Shown here: in pieces, positions 1 through 64,000 of the stretch | How positions within the stretch are numbered: the first letter of the stretch is position 1 | Layout: each line of letters begins with the position of its first letter | Translations under genes and position numbers: made by a program | Assembly: GCA_046563655.1 (NCBI GenBank) | Contig: CM102286.1 | Coordinates: 13,082,001 to 13,146,000, forward strand | Reading direction: 5' to 3' | DNA from: Yuukianura sp. NJ FZ-2021 | Lineage: Eukaryota | DNA length: 64,000 bases | Notes under the pieces: model-generated | Database searches by the model: none | What the model was told of the DNA's origin: nothing | What the model saw: only the letters and a program-made list of their open reading frames with translations

Positions 1-571
1 GCACGACAAAGCGACGCGTCAACGACGTAACCTAAACGTATTACGTTCTTTGTTTTCGCGTTTATACGTTTTTATGACGTTCACTGAATGAGATGAAAAG
101 AAAAGAGGAAAAAAAAAAAGATCCACAACAGTCTATGGTCAAAGCCTGAATTAAGCCTCTTCACACACGTTCTCACATCATGCATCAGTAGCTGACTCAT
201 CAACTTACGCAGGCGCGAAACGCACAACGGTGACGTAGTCTAAAAACAAAACATACTACGATTCATGCCTATTCACTGCGTCGAATAAGACTCATTTAAG
301 TTAAACAGGAAAAACTGTTGCTAACTCTGATTGTTCACTGCTTAGAATTTGTATCTACTGGTTGGAAAACACTGCTCGGCTCTTTCTCGCAACTTTTTCT
401 AACATGGCCGAATTATTGAACTTTTATAGATTTACCCTCACAGTTCGACAACGCAAGATCACCGTTTCAATTCGTAAGACCCCGCTGTCGACCTTCGAAG
501 TCATACCAAAAAATTGAAATAAAGCATTAAAAAGTCTCAAATACTACTGAAAATCTCAACAAATATACACA

Positions 572-617
572 AGTTGGTCTTTAAAAAAACGGAAAGTTGG
601 TCTTTAAAAAAACGGAA
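572..617. repeat. Perfect 23-bp tandem duplication
   Basis: AGTTGGTCTTTAAAAAAACGGAA x2. Confidence 0.9.
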
Positions 618-971
618 TGCGGAGCAACTTGTCTCTGTCTGCGCGGCATAATTTACACCCATGCCAAAGACTGTCCACAGCAGAGCACAGTGGGAATTCG
701 CGCCTTTCCTTTTCAAAAATCGAATGATTTTACGTTATGCTTTCTGTGTCAGTTGAGACGAACGGAAAATTTGAATTGCTGGCGGGAAATGCTTTTGTAA
801 ACACAAAAAACTCTCTTTGCTTTTCTTTCTTCTTCTTCGCTGATTTTTTTTTATTAGTCAAAATTTTTTGAAATTATATAATTAAATTTAAGCTAATTAA
901 CTACCAATTTCCGGCGTCAGTCGTAGACCTTCTTTTAGGGCAAACGTTCAGCAATCGGTGTGATTGTCAAA

Positions 972-2036
972 ATGAGCTTCGCCAACTTTCTACTACGTAG
1001 CAGATTTAGTACAGCTCCGGCTCGTCTGCCACCACTTCTGCAGTTATCGATGAAACCATACCCAACAGCCCTATCGATTCGGAGTTACCGTAATCTTAAT
1101 CTGAATCTAATGCAAAATATTGCCAAATCTAATACAGTACGGATACCGTCGTTACGTAATTCCATGTCTATTCAAGTCAACCTAGTTCGGAATTACAGCC
1201 TTGGTCCTCGACCTCCTGCCAGCGGTGGGCCAGGCGTTGGACCTAAATTCGAAAATCAACGAATTGCTACAAAATTTAGGCAAATGGATGGGATCCCACC
1301 TAGCTACGACCTAATTTACAGACTGAACTTTACTTCTCCCGTAGTCTACATTCAAGTTTTGAATATCATGGGCATACTTGTGGCAACTCTAGCCGTCTTC
1401 AGTTTGCTACTAAACGATGAGGATGGCCAGCGGAAGGCACCGGGAGATTCAGATTTACTGAAGACTTTTGAACGTGAAAAACCCGTCATGAATGAGGATG
1501 CACCGGAATTTGTCAAACGATATCAGGCTAACCTAGACTTGCCAACTCCCCACCCGAACGAAATGAATCACCTAAGCCTGCGTGAACTGTCGATACTATA
1601 TGGTGGATTACTTGTGCTAATGGTCGCCCTCATCCGTCTCCAAAGAACGCTGCCTATTCGGCTCTATACTAGTCCGTCAGTAAGTTACCAACCTAACTTA
1701 ATCATGTTTGATTTTAAGAGGACCTTATATTCACTGCAGTTTTACTATTTTCAGGGTCATAGCTACGCCGTCTTCTATGGTCATATAATTCCATCTCGTA
1801 CTACAAAACGTGAATTTGTCGCAGGAACTGTCAAACGCGTGCTCCGTCAGTCACCTATGCTTAGAACAGATTCTCTATATGCAGATGGTACTGGCAAACA
1901 AATGCTTCTACTCGACTACTGCTTCCGAAATCCATCTGACATGAACTACATCCTTGGAATATCCAATACTAAGCTCTATAAGGATGACGACAGTGACTCC
2001 TTCGGTGGCGGCGACGACAAGAAATCACACAAGTAA
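972..2036 (+). CDS. Putative mitochondrial inner-membrane protein (TMEM70/186/223-like architecture), 2 exons: 972-1679, 1755-2036; ~329 aa
   Basis: Long ORF starting MSFANFLLRSRFSTAP, with an Arg/Ser/Leu-rich, acid-poor N-terminus typical of a mitochondrial presequence. Two hydrophobic segments (VVYIQVLNIMGILVATLAVFSLL; LSILYGGLLVLMVALI) precede a soluble C-terminal domain. Phase-0 intron GTAAGT(1680)...TTTCAG(1754). AATAAA at 2267-2272. The family assignment is from architecture only. Confidence 0.7.
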   Translation: MSFANFLLRSRFSTAPARLPPLLQLSMKPYPTALSIRSYRNLNLNLMQNIAKSNTVRIPSLRNSMSIQVNLVRNYSLGPRPPASGGPGVGPKFENQRIATKFRQMDGIPPSYDLIYRLNFTSPVVYIQVLNIMGILVATLAVFSLLLNDEDGQRKAPGDSDLLKTFEREKPVMNEDAPEFVKRYQANLDLPTPHPNEMNHLSLRELSILYGGLLVLMVALIRLQRTLPIRLYTSPSVSYQPNLIMFDFKRTLYSLQFYYFQGHSYAVFYGHIIPSRTTKREFVAGTVKRVLRQSPMLRTDSLYADGTGKQMLLLDYCFRNPSDMNYILGISNTKLYKDDDSDSFGGGDDKKSHK

Positions 2037-2465
2037 ATCCACTAACTCAGGAACCTTTGCTGAGGAAGGCTTCAAAATTCTACGATTTTCACTCGGCTTA
2101 CCCAGTCAGTTACCTTTTCCTTAATTATTCTCACGTAAAGATCTACTGTTAGGATAAACTGGTTCATTTAGCAATCAATTGATACGATTCTATCAATTAG
2201 CAGTTAGCCCAAAACATCATTCTTTTGGAAAGTTCCGTACCTAGTAGCTTTAAAAGGTGTCGCAAAAATAAAAGTTTTTAACGAAAATGCGGGAATTCAA
2301 AGCATTGAGATTCTAAAAAGCTTCTCCAAACTCAATCTCTATCACATTCACATGTTGCTTTGTTTATTGCTTTTTTTGTCGTCTTTTACGTTACGAATTT
2401 TGGGCTGATCGATCTAAATAGAGGAAAAAAAAAACAATAATTATTTTAAACACTGACCTACAGTA

Positions 2466-3762
2466 ATGGAACTCGGAGCTACTGTGAAGAGGTTACCAAC
2501 GCCTTCCGTTCTGAAAACGTCTTTCGAGCTTCGAATCAAAGGAATTGACACGATTACTAAAAAAGACGCAGGATCGTCGTCAGAGCGAGGAACAGAGCCG
2601 GCTAACTTCATTACGCCCGGTAGAGTCATTACACGCGAAATCGGTTTTATGAGGTAAGTTTACAAGTAACGTTATCAATCATCAATAACACTGGAAGGAT
2701 AAAAGGATGGATGTAAGGCTAATGTTCTCTCCTTTATCCTAGGGGACATGGAACCTACACGAATGTTGAAGATCAGTGTCTCGTCGGAAGTCTTGTTGGA
2801 ACAGTTCAACGGGTCAATCGTTTAATTTCTGTCAAGGGCATCGGTGGAGTTTATTATGGCGAAGTAGGAGACGTCGTGGTTGGAAGAATTACAAAAGTCA
2901 TGCAGAAGAGATGGAAAGTTAACATCAACAGTCGCCTGGATGGAATCCTGCTACTTTCCAGTATCAATCTTCCGACAGGGGAACTGGTGAGTTTGACGGT
3001 TTGATCGTGAAATTGCAAAAGCTACTAACCATTTGTTGAATTTAGCGACGACGATCGGCAGAGGACGAGCTAGCCATGAGAGAAATCTTAAAGGAAGGAG
3101 ATGTTATTAGTGCTGAAATTCAAAGTGTTTACAATGACGGAAGTTTAGCATTGCATACCAGAAGTGTCAAGTATGGAAAAGTAAGGTCAACTTATGCATA
3201 ACAGAAGATGAATTGTTCTAATGATTCTAATGTCCTCTTAATTTGCTGTTCCTCAGTTAGGTCCTGGCACCATGATCAAAGTATCTTCACTCCTAATCAA
3301 ACGCCGGAAGAATCATATACACAACCTGCCCGGTGGGACATCAATTATCATTGGGAACAACGGCCTCGTGTGGATCTCTCCGTTGCCGAATGGACGAATG
3401 CCTGGAACCAACTTAGAGGAAGAGCAACCGGAAGGCGGCAAAACAGCTTTAGAAGAGGTGAAGATTTCGCACGCTAAATATAAAGTTGTACATTTACTGC
3501 TAACGAGACTAACCTTTGTTGTATGCATCTACAGATTTCCGTAAGCAGTGCCGATCGAACCAATGTTGCTCGCCTACGAAATTGTATCTCCGCCCTGGCT
3601 AACTTATGGCTTCCAATCTACGATACAAGTGTAATGTACGCACATGAAGCTTCCATGAGATACGAAGTAGCTGAACTACTAACGGTGGAAGTTATCAACG
3701 AAATCGGAGAAGTCGTGAGAGCTCGAATGGCAGCCGACGCTAATGACACAATGCATGAATGA
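2466..3762 (+). CDS. EXOSC2: Exosome complex component RRP4; exons 2466-2653, 2743-2986, 3046-3180, 3257-3457, 3535-3762; ~331 aa
   Basis: The spliced translation contains RRP4 hallmarks: ITPGRVIT..GFMRGHGTY, GEVGDVVVGRITKVMQKRWKVNINSRLDGILLLSSINLPTGELRRRSAEDELAMREILKEGDVISAEIQSVYNDGSLALHTRSVKYGKLG, IIIGNNGLVWIS and VARLRNCI. All introns are GT-AG and the phases are consistent. Confidence 0.97.
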
Positions 3763-3862
3763 TTTTGTATGTTTTGTAACATGTTTCTGTCTTGTAAGGA
3801 AAAATAACACTTCAGAAATATTTTGGTACACTTCCACTTGAATTTCCTGTTGTGCTTCAAAG

Positions 3863-3880
3863 ATTAAACGACCGTTTATT
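3863..3880. terminator. Facing polyadenylation signals of convergent EXOSC2 (+, ATTAAA 3863-3868) and SERF (-, AATAAA 3880-3875)
   Basis: Both hexamers lie in the 308-bp gap between the two stop codons. Confidence 0.5.
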
Positions 3881-4070
3881 TGAAATCTTACGAGTTAAGT
3901 TTAGTAAATAGTGGTGTGTAGTTCGTGTGGAAAATGCCCATTCAAATCAAACCAAAACGGAGAAACAACGCCAGAAATGGAAAATCCATGCAATACAATT
4001 CAGTGTTAAAGATACGTAGAAATTTTGACTTGCGATTTGAGCGTGATTTAGCTTCCTTTATGTTGGACTT

Positions 4071-4444
4071 TTACTTGGAACCTCCTTGACCTTTGGCTTG
4101 ATCTGCAGCCTTTTTCGCTAGTTTCTCTTGCAATTGTCGTGCATCCCTTAGCATGAGTTAAGAAAAGATGTACTTTTATAACAAAACTACTAATCTAAGT
4201 ACAATTAAATAGGAATCGTTACGAGTCTTACCGCTCACGGCGTTGTTCGGGAGTCAACCCGTCGTCCTTCTTGGCCTTTGCCAGTTGTTGCTGTTTCTTC
4301 TGGTTCTTCTCCCGAGCCAAATCTCTCTGATTTCCACCTACAACCAACAAATTAATGATCTTAATTACTAATCAACTCGTTACAAGGAACGGAACTTTAC
4401 TGCTTCCGATAACTCCTTCAGATTCTTAAGTACTTACGTGTCAT
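4071..4444 (-). CDS. SERF: Small EDRK-rich factor (SERF/4F5/MOAG-4 family); exons 4444-4438, 4337-4232, 4146-4071; 62 aa
   Basis: Spliced translation MTRGNQRDLAREKNQKKQQQLAKAKKDDGLTPEQRRERDARQLQEK matches the 4F5 signature. It has a 7-nt first coding exon. Absent from the ORF track. Confidence 0.95.
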
Positions 4445-4896
4445 TGTTCCAGATTCCCAGCTTATGAATACCTCCTCAAAAACAATCGTTCTTGCTCTTA
4501 CTTCTAGGCGAATTTGACCTTTTGACCTCACGAGGGCCACCGAGCAAAGTCGCAGAGCCGATCCAACAACTACGATTAATTGAACTACACAAACTCAAAT
4601 TTACGATTTACAGTTACACAGCTGATGGTGATTGATGACCTACTAATACTCAGAATTCATCAGAAACGACAGAAACGCACTTTATCCCACTTTGCCCCAA
4701 AATGAATTATTTTTCAGCGGGAGATTTAAACTTCTATTTGCGCAATTTGTTTTTTTTTCGTGTTATCAGCAGCATTTGTGTAAACAACAACTCTCGAGGT
4801 CACGTTTCGATTGGGAGTTTACTTACGTAGTAATTACTGGATCGATTAATTGACAGCAGTAGAAATTAATATTTGTGTAATACTACAACGGAGAAC
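4445..4896. promoter_or_regulatory. Probable bidirectional promoter and 5' UTRs between SERF and the F-box gene
   Basis: The divergent start codons are only 452 bp apart. Confidence 0.55.
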
Positions 4897-7203
4897 ATGA
4901 AGAAACGAAAACGAGGAAAGGTAGGAAACGATGATCCAGAAAATGCAGAGGAGGACGGAGATCTGTCCATGATAATTATACCGAAAGAGAAAATACAGGT
5001 GGATTGGAATCACGTATCACTTGAGGAAAACTATATCGGTAAGCACGATTACTGCTATGCATTGTACGGATTCTTTTGTCTAAACGTAATTGACGTGTTT
5101 TGTATATTTAGTGCCAGATCCGGACAACCATTTTAATAGTGGGACACTCAAGTTCTTAGAAAGTGAGGATGGTTTGGAGATTAATAGGAAGCGGCGGTGC
5201 AAATCTCCCGATGCTGTTCATGTAAGTATTATATTGCAACTTGACTAGCGTGTTCGATTTAAAATAGATGCTTGAGTTACTGATTCTGCACTACCTTTAG
5301 CTGTCATCGCTTATGGACTCAAACGAAGGCGTGGACAGAGTAATTAGTCAAGATGTTGCGGTTCGACTGTTGCCACAGAGGGAAAATGCAATGTTGAATG
5401 AACTTGTAAGGTTACCAACGAACTTTTTGAGCGCAAATTGCAAAGCGTTACTAAAAGTTGATTGTTTAGATACTCGTCAACCTGATGCAGTTTGCACCTC
5501 TGAAAGAACTAGCTCGCAACCGCCTCGTATGTAAAAGATGGAATTTAGAAGCCACGGAGTTCATGAAACGACAACATCTGATTGAAATTGTTGATGATGG
5601 AACTCGTCGCTGCATTGCCTCGTTCATCGACTCCATGCGGCATTCCTACATGATGCCCTTTAGAAGATTTGATATTCTTTTCAAGGATCGAATGCCGAGA
5701 AAGTTGCCGAACTCTTATCGAACTTTCTTCTTCCTCTACGGCGGATTTATCAATCATCTCAGCATCGGGTTTCTTCTGGACTGCGAAGTCAACTTTTCTG
5801 TACATACGTTTCGCAACGTTTTCCTGATGTCCGTTCCAAACTTAATTTCGTTGGCGATAGATCTTCCGGTGATGACAACGTCTGAACCCTCGATATTCAT
5901 TCGGGAAAAGCGGATTCAGTTTCATAGATTGGAGAGTATTCTCATTCAAGACTTTATAGAAGACAATGAAGACACGAGTGATAAAAGTCGTCAGAGGTAC
6001 AGCCCAGGCTTTATGGCGGATCTGCTGAAGGCTGCTCCAGCTCTTCGGAAGCTCAGTTTGTTCACGGAAAGCAGAATGCTGATGGGTCGAATCGTCACTT
6101 CGCTTGAAACGCTGAAAATGAACAAAAGTCCTTTGACTTTTCTTCACTTGGATGGAACAGTGACCGAAGCGGATTTAAATGCTCTCGCTACATATCAGTT
6201 CCAGCTCCGCGGAATCCGAATTCGGTGGCTGGGCTCTGACGTTACAAAGAAAACTTTAGAACGATTTTTGACAGTTCACAAGAAGTCACTGGAGAATCTA
6301 TGTATTGGGGATCGTTGTGAATATGGAGAAGTGGGAGAAGACCCGAGAAGATTTCATCTTCGGTTTCCAGCAATGGAGAAGCTCAACGTTCTAAAAGTTA
6401 CTCGTCGATGTTGCTTTTCTACGAGACATCAAGGAAAGTTCTACTTGACTACAGGACTCTACCAGCTTCCAGTTCTGAAGAAATTAATTTTTGATAATGA
6501 TTTTCCTGAACCATTTCCTCATGCCGAAGATTTCTTTCCGAAATGTGACCGAAAGTGTTTATCGCTCAAGGAACTTGACTTTTCTTGTGAACTGTTGGAT
6601 TATTCCATCTTCCATGATATTGCCAAAGAGTGTCCAGAGATCACAACGCTACGGTTAACTCATGCCACAAGTTCGTTTCTCAAGATTATCTTTCAGTGCA
6701 TGGTTAACCTCGAAACGCTGTTTTTGTATCTTCCGGTTTTTGGACGCGGAAAAGGAAACAACATTGGATCCTTATGTATTCAGTTGGATGTTCGGAACTG
6801 CCGAAAGATTTGTATTTTGAGAAGTCCTCGGGAGGGCTACTGGTTTACCGTTGTTTTCAAAAAACCGGTCGTCGGAGTTTTGAAAAGTGAGTTGCTTTAC
6901 TATGTAACACAGCAATATATAAAAAAAATTCCCTAATTTTTGGTCTATGTTTTCAGAAATTCACACACTGGAGGTTGAAACTCGAAGTTTGAGAAATTCT
7001 GTTCATGACGTTCGCGTACTAACGAAATTTCAGGAGCTTAAAACGCTTTATTTCAACAGGAAGGTAAAAAAAAATCATAATAACCTTTTAGTTACGTTAA
7101 GTTAAACCAAATGTTAAATTTCAATTTTCAGTTGACTAACAAGTACCGTCGGGCTCTCCTGAATCATCTGCCAAAAGTGAAGATCGTCGAAGGCGGTTTG
7201 TAG
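4897..7203 (+). CDS. F-box protein with LRR-like C-terminal region; exons 4897-5038, 5112-5221, 5301-5405, 5470-6886, 6957-7063, 7132-7203; ~650 aa
   Basis: Splicing exon 3 to exon 4 gives NAMLNELILVNLMQFAPLKELARNRLVCKRWNLEA (F-box consensus). Degenerate LRRs follow (PNLISLAI, PALRKLSL, FPAMEKLNVLKV, LPVLKKLIF, CPEITTLRL, MVNLETLFL). Basic NLS-like clusters KKRKRGK and RKRR. All introns are GT-AG and in phase. Confidence 0.85.
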
Positions 7204-7908
7204 ACAAGAGTCAGCCACAATTGTTTATTGTTCGGCTGGTTATAAGGTGCAAGATATGAATTTCAAGTACTAAACAGTTAACATTAAAATTTTCGCAAAA
7301 TTATGGTAATGTTGCGGAAACTTATACGGAGTTAAGTTGGTTAATATCGATCTAGACATTCATGTTTTAACTCGTAATAGTTTAGATTTTACTCCATAAC
7401 ATGAAACATGTGCATCACGAGTTAGCTAATACCAAATCGTTTACAGCGTCCATGCTTCGGGAATATTTTTTCCTCCCTTATAATGAATTACATATTAAAT
7501 TACATATTACGCACCGCAACTTTCAAGTTGATATGTCTTGCTCTGAAAATAAATTGAACTTCAGTCATCTCAAATGAGAAAGCGTTTTTAATTTTTGTAA
7601 CATGAGATTATGGTTTCGTGCATGGAAGTGTTGTAAGGTGTTAATTAACTAGCTAATTACATTTGAAAAATGCAGTTAGGATTAGGAATATTAGAGAATC
7701 TAAAAAATACTTTTAGTTGATATAATTTTAATAAATATGAGTAAAATTTATATTTTAAAATTTGAAATATCGAGCAAAAGAAAAGCAGCCCATAGTTATT
7801 TTCGGTAAACTTGAACTGGATTTTTAGATTTTTCGAATATCTTAAACGGTAATCGACAGAAACTTTTCAAAAAAAAATTTAACAGTAACTTTTCAGAAAA
7901 AAAAAACT

Positions 7909-8735
7909 TTACAGCTCTCCGTTTTCAATTGCTTTGTTAATCTCTGCCACAATTTTGGTTAGTAGTTCGTATTCAGAAGTTCCACGTCTGAAGGAAATGT
8001 CCATAAATTTAGGATCTTTTAATAGACTTGTGACACTTCGAATTCTGTTGATAGATTTCTCAGTAAGGTGTGACTTTACCAAGGTCACGATAAGGTCTTC
8101 ACTCTGATTGATCGAGGTCACCAGAAATTTTTGGTCGTAACTGTAGTCTACCTAAAATTTTAGAAAAAAAATTTTTTTTAACTCAGAATTATTAAAATTT
8201 TCGAAAAAGACAAACATTTATCATAATTGTTGTTATGCTTTACTCAAATACGGAATTTTGGGAAATTTTTTCCGTACCTCTATGAAGCTCGTAATAGTCA
8301 TTGCAATGTTGCGGAATTTTTCAGCAAATTTATTTGCCACTTTAAGCTCATCAGGAGAAAATTTGTCATTTTGAACCAACAGTCCAATTTTCATGGAAAG
8401 TTTGATTATGTTTTTGACAAATTTTTCTGCAACTTTTTTGTCCTGAGTCTAAAAATAGAAGAAAAAAAGTGCGTGCAAAGGTTAAGTTATGAAAAAATTT
8501 TCTCCTGTCCATGTTTTTAGTTTTTTAAAATTTCAGCTATCAAAATTTCAAAATTTTGTAAAAATTTTTTACTTACGTAGGATTTGACTAGTTGATACAC
8601 CAGATCTAAGAGTGTTGAAAGAGATTCGTTGATTAAAGTTTTTGCTACTTTTCGACTTGCAAATTGTCCGAGAATTTTCTTCTGAGCTCTCATGACGAAA
8701 TCCTTGGCTTTGAAATTACTTTCTCCACTCATCAT
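7909..8735 (-). CDS. TNFAIP8: TNFAIP8/TIPE family protein (Drosophila sigmar-like); exons 8735-8577, 8448-8278, 8151-7909; ~190 aa
   Basis: Spliced translation FKAKDFVMRAQKKILGQFASRKVAKTLI...KKVAEKFVKNIIKLSMKIGLLVQNDKFSPDE...AMTITSFIEVDYSYD...HLTEKSINRI matches the TNFAIP8 family. Phase-0 GT-AG introns. Confidence 0.95.
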
Positions 8736-11700
8736 GCAATTTTTGGTTTCAGAAAATCGAAAAAATTGCCAACGTTCAAGTTCGCGTCAAGCCGTGGACA
8801 CTTTCCTTTCAATAGTCCGAGATTATTTGCAAGGTCTCAAGACTTGTGAGATAAGAAGTAGCTCTGCTCTCTTCAAGTGGCGTCTATATTTGTCCAATTT
8901 TTTTTTTTCAAAATTTGCTTGATATCAACAATTTCAAAAATACAAAACCTTCAAAGAATTTTTTATTTTAGTTGTTACCTCTTCAGTTTAATATCGCCGT
9001 TTGCCGTGTTTCAGTTGAAGTTCTCACCATGAAATTTTTAACAGATCCAAATCGTGTATTGTGTTGGTCGTGGTCTTGAAATTGTTTAAAGCATCTCTGG
9101 TGCAAGGCTAAGCTCGTTAAACTTTTGCTTGTTTTTGATTCAACTCCTGTTTTTAGAAAACGAAATTAGACTTTGTGAAAGTTTCTGTTCTGTTTTTGAA
9201 CTGAACACTTCTATTATTTCCTATCGACGTGTCCCCGTTGCCTCAAACCTGGATTTTGAAAAACCGCAAACTGGGTTTATGGACATGAAATCTGGCAAAT
9301 TTCCTTGTGAGCATTTCAATGGGTGCATGTAATATATGGCCTTCATATGGGGTTTAAATGCACAGTAAACTTAGGAATAAGCTAGAAGTTCCATTTCGGG
9401 GGAAGTTTACATTAGTCATTTTGTTAGGTTGGGACAAAAACACAGGGTTAATTTTGACGAGCAAATGCTAATGACGTATACGTTTACTAGTCGCTTTTGT
9501 TATAACTACTATAATAATTAGCTAGTATTAGGCATATTACTACTCATTAACTCCACTGACTCCCAAAACATTACAGAGTTGTAAAGGAATTAAAGTCGGA
9601 TTTGAAGTTTCAAAATGACGAGTGCGTCTCCAAGATTAAATTACTCTGTGTATATTTTTAGGTTTTGAATTGTATTGTGTAGTGCTCTGTTTTGGTTTTT
9701 GTTTGCCATGCTAAACTACAATGGAAAACTTTCAAAAATAAAAATTATGCAAGAAACACAGAAAAAAAAACTCAAAATTCGTGTTTGCATTTTTCGAAAA
9801 TTGTTCACTACCGTTTGGCGATGATGAGCAATGTTTCTTTGAATCTTCTGATTTATTTGACTGCTCTAATTTTTTTTTTGGTTAAATCTAATCTCCTCTG
9901 CTCTGCATTTGTTTCATTTTGCAAAATACGTGTGACTTTATTTGATTAGGTGAAGGTCATCGTAGTCTAAGCTTCTGCTTATTTACAGATGTTCTGGAAA
10001 TTCGATCTTTGAAGAGCAACTTTTAAGAATTTATGACACTTTTCACCCACGCGCTAAAACTCTGAATGCGTAATAACCTAACCTAAAAACTGTGATTCCA
10101 TAACTTTTCTCATTCAATTGAGATAGACTCAACGGCGTCCTTCTTTTGCTCAAAATGATCATTGACAAGGACGTTTGTGGAAGTGAAAGTTGCTTGAATC
10201 TTAGATTTTATGCTTATTCTTTTCCAGAATGGAAATGATCCAGACCATGATCAGAAAATATGAAAATAAAGTTTGATTAGAAAATCTTGTGAAGATGTGC
10301 TTGATGCTCAAAGTTTGTTTGAAAGGCTGAACAGAAAACCAAAAAGTCTCAATTCTCCAAATTGCAACTTTTTTTTGCGAAAGTTTGGCAAATCTACAAG
10401 TTAGGATCTGCTGCACCCATTGTGCCATTACCATTTAACACAACGTTGTTCAATTGCGACAGAAATTGTTCTGCTCATGAATGCTAAATCAGTATTTTAT
10501 GACCTTATATTTCCCCATGCTCAAACACTTGAAAGTCTCCACGCCTTACAGTTTATTGAAGCTTATGCAAAAAGATTATTACCAACTCAAGGAACTTTTT
10601 ACTGCCAAAAATTATTTGTTTACTTTCTCTGTTCTTTCTGTCCGTTCCCTCCCTGCTTCCAGAAGTGACGTAATTTTTGCAACTTCTATTCTCCGTTGAA
10701 AGTGATGAAAGTACAATAAAAGTCTGGCAAAATTTCGGCAGAAAGTGTAAATTTAAAAAAAATACTCAAAATCCTTGTCTTTGGACTTGTTGTGCAAATA
10801 TTTTTAAAACTTTTTCTTTAAACCTTGATTTTTTTTGCTGATTCAATTTAAAAAGTCCAACTAAATTTCCTGTTTCTGAGTTATTAAAATTTATGACACT
10901 TATACACTTACCAAAAAAAAGAAAGAAAGATTTTTCACACTCCAAAGCACTGAAATAATGAAGACTTGTTTTCGGCAATATAGAACAGAACAAAACTGAA
11001 GATTTTTCCAAAGATTTTATACTTTTTTTGAGAACTTTCAAAATGACGTTAAGCACCTTGTAAAAGTAAGAAACGAGAAGCAACTGTTTTTTAAACAACA
11101 ACAAATGAATGAATTTCTGCTATTTCTTAGAATCCGAAAAAACGTAATTTGCTAAAAATCGAATAGGATTTTGAACTAGAACTTCTGGAGCACACGCAGA
11201 TCTTGAATTCTCTGAATTTGTTTAAACTTCAATGAAATTCAAACGGTGTTTCAACGGTGTACAAAATTCAAGTACTACCGAAAACCATCTGCCTTTTTGT
11301 TAATACCGTGAGTTGGCTCCCTTCAGAAGGACTTGGAGGGAACTAAAACCGCTTTTAGCCTTAACTTTTTTTCAAGAATCTGGGAGAGCCTCTGACCCGG
11401 TGAGTTCAGCCCAATCAAAAAAAGAAGCTTTTGATCTTGCCAACTTATCCAAAGTCCAAGTTCACTCTAACTTAGTCAGATCCATCGTGCTTGAAAGATG
11501 CACCAGCGCCTTACCTCAAAAAGATGAAGATTTGATCAAAAAAGTTGATCCTTGATGTAATGATTTCATGATGAGATTCGTGTGAGGTTGGCCAAAGCTA
11601 AAAGCATTCTTCCATGTCCCACTGTCGTTTTTTCTTGCTCATCTTCTCAACCAGAAGATGAGGAAAAAATGTGCTGACAGAATTCGAAAAAAAAAATTCA

Positions 11701-12302
11701 TCTTCTGTCATCATCTCATTGGAATTGGAAATGATCTGCCTAGTACATGTCACTATGTCGTGCTTTTAGTATTGTTACTTTAACAATGTCTCTCCATTTC
11801 AAATTAGTTGTGTTTCGTTATCCTCCTTCAATGCAATCATGATTAATAGGCACACAAAAAATTAACGTTAATCGAAAGTGCAAATGTTTCTACTTTAATT
11901 AAAACTTATTTTCATTAATTATTTCCTTAATGCGTTTACACTCTACTTTGTGCAATTTATTATTTCTTTTGTACAGAGCAGTTGACATGAGCGAATCAGT
12001 TAAATCCCACATCCGTTGTATTTAACGCAGACATTAATTATTGCATGCGATTTTAATATTCGGCTGGTTGGTAACTCCAGATCGTTAGTGTAAGGTATTT
12101 ACAGAAGAATGCAAGGTTAATCGAATTACCCAGAAAAATGGCATAGTTAATGCTGCTAATTAATGGTTGATTAATGTAACCAAAAGCTGGAAGTGGGGGC
12201 AAAGGTGGTAGAACGTTACTATTTAAAGAGTACTTCCCAATTAGAAAGCGTTTTGTTCTGTTTAAAGTCTAGAGCTAAATCTTTGAAAATTTACTTGAGA
12301 AA

Positions 12303-13046
12303 ATGGGTGCCTGGAACAGCGTTACAATTGTACTTTGCCTGGGTGTATTGTTACCGTTTGTTGTGGAATGTAACATTGGTCAAGTTACAATCAAAGATGG
12401 ATTCTACAAAGTCAGTAATTTGGCAGACGGAACGGTAAAATTTTAGACCAAATTGTACATTTTTTTTTTTCAAAATTTTAAAACTTACACAAGTGCTTCT
12501 TCAGGTTTTGACGGCGACGAGAAAAGGACCGAGGCCACATGAAGTGATTACGATTTTTTACGATAATCAAGCCACTCAACAATGGAAAGTCAAGTCCAAA
12601 CCGCAGCGTAAGCTATAGAAATCTGAAAAATTATTAACTGAATTTTTGAAATTGTAATTCTTTGAAATTTTGCAGCTGGAATGCCTCAACCACTTCAAAT
12701 TATTCGCAACGAACAAATTCGAGAGAACGAAGTGACGAAGGAACCAAACTACGACGAAAATGGTCGTGAATTTATTCCGTTAGATTGGAACTTTATTACG
12801 GATCCAGCAGGACGCAAGAACACTTACGTTCTGTTCAACGGAGTTGGATGTCTCATTGGAAATGGGTAAGATTCAAAATTTCTAAAAAGAAAACAAATCA
12901 ATTTTTTTGAACTTGAAATTTTTTCATCCTATTTCTTCTATTCCAATAGACGTGGACAACGAATTACAATTGAATTCTGTGATATCAGTAGTCCGAAGGA
13001 CAATCAACTTTGGCAGATGGAGTTTCTCTACAACATTCCAAAATAA
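12303..13046 (+). CDS. Secreted ricin-B / beta-trefoil lectin-like protein; exons 12303-12434, 12505-12607, 12676-12865, 12950-13046; ~173 aa
   Basis: Signal peptide MGAWNSVTIVLCLGVLLPFVVEC is followed by DGFYKVSNLADGTVL, TQQWK, GCLIGNGRGQRITIEFCD and DNQLWQ. These are QxW repeats plus a CL...C pair typical of ricin-B subdomains. Four exons join in frame through canonical GT-AG introns. Confidence 0.75.
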
Positions 13047-15404
13047 AGAACAACTCAAATTCCAAATTAAACTTTCAAAAAATTTCAAAAAAAATTTGAA
13101 ATTTTTCTACCATTTTCCTATTGTGTGTTAGTGCAAAACTTACTTTCTCTCCTTTCACCACCTTTTATAAGAGTTCGACTTAATTCAAGCGAAAGTCCGT
13201 CAGATGGTAGTGCTTTCTGGTTTTTTAGCGGCATTTGGAAAAACAAAACAACAAAAATTTGTGTTTTTCTAGAAAAGTAGTAAAACTAGAAATAAAAATA
13301 CTAATAGCTGGAGAGCATGTGGATACAAGCACCAACTTTTAATTGACACAGTAAACATTTTTAGTTGATAATCAAAATGGGATTGGGAAAGTCGGAACTA
13401 AAATCTGATTAACGTCTCTCTCAATCCCGAAACTTTTCCGCGTCATTTTTTACTCTTAGTTTATACGATTACGGTTTAGTTGAATTTTAGAACAGAACAC
13501 ACGAGTCTGAGCTTGCGCTGCGTGAAGCGGTGCAAAATGTTTAGTCGATCTTCAAAAAATTTTGTGTTTAAGAGGAAACTATAAAATGTTGAAAGTGACT
13601 ATGAAATTTTTACTTTTTTTGGCCATCAATAGACTTCTCCCGTTACGTTAGTTTTTTCCCGCCAAACAAAATCCACATTTGACGGAATACCTGTCATTTC
13701 GAGTTGAAATAAAAAATGGCGCGCGGAGGAGGTAAGCACTGCTGTGACTAACTCCCGTGTCCTACTTTAGTTTTATCTCTGAAAACCACGGTCTCCGCAG
13801 CGCTGCTTTCACCGGTTGGTGCTGTTACTAAAAAAAAGTTGAGGGAAAATTAAATTGTGAATGTCCGCTAAATTCACTTTTCGTTTCTCTACTTTATGAC
13901 TTACAGTGTCTTGGCTCTGGGCGACATTCAGAAGAAAGTGGAGGATTCAAGGTGACTGATTTTAGGGTTTTGAGTTTAAGTGATTTTCGTTTTGGAACAA
14001 AATCCTAAGAAAATCCGTTCAATCTGTTCTTTTTCTCCGAAGATGCAACTTTAAACCTCTGCGGATTTCGTTTGACAATGGAGCAAGAAGTAACTGGATA
14101 CTTCCTAGAAAGTGGAGTTCCAATTCTAAAAAACTTTGTCTCTTGCTTCCGAGTCTTCTTCACCTGTCTAACGTTTGCTCTTTTTGGTTTAAAATCAGAT
14201 TGAACTGGATTTATGATGTTACAGTTCCAGAACACTTCTAGCTATATCTTTCTCAATTTCTCCATCAAGAGCATCAGATAAGTCGGACGAGTTTGAAATT
14301 CTAGAACATTTCTCATTTTGTTACTTTGCTTTTTTTCCTTGAAATTGGGTCTGAAACAGGGAAAAAAAAGTGGCTTTAAAGACCAATATTAAAATTACGG
14401 TTGGATATATTTTAAACTTTAACTTTCATCACTTTCACCACCAAACTTGTAAGCAGCTATAGGCAAAAATTTTTTAAATAAATGTGTGTATTTTTGTACA
14501 TGATGTTTTTGTGAGTTTTCAAAAAAAAAGCGGAAGAATATCGAATGCGAATTTACTTGAAAATTTTAACTTTCTGCAATTTTTTTTTGCTTGACCTACA
14601 CTTTGCCAATCACGGTTTCCTGACCTTTCCCATGTTCCTACTGTTTTGGCCTCTGACTCTTTTTGTGTTACGTTGCGTTTTTTTCTTTCGCCTTTTTGAA
14701 CTTTTGTTGTTGTTTTTTTTTGCCAACAAGAAAGAGGAGATAGGACAGTGACATATATTTAGGAATTCCTTTTCTTGTATTTAATTAAGACAAATAGACT
14801 GTTTTATTTGGAGAGAGACAGGTATTTTCTTCTACGAAAATGACTCCATTTGAGCATTAGAGCACTTTCACTTACTTTCTCCACTCAAAAGGAGCCTCTA
14901 TTTCCAGGAGGAATAATAAAACAAATGCGCAGTTTCTCTAAATTAAGCTCATCAACTTACCCATCACTCTTCACTTTAAATTTAAAACGAGATTTGTAGG
15001 GCAAGGTTTTTTTCAAGCGCTTTTTAACGAATCAGAAACAGCATACACACAGTTTTCTGCTTAGGAAAATTTCACTTTAAAAATTTTTTAAAAGAATTCC
15101 CGCCATGGCAACCCGAAAAATAAATTTTTTGGTTTTAAAAACAAAATATATATTTTTAGGAGGCATACACGTTTATAAATAAAATGATTGTAAAGGTTTT
15201 TGAAAAGTTGTAAAAATTTGTAAAAACTTTTAGGTTTTTGTAAACTTCACTTCAAGGTGAGATTGCATATTCGGGCAGAATTTCAATTTTCGTTATTTCT
15301 TGAAAATCAAGGTGTTTTTTTATGCGAAATTGTTATATTTGGCCAACAGAGTTCGAGAGGTCATGGAATTGTTGACCTTTAGTAAACTCAGTTCTCAAAC
15401 TAAC

Positions 15405-15905
15405 ATGGCTCGCTTCGTTGTCACTTCATTGATGCTCTGCTCACTGTGGATCTTCCAAGCATCAAATGCTGCCTCAGCGCAAATGACCTCTGACCTCTCA
15501 AATGAATTACGAATCTGGAGCAGTGTTGTTCATGACCCCGATGCAACCGTCAACCTGAAACGCATGAAACGTCATTCCTTGGAGGGAGAAGCATTGCCAA
15601 ATCCAGAAGATGAAGAATACGAAGAAGAATACGAAGAAGATGAAGAAGAGGAGGGGGCAGGCGAAGAAGAAGAAATTGATGAGGATAACCCGGCAGATTT
15701 GGTGGCGCATCAGATTAAGATTGAACCTGAAGATGAAGACCTGTTTCCTCCAGACTGCTCGATACTGTACAAAGTCATTGCAGACTTTGAAGGAAGACAA
15801 GCGGCACGTCGTAACTCAACGTCAGGTCAAGAGTCAACAAAGGTCAAAGGTCAACTCTCACTACTCGTCTACACTCCTCTCCTCATGGGCATTTTTCTTC
15901 CATAA
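15405..15905 (+). CDS. Acidic secreted or GPI-anchored protein of unknown function; single coding exon, ~166 aa
   Basis: ORF in AACATGG context with signal peptide MARFVVTSLMLCSLWIFQASNA, a KRMKR cleavage motif, a long Glu/Asp tract and a hydrophobic C-terminal tail (LSLLVYTPLLMGIFLP). AATAAA at 15971. An alternative in-frame ATG lies at 15363. Confidence 0.7.
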   Translation: MARFVVTSLMLCSLWIFQASNAASAQMTSDLSNELRIWSSVVHDPDATVNLKRMKRHSLEGEALPNPEDEEYEEEYEEDEEEEGAGEEEEIDEDNPADLVAHQIKIEPEDEDLFPPDCSILYKVIADFEGRQAARRNSTSGQESTKVKGQLSLLVYTPLLMGIFLP

Positions 15906-18900
15906 ACACACTTTTCAATCAATTTCAACAAAAATCAAAAGTCATTTAAAGTTTTCATTCACTCTGCGGCAATAAATCGAATCATGTTACACAAAAAATA
16001 CAATTTTGAAATTCCTATGTTTTTACTGTTTTGTACAAAAAAATTGCAATTTTGTTCACCCTTCAAGTTGTAATTGTTTCTTCTTTAAATTGAGAAATGA
16101 AACTTCACTATAAATATTCATGACGAGGGTTTCCATAATGAGTTTTTAGTTAGTTTTGCTTTTTGTTCTTCAAAATTTGATCGTTCCGGAATCAGGTCAT
16201 GTCCAGTACACTTACAAAATTCTTTTTTATGAAAACAGTGGGAGCAAAAGTGAAAGTTTTTAGCGGGAGGTCACGTTTTCGTCAAATGGCGAATTTTCAT
16301 TGTTCCTCTCTCTTACTTTTTTTTTTCAAACGTCAGCCTTTACCGAAACTTTTAATCTCGGATTTCGAGTTTGAGATCTACAGTACCAAAACTTTTAAAA
16401 ATAAATTGCCACTCCAGTTAAAAAGAAAACGAAAAATGTTTTTGAAAAAAAAACTTTTTAGAGTTGATGTTTCACACCAGTGACACACTTTTTCAAAAAA
16501 ATGGAGACAAAAAGGAGGGAGGGTGTGACGTGACTGTGACAACTTGGCTCTGGTCACTTGTGGTTAGTTTTCACAGATGAAAATTAATAGCGATATGGCA
16601 GTGCCAAAATTTAAATAACCTTATTTTTGTGTTGATGAAGACAAAAGTTGTAAAAGATGACATTGACATATTTTCTTCATCTTAAAAATTTCGCACAAGT
16701 CCTGCTTGACTTTAGAAGTTTTCCAGTTCATTTGACTTTCCTTTGTGACAATGAAATCCTATTTACATCTATTCGGACATTTTCTTACCAGACCTCCACA
16801 GTTTACTTTACGAATGAAAAGACTTTCTCCCAACCAAGGAGGGAGTAACTACCCCACTCGCATAAATTTTTGTCTTTTTGGAACAACGTAGTTTTTGTGT
16901 TTCCTACATCTTCAAATTCACCTGAGACACTAAGAACAATTGAAACAAATCGGACTCCATTAATTTTAATGAAACTTTAACTGATGATACAAAGCTACTC
17001 ATTTTCATTAGCTCTTTATTTTTCTCCTTTTGCGACAACCAAATTGAGGTCACATGATTTGACAAAAAAGGTCATCAACAGCCTGACCTAGACTGATTGC
17101 TTTTCTAGTTGAAGTAAATGAACAAAAATTTTGGAAAATTTTGAAACTGTCCGCTCTTCCGTGACAGCTAAAGTGGCATTTTCAAGTTTCTTTTTCAACT
17201 TAGCCAGTGAGTGGCAATATTTCGTGGTTATTTGGTTGAAATTAATGAGGAACCGGGAGCTTTCAAAGAAAAAGTTTAGTGAATTGGAAAGGAGAGGAGA
17301 AAGTTGTAGGAAAAGTCCCAGCAGAACTAAAGTCTTAGCAAGCCCAAAGCCAAGGCAGCATTATTAACCAAAAGGAAATTCACTTTAAAATTTCCCTCCA
17401 TTTCCGTCTTCCATCACTCCCTCTCTTGATGTCAAAATATTTCAGAACATTTTTAGATGGAAAAGCCCACTTATGCTTATAAAGTATTGATTTACGGCTG
17501 TAGGCTTTTATTTTGAAAAGTTAAAAAGCTAGCAAGGACTAAAAACTTCAAAACAGAAACTTGAAACTAAAAAGTAGCTTTAGGACTTTTGAATTTGTGC
17601 AAAGCGTGGGCGTATATGTCAAAACTTATGGCAAAAATTTGTATATAATTGCAGATATTTTTATTGCAAATTACTTCCCACTAGTGTAAGTCTTCTTGCC
17701 TTTCTGCCTTATATGATATCCGTTGTTTTTTTTTGTCACTTGTTTTCTGCTTTAAATACGAAATTTTGAAAAACGACTACAGTTGAAAATGAATTCAGAA
17801 GGTGGAATGTGTTTTTCTATTGAACATTTTTTGCAATGTTTAAAATATGCAAATTACTTTTGATTACCTTTTTAGCTTTCTCCTGTTTCTTGAAATTCTT
17901 ACAAAAAATTCTCTTCAACGGTTTGAATCGTAGCAGGTGAAATTCTTTGAGCATTCTTGTATGTGTGACTTTTTCCACGTTTCGTTATTCTTTGGATTTT
18001 TGAATGATCATATCCAGTCGGAAATGAAATGTTCTGTTCTTAGCATGTTCATCAAAAGTCTAAAGTTAAAGGATTCAGTTTTAATTAAGTTTATCAATTT
18101 ATCTCTGCCTGAAATCAGTAGAAAGTAGGAGCTTTTCGTTTTAAACTTTGAACAATGGTTGAATAAATGGAGAATAAGAAGAGCTTTCACCATTTTCAAA
18201 GACTTCCCTCCCTAACTTTTCTAATTACACAGTCGTTTGTTCCTGTTCAAAAATTTAAAAAAAACTAAAGCTCGACAATTCAAACTTCTTTTTTAATTTT
18301 AATTAGTTTTCTAATTCTACAGAACTTGGTTAGGTAAAGTTAGACATCCTACTAGACACACTTTTCACAAAAATCAGTTACAAAAATTCAGTTTGAATTT
18401 TTCTTAGTTTGAAAACTTTTCACACAAACTAAAAATAGATTTTCGAAACGCTTTTTCTCTTCGTCTGCGGAGAAACAAAGCCGTGGCGCGTCACTTTGAA
18501 ACACACGACGCTGGAGACTTTGTTTGTAAGTCCTTCGGTAGCCGTGTTTTCGAAGTCTCAAAATGCGTCAACAAGCTTTCTTTTTTCGAAAGTAGGATTT
18601 AAAAAAGGAAATTTGAAAAAAAGCACACTAAGGTGGCTTGAAAGGGATATATTTTCCAACGCTAAAAACCTTTCCAGAGCAGTATAAATTCAGTGTATGT
18701 ACCGATCTGCCTTTCCCCTCATCCTATTGGTGGTGAAAGCATAAGAAGTAACTGTACGTGGTGAGCATCTGTTGGAGACTATTTTTTTAGACTCACAAGC
18801 CTAAAAAAGCCTAAAAAGTGACAGCTCGGAAAAACGACGAATAAGCCTTTCCCGTGTCCCGTAGAATATTATGCGGATGCTTTCTCTCACGGCTTTCCAA

Positions 18901-21900
18901 ATGTAGTTATGCTCCTGTTAAGGCATTGAAAACAGTACTTTCTAGGAAACCAAGGATTCACAGGAGAAGAATAATAAGTGCTTTCTCTACAGCCGACTTT
19001 TTTAGCAAAAGAAAAGTTGTAAAAACAAGATCCAAAATAGAGAAAAACAAGAAGCAGATATGAGCTTTGTTTTTAGTTCAAAACGGAGAAAGTAAAAAAA
19101 TCTTTGTTTTATATTCACAGTACTTTTGCTTTTATTATTCCCACAGAACTACCGAAACAGAAACCACATTTGGAATCAAATTTTGTACTTTCACGTCCAA
19201 CTGAAAGTTGTAACACACTTTCTCCTTCTTTCTTTTTTATATTTTGTTCGTGGTTGAACAAACTGCGGTTTGGGAATTTGGCGGGCAGGCAGGGGACGTT
19301 TCTTTTAAAAAAAAGTTGGCAGCTAACTTCAAACTCGTCACAACTTTCTCCTTCTGCTGTTGCTTGATGTTACTAAAAGGATTTTGAAACTTGACTCAAG
19401 TCCAAACTTTTCGGCTTACGTAAAATGGATCCACCTTTTTCACGTTAGCATTTCTGAATGTTCTAAGATATGTCAAATACAAACACTAACCTCAAGTTTG
19501 CCTTGCCTAAACGTATTGTCTAAGGAATTGACTTATATTAAATATAAAAGTGGGTCAGAGTTGATCAATTTTTTTCTTGTTGGTTTAATTTCCAGCATAA
19601 CTTTCTTTTTAAGTACTTTTGGTCTGGTTTTTGGTTGAATTTGGTGAGGTGTAGGGTGGCCTAATGTTCAAATTTGTTGAAATTTTGCAACTCCGTAATG
19701 TGAACAAGGCGGAAAAGTTTAAAACCGGAAGGAAAGCTGTGCTGAAAGTTTTGCACCTCTTGGGAATAGGAAGCTGGAGATGAGATTTATGGGACAAGGG
19801 AAAGTAGGCGTAAGCCCATATGCGCCTCAGCGTTCGGCTCCCAACACCTTCGTCATAAATATCACAGTTGTCGTGTATTTAATTTCAATAGTTTTCAATT
19901 TTATCGGCTTTTCAAGTTTTCAAATTTGAAAAGAGATTTTTCTAGAAGAGGCATTCCGCCATATGTGTATTTTTCTAAAAAAAAAAGTTTTGGTCACAGG
20001 TAAAGTTTCTGCAAATTCCATCACGTTTGACGGTTATTGCAAAGTGCGAAAATCAGAATCTCAAAATTTGAAAACGGCGTAGGGAAAGTCTTTTTCTTTT
20101 TCCTAGGAAGTTACTTAAATTTTGAAATTTCCTAAATCTGAGATTTTTTGGACTTGTTATGTTGAGTTTTTTTTTCCAAAGTGCACGCAGTTATACTTTG
20201 CAGAATAGTATAACTCCATACGGTCATAAAAGTTACTTTTTGAATTTTAGAAAACTTGAAAAAGTAACGGCGTCTGCCGTTCTGCGGTTTTCTCAATTTC
20301 CATTTTCTTGCTGTTATTTCCTTCCGCTTTCTCCTGCTCTTTTTTGAATTGAATTCAATTTTTTGATAAAATAGCAAACCTATTTTCTTTTGTGGGTCAT
20401 GTCATCATCTGGTTTGAAATTTCCAAATACTTTAGCGTTTTTCATTCTGTTTTTTTAAAAACATGAACCCAACCAGTTACCGTCTGTCTTCAATGTTTTC
20501 GTACCAAAACTTTCAAAAAAAGCTGCGTTCAAAAAAAAAGTACGCGCGGGATATGACTAACCTGGGAAAAACGAAAAAGTGAAACTTGGAAAATGACTGT
20601 CCCTCAGTCGTCGTAAAATATGGCCTACCTGGTCCTTCGGTCATCAGCTTTTACGACTCCCGCTCTTTTTCTGTCGTCGGTGTCCGAAAAACTAGCATTT
20701 TCTTTTCTAGATATTTTCTAGAAAACATAGTTTTTTGTTCAACTTGCTTTTAGATCCAGGCTCCTAAGAAACCAAGAGACTTTAGATGACCAAACGCTGA
20801 AGTAAACTTCATTCCGAAGACTTTTTTCTGTAGTCGTGTCCCCTGCCTGGACCAATAATGACTCTGACAGACATGGGCAGCGCCACTTTTAGAACATGGA
20901 AAATGGCCCCTCCCTCCCTACACCATATGGACACTATCGTTTTTCTGGAACCTTAATCCAGAGCTGGGCAAACGTCTTCAAAATGGTTCTAAAAGTCCTT
21001 TGGGAAAAAGCATAAGGAAAAGTGAACTTGGAACTTTTTTGGACGAGAGAAAAGTAACGTCATACTTGTCCTTTTTGTGGGTCAACTTTTGAGATAAGGT
21101 TTCAAAGCTTTTTCGGTTTTTTTTGTTTACAAAACTCCGTTTTTTTCAAAATTTTATTTTTTCCTCTCCAAGCACACTTTTTCTTTACTAAAACTTGTTT
21201 TTTAAGATTAGGTTTAGGCTGTGCCAAAAAATTGGCATTCTGCTCCCCAATCGACCCGTTTTCCAAAATCAGGAAATAATTTTGAATAGGATCCTTGATT
21301 TGTGATGGCCTCATCATTTGTTGTGTATCTTCTTCAATGTTCAACGGTTTTTATAGATCCAAGACGTCGATACAAAGTTCTTCTTCAAACCTGAGCTTGA
21401 GATACTCCGAAAGGAACTCCTTCCAGAACTTTTCCTGGATCCTGGACCATAAAATCTTATGAACTTCAAGTGCTTGGATCAGCATCTCACGGGCGGATCT
21501 CTTCCGAAGAAGAAAAGTAGCGGAAAAAGTCCCACTTGAGTACACAAAGACGCGAACACCTTCCAGCCTAACTTATATCTTTCCCGCCGATTTTTTTTAT
21601 ACAAGATTTGAAAGTGAACAATGAAGAAAGGTTTGGCGGGAGAGTCAAAATTCCCAATGGAAAGGTTAGGATTAGGTTTCAGGTTAGGTTTAGGTTAAGT
21701 GCTATCTGTTGTATCTCCTCCCTTCCTCATCTCCAAATCTAGACAAAACATGATTTTCATATTTTCCATTTTCTCGTTTTGGCGCTACTCAACTTTTGTG
21801 TTTTGAAATTTTCCAAACAAAATGTGCCCATTAGCGTCACTTTTCCCGCTTTCACTTTTTCGGAGAACTCAAAATTTGAATTCAGGCGCCCGAAACATTA

Positions 21901-24149
21901 TGGCTTGATATGACTCGAGGAGACAGAATTGTCAAATTTACTCTGAAGTTGTTTCAACTCACTTTTAAAAATTGGTTTTTTGCGTTGTAGTTTTTTAGAA
22001 AAAAAAACTTGCAAAGGTGAAAGTTGTTTTTCTAAAATGTGGGGCCGTTTGTTCTTTAACGAAAATAGGCGAAGCTGTTGTCCCAGTTTTTTTATTTCAA
22101 CGAAAACAGGAACGCGCGGTTTTTTTGAACGGAGAAAGCTTTTGTACTGTAGAAAGCACACTCTGTCACAAAAGGAAAAAAGTCCCATTTGCTCTGTCAC
22201 ATCTTGGGCCCACAAAATTCATTGGTATTGCCTCCCCACTGACACAAATACTTGTCAATCCATGTTTCCCGTGGCTTTTGTATACCCAACACAGTCTAGT
22301 AAGGTTTAGGTGGTTAGGCTAACTTAACCTAACAGCAACGCCGACCAGCCTTTTCCAGTATGCTAACTAACCTAAAGAAGAAAGTCCTTCCTGTAGAAAG
22401 CCTTTCTCCAAAGTCAAAATACAAACCGCATCAGAATAATTTCAAAGGAAGCTCTACGTCTTCTCGCTTCTGCAAACTTCCTGCTTTCACCAGCTTCTTC
22501 TTCTGTTCTCCGCCATTGGATTTTTAAGATTTATGACCTCACTTCTGTTGACTCGAAAAAAAACTGTTTCTTTTTTAGATTTCAAAAAAGTGCGGGAAAT
22601 GGAGTCACTGTGCTGGAAACTAAGGCGCGACGACACCGTTTGGTTTTTAAAGCAGCCTCGTCGCATCCCTGGTGGGACTTGAGACTTTCTTTTTCCAATC
22701 AAAAGAAAACCGAAAAAACATAAAGTTTGGGCATGGACAATCGTAGATGACAAACACTTGAACGAAACCGTCAGTGTTTTTGATACAATATGAAACCGAT
22801 GACAGTTGACACAGAAAAACTTGTCAACGGGCGCCATTTTCTGTCCGAAAAAATAAATCATCCAACGAACCACAAGTCCTGGCTTTTCAAAAAAAATTGC
22901 GGTGACAAGACTATTCATGGCTGCTGTAACTCGGAAAATCTGGAGCGCGCGGTTTTTTAAATTAAAGTGTTATACTAGTCTGCTCTGTCATTTTGAATGA
23001 TTTGACTTTTTTGAACTTTGGAGCGGTGCGACGGGCGGAAGAAAAATGAATATGCATGTAATTTCAACTGATCCGTTTTTCCATTTTGGCATATCAATGC
23101 CTGCCACTTCAATTTTCACTTTCCACTTTCCAGTTTAACGCTCCCTCACACCTAGGATCAAGGATTAGTGAAAGCGGCGGGAGAGCGTAAAATTTTGGAA
23201 AAAAAAATTCCCGGTGGTTTTTTTTACTGCCCGCTTCAACTGTTCGCCTTCACGCTTCAACAAACTCTTTGAGAATTTTCACAATTTTTTTTTTGTAAAA
23301 AAAATGCGGGCGCTGGAACGCTTGTTTTATACTTTCCCGTTGCCTTTGGTTCTTGTGGTTTGCATTTTGTATTTACATTGCTTTGAGAACTTTCTCTTTA
23401 AACTTTTCCTCAACAAAGAACTTTTTAGAGCGAGTTCTCAACGCTTTCGCCCAGAAAGAAAATAAAAGAAGCGCTAATCTATCCATTTTGAAATTTCGGA
23501 AAAGGAAATTTTGAAAAAGAGAAATGTTTAGGGAAGGCGTTGGATAGGAAGAAAGTCCTGAGGGACTGAAAGCATTTAGGAAGCGATTCCCTTTAGAAGC
23601 CAACTGGGGCTCGAGTTCGCTCTATCATGATCAAGGTTTGACTCTGTGATAAATTGGTTGAAACTGAAAAGGAATACTGGGATTTAAAGAAGCATCGAAC
23701 GGAGCATTTATATCTACAAAACGTCAAGCAATAAATGTACACTTGGCAGACAGGCAGAAGTGCCTACTTTCTTGTTCTACAATTTTCTTTTAGAAATCTG
23801 TAATTTTTTAAAAAGAGAAAGAAAATCCATTTCGATTCTTCACTCTTGTGGATAAGTTCTCCAGAAATTAAATTCCAAATCCACGACAGCAATTTTTCTT
23901 AAAATCTAAACGAATCTGACATTAGGCTAAAATGCTTTCGAAGTGTACAGTTGTAAATTGATGATAAAAGAGTTGTCGAAAATTAGTAAGGTTACAGAGA
24001 CGTACGAAATTGAAGTCTGAAAAAATTTCGCAGAATTTTTTTTTCATAAAACGTAACTACAATTTAACTTAGGAGAAGTTAGTTTGTAGTTTGTGACTTT
24101 TTGTCTGTCTGCCTGTCCGCCCTCCAAAAAAGTTACTGAGCCTCATTTT

Positions 24150-26299
24150 TTATTTAATTGGGTGCAGTTCAAATGCATATGGTTTGGCAAATCGAAAAAA
24201 ACTGACCATAGCTTGATTTTGAATGTCCAATTCAGTTAGTGGACCCAGTGAGGGGTCAAAGGTCAACTTAAAATTTTGTAAAATTGTAGCTATGTAAAGA
24301 AAGAAGGCGCTACGCGTAAAGGCTTGGCCTAAGCAGGTTCTTAATCCCACTGAAAAAGGCAATGATGGCGGGACAGAGTTCGCTTCCTCTCCCAAAAACC
24401 GTTCGGGCCGAAACCGTTCCGGATCACCCCACAGCTCAGGGTCGTGATTGGCTGCATACAAGTTTCCGATGAGAACGGTTCCGGTTGGAATCTCAAAACC
24501 GCGAAACACAACATCCGAAGTTGCTTGGTGGAAATTTGCAAATGGTGCACTGGATGACACGCGCAAAACTTCTTTCATGAACGCCTTAAAGTAGTCCATT
24601 CTGAACAAAAAAAATTGCATATGTTTGTATCGTAATAAACATGTGTGTTGATTAATTAAATTTATATTTACCTATTAAGGTCATCCAAATTAATTGGACG
24701 AGGGTTTCGTTTTCCCGTTATTTCTTGTATTTCGTCCCGAAGTTTTTGTTGTACATCGGGGCGAGCAGCCACGAAAGCGAATGCCCAGTTGAGAAAATTT
24801 GCAAAAACACCTACTCCAGTTGTGAACAGGTTCATCAAGGTGCCGATAAGGTTACCCTCTAAAAATTTAACACAAGGCATTTCTTTTTGTAAACTTGTGC
24901 TAAATTTACTCTAACTATGAAAATACTAACCTCCCACTTCATCACACAAACATGGGGGAAAATTGTCATTCTTTTGTTCCACTCTAAGAAGCCACGCTCT
25001 TATGAAATTGTTAGGGTTTCTGGAAGCGTCGAATGTCGTAGAATGGAATTGACCTTCGTCAATGTCAAAGCCAAGGTCACGTTTGACGTCATTGACTGCA
25101 TTTTCAAGAATTCTGTGGAGTACATCAACGGATTCTTTGGCGTCCTTATACCCAGTAAGTGTTGGGAAGTATTGTACAAGTTCTCTACTCATCCAAAACG
25201 CGTCTCCGATGGGTAAAAAAAATTTGCTACAATTGAAAGTAACTATATCATTTTAATTTACTTGAAAATGAATTATGTTTGCGTACTTTTGGAAATTCAG
25301 AACGTGTTTTTGAAAGATGACGCTAGATTCGAAGTCAAGGTTTTCACCGCTGAGGATATGCCACACATATTGCGTAATTGGAACCATGACAGCATCGCGC
25401 ATGCACACGAGTGAATCTCCATTTTGCATATTTTGTTTCAAGCGTTGGATCAAGCATGTAATGCCTTCCGTCATCAAGTCATTACTAGAGCGTGGTACAA
25501 ATCCTACTTCGGCCAACACTTTGATTGTTAAGTTTCGAATTATTTCCCAATTTTGGTACGAAGTTGAGCTAACCGTACCTAAAAATTAGTAAAACTAGTA
25601 AACTAGTTTTAAACTAGAAAACACACCGTATAATTGTTTCAAATTCACTATTACTATATTTAATTCAAACTATTTTTGAGGATATTTTTTTTAGTAAAAA
25701 AAATCTAACCTCGATTAAATCCTCCAGCAAAAACCTCGACGGGTATAAATTGTGGACGTGCAACAAAATTCACATTTTGAAACGCTTGTTTCAAGATTTC
25801 TGCGTCACTAAGAAGAACTACGCGGTAAGATCCAATTTTGAGCCCAACAATTTGGCCGTACTGAGCTCTCCATTTTAGTAGGGCTTTAAGCGGTGACCTT
25901 CTAAACTCAAGCCAGTTTCCAACAAACGGCAATTGAAACGGACCTTTGGTAAATGAACTTAAATTACAAAAAGGCTCAAAATTCAAGTCCGTCAAGTCCA
26001 TAACAGCAAACCGGAATTGTCATGAAACATTGTCTTAGCAGAAAAATTTCAAAATTTCCAGAAGATTTACAATTCTCCCTGTAAAACCCGACTTTCAATC
26101 TCCAGTAACCACCATCTCAGGAGTATACCACATTTTTTTTTAAAATAAAAATGAACGAATTTTGAGAAATACTTTTACCTGGTGGAAATTTTGAAACAAT
26201 GACAGTCTTTCGCTTATGGATCCAAAAACACAAACTGATGAAGATAACCGTCAAAAAAACCGACTCCGTTCCGAGACCAGGGATGAGTTTCGAATCCAT
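24150..26299 (-). CDS. Cytochrome P450, CYP2-clan-like (paralog A); exons 26299-26179, 25943-25710, 25578-25287, 25226-24931, 24858-24672, 24600-24150; ~526 aa
   Basis: N-terminal TM anchor, PPGPFQLPFVGN hinge, WEIIR (C-helix), EVLR (ExxR), PERFRPERF and PFSVGLRTCLG heme ligand. Six exons total 1581 nt with no frameshift or stop. Confidence 0.95.
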
Positions 26300-26819
26300 T
26301 TTATTTTTGAGTCACGCTGTTTGAAATTCACGGTTGGTTTCCTGTAATAGCTGCTTACATCAGAGATGAGATGAGCCTTTAGTGTGTCTCTTTTTAGAAG
26401 GCGGTTGTAAAAGTGGAAAAAAATTCAGTCGACTTAACATAGAAATCCTCAATTATTATATATTAGTATATTACATATAAACCTAATGGAGGAAGTGTTT
26501 TTTAAAAACTAAGTTTTTCATAAGCGTCATAATGGAAGCGAAAAAAAGGACAAAAAAAATTCCGCCTTGTAAAAAGAGACAATTTATAGCCTATAATATA
26601 ATCTTCAATCGATTGGTTAGTTGAATCTATATTTAGTTAAATTTCAAAATGAAAGTATAGGAAATTGGCAGGGATTGAATTCTGTATTGTAAGGTACCAC
26701 ACTTATTCGTCCTCTGATTGTGCGGCGCAAAAAGAAATATAACCCAGAAATGCTACGAAGGAAACCGATGACGATGCAAGTTACCCTAAGGCGCTGCCTG
26801 ACAAACCTTTTGTCTTGTG

Positions 26820-27275
26820 ATGCTACTTTAATAAAATGTAGCAAAAAGAAGCTCAGTTGGAGGCTTTATAATTGATTACCTTCACAATTCCAACTAATGA
26901 GCAGTTATCGGTCGAAATAAGCAAAGTAAGTGTGTGTGAAAATCAATGTTCAGGATTCAACAAAAAAAATTACACCGGCCTTAAAATCCTTGAAATTTAG
27001 TTCATTCGTGTATAGAAACTTCGTCATGGAATATTCTGAAATACACTACGTTCACTATCGTTCAGTTTTAATTCTAAAATTGATGGTCACTCTAAACTAT
27101 TTAACCAAATTAGAACTATTATATAATATCTGAAGAAACTTAATAATTTTAGGTGTACTTTATTTTTTAAGCGCAGTGGTACGCCTTAAAATCTTCATCT
27201 TATTTTCGATCGACGCGTTCAGAGTTATCTTCAGATTCTAATTTTGAAGAAATAGTAATACACTACTTTCACGTT
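26820..27275. repeat. Non-coding segment upstream of CYP A, homologous to 29670-30235 upstream of CYP B (part of a ~3.1 kb tandem duplication)
   Basis: Blocks shared in the same order, e.g. GGTCACTCTAAACTA, TGAAGAAACTTAA, TTTCGATCGACGCGTT, CTTCAGATTCTAA and TTGAAGAAATAGTA. Confidence 0.85.
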
Positions 27276-27329
27276 TTAATTTAAACGCAGTCGATCTTGC
27301 TTCTCCAAAGAGATAATGATCCTTATTTT

Positions 27330-29389
27330 TTATTCAATAGTTTTCAGTTCAAATACATATGGTTTGGCAATTCGAAACACACTTACGAGAGCTTGATTTT
27401 GAATGTCCAGTTCAGTTAGTGGACCCAGTGAGGGGTCAAAGGTCAACTTAAAATTTTGTAAAATTGTAGCTATGTAAAGAAAGAAGGCGCTACGTGTATA
27501 GGCTTGGCCTAAACAAGTTCTTAATCCCACTGAAAAAGGCAATGATGGCGGGACAGAGTTCGCTTCCTCTCCCAAAAACCGTTCGGGCCGAAACCGTTCC
27601 GGATCACCCCACAGCTCAGGGTCGTGATTGGCTGCATACAAGTTTCCGATGAGGACGGTTCCGGTTGGAATCTCAAAACCGCGAAACACAACATCCGAAG
27701 TTGCTTGGTGGAAATTTGCAAATGGTGCACTGGATGACACGCGCAAAACTTCTTTCATGAACGCCTTAAAGTAGGGCATTCTATACAAACAAAATTATTA
27801 AGCAGAATTTTGCAAATGTATTAATTGTAATAAAAATTTATGTTTACCTATTAAAGTCACCCAAATTGATGGGACGAGAGTCTCGGTTTCCCGTTACTTC
27901 TTGAATTTCGTCACGAAGTTTATTCTGCACATCTTGGCGGGCAGCCATGAAAGCCAATGCCCAGTTGAGCGTATTTGCAAAAACACTTACTCCAGTTGTA
28001 AAAACGTTCATCATGGTCCCGATAAGGTTACCCTCTATTTAAAAAAAAACGGATTTTTTTTTGAAAATTTCGAAAATTTCCTTAAAAACGAAATATTATA
28101 AAAATGCTAACCTCCTTCCTCATCACACAAACATGGGAGAAGATTGACTTTTTTTTGTCGAACTCTAAGAAGCCACGCCCTTATGAAATTTTTTGGGTTT
28201 CTGTAAGTTTCGATTGTCGTAGCCAGTAAGTGACCTTCCTCAAGGTCAAGGTCACGTTTGATGTCATTCACAGCATTTTGAAGAATTTTGTGGAGCACAT
28301 CAGCGGCTTCTTGGGCGTCCGTATACCCAGTAAGTGTTGGGAAGTACTGGACAAGTTCTCTACTCATCCAAAACGGACTTCCGATGTGTAGATAAAATTT
28401 GCTACAATTGAAATGACTATATAATTTTAATTTATATTAAATGACATTTTTTTTCGTACTTTTGGAAATCCAAAACTTGTTTTTGAAGTTTGATGCTAGA
28501 TTCAAGGTCAAGGTTTTCTCCGCTGAGGATATGCCACACATATTGTGTAATTGGAACCATGACGGCATCGCGCATGCACACGAGTGAATCTCCATTTTGC
28601 AAATTTCGTTTCAAGCGCTGGATCATGCCTACGGTTGTTTCCGTCATCAAGTCATTATCAGGACGTGGTGCGAATCCTACTTCGGCCAACACTTTGATTG
28701 TTAAGTTTCGAATTGCCTCCCAATTTTGGTATGTAGTTGAGGTAATAGTACCTATTTTTTAAAAACTGGTGAATTTTGCGGATATAATGTTAAATAAAAA
28801 GTTCTAACCTCGATTAAGTCCTCCAGCAAAAACCACGATGGGCATCAATTCTGGACGAGCAACAAAATTCACATTTCGAAACGCTTGTTTCAAGATTTCC
28901 ACGTCACTAAGAAGAACTGCGCGGTAAGATCCAATTTTGAGCCCAACAATTTGGCCATACTGGGCTTTCCATTTTAGTAGAGCTTTAAGCGGTGACCTTC
29001 TAAACTCTAGCCAGTTCCCAATAAATGGTAATTGAAACGGACCTTCGTTAAAAAAAGTCACAAACTTCAATTTTGCCAAGTCCATCCATAACAGAAAACC
29101 GGAAAATTTTCCTGTAATCTTAGCTGATCTTAGCAGAAAAAATAAATTTCCAAAATATTTACAAATAATCTCCCAGTAAAAACCGGGTTTTATTTTCCAG
29201 TAATCGCTTTCTCTGGATGAACCGCATTTTTTTCACAAACGTGAACGAAGTTTATGAAATATTTTTACCTGGTGGAAATTTTGAAACAATGCCACTCTTT
29301 CGCTTATGGATCCAAAAATATAAACAGATGAAGATAACCGTCAAAAGAATCGACTCCGTTCCGAAAGCAGAGATCAGTTTCGAATCCAT
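27330..29389 (-). CDS. Cytochrome P450, CYP2-clan-like (paralog B); exons 29389-29269, 29042-28809, 28751-28460, 28401-28112, 28034-27848, 27780-27330; ~524 aa
   Basis: Same motifs and identical intron positions as paralog A; 1575 nt open spliced frame. Confidence 0.95.
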
Positions 29390-31149
29390 TTTATTTCTGA
29401 ATGACGCTATTAAAAACTGTAGATGCGGTGTTTGACGTAATCGCTTTTTTACGTCAGTTGTCAACCTGTTCTGCTGCACCACAATCTTCACCCGACTAAT
29501 TAGATGAAAGTATTCAGGTGAATCTTAAAGGTAAAGTAAATGACGTTCACAGGAATTGACTGCACTAACTTATTCATTAGTATCCGTGACCATCACAGAA
29601 AGATCCAGAGTTGCTCTAATTAAAACTAATGTTTTAATTTAGCCCAAGGCGCTAATCAACAAACCAAAGTGATTCACTTTTATAAATACTTGGTGTAGCA
29701 AAAGCAAATTGCGTCAGAGGCTCATAATTACCCTCACTAGTTCCAAATGAGCAATTATCTTAAACAAATTAAAATTCTTTGGTCTAATTAATAAAAGTAG
29801 TCGTGTGTGAAAATGAATGCAAAAGAAACACAAGTTTTTCTCTGTTTTCCTTTCCATAACTTTTTTTTTATTGAAGTTTTCCAGTTTTTAACAGGAGTGA
29901 AATACGCAGTGAAGTTTTATTATTGTAACATAATATATATAGATTTATCTTCTAATTTTTACTTTTTAACTTCACATTAACTTTTTTTGTCGCAAAGTTT
30001 TTAGGCGTAACTCTTAACTTTATTTTTTCTCTTCAATTCTAAAATTGAGGGTCACTCTAAACTACGGAAGAAATATAATATATGTTTGAAGAAACTTAAA
30101 TACTTTTAGGTACACTTTATTCTTTTAACAGTAGCGGAGTCATGCGCCTTAAGATCTTCATTTTATTTCGATCGACGCGTTAAGAGTTAGCTTCAGATTC
30201 TAAAACGTTGAAGAAATAGTATACACAACTTTCACTTTTTGGTTCAACCCAAGTAGCACACAAAAACACACTTTTACTCCAACTTCAAAAAAAGTTTTAA
30301 GTTCCAGGTTCTCTTCTGCTTCGGTTTTTACAAAATCACGTTTCCATTTTGAATTGCAGAAACGAATGGAAGTTGGGGAGTTTGGGCTGAATTGGTGTAT
30401 TAATTGTCAATTGAAAAATTAGCACTCAATTGACTCCTGTGTGACGCCAAAAGTTCGGAAAGTGTTGGGATGGTGAAGCTAAATCAAAGTTAGCGTTGGA
30501 CTGGAACTGCAAAGCTCTTTTTATCCTCGTCTTGTTGAATTCGATTGAGGCTTCTTCAAAGGAATAAATTTGGAAGCAGAGTCACATGGGGGCATGGACT
30601 TGGCATTTGACAAGTTCTGGAGTGTGCTAATTGAGGAATAAAAGGATTGGAAAGGGGCGGAGTCAGCACGAAATGATGAGTCTTGTGTGGTTAGGTTAAT
30701 GTTAGGTTAAGTTATGACAGAAGACGTAGTAGCAGCTTCCAGTTAGATTAGAATAACTTTTGACTTTTGACAAGTTGAGAAGATGATTTGACTAAGGCAC
30801 TTTTCCTGTTTGTAGATCAAATGTCATTTTAGAAATTTCTGTTTGAACAGAACCTGCTACGTCTCATGTTTTCAGCGGACTGCTGTCCTTCCGTGTGCTT
30901 TTTCGGGGGTGAGAGGTTAGGCTAACAAAGGGGCCGCCAAGCCACATCAAACGCTTGTCCCTGTCACTGGCAGAACAAATAGAGTCACGGAGCGGGTAGT
31001 TTGAAATCCTGGATGTGAGGAGTTGGTAGAGGCGGGAATTTTGGCGTAGTATGACAACATGTCTCCCGCTTCCCTTGTTCTAACTCTGGGTTTAGGAGAT
31101 GTTGAATATGCAAATTTTTTTGAAGAAGAGCACCACAGAGTGGCTCGGT

Positions 31150-34100
31150 TTACACAGAAATCAATATTGGAAAAAGTAGAAGAGTGAGGACAAGCGAAAA
31201 CGGGGAGAAGGAAAACATTTTGGCTGAATTTTCATGCTGGACGGCCGCCGGAAGTTTTTCTATTGGAAAAATGAAAAATCACGAACGTTAGTTTTTGAAA
31301 AACGGATTTCGGTGGAAATATTTTGACAGCGGTAGAATGGAGGGGCAGTGAGGGGAATAATTGACCCATGTCAGAGTCCATTACCATTTAGCACATGAAC
31401 AATGACTGTGTTGGAAGCCTGGGCGGTCCTGCATGAGTAAGTTCCACTGTCACCCTGGCGTACGGACACAATGGACAAGAAGGAGCTGGCTTCTCCGTTG
31501 GTTTGATTCTTCCAAGGTCTAGCAACGGAGGAAAAAAGAGAAAGTTGAGACAAAGATCAGTTTTGGCTTAGAACTTTTGTTAGAAGGAAAGTAGGAACAT
31601 TAGGATTAGTGCTATGATGGCTCTCTCAGCCTTGTCTAGGCTATTAACCTCATTGCTACATTTAATGACAACAATTCGGAAAAAAGCTTTTAGGATGTTC
31701 TAATCCCAAAGCATTTGGAGAAAACAATAGTAAAAGTGTTGAGAACCTAGTAGTACCCTTGACGTAGTATCAATTGACTAAATGCGTAATGGCTCAAGTC
31801 CAACTTTTTGTTCAAAACAAAACAAACAACAACTTATTCCCGCAAAACAAAAATTTTAGTTCTTTCTATACATTTAGAAAAAATTGGACGAATTTGTGAA
31901 ACATTTAACTTCTGCCACCGCGTGACTAAAGTTTCTTTGACTTTACATAGCTGACTGGAAATTTGCGCCAAAAAAAGCGCGGGAAATCCTTCCAAAGCGA
32001 GGGAAAATTTAAACTGGCGGATTTGAAAAAAGTGAAAGTGGTACTTTACTTGACTTTGATTCTGGAATCTCCTCCAGGAAGACTGCGATCCCCTTTGAAC
32101 CAAGAGAGACTGTCTGCTGCCTTGTCAAGTTGAGAAGCTCTGCATGTGAGATGAAGGGCTGAGTCCACTTTGTAGTGTCTCTCTGTGATCACATGTTCAT
32201 TGTCATCTAGGATTTGTACAGCAGGAGCTACTCCAAAAAATACACAGAGAAAAAAGAGAGGGAAAATTCAAATGTTGAAGTCACTTGAGTCACTCCTTTC
32301 CTCGTTCTAAGTAGACTCGAGCACTTGAGTAGGAGCGACTAAGCCATAAGCTGAATAAAGAACTCAAAGAAAGCTCCAACTTTTCCTCAAAGGAGAAAGT
32401 CTCCTTGGTTTCCGCTACTTTGGAAAGGAAATTCAAATGACTCCCGCCTGATTCATTTGAAACGACTTTCTCCCGCGCTTTCTTTTTTGAATCCTAACCT
32501 ACAGAGTCAAAGGACAGTTCGTGTGCAGCGTCCAGGGAGACACACAGGATAGGACGTGGTTTACATAAGGATGGGCAGCACTTTAACGTTCAACCTAACT
32601 TTTACGGACCCTCATAATCACCAAATACGGCAGGCCCTTACTGCTCTCTGGTGGAAGTAATGAGTAAAACTGGCGGCCATTTTGAATTGGCACGTTAACG
32701 GACTCGCTGAAACCAAAAGTGGCGGGAAATGCAAATGAAGATGAGGGGGACAAAGTACTTGGAGCACCACAGTGAAATGGCACAACAAATGTTTTAAACT
32801 GCCAACCATTAGGATGAGCAGGGCTTTTAGGTGCAAAGGGAAGAGGAAATCAACATAATTTTAGAGTACTTTTTAGTACAGAGGAGACTCAGTGAATTTC
32901 AGTATAATTTTAGAATCCAAATGACTTCATTTCTAGAACATAATTTTTGAAAACGGTTCTCCAGAGTGTGACACTTACCAATTACTTTCAAGTGAAAAAC
33001 TAGAGCTTTTGTAGGATGTGTCGACAATTGGCACTCGTAAATCCCTTCATCTACTTTACTCACTTGGTTGATTCCTAGTCGCCAATTGTTTGGATACCTA
33101 AAGAAATAAAAAAACACCTTATTCAAAATTTTAGTAAAAATTTCAAAAACTCAAAAATTAATTGCTTTCCAACTACTAAAACTTTCACGTTTTATCAGCC
33201 GCAAATGTGACAAACTTTCACCAGCTTAAAAGACAAGATTTTTCGCCTCGTTTTTGGCTTTCTTTTTGTTTCTTTTTTTCATCGTGGTGAGAAAGTTTTG
33301 TTTTCAACAATTTTGAACTTTTTTTTTTGAAAAGCCCGCCAAAATTGAAGTTTTGCGCTAACTCACCTGAAGTACAGCCCGTGCCTGGAATCCGAACTGT
33401 AAGTAGCATTCCCCACGGTCAAAAGTTGAACCGAATCGGGTTTCTTCCGGAGCCAGGAAACCTGCAATGAAAAGAGAAAGCACCCGGCGTCAAACAGTAG
33501 AGAATTTACTAAAATTGACGTTGGCAGGTTTACGCTACGCACACAGCCTTCCAGAAATATCTTCCAGGAGGAATGTGCTTTTCTCAAAGGCTTCCTGGAG
33601 TCAACAAACTTTAAGTTCCATTTAATCTCTGGCTTGCCATAAACTGTAATTATAAAGACCATCACCAATAACGTTTGGCCAAGAATCTAGGCTAACCTAG
33701 CACAGTCTAAGAATCTTAGTCTTTTGTGTGTGTTAGACTGGAACCAGTTTTGAAAATGAGTAAGTGCCAGTTAGCAGAGTATTAGGAGCCCATTTTCATC
33801 GCTGTAGGATATTAGCAATTAAGTTCTAGAAAAACTTTGTGCTCAAAAATTGTCTCCTAAAGGGCTCCTTAGCACATCCCTTAAGAGTTCAAGGCCCCTT
33901 AGCCTCTGCCAAAACTTTTAGAAGCATAAAGACTCCTAGCCACGCCTGAGTCATTACCACTTTCTCTACCAAACATAACCTAACTATCTACCATAAGACT
34001 AAACCGTCTTCCACAAAAGACAAATGGCCTAGGTAAGTTTAAGGACTCATAAAATATTAAGTGCAGTTTTTGCTCGTCCTCGCGGGAACATCAATCTTGT

Positions 34101-37100
34101 GAACGTCAATCACAGGTTGATTCATTCATTTTCACTAAAAGTTGAACCAGCCCACAGGAACATCGTTCATTCCCGTGACATCTAAAAAGTACTAAATGAA
34201 ATTGCTTTGTTCTCAATTCTCTAAAAATGGTCTGTTTTTGTAGAAAATGTGCTAAAAAGAGACGTTGTGAGTGTCTGAAAATCTGTGAGAGTTTAAGTTC
34301 CATTCCAATTTGCATAAAAAAGGGAAAGCATAAGGCACTCGAGCAGAAGTCTCCGGTCTCTTCTGGAATGAAATATGAGGCGAGTGTCAGGCTCTGTCTT
34401 ATTTTAATTCTGGCGGGAGAAAAGAGAAAATATGTGGTTGAAGGGGTTAAAAGGAAATAAGGGCCCCCGTCTTCATTTTGGCAATTTGTCATCTTGACTT
34501 GAGTGACCTCGAAAGTGGAGATGACACATATGACAAGACGCCGTTCAATTTGAGTTCCGGTGCCAAAAAGTAGCAACGGTTAGGCTAACAAAATGGCTAA
34601 GTTAGCCTAACTTTGTACAAATTCTGACTAAACTGTAACTAGGCATCACTAAACTTTTTGTTAACAGCTTTTTTACTAAAAAGCATAACGTTACCTGTCA
34701 CGTTAGACAGATGATAACTGAAGGAAGGTGGCGGGAGAAAGCTGTTGTAAATCTTCACAAGTCTTTTAGGAATTATAGTCCTTTTAAACACCACAAAATC
34801 CTGCACATGTGGCTAACCTAATTCCAAATTTTGAAATTACCGCCTACTTTTTTCTTTTTGAAAAAAGCGGGGGAAAACGGAAACGGCAGAGATTAAGTCT
34901 GAGCTTTAGTCACTTTTTGTAAGGGAATGCTGGTTGTGGCAGCAAAAGAAAATCGGCTTTGCCAAATCTTTTATGGATGTCGTTGTCGTCTCTCTTTTTT
35001 TCCGTTTTTTCTGTAGCTTCTGCTTTCAGGTCTTAAAAAATTTCCAAAAAATTTTCTTCCACTGCGGTAAAAAATTTACCTTGCTTGGGAAACAAAAATT
35101 TGTGAAAGTCATTGTGCTTTATGTACTGGGGAGAAAGTACCGGGACATATAAGGATAACAATAGAGAATGACTGAACATAGTGAATTTTGGTGGAAAAGC
35201 TACAAAGGAAAAGTGGAACTGTAACAACTTGAGCTTCAATTCCAAATGGATTTTTAGTACTACTTTCTCTTTGGCTTCCGCGTGAGAAGAAAACTGTTTT
35301 GCATTTGCTTTTGAATGTGACACTTGAGGCGCGAAGGAAGAAGCATAAATATGAAAAGGACTATGATCATCATCATCATCCTACTTACGACACTTCAATC
35401 CAAAAAAAAACGTAAGCCAACGGAGATGCGCGTCATTTTGTACTTACTTTCACTTTTACTTGCACCATACGTGAATCAAGCTGAAGAACTTTCACTGGGG
35501 CGGAATTCTACCAAACTACTTTCACTTTGGCGCGAATGAAGCGCAAAACTTTCACATCGACGTGAAATAGTTTCTGTACGCGTTGAAAATGACGAGAAAT
35601 TCCCACTTTGTCTACTCCCTAACTCAATCTGGGAAAATCATCTTCCCCGCTGCGTGTAAGACTTTCACCGAATTCCGCCTCAACGTTAACCAAAACCGAG
35701 AGTGTTACCTTCGGACGCAGCTTCTGGAAGGACGTTTTCTTTTACTCCATTAGCCAAGTGAGTAAGTGAGGTTGGGGCGGGAGAGAAAGCATTATCATGC
35801 CCAAAGCAATTCTATTGACTTTCTCTCTTACTCATTTATTTTCTTTTCCGCTGCATTATCTACTAGGAGACGAGGACTGTCGTAAAGGCACTGGAGGTTG
35901 AATAACTATCTTGCTGAAAGCAGCTTCTAGGTAGGAGCTACTATATTTATTTCTCTCTTTTAACATTGCCAGAACATAAACTTGATCCATTTCAATTCCC
36001 TAGGATTGATTTTCTTTTTTCTCCTAAGGTTTTCAAGTGGACCCCTTGAAAGTGTTGGAAGGACTTAAGGGCCCTGTAAAATATTACCTTAGATTTAACA
36101 GTTTAACGGCTCAGGAGAAAGCAGTTAAAAATGAAGTGAGTTCGAAATTTTTTAAGTGTCTTTCCACAATACGATTGTCAATGAAAAACGTTTGTTTAAA
36201 AAATCGCCTGCTGCTCACCTAAAGTTTCTACACCTAAAGTGATTTCAGCAAAAAATTGCACAAAACTTTCAAAAAAAAATATGAAGAAAAATAGAACACA
36301 AAAAATTTATGAAAAGGTTACCCGTGTCCGATAATGGCCAGGTTTATAGGTTAAACTTTTTTAGTTATGGCAAAAAATTCTATTTGTGAGACAATTCATC
36401 ATCGTCGGTGAGAATCAGATTTTGGCGGGAATATTTTTGCTTTTATGATCCAGAAGCACATCGTCCATTTGCGGACTCTCGTCCACCGTCTACTCCCATT
36501 TCAAAGGCACATTAACTTCGAGCATCAACAAATCACTGTCTCGGAACAAGTTCTGGACCGTTCGGATATGACCCGGAAACGATCTCCTCAAATCATTTTT
36601 GACGCCTTTTGGTCAGCTTTCATGGACTTTGGACATGTCAGTTAGATTAGAAGTGAAAGATGATCTTCCTGCATTGTTTGAAATGACCTCACAACCTCAC
36701 AGGTCATCTCCTCCTGCTCCAGATTCAAAAACTCCCTCCACTTTACTCCCTCACTTCAAAACCACTCACACCGAAGAGTTCCATCCAAGTACTCAAAATG
36801 CAAATGACACCGTGCGATGCGATAATTTAGAATGTACTTGCCTGGAGTCCCTTCCAAAACCTAGAGAGAGCTCCAAACTTAATTTGAGCCTGATTTATTG
36901 ATTAGAAACTCAATTTTTTGGCTCTGCTCCATCGCAGTGCCATTGAGAACCAAGCGGGAGGTTTTCTCTTAATCTACGGATTTGTCCTTAATGACAAAGA
37001 AGATGTCTGAAGGGAGAACTCCTCCTACAATGCTGGTTGCTGAAACTGGCATTTCGCAATTTTGGAAATTTGAGACGCTTGGTGAAAGTTCATTTTCAAA

Positions 37101-40100
37101 ATTCCTTCCTGTGCTTTTCTTCGACCTCATTCTAAAACGTCTTTTGTGTTGTCTGGATTCATTCAAATTCAATCAGGAAATGAGAACCAGAGGAAGTGTG
37201 AAATTTCTTGTGCTTTTCAGGAAGATGAAGGAATGAAATGGGAGAGGAGAACAACTGAATTGATTTTCATTTTGGAGAAACGTTTTCTAACAAACATTTC
37301 TTGTATGAAAAGAGATTGAAATGAAAATTCTAAAAAATTTGTTCTATACTGCTGAACTTTTACTTACTTAGAAAAATCTTTTCGTTGCTGGAGAAAGTTG
37401 AAGTAAGAGAATAATTTTGGAAAACGGGCAAATGGAAGAACTTGTGTGATTGTGAAATTCTTGTGCATGACTAAACGGATGAAGAATCTTGACTGATTTT
37501 GGTACATCTTCCTCTTACCTACATCTTGCTCTGACGCTTTTTTTGACACTTCTATCGCATTTGAACAATGGATTTTGAACTCTGGGAAAATTTCCATCTG
37601 CGTTTACACTAAAAACCTCTTCAAGAAAGGCTTCAAAATCTAAACGTCTCTTCCGTGTTTTCTTTCACACTTCAACATAACAAAGTTCAAAATAAATATT
37701 TCACCTCCAGAAACGCAAAAGGCAATACAATTTTGAAAATTCACTCACGACTTTAATCAAAATACTGACTGCAATTACTGACTAGTGTAACTTAATGGGA
37801 AAACCGATTTTGAAAACGGTTCTATAAAAAATTAGAAGCAACAATAATTAGAGACAAGAAAGCTCGAGATTCTGTTTACCCATGAATTTTTTTTTGCAAT
37901 TATTTATTTGATATTTGGAGACTTTTTCTTAAATACAGAATGACATGAAAATTTCAAAAAATGTTGTTTCTATTTTTTCTTTTGAAAATGTTGTCGCAAG
38001 CTGTCAAATATTGTTTCATTTTGTAAATGGTGCATTGACAAAAACCACAAGGGAAAACAGCCCTTTTTGGAAAACTTTCACTAAAAGTTCATTGTTTTCG
38101 TGAATGTGCAATTTTGAACTTTTCTCTTTGAATTGTCTAAACATCAGAAGAATCGACCATTTGGACATGAGTCTATTGGGACTTTTAGTAGTGCACTGCC
38201 CATGTCTAAATTTGTTCTGATGGATACTTTCACTTTTCAAAGTTTCCAGAATTTCCAGAAACTCCGAAGTGAAAGTGAAAGCTTCACTCGTTAGCTCCCT
38301 CTCCCTGAAGAATTGACCTCAAAAGGGCAATGGTCCATGGGCAGTTGACCACCGAACCAGAGCTTCTAGTTCAACGGTTTTTGTGGACACAGAGGCTTCA
38401 TAAACATGTCTGCTCCTGGCATCTGACCCCAATGACCTCTCTGCATGTTTCATCCATCTTCCGAACCTCAACTGGAACCAAATGGACTTCATTTCCACTG
38501 AGAACCACAAATTCACTTTCTCCCGGGGAAAATAAATGTGGACTTTCACTTTTCGCTTCATAATTTTCAGTCTAGCTCATGATAAATCTGGTTTCGGTTT
38601 CAGTTTCTCCCTGGATGCGTCCAGACAAACTAATTAGCCCCTGTCCGTTTCACTTTTACGGGTTTTCGACAAGGCGGGAATTGGGCGGGAACGGATTTTC
38701 GCTTTTTGAAAGTAACGAAACCCAATTGGATTTCCGAACACAGAGTCCGGGAGATTCAATTTTCGTTTGCTTTTGCGGATGTTTACTTTCCTGGACTCAT
38801 TAGAAACGATGGGAACTTTTGCTTTCACCGTAAATCGAAAAGCAATCAGTCAAGAGAGCCGAAGCTGAGCTTGGACTTTGTGGACAGTGTTTGAAAAAAG
38901 CGTCAAAAGCAAAGCGCTGGAAGGCGCTGAAGCGACACTGGACTTCACAAAATTGTTTTCTCATTACGTTTAGTACACTTCGGCCTCAAATCTTTGTCCA
39001 GGCAGGATAGGATATCTGTACCAGCGGCAAGTTTAGAACAAAAGAAGAGTACTTTGTTCTACTTTTTGTGAAACGACAGTCGTACTGCCCCAACGTTTAT
39101 GACATGGGACTCATTTCGGTCGGGAACAAAGTATTACTCTATATTATTTATATTTTATATATTATTTTATTTCGAAAAGTGTCAGGTTTCTTACGGTTCT
39201 GCCCTGGAGGAGAGCCACAGCACAGTCGAGCATGACAGTCGTTCCAGCGCGGGCTGAAATTGAAACGGAAGTTTTGTTGCTCTCAAAGTACGGACCGACA
39301 ATTCGGGACGAAGAAGGAAGCTGTAGAGGTTCGTCGTCATTGGACGGCGACGGACCGTCACCGCCAGCGTTCTGGACAGAATTACGCCGAAATCTCCTTT
39401 GTTCAAGTTGACTCGTCACGGTGGCGTGGGTTCGAAGCCCAGTCGGGAGAAAGTTGAAACTAGGGCGGAGGCCAAAGGTCATCGGAAATGTCACCATAAC
39501 TCCACTGCTACTGCTGGAACTGACTTGGTCTAAATTAGTGTCGTTTTCCTTCCGGAAGAAAGCGAATCCACCATGACCTTGTTCGTCCTTCCCACCATAC
39601 GACTCATCTGGTCGATAATCTAATGACAAAAAATGAAAAGTTGATATATATTTTCAAAAGTTCAAAAAAGTTTTTGATGTTTTTGAAAAAAGAAGCACCA
39701 AAAGTTCAAAATCCTGAATGAGGAAAACTTTTCAAAGTGCACATAAATTTTGGTGTTTGTCACTTTGTTACTTGAGGTCAGTAGGGCATAACCGGAAATA
39801 TTTTGAATTTCACTTCTTTTCGTTTTTTTTTGAAAAAGTTGTTTTTCATTTTTGTAAAAAGTTTTTAGGTCAAGCAATTTCGAAATGGCCACTTTTCTAA
39901 GAAGTCCATCCATGACAAGCTAATCTCCGGAAATTCGAAACAGTTTCCTGAAAGCGGAATTTTTAAAAGTTCGCACCATGTTCCCGCTTTCTTTTTGTGT
40001 ACTTTCTCCTTTTCTTTTTAACTTTTAGAAAGTATTTATGCCACTTCCAGGGGTTCAGATTGATATTCCATTTCCGCCTCGACTCATTGCCTTCATCACA

Positions 40101-43100
40101 TTCCCTTTTTCAAAATCTGTCATAAACTCTTTCAAAAAATGAAAAGAGGCCTCCTGCAGGAGAGCTTCTTAAGGACTTCCATTGTTCTCCTTTAAGAGCC
40201 CATTTTATTCAGAAAGAGAAAAGTTTTGCTAAAGCTTTAAAGGAGCTTGGAATTTACTGGAGAAGCCAAATGACTAAAAATGACTAAAATTGTGTGCTGC
40301 TTCAGAAGCAGGACCAACCACGAAAAGTCTGGAGCAGACGAAACGTTATGGATGGTTTAACTTGTCCGTGTGCCTTTTGGCTTTGGCTTATTCTCGAAGG
40401 AATGTTAGATGATATGGGAACCGTCCAGAATCCTGGCTGTAGGCCAGGAAATCAAGTTTATAGTTTCACCTTCTATTACCTCCTGTCGCGGAGAAAAGAA
40501 AAGGACTTTCTCTCTCCTTGGAAAAACAGGAACAAATTCCAACTCAACTCCCCTCTCTCCATTTGTAAAAACAAACATTTTACTTGTGTTTTATATCTTA
40601 CTTTTTTTATTTTTTGGCCTCGAGGACCAACCTTTTGAAATAAAAAGTAAAGTAAAGACCAATTTTGTTCATGACTCAACTCAAATTGACTCAAATGGAC
40701 GTCCACAGCTGCCTACACTTTTATGGGCTGGCGCTTTAATTGAATAGTAAAAAAAATCAAACGTGTCAATTCCAAAATCGTGTCGAAAAAATAAAAACAG
40801 CTGTAGTTTTCGTGCTGAAAGTTTAAAAAAAAACAGCGTAGTTTTTTTGTTGTGTTTTCAGGGATTCAGGAATTTATAAAATGTCGGCAGAGATTTAAAA
40901 TTTTGCCGTAGACTTAAACCTTTTTTTAAATAAATTTTTTATTTTTTGCTTCAAAAAAGTCTGAAGTTAAAAAGAAACAGAAATTTTTAACATAAAAATC
41001 TAGGCATAAACTGTGTAGCAGAAGCACGTATAGCAATTATTAACTCAGCCTTGCGGAGGTTCTGTTAAGGCGTCGTCAGCTGCTGGTGCAGAAAATGTTT
41101 TAAAAAACAAAATTTTGCAAATAAAAAGAAATTGAAAAGCAAAAATAAGAGCATAAATGTTAACGATAGTTAGAAAGCTGTAAATTTTGTCTCTACAGTT
41201 TCTCTTTTTGTGTGTACCAAGTTGGGAAATATTGGAAGACCTTTTTTTAGATTGGTTAAAAATCTATGTTCTTTCAGAAACAAACTTTTTTCAAAAACTT
41301 TTTTTTTACCTTTTCTCAGAATTTTCCGTTCGGTTTTTTTTTTGCAGTTAAAAGATTTAATGGAAAAAAGTTTGAGCATTCAAATTTCATTTAAGCCTTT
41401 TACCTTAGATACACATACCTTCGATATGGGACAAACTTTTTTCTTCTTTTAAAAAAGGCTTTTGCCAGTGAAGCGTTCTTTTCTGAACAAGCAAACACTA
41501 ATTCATGATCAAAATTGAAAAAAAGTCGAAAGCTGTTTTCGTAACAAAAAAGTGAAAGCTGAGATTTTTTTTTCTTCATAGAAAAACTGTAAGCTGGAGT
41601 TTAAGTTGAAAATTGTTTGCACTAAAAAACTAAGTCGAAGCTAAACAAAGAAGTGAAAGCGAGGACCCATATGGTGAGCACAGTTTTTTTTTAAATTTTG
41701 CTATTTGATACACACCTTTCCAAGCTTATTTTTAGAAGCACGTAAAAAATTCCTTTCGGCAAACTCTAGTCTAAAACCTGAATACGGTTTGGGAGATTTT
41801 GGCCTGAAAAAAATTGCTTTCACTGAATACATTTTTTTCTTCTTGCAGAATGGCAACCTTAGATGCAGACTTTCGTGTGGTATGCAGTCCTACCTTATTT
41901 TTACGTTTTTCTTTTTCTGGAATGTTGCCAGTGTTTAAGTTGTGTAAAAGGGATTTTTGTAGTCGCTTACAAGGGAACTTCTGAAGGTTTCTATTTGGAA
42001 AGTCACAATTGAGAGAGTCCTTATGGGGGAAAATAAATCTTGGTTCCAATGTGGGGAAAATAAAAACATAAACAAGCACAAGACCGCGGCTGAAACGGTT
42101 TTGCTGTTGAGTCTAAACGCCGTTTTCTTTAGAAAACATACCGCCCCAACCTCTGCATTTTTTAAAGTAGCCCCGGAGAATCCAAAATCATTTCACTTTC
42201 CCCAGCTACGTTGAAAAAGAAAGTGAAAACTGGCGACGCAACACACTTAATTAATCCGAAGCACGCCATTACATCGAAAAAAAGACATCGAAGGAAAAGA
42301 CATCGGAGAAAAAGACATCGAAAAGAAACACATCGAAAATAGAAACACATCGAAAATGCAAACACATCGAAACAAAAGACATCGAAAACTAACCTCAGTC
42401 AGCCAAACCTACGCACGCAATCACTATTGAGTGCTTTACCAAGCCTAACGCCAAACCTAAAGTTTTCATTTTTAGACTGAAACTGCACGCACAAATTTCG
42501 TTGGAATTTCCGCGCCGAAGGCGCGGCGTTAGGTTTGGTAAAGCACGCGATAGTGATTGCGTGCGTAGGTTTGGCTGACTGAGGTTAGTTTTCGATGTCT
42601 TTTGTTTCGATGTCTTTCTTTTCGATGTCTTTTGTTTCGATGTGTTTATATTTTCGATGTGTTTCTATTTTCGATGAGTTTATTTTCGATGTCTTTTTCT
42701 TCGATGTCTTTTCTTTCGATGTCTTTTTTTCGATGTAGTCGCATGGACCCAATTAATCTGCACAGACATAAACTCAAAAATGTAACAAACTAAAATAAAT
42801 TTTTGTACACGGTGTGAAGAGATTTTATCATTCTGCCAATCAGTTGACTTACTGGCAATGAATTGGAATCGAAACCTATCATGTACATTGTTTTTATCAA
42901 AAGTTATACACTAAAAAGCCATGTGTGCAGACAATGTCGAGAAAATCACAGCCAGTTATAAAAAATTGAAAAAATATAATTATGGAATAATTATATATCA
43001 GGTACGAATCCGTCCCATTTCTTCGAAATTCGTAATTTTCCAACCAAGGTTTTGCTGAGACTGTTGGTCTTATTAAGGTTAGGCAGATTTAAAAATTTTG

Positions 43101-46100
43101 GTTTTCGGTAATACCTGTTTCGCGAAAACGACTTTCGCCATTTTGGCTGCGAAATCTGCAAAAGGGAGGTTGGGTTTATGAATTATGAATCAGAAGTTGG
43201 ACTGTGTCCAGCAGTCCGTAGGGGAGTCACAGCTGGATTTCCTTCCTTGCCTATTTCTCCAGTAATAAACTTTAAATTAGTCCCTAGTCACCACTTTTCA
43301 TAATTTAAGATCCGATTAAACCCAATAGCAAATCCAATATTTATTTGACAGCCAAACCCTGATGAAAGTTGGCACATCAGCAAAAACTTACTCCAAAAGA
43401 GCAGGGTTCAAAATTTTGAAGATTTAAGCTCTAGAACTCAATTTTTGGCTCAAAGTGTTCAAAAATTTAAAACAAATTGTGTTTAAATTAGCTCACACCC
43501 TGCTATTCTAGTTTGTTGAGCCAGAAATTAAGGCGCATCGCGAGAAGCGTCTTTGTTCGCGGAAATTTTAAACCGCAATCGACAACAATTCAAGTCAGCC
43601 TTTGTAATAAATTTAGCATAGCAAACATAACAAAAGTTAGGCGAACAAAAGTGAAAGTTAGGCGGGCGTTGTAACAAGTAGAGTGTTACACAGGGATGGG
43701 CTGCAGATGATGAATGCCCCTTCCGTGGGAAACTGTTCCTTCTGTGTCTTTTCAATCAAGAGAAAGTCATTTGGTGAGAGAAAGTAGCAAGAAAAGCTCC
43801 TTTTTTCTTCTGCCCGCCTCCAAAATACCCGAATTCGGGTAGGAGCGATGCATATGGTAAGAAAATAGGCGAGTTTTCTATACTGTAGTTAGGATTACAC
43901 TATTCCTCTGAATGAAAAAAAAACTCTCACTCTGATTCTTGACGCAGAGATCATAATGCCTCCAAATGGTCCCATTCTGCCCATAAAACTACCCGCACCA
44001 AAAGTAAATACTTTTTTCTCCCGGATTTTCTTACCTAAAGTGAGATACCCGCTTTCAGTTTTTCTCGTGGCTTCTTTTCAATACGCTTGGGGAAAACGCG
44101 GGAATTCTTACTTTCTCCGCTCTTTTCAAATTTGAACCGAGATTTCGAAAATGTGTTCTGTATGAAAATGACTCTCCATAGACTTTTTTGTTCGCCTTCA
44201 TTATTATTTGCAGCAGCTGAATACATAAATTTCAATATCATTTTTCACTTTCTCCACTATGACTCCAGGTTAGAATGCACACGCTCACTTACAACTTACA
44301 CTTACTCCACCCAATCTAACATATAACGTATGCTCCATAGCATAACAAATGTTTCACGCATAATCTAACTTTCACTTTATGTTTTATGTTATTACTTAAC
44401 AACGTTGAAGTCACTCCAGTGACTAATAATGTTAGCTTTGACAAAGTTTTGAAATTGGTATTGTTAAGGAGAAAGCAGACTTTCTTTGATAGCAGCTTTG
44501 TTATTATTTTTGAACAAAATGTTTACAGCATCCAGTAACTTTCAGTACGTGCTTTATGTATGTTTGGTCGAAGGTCACAAAAGGTCACGCACAAAATTTG
44601 AAATTCGACAGTTCAGTTTTTTATTGAAGCTAGAAAATTGGAGACTGAGAAGAAAGTCATCCGCTTAAGGCAAGGAACTCTTCGACTTAAACTTTCTCCC
44701 TAACATAACTTTCCCTTCAAAGCTTAGTTTTCTTTAAGTTTTAGTCTACCTTTTAGCTATTTGCTTTTAACTTGGCAGGAGGTAAAGGAAGAAGCGTAGT
44801 TCATAAAAGAGTTGGATTAGCAACTTTCTGTCTCAACTTTTGATGCTGATGCTTTCTTCTATCTTCTGGCCCAATAATAGACAAATTTTGGAATCCATTT
44901 TGGTTCCATACCCAATTTCCCATGAAAAGCTTTTAGAGAATGTAATTAATAGGAACTGAAATTGTTGTGAAAGTATTCTTTCAAGAGAGAAAGATCCAAT
45001 CCAATCTTTGGATAGAAGAAATAGGACTTCCAGTTCCATTTTCATCTCAATCTCAACACTATTCCCAACAAAACAAAACTCACTTTAATGGAAAAGTTTT
45101 TCTATTTATACAATTATTATTGGTTGGAGGGATCCGGGATCGTATCAAGGCTGGAGTAGCTTTTCGGAGAAAAAAAAATGGATATAAAAAGTCTCTTCCT
45201 CTCGTCAGAAAACTGAAATAGTGGAAGAAAATTTCTCTGACGGAAGATGTGATTGTTTCGGTGCGTCATTGCGCCGAGCAGTACTGCGTTGAAAGCTTTT
45301 TCGCTCTTTTCGGAAAAATTGCGATAGATAATTTAATTCAGTAATAATTTTAGCAGTTGCTTAGATTGACACAATGCTTGAAAAAAAATTGTCTTCCTAA
45401 ATTGTCAATTTCGGAAATGTGAAAAAATATTTTGAAAAACTGGGTCAATATCCAATACACAATTTTCGCACGTAGTATTTGTCAAACAAAAAAGTAACGT
45501 CTTAAAAGTCTACCAAAAATTTACGCTTTCGTCAAATACAATTGTCTACTTTTTCTCACAGGTTCGTCAGTGATTAATTTTGTAAAAAAAATTGCATGAA
45601 AAAAACAAAAGCAACAAAATCGTGGGAGTCAAATTTTTTGACAGAAAGTTGATATTTGTGCTCAAAGAAGAAAGTGAATGGCTTATGCAAACTTCTGATC
45701 TGAAGATCATGAGCTTAAAGGTGTGAAGTTTGGAAGTGTTTAAGAGGAAATTAATTGCGTTAGAAGTTTTTGAAGGCAGAGGTTAGTAGGCAAGATGGAT
45801 AGTTCTAATAAAGTTAGCAGTGCAGTTGAGCAAAGCATTAATTTCCTACACTCTGACTTTAGTTAACCGCTAGCTGCTAGATAGCTGCGTAGCTTCCAAG
45901 GGTACTTGGCTTAAGAGCCGTTTCCCTCCAAGTGTCTGACTTGATTGAAGTGGTCTTGAGCCTTCCTGTCGAAGGAAAACAAAAGGAAGAAGAATACACC
46001 GCAAAGGATCTCACTTGATTACAAGATCACTTTTCCTTGTTCAATGCACGAGCAGGCACCAACCAACCAGTTTTGTGCTTTAAGTCGGTTTGGTTGCTAA

Positions 46101-49100
46101 GGCTGGCTTTCTTTTGTAATCTTCCACCATTTCCTAGATTGGAATCAATTCTAATCTTGCTGCATTCTTCCCTTTTTTTGCCAACCCGCTTTGTGTTTTG
46201 AGCAAGCCAAAAATACGAAATCGTGCTTCTGGGATGCTTGTTGTAAAAAGTCAGTCAGCACTCAAGAACGGACATGCGCAAACATGACTTTAATGGACGG
46301 AAACATTTGGACAGTCAGTAGTGGACGTACGACTTCCAAAATCTAACAGAACTGGTTATATATAACAGAACTATAACCGTCCATAAAAATGACTTTCCGT
46401 CCAAATGTGTTCTGCTACATACAAAAGTACTCTACAAAAAATTCGCCTACCGGCGAAACTTTCTTTGAGAAATTCCGTTCACGCATTTCCGTGCATAAAC
46501 GCCCAGGATATATAGTGGAGTCGTTAGAAGAGCGCAAACTGCATGTGGGTTTGAATAGACTCAAGATAGAGCTGGGAGGAAGAGAGGCGTAAGGAGACGG
46601 AGAAAGCACTGAGGAATGCGTTGGCTAGAAAGTAAAAGTGGGCCCTTTAGATTGGAGCCTCGGAAGTTAGTGAAGCAACTGAGAGTGTTCCCTTGTTCCA
46701 AACATGAATTGAATAATAATAGCACAACATCCTCACCACAAGCAAGCCTTTGTTGAAAGATTCTTCTCTTGTGGTGTTGTTTACTTCACAAGTTTAATAT
46801 TAAACCTCTTTTTGTGCTGACAGCTCAATGTAAATACATCGGTTCAAAATGGATGGCAAAGTGCAGGAGAAGGAGAAAGTTCTTGTGGAAGGATTCTTAA
46901 ACATGGTGGAATTCAGAAGAACGTGAGCAATTAATCTCACAAGTAAATCAGACAACACAAGGATTCTTGCTGTACAAAGTAAAGATTTATTTGGCATCTA
47001 GGAGGTTGTGCCCTGCTTTCTCCTTTCTGTCCAGGTCAGGTAGCAGAGCAGAGCACAGTTGATTGACGACCGAGGATTTTGGAACTCTTCTTAGAAATTC
47101 CAAAACCCCTTTTCGTTTCGTTCCGCATGAAAATCTGGCAAAACCGAATTCGGAGCGATTTGACTCACTTTTCCTTAGGTAATCACCCAAGAAATATTCC
47201 CTCACGCACGTCAAGGGACTCATCTCAAATGATATTTCCGGCAGGAAAGGACGCGGGAGAAACGACCTGGAAGCAAAGGGAAACGAGGCCAACCAAATGA
47301 TGGGTGTGCTAAGAGGAAGTAAGATAACCACTGTGATCTCCTGATTTCAGCAAAACGTTCAACAGCAAAATGCTCAACACAACAAATTAGACAACAAAAA
47401 ACTTTTTTCTGCCATTTTTTCCTTCAAAAAATAGTTTCACAGCGGACTTCTTCTTAAGAGCCCCCAAATTAGCGTTTTACATAATTATTTTTGAATTCTG
47501 GATTTGTAAATTTGAAAAAAAAAATCCGGGAATTTTTCTACTTGTTCAAATAGTAAAGCGCTGACCACAAATAATCACAACATCAGCTAGAAGAACAGCA
47601 AATGGTTTTATATTTCAAAATTGTTTGTCTATAATCTTGTTTATAACCAATTTTTGTTGAGGTTTTAGCTGTTGAGGTAATGGTTGCTTATTTTCCAGTC
47701 TATCTTTTTTAAATCAAGGTTCAATTTCGTTTTTTTCTGCTTTTACCTTTGTAGCAACTCTAAGCTCTTCTTCTCCTGACCCAGTTGATTGTGAAATATA
47801 GATTTGCGTGCTATTTTACAATTTCACGGGAATGAAAAGTACAAAAAGAAGAACATCGTTCTGTGTTAAAAATAGCAGAAAAGTTAAGGGCGAAGTTGGA
47901 ACAAGGAAAAAGTAGAGTACAAGAGCTTTACACAGACAAGAAAAAAGCGGAAAAGAGAAAGCAGGCTCCATTTTTTTTTTGGTAAAAGATTCTCCAGAGA
48001 GTCAAAGTTTCTTTTCTTACTCCGATTGTAGTGTACCCGAATCTTCGCCAAACTACTACTTCTACTGTCTTCTCTCCATGTTTCATTTCCTTCAAAACCA
48101 AAAATGATGCTACTTTCCTCTCCCTCCAAATTCCTATTTTAGAAAACCCGTTTTCGAAAATTGGCTTGCTAAGAAAGTCCTCTAAAAAAGGAGAAAGTAG
48201 GTAGACGACTTTCTCTATTTTCAGCTCCACCCGAAGTCTTCTTAGAGTTGATTTTGGAGGCAAAGGACTATGAGTGTATTTCTTTAACTCGAAAGGCTTC
48301 TCGCCCTTAACAAAGGAAACATTTAAAGTTTCAAATCTTCGCGCTCTCTTTCTATTTCCGCTTTCGCGGAACTTTCTCTGTCGCCTCCACTTTTTTTCCA
48401 GCCTAACCTAGCCTAACTGCCGTCGAAGTGTGGATGTAAGGAGGATTTTGTTTGTTGGTGAAGGAAAAGACTCGGGGGATTTCCTTTTGTAGTCTTTGGG
48501 GTAGAATTAGATGAAAACTCTTCTAGGAAGGTTTTTGGTTTGTGTCAATGAAACAATCTAAAGGAAACCGGAGAAATCTAAAAGGAAATCTAGAAACTGT
48601 CTACAATACTAGATGTCCAATTCCCTCTGTGTCTTTCTAAATCTCAACTTGGTCGTTGCAGAGTCAATTTCATTGAATTTATGTGAAAGCCCGCTTGTTT
48701 AGAAATCGGGTTATGGAATGGACAACCAATTTAACAAGATACTAAAATTTGAAGTGAAAGTTTGTCATTAGCAGCTGCTGCTTAGACTCCAACCCGTTTA
48801 AGCTCAAACCTTCTTTTGTAAAAAAAAGTTTAAAAAAATTTTTTTTTCGAGTTTTGAATGAGTCTGTTGAAATTGTTCAAAAACTAATTTATGGCTGTTG
48901 CAACAAGAAGGAAATCCTATGGAAGTTAGGCTCACAGCGTAAGAACATTTCTTTTCCGTTTCAATTTTTTTTTTGGAAAAAACAGTGGAGTGTTGGGGAA
49001 AGTTGAGAAAAAACTTTCACTTTCCTTTGTTAAGTTTTTTTTTTTGGCAAAATTTGAAGTTTTACAAAATACGTAGCAGTTAGGTTGAAAATTAGGAGAA

Positions 49101-49894
49101 TTTCTTTGTAAACAATTTGAGTAACACGGGCAATCATATACAAAATTGACAGCTACTAAGTTGTGGTTACAAAAATGTTTCAAATTTTTTTGAACTTTTT
49201 TTATAAACTTAAATTTTAAAACATTGTGTATTGAGTTAATCAAAGTCTATTTCTCGTCCGAGTAATTTCCGTACACGAACCTAAGCCAATTCCAATGGCC
49301 TTACTTGGATTTTAATGTTTTCTCTGTAATGGAAAATAGTGAAATCGGAAATAGGAACTACTCGGAGTTAGTTACTCCGGAAACTGTGAATAGCCTTGAA
49401 GGCAGCTCGTGTCTTGCCTTTGACACTAAATTAAAGCCAAGTCTCATCCATTTCATTTATTTCCAACCTAACTTTGAAGCTCACTCCGAAGTCAAGTGAC
49501 TCTCAAGTCTATTTATTTGGATTAAGTTAGGCTAGGTATAGGTTAACCTCACGGTGAGATCTCGAGACCACTTCATGAGTCCTCATAAGTCCACCGCCAC
49601 CTACTCAATTAATGTCTTCATGTCAAGTTCAGAAGGTTGGAGAAGTTATATTAGGCTAGTTAGGTTGAGTAACTAACCTAAAGTAGATTATACCTTATCA
49701 AAAGTTAGAGTAATGAACAAAGTTTGTATATCGTGTCAGAAAAACTTAGTTATTTTTTTAGTTAGTGAAAGTTAGAGTAGGTTCTTACCGGCCAAGGGCA
49801 TAGGCGGCAGAAGTAGAAGCAGGAGGCCAATGGCGTGGAGAAGACTAATGGGACTCATAGTTCCAGTCAAGTCACTCCTCATTTCCACTTTCAT
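31150..49894 (-). CDS. dpr: Defective proboscis extension response (dpr)/zig-8-like two-Ig-domain cell-surface protein; exons 49894-49789, 39619-39195, 33461-33367, 33097-32979, 32227-32050, 31518-31385, 31259-31150; ~388 aa
   Basis: Signal peptide (ISLLHAIGLLLLLLPPMPLA). Ig1: PYFE..GTTVMLDCAVALLQGRTVSWLR..LLTVGNATYSSDSR..RYPNNWRLGI..DEGIYECQLSTHP. Ig2: HYKVDSALHLTC..W..DSGTYSC..VIVHVLNE. Then KLPAAVQH and a hydrophobic GPI-type tail. All exon phases are compatible. The first coding exon is the least certain. YPNNWRL suggests the dpr14/18/20 subgroup (from recall). Confidence 0.9.
42257..42750. mobile_element. Non-autonomous foldback-type DNA transposon (494 bp) with ~200-bp modular inverted repeats and an 8-bp target-site duplication
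   Basis: The left arm has 8 copies of an ACATCGAAAA-core 15-17 bp unit and the right arm has 10 inverted copies. The inner 68-bp inverted repeat (42385-42452 vs 42525-42592) has 3 mismatches; the spacer is 72 bp. Direct repeat AATTAATC flanks it at 42249-42256 and 42751-42758. Confidence 0.88.
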
Positions 49895-52800
49895 TGCTGC
49901 TCGTCATCTTCTTTGTTCCATTTTTTGAAAAAGGCGGCAAGAAAAAGCTAATGGTTTCCAGTTAGATCTGAAAGGCCCAAAAGAGAAAAAATTTCAAAAA
50001 TTTTAAAAACGCGGCGCTTTCGAGGAATGGAAAAAGAGAGAATTAGATGGAAAAGAGAAAGCACTCGCAGAGTTTTCAGCTTCTCCTAATGGGCTCCATA
50101 TTCATTTCTAGGTGAACAGAGTAAGACTGGAAGGTGTAGTTAGGTTAGTGAGGTTATCAGCGAACCTAACCTAAGCCTCTTCTATTCTACTACTGAAAGC
50201 ACTTGAAACCTAAACCTAACTTGAAGATGAAATCATTTCCTGCGAGAGGAGAGATACACGTCCGCAGAAGTTAGACGAGAGAAAAGCTTGAGTAGCAATT
50301 AGGAAAGTTCCGACATTTTCTCCAAAACTAGAAATGTTTTCACTGCTGTTTCTGTTCAAGCGCAACGGCAGCGGGTGAACTTCCCGCGCTTATTTTGTAC
50401 GCTTACGTTTCTTAAATTGTACAAGTTTTTGAAGAGGCTGGAAATTACTTTCACCAAACTCCCGCCTTTTCACGCCCATTCAGAAAAGACAATAAAAAAA
50501 CAAAGAGAAACTGAGTCCGTTTTATTTCGGAAACTTTTTTTGCCTATGACTTCTTGTCAGATCTTTTAGTTGCTGTCAGATAACCGAGAAAGGAATTTTC
50601 CGGCGCTGTGACACAATTTTTTCAAAAAACGAAAGTAAAAAAACATATTAAATTTGAACTTCCCGCTTTCACTTTTTTCCTTCATGTATGTCATTTATCT
50701 CCTTTATGGAAACACACCTTGACGGGAGCCCCTCTTTTGACACTAGGTTGAAGCGGAAACTTCGTTTTGCATCAACCCGAGTTTCTTCAGTAATGACTTT
50801 TTCGGTGGCAATTTTACCCTGATGCTGCTCCAGCGTTAAAGTAACACTGAAAAAGCAGTAGTTGGGACCCTGGAAGACGAAAACTGGCGTTCTACGTTTT
50901 GCGGAATAAGTTCCATGCTCCTTAGGGATGAAAATCCAATTTGAATATCTCACACCCTCTGAATCCAACGTTAGAGCATGCACAAAGCCAGAAAGAAAGC
51001 CTTAATGCTTTCCCCTTAATCAATCAAAGTCAAATGACACTAATTCTAGTCATGTTCCTCACTTAAGTCTTTTCCCACAAAACCAAATTTCCAAAATTTC
51101 AAAATTTTGGAAAAGTCTGCTAAACCATGAAGACACATATTTGATTCTGCTCTAATGAGAACGAATTGCAAATTACAAACTTCCCCCGATGCATTAGCCA
51201 ACTTAAAAGTTGACGACAGAAAGCACTTTAGTTTAAAAAACACAAAATTAGACAAAGTCATGAATCAAATTATAGACGCTTATTCTAAAATTCACTTTTT
51301 GGAAATTCTGAACTGTTGCAAATTCAAACTTTAAAAAAAATCTGAATTCTCCTTACAAAAATTTTATAATACAAAAATTATTTTAGGAAAAGCAGACTCG
51401 GTTGTATTTCGTACAATGCTATGTTAGCGGTCGAGGGCTGAAAATTAAAAGGAAAGGTCATTAGTATAATTTGAAAAGGTTGAAAATTTTCAAAATTTTG
51501 GCGCCACATTTCCGCTTTTTGAAAATGGAAATATTTTAGGTGGTAGAAGATTTAGCGTCCCTGTGTCATCTCTCCTTGTCATTTTCTTTTGTTGTTGGTC
51601 CAAGAGCCTTTTAATTGTTGTTGTTGCGAGTCATTAATTTCTGGTTGGCTGACAAGATTTATTTGTTGGAGTTCCTTGTCTGGACGGCGGCGCGCAATTT
51701 TCAAATAATACAAACCTTATCCAATCCAATCCTTCCACTTCCAAAATGTCTTTGGGTGTACTGTAGTGAGAAGTCTAAGGAGTTCCAGGATGGGTGAGAG
51801 ATAAATTGGCTGGGAGACTTTGGTTGTCTGCTAAGGTTTGTCCATAAGTGAAAGTAGAGAAAGCACGGCAGGGCGTCGGCAGGATGGGCCGTGAACGGAA
51901 ATATGAAGGGAGAATGACCAACGGAGGAACAGAAACAATAAATTAGCACTGGCCTAAACCGCCAGGAGTTCCTTCAATTCTGTTCCAGGAAAGCGGACCC
52001 CTTCAAAGGCTCTTCCACAAGAGTCCCCTTGAAGGTAAGTCCATTCCGGAAGTGTCCGTAAACCATTTGAGAACCAAGGAAATGGACTTGAACAGGGAAG
52101 ATTTTGGACGTGGGTCTTTGATTTTCCTCCCGCAGAGGTCCATTGTCATCCACGGTTAAGCAGTTTCAATGTGCTGGGTGTCCCCATTCGAATTGATTTA
52201 TTCTCTATACTTTCCGCTTCCGTCCACAAACTATGTTGGAACTACTGGAAATGCTATGGCGATTGGTGGGAGCCAATCCAGAAGGGAAGTGGTGGGCCCT
52301 TTGGCTACTTCACAGACTTACGACTGTAACAATAAAGTTTGGAGCCCTTTGGTGACATTGGACTTAGAGACCCTTGGCAATGGACTTGAACAGTTTCTGT
52401 TATACTTCGTTATTGCATTGACGGCCATTCCACTTTCATTTTCTGTCTCTTCCGTTACAATTGACGTGAACTTTCACTGCTTTCGGCACAGCAAAATAAA
52501 AGTTATTGCCTTGCTAGGCGCCTTTGAACGGTTTTTTGTTCAACTCTAAAATCCTCTAAAGCAAAATGATCAACACGATTTCGCCAAAGGAATAGACGTA
52601 ACTTTTAACTAACTTTACAAACTTAATGTACCTTTTATTTTTTACTGTTCTCGGCGTTTAATTTGTTGTTTTGGAACTTTTTTTTTAGTATAGCTTCTGC
52701 AATTCCTCGCTCGTTTCAATTGGTTGTGCTAGGAAAAAGAGTATTTTGTTTTGTTGTAAAAAAATTCATTTCACATTTTTTTTTACGTTTTGTTTATTTT

Positions 52801-55800
52801 TTGCTCTTGTTTTTTTTACTTTTGTTAACTATGTGAGTGGTCCACTCATTTGATCAACGTTTACCGGTTGGGGTTGACATATTTGTAGTTGGACATTTTG
52901 AGTCAAAAGTTGCAAAATGTTCTAAAAAAAAACTTGCATTGATGTTGCTACCATGTGTCACAGAAACTGGACCATCCGTTGTGTCCATTGGTTCCCATCA
53001 AAACACGAAGGAAACGTTAGAACTCGTTGTCCACGAAACTCAAAATGCTTTCTCCAGGCTCTTTTCCCTCTGGAATTAAATTTCAAAATACCCCGCCACC
53101 ACTTCCCACTGCCATTTCAAATATATTCCCATTTAATTACTAAATCTTTCCCGCTTTAATGCTTTTTCCTTCCTCTCTACCATAACTTAAACTCCCTTCA
53201 CTAAAAAAACTACTTTATAAAAACACACTTTTCTCCTCATGCCCTCCAACTCAAAAGCGAACTCTAAAATCCTTTTATAATCACAACTAATTTCACAAAA
53301 TTAATTCAAATTTTCATAGCCACTGGCAGGCCACTGAGGCTTTCAAAGATTTATTCACACTTTTTAAATTTACCCTCCAAAAACTTAATCTTTCTGGTTC
53401 TTCCCGCCGTTAAACTTAACTCTGTACATATTTTTGGTAAGGGTTGTATGATCCATTTAGTATTTGAAAATTTTCGCTTCTCCAGTTTTTGTTCTAAAGT
53501 ACTAAATTACATTTTGAGTTTAGTTCCTTAATATTTCCTGGAACTTATCCACCCATAACTGTTTTTATTTTGGAGCAAAAGCGTTTTCGGTCATTTTTTC
53601 TTCTTTCCAGGAAGATCCATTCCGTCGTAATTCCTAGGCTCGTTTCTAGCGTGGCCTGAGAACCATGATTCATTGCCTGTCCAAAATTACTTACGAACTG
53701 CACACAAATTCTTCCTAAAGAAGGAACAAGAAAACGCGCGAAGCAACAAAAAAGATGCTCGTGTTGTTCACTTTTACTTTTACAGAAGAGAAAGTGTTAA
53801 GCGACCATTTTTCATTCCGGTGTTTACTAAACATAAAAAGTACGATAAGAAAACATGAAAAATTTGAAAAAACAAGGAACATTAAACTTGGTTTATCCTT
53901 GGCAATAATTGGTTCAAATGACCCACATTCTAACTTTCACTAAACTAATTTAACTCACATATCTTAACATTAGTTAAACTAGTTATCCCAATAGGCTACT
54001 TTCCATTAAGCAGACTAAGTTATAGTCTATAACCAAAAGACTATAAGTGATAGGCTTTTCTCTTTGTGAGTTTGAAATGAAGTGAAAGTGGGTTTCTCAA
54101 GAACTTTTAATCTTGACTGGTCTGACTGCCAGACTTAAATAAAATACTGCGGTTTTAATTATTCAGGGATCAAAGTTGTAAGTTAAAGTGCAGGAGAAAG
54201 CTAAAACGTGGTTTTAGTTCCTGTGTGGCTTTTCAGACTTTGGGTTGCAACCTACTTTGTTTCAATTAAAGTTTAGAAAGGAAAATTAAAATTTTATGTC
54301 ATCATTTCCTTTGTCTGCAATAATTCTAATTTGTTGCCAGTTTTGAACTGAGTGCTGAGATGCTCTTAAAATCTAAAGTCTGAATTATTATGAGTTTCAA
54401 TCCAAACAAAATATTTTGAAGTTTGCCAAAATTCTAGAAATATTTTGTCTTTACAGTTCTCACTGTCACAGCATTTGCCATTGTACGGGCAATAATGACG
54501 ATCTCCAAAAAAAAAAACTATGTAAATTGTGTAAATTTTTTTTAACGGTTATTCGGAACATTGAAATGCTAGTACAACTTTATCAGTACAATATTTGAGC
54601 ATTTGTTCTAAAAAAATAGTTTTATTTCAAAATTCAACTCTTTCAAATTTCTAAAATCGTTCTAAAATTTTACTTTGAATTTTTGCTAGCGTTGTGAAGA
54701 ACCCTTGGTGACTGACGTTGACTTTACACTTGAAACGCATGAACGTAACACGAGACACAATTGAAGCGAGAACGGAACGGTTTACTTTTTGAAGGAAACC
54801 AACTTTCACTCAAACCTTTTCACTTCTTTTTGTGTTCAACTTTTTTTCTTCTTGAAGTTTTACAAATACTTAGGTTTTTCTGCTTGTTTTTTTTTCTCGC
54901 TCCAAATTCTATCAAGAAGCGTCAAAGCAAAACAACCAAAGCTAATTGCTACTTACTACTTTCAAGTTTCACCAAAAATCGGCTTTCTCAGAACATCCTC
55001 TACTTTGATTTTGGGCTTCTGTTTCTTTTGAAGTGAAATAAAACAGCCACCGCCGAGTTGTAAACTCACAAATTAGCTTAATTAATTGGAAACACTTTTC
55101 TTTTGCATCGAAACACAATTATTTGGCTTCCTCTAAATCTCTTCCGAAACGTTCAAAAGTTCAAACAGAGCTTCAGGGTGCTTGTGATTGGAAAGACCAG
55201 AAGCAAACCATCGGAAGCTGCACAATTCCGTTTAACAACAATATAGCTTCAGAACATTGTTTCTGCTTCAAGTGTTTGCTTTTGAACAAAATTAAACAAA
55301 ACTGCTAGAAAATTCATAAGAAAAATGAAAAAAACTGTAAGGAAACTTTGCGGATACCAACTTTATGAAACTGCCGAAAAAATTAAAAAATAGCAGAAGG
55401 AAATTAAAGAATGCAGTCAAAATTTAGACAAAAAAATGAAGGAAAATGATTATTCTGCTTCACAACAAACACTTCAAAAAATCGGCATGCAAAAAAAAAT
55501 TTTTTTTTGACGTGCCGTTGCACATTATTACTCAAGTTTCGTTCCTTTTGAGCATGAACCATATGAAAAAGCTTTTCAAAATTTTATTGAACTTTTTCTA
55601 CATTTTATTGCACAGAGAGACTGCACAGGGAGTATGAAAGTCTTCTGTGATTATTTCTGAGATAACTTTCACCCTATTGCCTTTGTTATAATTTTGACTC
55701 AAGTTAGGCACATAACTGTAAGGATGAACTTTTTTTTAACTTTCCCACTGCATATGAGACATAGATCATATTTATATTTTTCCCAAGAGTGCGTTTGGCA

Positions 55801-58800
55801 TCACAGGCTTCTTCTATGTCCTTCAATAGTTAAGTTATGTGAGCCAAAGGATTTGGATCTTCGGAGATCTAAAATCTTTTGGCATCTTTGGTCTTTATTA
55901 CCACGGGGAGGAAGGGATATAGAAAAGAGCAGGAAAAGTTTAGAATTTTTGAACAATAGATTCAAGACGTCCTTCGAGTCATTTATCACATGGATCCTCT
56001 TCTGTACAATCTTAGAAACACTTGGAATATAAATTTGAAGAATTCGGGAATCGTGAGACAAGGTAGAAAAAATTCTCAAGTTTTTGTTTTTTCTAAGAAA
56101 AAAAGTAATGAAAAACAAGCAAATGAAATTGTAGCTTGGAGGCAGCAGGCAAAACAGAAGAACTCGTTCAAGAAGAGTATCAAATTAAGTTTTTTCTAAA
56201 AACAAAGACGCTTCATTTCCGTTTCCATTTTTGGACTTTCACTCGAAAATTTCTCAGAATTTTTTCAAAACTCAACAAAAATATAAACCACTTTTAAATA
56301 GCTGCTTGAGGAAACTTGAAATACTTTGCTTTTTAAGTTCCATGAAAAACAATTACGCATTTTACTGCAAAAACTGCTGTTTGTTTTCATTATTTTTTAC
56401 GAACTGAAAGTTTATGTTAAAAAAAGTCACCGTTTTTACTTACAGAAGAAAGTTGGCCAAAGATTTCCGTTTTCAGATTCTGAGTTTCAGTAATGAGAAA
56501 AATTAAAAAAAAAACTTTTTGTAAAATTTTTAGAAAAGTTGAAAACCATCAAAAACTTCACAAAAGTCGTGTTACACTTCCACAATTCCACATTTGTAGA
56601 ACTTTTTTTTTTAGTTTTTCAGGTTTTTGATTCAACGTTGTGCTCATCTTACTCCGAGTTGTAGGAATTCCTTCGTGTTTTTGAGGCAGGAGAAAGCATT
56701 GCTTTCTCCATTGTCCTAGATCCTTAATTACAACTTTTGCTTCTAGTTTTACTAATTAATAAATCTCCAGCAGCGAAGTACAGCGAAAGCATGGAACAAG
56801 GAAATTCTTGTAGGCGGGAGAGGTCAAAGGTTAGGTGAAAATTTTGTTAGGTAATAAATGCTCATCTTACCGTGAGAAACTCGGAGTTTTTTAGTTGATT
56901 ATGTTTACTTTGGTGCTGTCGGAGTTTGAAGTTTGGCGGTGGTTGATGCTGATAATGAAGGTTGAGAAGTGGTTGAATACTTGAACAGAACCAAGCAAAC
57001 TTCCGATAATTTTTACTGTATGCTGTAGTAATGGAACGTAACTTTGTTAGTAGTTCAAGTTATGCTAGGCTAGGTTTTTAGCGTTTTTGAAATTTTCGGT
57101 GCTCGAGGAACGTTTTTCGACCATCAGCTCAAACTAGGATCATCAATCAATGGTGATTACCCACAGCACTTTTGTTTTTTGAGTTGGTTTTCATGTCCAT
57201 CGAACGGTTGAGGTTTTTGCGTGGGAGTGACAGAAAGTTCTAAAAGTGTGGCTAGAATTTTGAGTTTTTCAAGAAAGTGTCACCCAGTTTTTGCGAAGTG
57301 TGGGCAAAAATTTTTTCCGCACGACTTGCCAATTGGTACTTGAAAGAAAGATGACCTCTATACTTTCTCCACTGTCACAAAAAGTAGCTTCGCTTTGGAT
57401 AAGTTCAAGTCACACGAAGAAAGTTCACGCTGAATGACCTCTCGTCTTTTATTTACTTTCTCCAAAAAGTGAAGACGAAATTTTTTTGGTTCATTTTTAG
57501 CAAAGCAGGGAAAAATTCCATAGGCTATCCACTTTTATTTGTTTTCCAAACTAACCCAAAAAATATGAGACCAAATTGAAGAAATTGTGTTAATTCAATT
57601 CTTGGTCAGAACAAACTGAAACTTGTTTTTTTTCTGAAATTGAAGCTGACTTGGAATTTTGCTCTTCTTTCGTGTAGAACAGACGAGGAAAGACTACAAG
57701 CGTCTAGTATTACTCCAACTGAACTTATACAATACTTTAGCACAGGAAAGAGGAACGGTGGCAGAGGAGCAAAAAGAAAATTCATCTTCACATTTTCAGC
57801 GTCGAACGCTTGCGCTCTGTTAAAAAAAAGCTTCCGGAACCCGCTGCTTTTCAAACTTGTTCAAACCGCAATTTTTACGTTCAAAGTTTTCATTCAGTTT
57901 CTACAAAAAGCTCAATTTTTTTTTCGAAAAAATTCACCTCGTAAAAAAGTCATCAAAGCGTGCATTTTTAACTCAATTTGTCAGAAATCAAAAAAATTGG
58001 AGAAACGCTCATGTCAAAATTTGAACGATTTAACCATTGACTTTTTCATGTCACATTTCCAATTTTTTGAAAAAAAAATTATGACTCAGGCGTGAACGTG
58101 TGACGAAACGTAAAGGAACGATGTATGTAATAAATTTGAAGAGAAAGTTGGATGCGTTGAAGTGCAAAGTGCAAGAAGGGAGTGGAGCAAGGGTAAAAGG
58201 ATTTTCTGGCTCTAAAAATAAATAGTATTAGGAATTCGTATTCAAAAACCGTCTGGAAGCCAATTTTTGCTGTCATTCCTGGCTTATTTTTTTCTTTACT
58301 AAAAAGAAAGTGCGGGAGAAAGCCGTCTTTTTTGAAATGTTTGAAGATGAGAGTTTTCCTTGCCTCTTCTGAATTCAAAACTACTGTCAGCATCATTCAA
58401 GTATTTGTGGAAACAGCGGAAGACACGACCTGTCACTCACTCAGAACTTCACAAGTAGCAACACCGAGGAAGAAAATCATTGTCGAGAGGGATAGGGCTA
58501 AGTTGGCGGCAGAGTTCGGCATTTTACGGTTTCCGCTTTTAGGAGCGGCCGCTCCTTCAATAAAGAGCTTTTTGTTGAAGGAGCGGCAGCAGAACAACGG
58601 CTGTTTCAAACTAACGTAAAAGTGGACCAGTTTCCCCACGAAAACCTAAAGCATACCTAACGCTGTGCTTAAAACAAAAGAGCGGCAAAACATTTAACAA
58701 AAAAAAAAGGTTTAAAAATAGCGCCATAAAAGTGGATGGGGGTATCTCAAGTGATGTTTAAAAATGGGAGCGTGCAACTCAAATATACGCCGAAAAAATT

Positions 58801-59968
58801 TCAGAAGTGTCTTGTATGCGTAACGTGTAAAGAGCGAAAAATCGTGATTCGACCAAAAAAAAACAAGAAGATTTTTTTGTTTCCTGGATGGAGCGGGAGC
58901 GGGAGCGGAGGAAAAGTGACGAACTCTGGGTTGGCGGGAATATTATAAATTCTTTTCTTTTTCAGTTTTTACTTTTTGAACTACTATTCAAAAATGTATA
59001 TATAAAAAAGTTTGTGCCGTTTGGATTCTTTGAATTTCTACTTTGAAAATCCTAAGCGTGCTAAACTCCAAACGATTTTTCTAACACGAGTTTTCCCCTA
59101 AACGAGAAATGCTGAATGTTAAATTCAAAGGAACGGAAATTACATGACACGCATAGATGCTTAAACTAAAACTTTTTCCAGTTCGTTTTTTCATTTCTTC
59201 TTTTGTACAACAAAACCTATAGTGTAGTAATTGAAAATCAATTTCTCCCGGAAATTATGAGACATACAAGCAGGAAATTGTTGTCGGAGCTGAACAGTTT
59301 GTTTAGAAATTTTTTGAAAAGAAAAGCTAACAGTATGAAAAGTGCAATAAAATAAAAAATTGCAACCTTCCAGCTCAAAGAATTTGGAGAATAGGGCGTC
59401 ACGTTTCATTCACTTTTCTTTTACACAACAACATGACACAATACCACCACCTACTTATTTTTCAAAATGCTCTTTTTTTCAAAATTCTTTCAAAAGTTAG
59501 TGTTAGTATGTAAAAGCAAACAGCCCATTTTGCAACAAAAGTAAACCTGCTTATTTTCATGCTTTTTGAAAAATAAGGTAACCAGTATAATCAAAGTGTT
59601 GAAACAGTTGGATAAATCCTGCATTCCTTCAGGCCTCCAAAAATAAACGGGGAAAATAACAGTTATGCTTAAGTTGTGTTACAACTGTTTGTCGTTTAAG
59701 CTTGAAATGAGGTGCGCCAAATGTTGGGATTGAGGTAAATTTAGAAGAAAAGCGGCTGGAAATTATGGTTTTTAGCTGAGTAAATTCAATTGGCACACAA
59801 AAGTCACACTTCAGAAAATCCTAATCCCGGTATTTACTGTGTACTTAACAAACAACTCGGTGCTGATCGAATAAGTGCTAAGGCTTCATGCTACAAACTA
59901 CTATAAAATGAGGACTGTTTTAGTCAATTGCTTCGGAAAGTGAAAAATACAGCCAATTTTACAATCTG

Positions 59969-60014
59969 TCCAATTTGACGAACTGGTATTTTCCAATTTG
60001 ACGAACTGGTATTT
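59969..60014. repeat. Perfect 23-bp tandem duplication
   Basis: TCCAATTTGACGAACTGGTATTT x2. Confidence 0.9.
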
Positions 60015-63000
60015 TGTTGTCAACTTTTCTAATGTTAGAAAAGCAGAAATTTGAGCACCGTTGAAGGGCATCACTCAACTTGTTCAACAACCATTGACTC
60101 CTTTTACAGCTTTTTTTTTTGTTGAGTCGAAACGATTACATCAATTTCCAAGCCTCTTTCACTTTACTTCAAAATTTCTTCCCAAACTTTGAAAAAATAA
60201 TTTACAAAAAAAAAATTCTTTACTTTTTTTTTAATTGAAATGGTTGAATTTCCTAAAGTGAAATGTTGGAAATTGACATTGAGCAAATGCAGATTCTTTA
60301 GAAATTTAGCAAGAAAGAGAATCGTGTGGAGGGAAAGTTTAAAAAAGAAAGTTTGAACATGAACACTTGTTTCGTTTCCGTGTTTCAACTTCTTACAACC
60401 GCCGCCACCACAACCGAACTAACTTAACTTTCACATCAGCCTAACATTTTCCCGCTTTTCTCTTGAAAAGTAAAGCCTTTAGTCGTTTTCCAGCCTAAGA
60501 CTCTGGACTTTCACCCTCCAGATACACAGTTTTTGCGTTTCCAGGAATCTTAAGAATGACTTTCACACCAAAACGGCTTTTGTTCTGCCGCCGACTTTCA
60601 AGGGAAAGAGAGACTTAGGTTCTAATTTGTAGTGGCAAAGCTCCTTACTCACTTAACTTAATTTCGAGGAAAGCCGGAGGGCTTTTTAACAGCCAAACTG
60701 CTGAAAACCGCGCCAAAATATCCAAGGAGTTTGAAAACCGCGCCAAAATCTGCGAAGATTCGAACTCAAGCATTTTTAGAACCTTAAGCTTTGTGCATTG
60801 TTAGCCGTCTATTGTACTTCAAGCAGACGAACTTATCATACGTTTGTCTAACCATTTTTGGTGGGAAATTCAAAAAGATTAGCAAATTTTGCGGATCGAG
60901 GACTATAGGAGTCCAGTATTTGTGCCACCATGTCAGGATTTCTCAGTGCTCATAACACTTAATGTTAATCATGTTCTCGAATCTGAACTTTCTTTACCGC
61001 AGGAGACTTCTACTGGAAGAAGATCTGAAGTTAAGGATAGCAAAGTTTAAGTTAAGGACGGGCGCTTACAGTTTTACGTTAATAAGATCCTGAGGGGAAA
61101 GCATTTCCGTCGACATCCAAAATCATGGGAGTACAATCTTTTTGCAGCAAAAGAGAAAGTTGCATTCATTAAAACAAAAGACTCTTGGTCGGGCTCAAAG
61201 ATCATAAGATCTTGTATAAAGTAAAGTTAAAATATATGCAAAGTCACACACTTTTGTGTAAAATAAGTTCCAAAATATTTACCAAGAAAATGTAAACACC
61301 TCGAGAGAAAGTACACTTTAATTACCATTAGCGCAAACATTAACTCTGAAAAAGTAAATTTTTTGAGAGAGAAAGTTATGCTTAAATTTTCAAAAGTATG
61401 CGTTCTGTATGACGCAAACCGGTTTTTTATTTCCAGAAAACGATTATTCTGTAACTGTTTAACAATCTGAAATTTAAAGTTTAAGTAAGTCACGTGCTTT
61501 TTTCAAAGCTTTTTCTTCATTTCTTTTTTAGGAATGGACACACTTGGGACCAGTTGCACTTTTGATAATAGAATTTCAAGAAAAGCGATTTCGTCTAATA
61601 CAAATGAGTCTCAGAGGACTTGTAGTCCATTAGAACTTTATTTCACTCGAATTCGATTTAAGAAAACTTTAGAAAAGATTCAGTAGGTACAACCTACACG
61701 ACTTTCTCCAATTTCTTCTTTGCTTTCGAATTTTCTAAATTTCGTTTCAAAATTTCCCCAACTGTAGAACAATTTTGGTATTTGGAACTCCAGGGAAATC
61801 ATAATTGGCTTTTGCCAAAAGTTTTTGAAACCCTGTTATTTCCAAAATCTCCAACTTTAACTTTGTCTACACGACCAAATTAATTTGTAAAGTTAGGGAA
61901 ATATTGAGACTCTCGAGTGAGTTCTCGGAAAGTTAGCAACTTTCACTTTGCTATGCGAAACTCTCTAATCTTTAAAATCAGAACCACATCCTGCTCAAAA
62001 GTGAGTAGCACATGCAGAATAATTAAAATCATCATCACCATTCACAATCTAGGATTTGAGTCCACTAAGGGCTCAAATTACTTAACTATTAGTTTGGTTA
62101 GTGCAGATTCGGAAGCATTAGGACATAACCTGTTTCAGAATACTGGCGGAAGTATCGGGATACTTTGGCGGGAAGTTGGTTTTGGCGGGTAATGATCATG
62201 GAAGGAAGTGAGACCAGGTTTCTGGTTTTAATTGTCCAGGAAATAATGAACATTAACATTGGAAATGGGTCCATAAACATCTACGGAAATGTTAGAGAAA
62301 GTTTGAAAAACAGGAAACAACAGCTAGAATTAGGTTATAAAGTAAGGTTAGGTAAGTTTAACTTAGGGTTTTGGTTAAGAGGAAACTGCAGATGAAAAGT
62401 TGTGGTGAAAGAGTCATTAGTATTTACGGTTTATTACAATTTTTGGGTTCTGTTTGTTCCAGAACGTAAATTTTCGAGGAGAAAGCGGTGACAGACTTTT
62501 GGGGTTCGGTGGCGGGTATTTGTGGAGCCTTTTGTGTCCCTGCTGTGTTTTATCCTCAAACTTTTTCAAACTTAAGGGCTCCTAATGCATGTCATCTATC
62601 AACGCTTCTTGTAAGGATTTAATACCACCACTACCGACCAACCACCTTTACCATCATCAAGTACAAAAGAAAAGGCTTAGATGCTAGGAATACTGGTGCT
62701 GGAGCGCTGGAAGACGCAAAATCGCTGGATTCCTCCAGCTCCATTTCCGTTTCAATGCTGGCCAGATGAATTTTGCCAAAGTTTACCTCAACAACGCTTG
62801 ACTCGATGCCAAAAACGTTGGACTTGGAGAAAAAATTCAATGAAAAAAAAACTAGTAGAAGAAGTAGAGGATTTTATTTTTCGAGGTGGGATTAGTTTTG
62901 GTTTTTTAGTGGAAAGAAGTTCGTTTTTTGAAAAGCTTTTGTTACGAAGTGGAACTCAATTTTTGTTCAATTTTTTTTTCGACTTGTCGAAATTTTTCTA

Positions 63001-63892
63001 AAGTCTCCCTACCATATCACTTTTCCATTTTTTGGTTCATTTGTTATAAACTAGTGACCAGAAATATGATAGCCTGGTTCTGACATTCTCATTTTTTCTA
63101 TTCTTTGTTTTATAAATTCCGCTTTAGATTCTTTCTTGTTTTCAATGCGAAACTAAAATTCTTCACAAAAAAAAGTTGAGAGCTTTTGGGTGAAAGTGAA
63201 AGTTGTGGATAAATGACATTTCATCGAATCCTATGCAGAGTCCAGTCCAACCTTGTGAAATACTTTGGTAGAACTTAAGTAGTCAGGCTATTAGTTAGTT
63301 ATCTGTGCAAATAAACAATATAAGTGTTTTATAGTCATTACTATTAGTTGATGGAATTGATAATTAAAATTAGGGTAATTGATTTGATCAAGTTTATCGA
63401 ATGACGATTACGCTCCATCTAGTGAAAATAAAGTGGAAACCAACCCAATTTTTTATACGCGGGAAAAAAAATTTAGATTTGAATAGAAAACTTTTTGTTT
63501 TGTTTGTTGATTGTCAAAATGTTTGGATTTTTTAAGTGGAGATTTTCAAACAGCTGTTTTCGACGATTTTTAATCAATTTGTAGAACTGAATTGTTAGTC
63601 TACCTAATTAATTTATCGTGTGAACGGTATACTGCATCGGTAGGAAGGTGGTTTCAAAGATTTCTCACTCCGGCTCGCGCATCAACGAAACTGCAATACA
63701 GACTGAACGGGAACCACGATCGATTACTGAATTCCGCGGAAGGTAAGATGTAATTTCTGTATTTGTAGACTTAGTTTAGCATGAAATTGGCACTGCCATT
63801 GAAATGAAAGCCAGTAGAAATCCTTGCTTCGTCAATTCGTTTGAATGACACCGTTCATCCAGAGTTCGGCACTTCTGCTGCGCTCCCAAACA

Positions 63893-63980
63893 CGCGATCC
63901 CCGATCTTCTGGCCTTACCCCGCGATCTTACCCTCTGCGATCCCCGATCTTTGAGCCTACCCCGCGATCTGACCCGATCC
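63893..63980. repeat. GC-rich degenerate tandem repeat with a CGATC core, near the window edge
   Basis: GCGATCCCCGATCTT...CCT(T)ACCCCGCGATCT is repeated twice, with additional CGATC cores. Confidence 0.6.
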
Positions 63981-64000
63981 AGTCAGGGGAGAGAAGGATC

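Follow-up and report, generated by a model that had tools for sequence, protein, structure and literature searches.

The window analysed here, a stretch of 64,000 nucleotides from Yuukianura sp. NJ FZ-2021, contains two cytochrome P450 genes of the CYP2 clan, A and B, which lie in tandem on the minus strand and comprise 6 exons each with no internal stop. The genes run past the span of 24672..28034 noted in an earlier, sequence-only reading, with A extending from 26299 to 24150 and B from 29389 to 27330. The features of the locus are:

24150..26299, minus strand: P450 gene A, 526 aa, open frame, GT-AG introns of 235, 131, 60, 72 and 71 nt
26299-26179, 25943-25710, 25578-25287, 25226-24931, 24858-24672, 24600-24150, minus strand: exons of A
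24327..24356, minus strand: heme-binding motif of A with the axial Cys, canonical length (from the sequence)
24785..24832, minus strand: I-helix centre of A with N324, T328 (Ala/Gly site), G331 (acid), V332 (alcohol) and N335
24938..24955, minus strand: PCLCDE in the H-I loop of A, kept in A and B alone (from the sequence)
27067..27277, unstranded: upstream non-coding block of A, matching 30032-30240 upstream of B at 80% identity (self-blastn)
27330..29389, minus strand: P450 gene B, 524 aa, open frame, GT-AG introns
29389-29269, 29042-28809, 28751-28460, 28401-28112, 28034-27848, 27780-27330, minus strand: exons of B
27507..27536, minus strand: heme-binding motif of B with the axial Cys (from the sequence)
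27961..28008, minus strand: I-helix centre of B with N322, T326, S329 (acid), V330 (alcohol) and N333
28119..28136, minus strand: PCLCDE in the H-I loop of B (from the sequence)

Each gene has 5 GT-AG introns with phases matching between the two, and the proteins are identical in 433 of 526 aligned columns (82%). As the similar non-coding blocks lie upstream of both genes, the tandem duplication of about 3.1 kb must have taken in upstream DNA. WxxxR, ExxR, PERF and the heme Cys motif are present in both spliced models, which confirms the open frames and intact motifs described earlier. The helix C motif reads WEIIR in A and WEAIR in B, the position three residues ahead of the Cys in the heme motif of A is Leu instead of the usual Lys/Arg, and Pfam p450 matches fall within exons 2, 5 and 6 of A. 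Both proteins also retain the PPGP hinge and a hydrophobic anchor at the N-terminus; we regard them as heme-thiolate CYP2-clan enzymes that are anchored in the ER and arose by a recent tandem duplication. The dN/dS between them is 0.50 (Fisher p 6e-5), well below 1, and ranges from 0.16 to 0.27 in the 7 other paralog pairs for which dS could be estimated, 2 more being saturated. These values speak against neutral evolution and support the view that both are intact genes under purifying selection.

The I helix of canonical P450 monooxygenases carries the motif (A/G)GX(D/E)T (PMC9663428), which is found in neither protein, the acid and alcohol positions being G/V in A and S/V in B. The 16-residue stretch in question is NLFTTGVGVFANFLNW in A (24832-24785) and NVFTTGVSVFANTLNW in B (28008-27961); it aligns with canonical CYP2s without gaps, as does the family profile with the I helix of the solved CYP2R1. 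This gapless register assigns the acid and alcohol sites to G331 and V332 in A and to S329 and V330 in B, so that the loss of the pair from two intact P450s, as first noticed in the letters alone, has withstood the comparison. The notion that one of the Thr residues of FTTG acts as the catalytic Thr is ruled out by the same ungapped alignment with CYP2R1, in which they precede the alcohol site by 4 and 5 residues and the second occupies the Ala/Gly position. A missing pair is unusual but not peculiar to A and B: D/E plus T/S occurs in 62 of the 82 P450 models of the genome, while both residues are absent from 11, 4 of them in the A/B family and 7 among the 77 others.

In the tree, A and B fall into a clade of 12 sequences (support 100/100) that comprises five genes of this genome (A-E) together with relatives from Folsomia candida and from metagenomes. 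These five genes each have six exons and an open frame, and they occupy three loci. With CYP3 and other-clan models as the root, the clade falls inside the ordinary CYP2-type sequences, and its sister group consists of CYP2s of the same genome which keep Glu-Thr (98/96; L040, L041, L047 and L054). This topology supports the assignment of A and B to an arthropod P450 family of springtail type that stands apart within the CYP2 clan, in agreement with the subfamily proposed in the sequence-only reading. The best solved match of the family profile is CYP2R1 (E 1.8e-71), and a P450 fold is supported by the AlphaFold model of the relative P0001, a Glu/Ala sequence distinct from A and B, which is predicted with a pLDDT of 93 and comes closest to CYP2R1, 2A6 and 17A1 (TM 0.82-0.86, with 0.86 to CYP2R1). 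P0001 has an uninterrupted frame in its contig, which does not count as a sign of expression, as the overlapping contig L056 looks genomic. Among the best 150 matches of a profile search over 1.84 billion representatives, the family members are P0001, P0060 and P0086. Many other sequences among these 150 are fused gene models, and matches in the ESM Atlas were to generic P450 clusters only. A literature search found no paper on the A/B family, though an existing CYP name or remark is possible.

Within the family, the acid and alcohol positions vary widely, with seven combinations in 11 sequences: G/V, S/V, I/A (two), I/T (two), E/A (two), E/S and V/T (two). A valid pair is kept in one member (P0165, Glu-Ser) and Thr in four, while A-D have lost both residues and carry a purely hydrophobic residue at the Thr site. 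Other polar residues are fixed, namely Thr120, Asn324, Thr328, Asn335, Asn399 and Ser510 in A numbering. Thr occupies the Ala/Gly site in 10 of 11 family sequences, in none of the 77 remaining genome models and in 2 of 90 library matches, and Asn is found in SRS5 in 15 of 15 family sequences compared with 2% of 63 other CYP2-type models. The PCLCDE before helix I, singled out earlier as unusual, is indeed there in A and B but is not conserved in the family: paralogs C and D share the first Cys alone and E, P0001 and P0003 lack the motif, which rules it out as a functional family motif.

Because the usual oxygen-activating pair is absent and other polar residues are conserved instead, unusual chemistry in A and B appears likely. 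There is, in our judgement, about an even chance that both are specialised enzymes which would still depend on O2 and reductase, with a proton relay that is relocated or assisted by the substrate. The family would have specialised in a narrow substrate, probably an endogenous and polar one. Thr328, next to the heme at the Ala/Gly site, and Asn399 in SRS5 would have been gained first; we take both to face the active site from the SRS positions and from the alignment to CYP2R1. Together with a hydroxyl or amide of the substrate, these residues may have taken over hydrogen bonding and proton delivery, which would leave the acid and alcohol sites free to vary, while electrons would still come from P450 reductase and O2 would still be activated. 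The reaction could be a hydroxylation that the substrate assists, or else desaturation, C-C cleavage, coupling or another atypical oxidation. The retained membrane anchor, PPGP hinge and heme loop of normal length argue for this reading. Precedents are the bumblebee CYP9Q4, which has a Thr-to-Ala exchange and is reported to metabolise neonicotinoids still (PMC6675907), and CYP107A1, which is reported to oxidise substrates with Ala in place of Thr (PMC10741444); as described there, however, both lose Thr alone whereas A-D lose both residues. The atypical catalysis suggested by the sequence-only reading survives in part: an intact, selected and distinct CYP2-clan family stands, while non-monooxygenase chemistry is not established, given that CYP9Q4 and CYP107A1 are described as oxidising without the Thr and that relatives keep Glu-Ser (P0165) or Thr (four members). 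Of the options offered at that time, substrate-assisted protonation looks better supported than non-monooxygenase chemistry.

Possible as well, though less probable, is that A and B, along with C and D, have become independent of reductase and would rearrange, cleave or dehydrate a hydroperoxide, endoperoxide or similar pre-oxidised substrate. Such enzymes would resemble CYP74, CYP8A1 or CYP5A1 but would have evolved independently inside the CYP2 clan, with Thr328 and Asn399 positioning the peroxide. The missing pair and the hydrophobic Thr site of A-D are consistent with this, as are the basic residues for redox-partner docking: at seven positions which we take to form the docking patch, and which were picked after the sequence of A had been seen, A-D keep 2 of 7 compared with 6 of 7 in the sister CYP2s. 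A count as low is found in just 2 of 59 other CYP2-type models of the genome, 53 of which keep at least 4, and the other scorable CYP2-type models without the pair retain their docking residues (5 of 7 in L016 and L046, 4 of 7 in L103). In CYP2B4, R122, R126, R133 and K433 are named as contacts of cytochrome b5 (PMC4330534), and CYP74s are described as needing neither O2 nor a redox partner (PMC10813956). The striking raw counts nevertheless become weak once divergence is allowed for, which disqualifies the loss of the docking patch as a strong signal: the deficit has a z of -1.7 to -1.8 after this control, with A-D not being independent of each other, z lies between -1.4 and 0 over all 26 consensus-basic columns, and E and P0001 keep 4 of 7, as divergence predicts. 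The heme loop moreover lacks the nine-residue addition of the CYP74 type, and relatives keep Glu-Ser or Thr. A lipoxygenase search gave no match, with the control search likewise blank, and 25 peroxidase loci (from 63 matches; loci partial) contained no cyclooxygenase-type motif in the form that we take it to have. A more specific version, put forward tentatively as somewhat unlikely, would have A-D form an independently evolved reductase-independent P450 in the arthropod CYP2 clan, in which the pair and most of the basic docking patch were lost and a new Thr/Asn site would rearrange or cleave a peroxide-type or otherwise pre-activated substrate; oxylipin hydroperoxides from a fungal diet or a precursor in springtail defence could serve as such. 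If true, the family would preserve intermediates between monooxygenase and isomerase, with Glu-Ser, Glu-Ala, Ile/Val-Thr and neither residue.

It is improbable that A and B bind heme and a ligand with little or no catalysis, as carriers, sensors or uncoupled oxidases whose acid and alcohol sites drift. The variety of acid/alcohol combinations and the relatively high dN/dS between A and B would fit such a role, but the heme contacts and the Cys pocket are invariant across the family, the new polar residues are fixed family-wide and the deeper pairs are under strong purifying selection. That A and B are decaying duplicates, or that the motif results from misalignment or a gene-model artefact, deserves hardly any credence in view of five open six-exon genes at three loci, a dN/dS well below 1, an ungapped register, a motif contained in one exon and homologs in other organisms. 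As for a biosynthetic cluster, Pfam detected no terpene synthase or oxidoreductase partner in 141 of 173 ORFs of the window plus 9, nor in 74 of 149 ORFs around C, D and E, in a search which short exons would escape.

The CYP2 clans of springtails are greatly expanded, with 94-104 genes per Folsomia strain (PMC10087712), and few of their functions are known. The A/B family combines a conserved, non-standard active site with natural members that cover most partial states of the acid-alcohol pair, and so offers a ready-made set in which to test how a P450 can do without the proton relay. If A-D are independent of reductase, peroxide or isomerase chemistry would have arisen independently once more in animals; if they are substrate-assisted, they would be biosynthetic specialists of a known type that still offer a promising way into the chemistry of springtails.

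The closest named sequences come from Folsomia candida: OXA49861.1 (P0003) and XP_021951195.1 (P0004) as well as P0060 have the family signature of P-F-x-N-F, the heme motif and the C-terminal V-[SI]-x-x-R-F. P0003 belongs to the same clade and has the I-helix Asn/Thr/Asn of the family, but it retains Glu and loses Thr alone whereas A and B lose both; the models of P0004 and P0060 lack the I helix. The automatic names of the three are 'CYP2J2', '4p3' and 'vitamin D 25-hydroxylase'. Canonical CYP2s (the solved CYP2R1, 2A6, 2C8 and 2D6 and the sister sequences of this genome) are like A and B in fold, anchor, heme ligands and tree position, but the alcohol Thr is retained in them, as is the acid in nearly all, and they have Ala/Gly at the Thr328 site, a hydrophobic residue at the Asn399 site and more basic docking residues. 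The exception at the acid site is CYP2D6, which presumably has Val there, going by the PDB title 'V308E mutant'. The pair is also lost in the Schistocerca CYP304-like P0011, with Met/Val at the acid and alcohol sites, but this sequence lies outside the A/B clade and has 6 of the 7 basic residues for docking.

CYP307 (Spook/Spookier) of the arthropod CYP2 clan likewise lacks the pair, its reaction still being unresolved, and is described with GGHSA/V in helix I and H/YxxPR in place of WxxxR (PMC3766648). By contrast, A and B have TGVGV and TGVSV and keep WxxxR, so that membership is ruled out on the helix I and helix C motifs as described, the trees containing no CYP307 sequence. Of the patterns used to look for a CYP307 gene in the genome, one gave 0 matches, another gave 2, neither of them a P450, and a third was too loose, with 269 unscreened matches. 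The CYP74 clan shares a change in the pair region, as its I-helix groove is described as altered, but it is also described with nine additional residues in the heme-binding domain (PMC10813956), which are absent from the canonical-length heme motif of A and B and rule out membership. The motifs and the nested position in the CYP2 tree bear out an origin of the pair loss independent of CYP74 and CYP307. CYP74, CYP8A1, CYP5A1 and CYP152 are absent among the 30 Foldseek and 50 VIA-align matches listed, although they may still resemble the family. All or part of the acid-alcohol pair is lost in CYP8A1, CYP5A1 and CYP152. The CYP8A1/CYP7 type has Asn at the alcohol position, where A and B have Val, the Asn residues of the family lying 8 before and 3 after this site. 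Thromboxane synthase CYP5A1, a PGH2 isomerase, is placed in the CYP3 clan, as is CYP9Q4, whereas the A/B family groups with CYP2-type rather than CYP3-type models in a tree without a CYP5A1 sequence. Unlike CYP74, CYP8A1, CYP5A1 and CYP152, the A/B family sits among the CYP2s, and its mechanistic likeness to them is putative.

A six-frame motif scan of the window detects two P450 heme motifs. Both lie on the minus strand and belong to the tandem genes A and B:

26299-24150, minus strand: gene A, spliced model of 526 aa
29389-27330, minus strand: gene B, spliced model of 524 aa

Each gene has six exons with GT-AG introns of phases 1, 1, 2, 1 and 2 and no internal stops, and both products keep WxxxR, ExxR, PERF, the axial Cys, the membrane anchor and the PPGP hinge, so that the intact heme motifs and open frames claimed by the sequence-only reading are confirmed in the spliced models. 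The proteins are identical in 433 of 526 aligned columns, and the duplication unit of about 3.1 kb includes upstream non-coding DNA. Exon 6 (24231-24594 in A, 27411-27774 in B) shows just 5 differences over about 364 nt, in contrast to a dS of 0.18-0.32 in exons 2-5; this looks like gene conversion homogenising the region from the K helix to the heme.

The I helix lies entirely within exon 5. No gap interrupts the alignment of its central 16 residues to other CYP2s, nor that of the family profile to the I helix of the solved CYP2R1. This puts G331/V332 of A and S329/V330 of B at the acid/alcohol sites, which upholds the earlier claim that the pair is lost. A catalytic Thr from the upstream FTTG stretch is rejected: its second Thr (T328) aligns to the Ala/Gly position, four residues ahead of the alcohol site.

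Three further members occur in the same genome: C and D, arranged in tandem on contig C2, and E, on contig C4. All three have open frames and share the five introns of A and B. Protein searches add relatives from Folsomia candida (P0003, P0004, P0060) and from JGI and Logan data (P0001, P0086, P0165-P0170), which makes it likely that the origin is a springtail. Twelve members entered the trees, P0004, P0060, P0169 and P0170 being omitted as partial. The twelve are monophyletic, with an SH-aLRT of 100 in the tree of 71 rows and support of 100/100 in the one of 35 rows; 5 of them are fragmentary and span about 40% of the columns. The sister group (98/96) consists of four CYP2s of this genome which keep Glu-Thr, plus P0042. 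A and B fall in a distinct arthropod P450 group, as had been suspected: the A-E family is a real, lineage-restricted clade inside the CYP2 clan, under selection and with a remodelled oxygen-activation site. The PCLCDE motif noted before helix I is present in both A and B and limited to them; C and D have its first Cys alone, and E, P0001 and P0003 have neither Cys.

Structure prediction on P0001 (34% identical to A; 104 aligned rows) gave a model with pLDDT 93, pTM 0.92 and an I helix unbroken at 234-269, although the alignment is rich in canonical CYP2s, which may have pulled the predicted I helix towards the canonical form. Its best structural matches are CYP2R1 (TM 0.86), 2A6 and 17A1, and in a second comparison CYP21A2, 17A1, 2D6 and 1A1 (Z 40-42). 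The P0001 gene is uninterrupted in its contig (L055:615-2003), its frame continuing 56 codons upstream to reach a PPGP hinge and membrane anchor; in the overlapping contig L056 it is preceded in tandem by another, canonical-looking P450.

Eleven family sequences show seven acid/alcohol combinations (G/V, S/V, I/A twice, I/T twice, E/A twice, E/S, V/T twice), and if the ancestor had both residues, each would have been lost at least twice on the tree. Other residues (numbered as in A) hardly vary within the family but seldom occur in 63 CYP2-type models from outside it: T120 (7/7 against 0%), N324 (10/10, 14%), T328 (10/11, 0%), N335 (11/11, 5%; less distinctive because CYP2R1 also has Asn there), N399 (15/15, 2%), L463 (14/15, 0%) and Q469 (15/15, 8%), with V509 and S510 likewise fixed and rare. 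By alignment, T120, N324, T328, N399 and S510 map to what we take to be substrate-recognition regions 1, 4, 5 and 6. With the acid/alcohol sites free but several other residues fixed, the active site looks rebuilt rather than decayed.

Among 82 P450 models of this genome (the best-scoring candidates, a subset of its P450s and some partial), 62 have D/E plus T/S, 5 lack the alcohol alone, 4 the acid alone and 11 both, 4 of these 11 being A-E family members. The pair is present in 83 of the 90 non-family proteins of alignment A3, none of which lacks both residues; the Schistocerca CYP304-like P0011, outside A3, lacks both. On these sequences the missing pair is therefore uncommon but not unique, even within this animal. 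Pair-less models occur in both CYP2-type and CYP3-type groups, and L016, L045, L046, L053, L089 and L095 read, for instance, G/A, V/P, M/A, I/N or A/G. The CYP2-type L103 (C1:7645200-7648300), whose heme position lacks a Cys and whose I-helix centre is basic, is a candidate pseudogene or pseudoenzyme. The long-frame, highly divergent L087, L088 and L089 on C4 (L087 and L088 on long branches; heme-motif F replaced by W in L087 and L089) possibly come from another clan or by horizontal acquisition.

The likeliest reading, about an even call, is that A and B would still require O2 and reductase and act on a polar substrate of narrow range, T328 and N399 together with that substrate standing in for the usual acid-alcohol relay; we infer all these catalytic steps, while anatomy, selection and phylogeny are observed. 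For the A-D branch, peroxide or isomerase chemistry that needs no reductase is a lesser but serious possibility. At seven proximal basic positions, picked after A had been inspected and presumed to be CYP2B4 docking sites, A-D keep just 2, P0003 3, E and P0001 4 and the sister CYP2s 6, while of 59 other scorable models (4 excluded for gaps) 53 keep at least four and 2 keep two. However, A-D are divergent overall: the deficit has z -1.7 to -1.8 after regression on consensus identity and, for A-D, -1.4 to 0 over all 26 consensus-basic columns, so that the low count is only suggestive of reductase independence. Four of the seven (CYP2B4 R122, R126, R133, K433) are cytochrome b5 contacts according to an extract of PMC4330534. 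A lipoxygenase search gave no match, as did its control search, and a cyclooxygenase-type motif was found in 0 of 25 peroxidase loci. Neighbouring genes gave no pathway clue, whether the RRP4 and TNFAIP8 matches in the window, the carboxylesterase by C/D or the wax-ester synthase-like gene by E. Their positions, with those of other coding stretches of the window, are:

939-2036, plus strand: coding stretch, unassigned 365-aa open frame
2723-3541, plus strand: coding stretch, RRP4/KH exons
5470-6936, plus strand: 488-aa frame, F-box/LRR-looking by eye
7912-8786, minus strand: coding stretch, TNFAIP8 exons
39162-39653, minus strand: Ig-like exon, by eye
L021:9243-9752 and L024:262-1146, minus strand: carboxylesterase gene directly upstream of C/D, same strand
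L022:5868-7548, minus strand: WS/DGAT wax-ester synthase-like gene, tail to tail with E

An open frame at 15261-15905 (plus strand), with a signal-peptide-like stretch, dibasic sites, an acidic run and no Pfam match, resembles a secreted peptide precursor. Non-catalytic ligand binding by A and B is unlikely. Decay or artefact is highly improbable, the Nei-Gojobori dN/dS being 0.50 between A and B (Fisher p 6e-5) and 0.16-0.27 in seven other family pairs, with two further pairs saturated.

No description of the A-E family was found in the literature searched, a scope outside which the main arthropod P450 review lay; those from F. candida have probably been given a CYP number in existing catalogues. 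Extracts of the respective papers report activity that survives loss of the Thr alone in CYP9Q4 (PMC6675907) and CYP107A1 (PMC10741444), and in plants connect bridge-forming and coupling P450s with Ser substitutions in helix I (PMC5913652). The nine extra heme-loop residues described for CYP74 in part of PMC10813956 are absent from A and B. CYP307 (Spook) was found neither among the 82 genome models nor by exact motif patterns in a non-exhaustive search. As excerpted from PMC3766648, CYP307 has its own helix C and helix I motifs, which A and B do not match, but like them it has no acid-alcohol pair, and therefore a precedent exists in arthropods.
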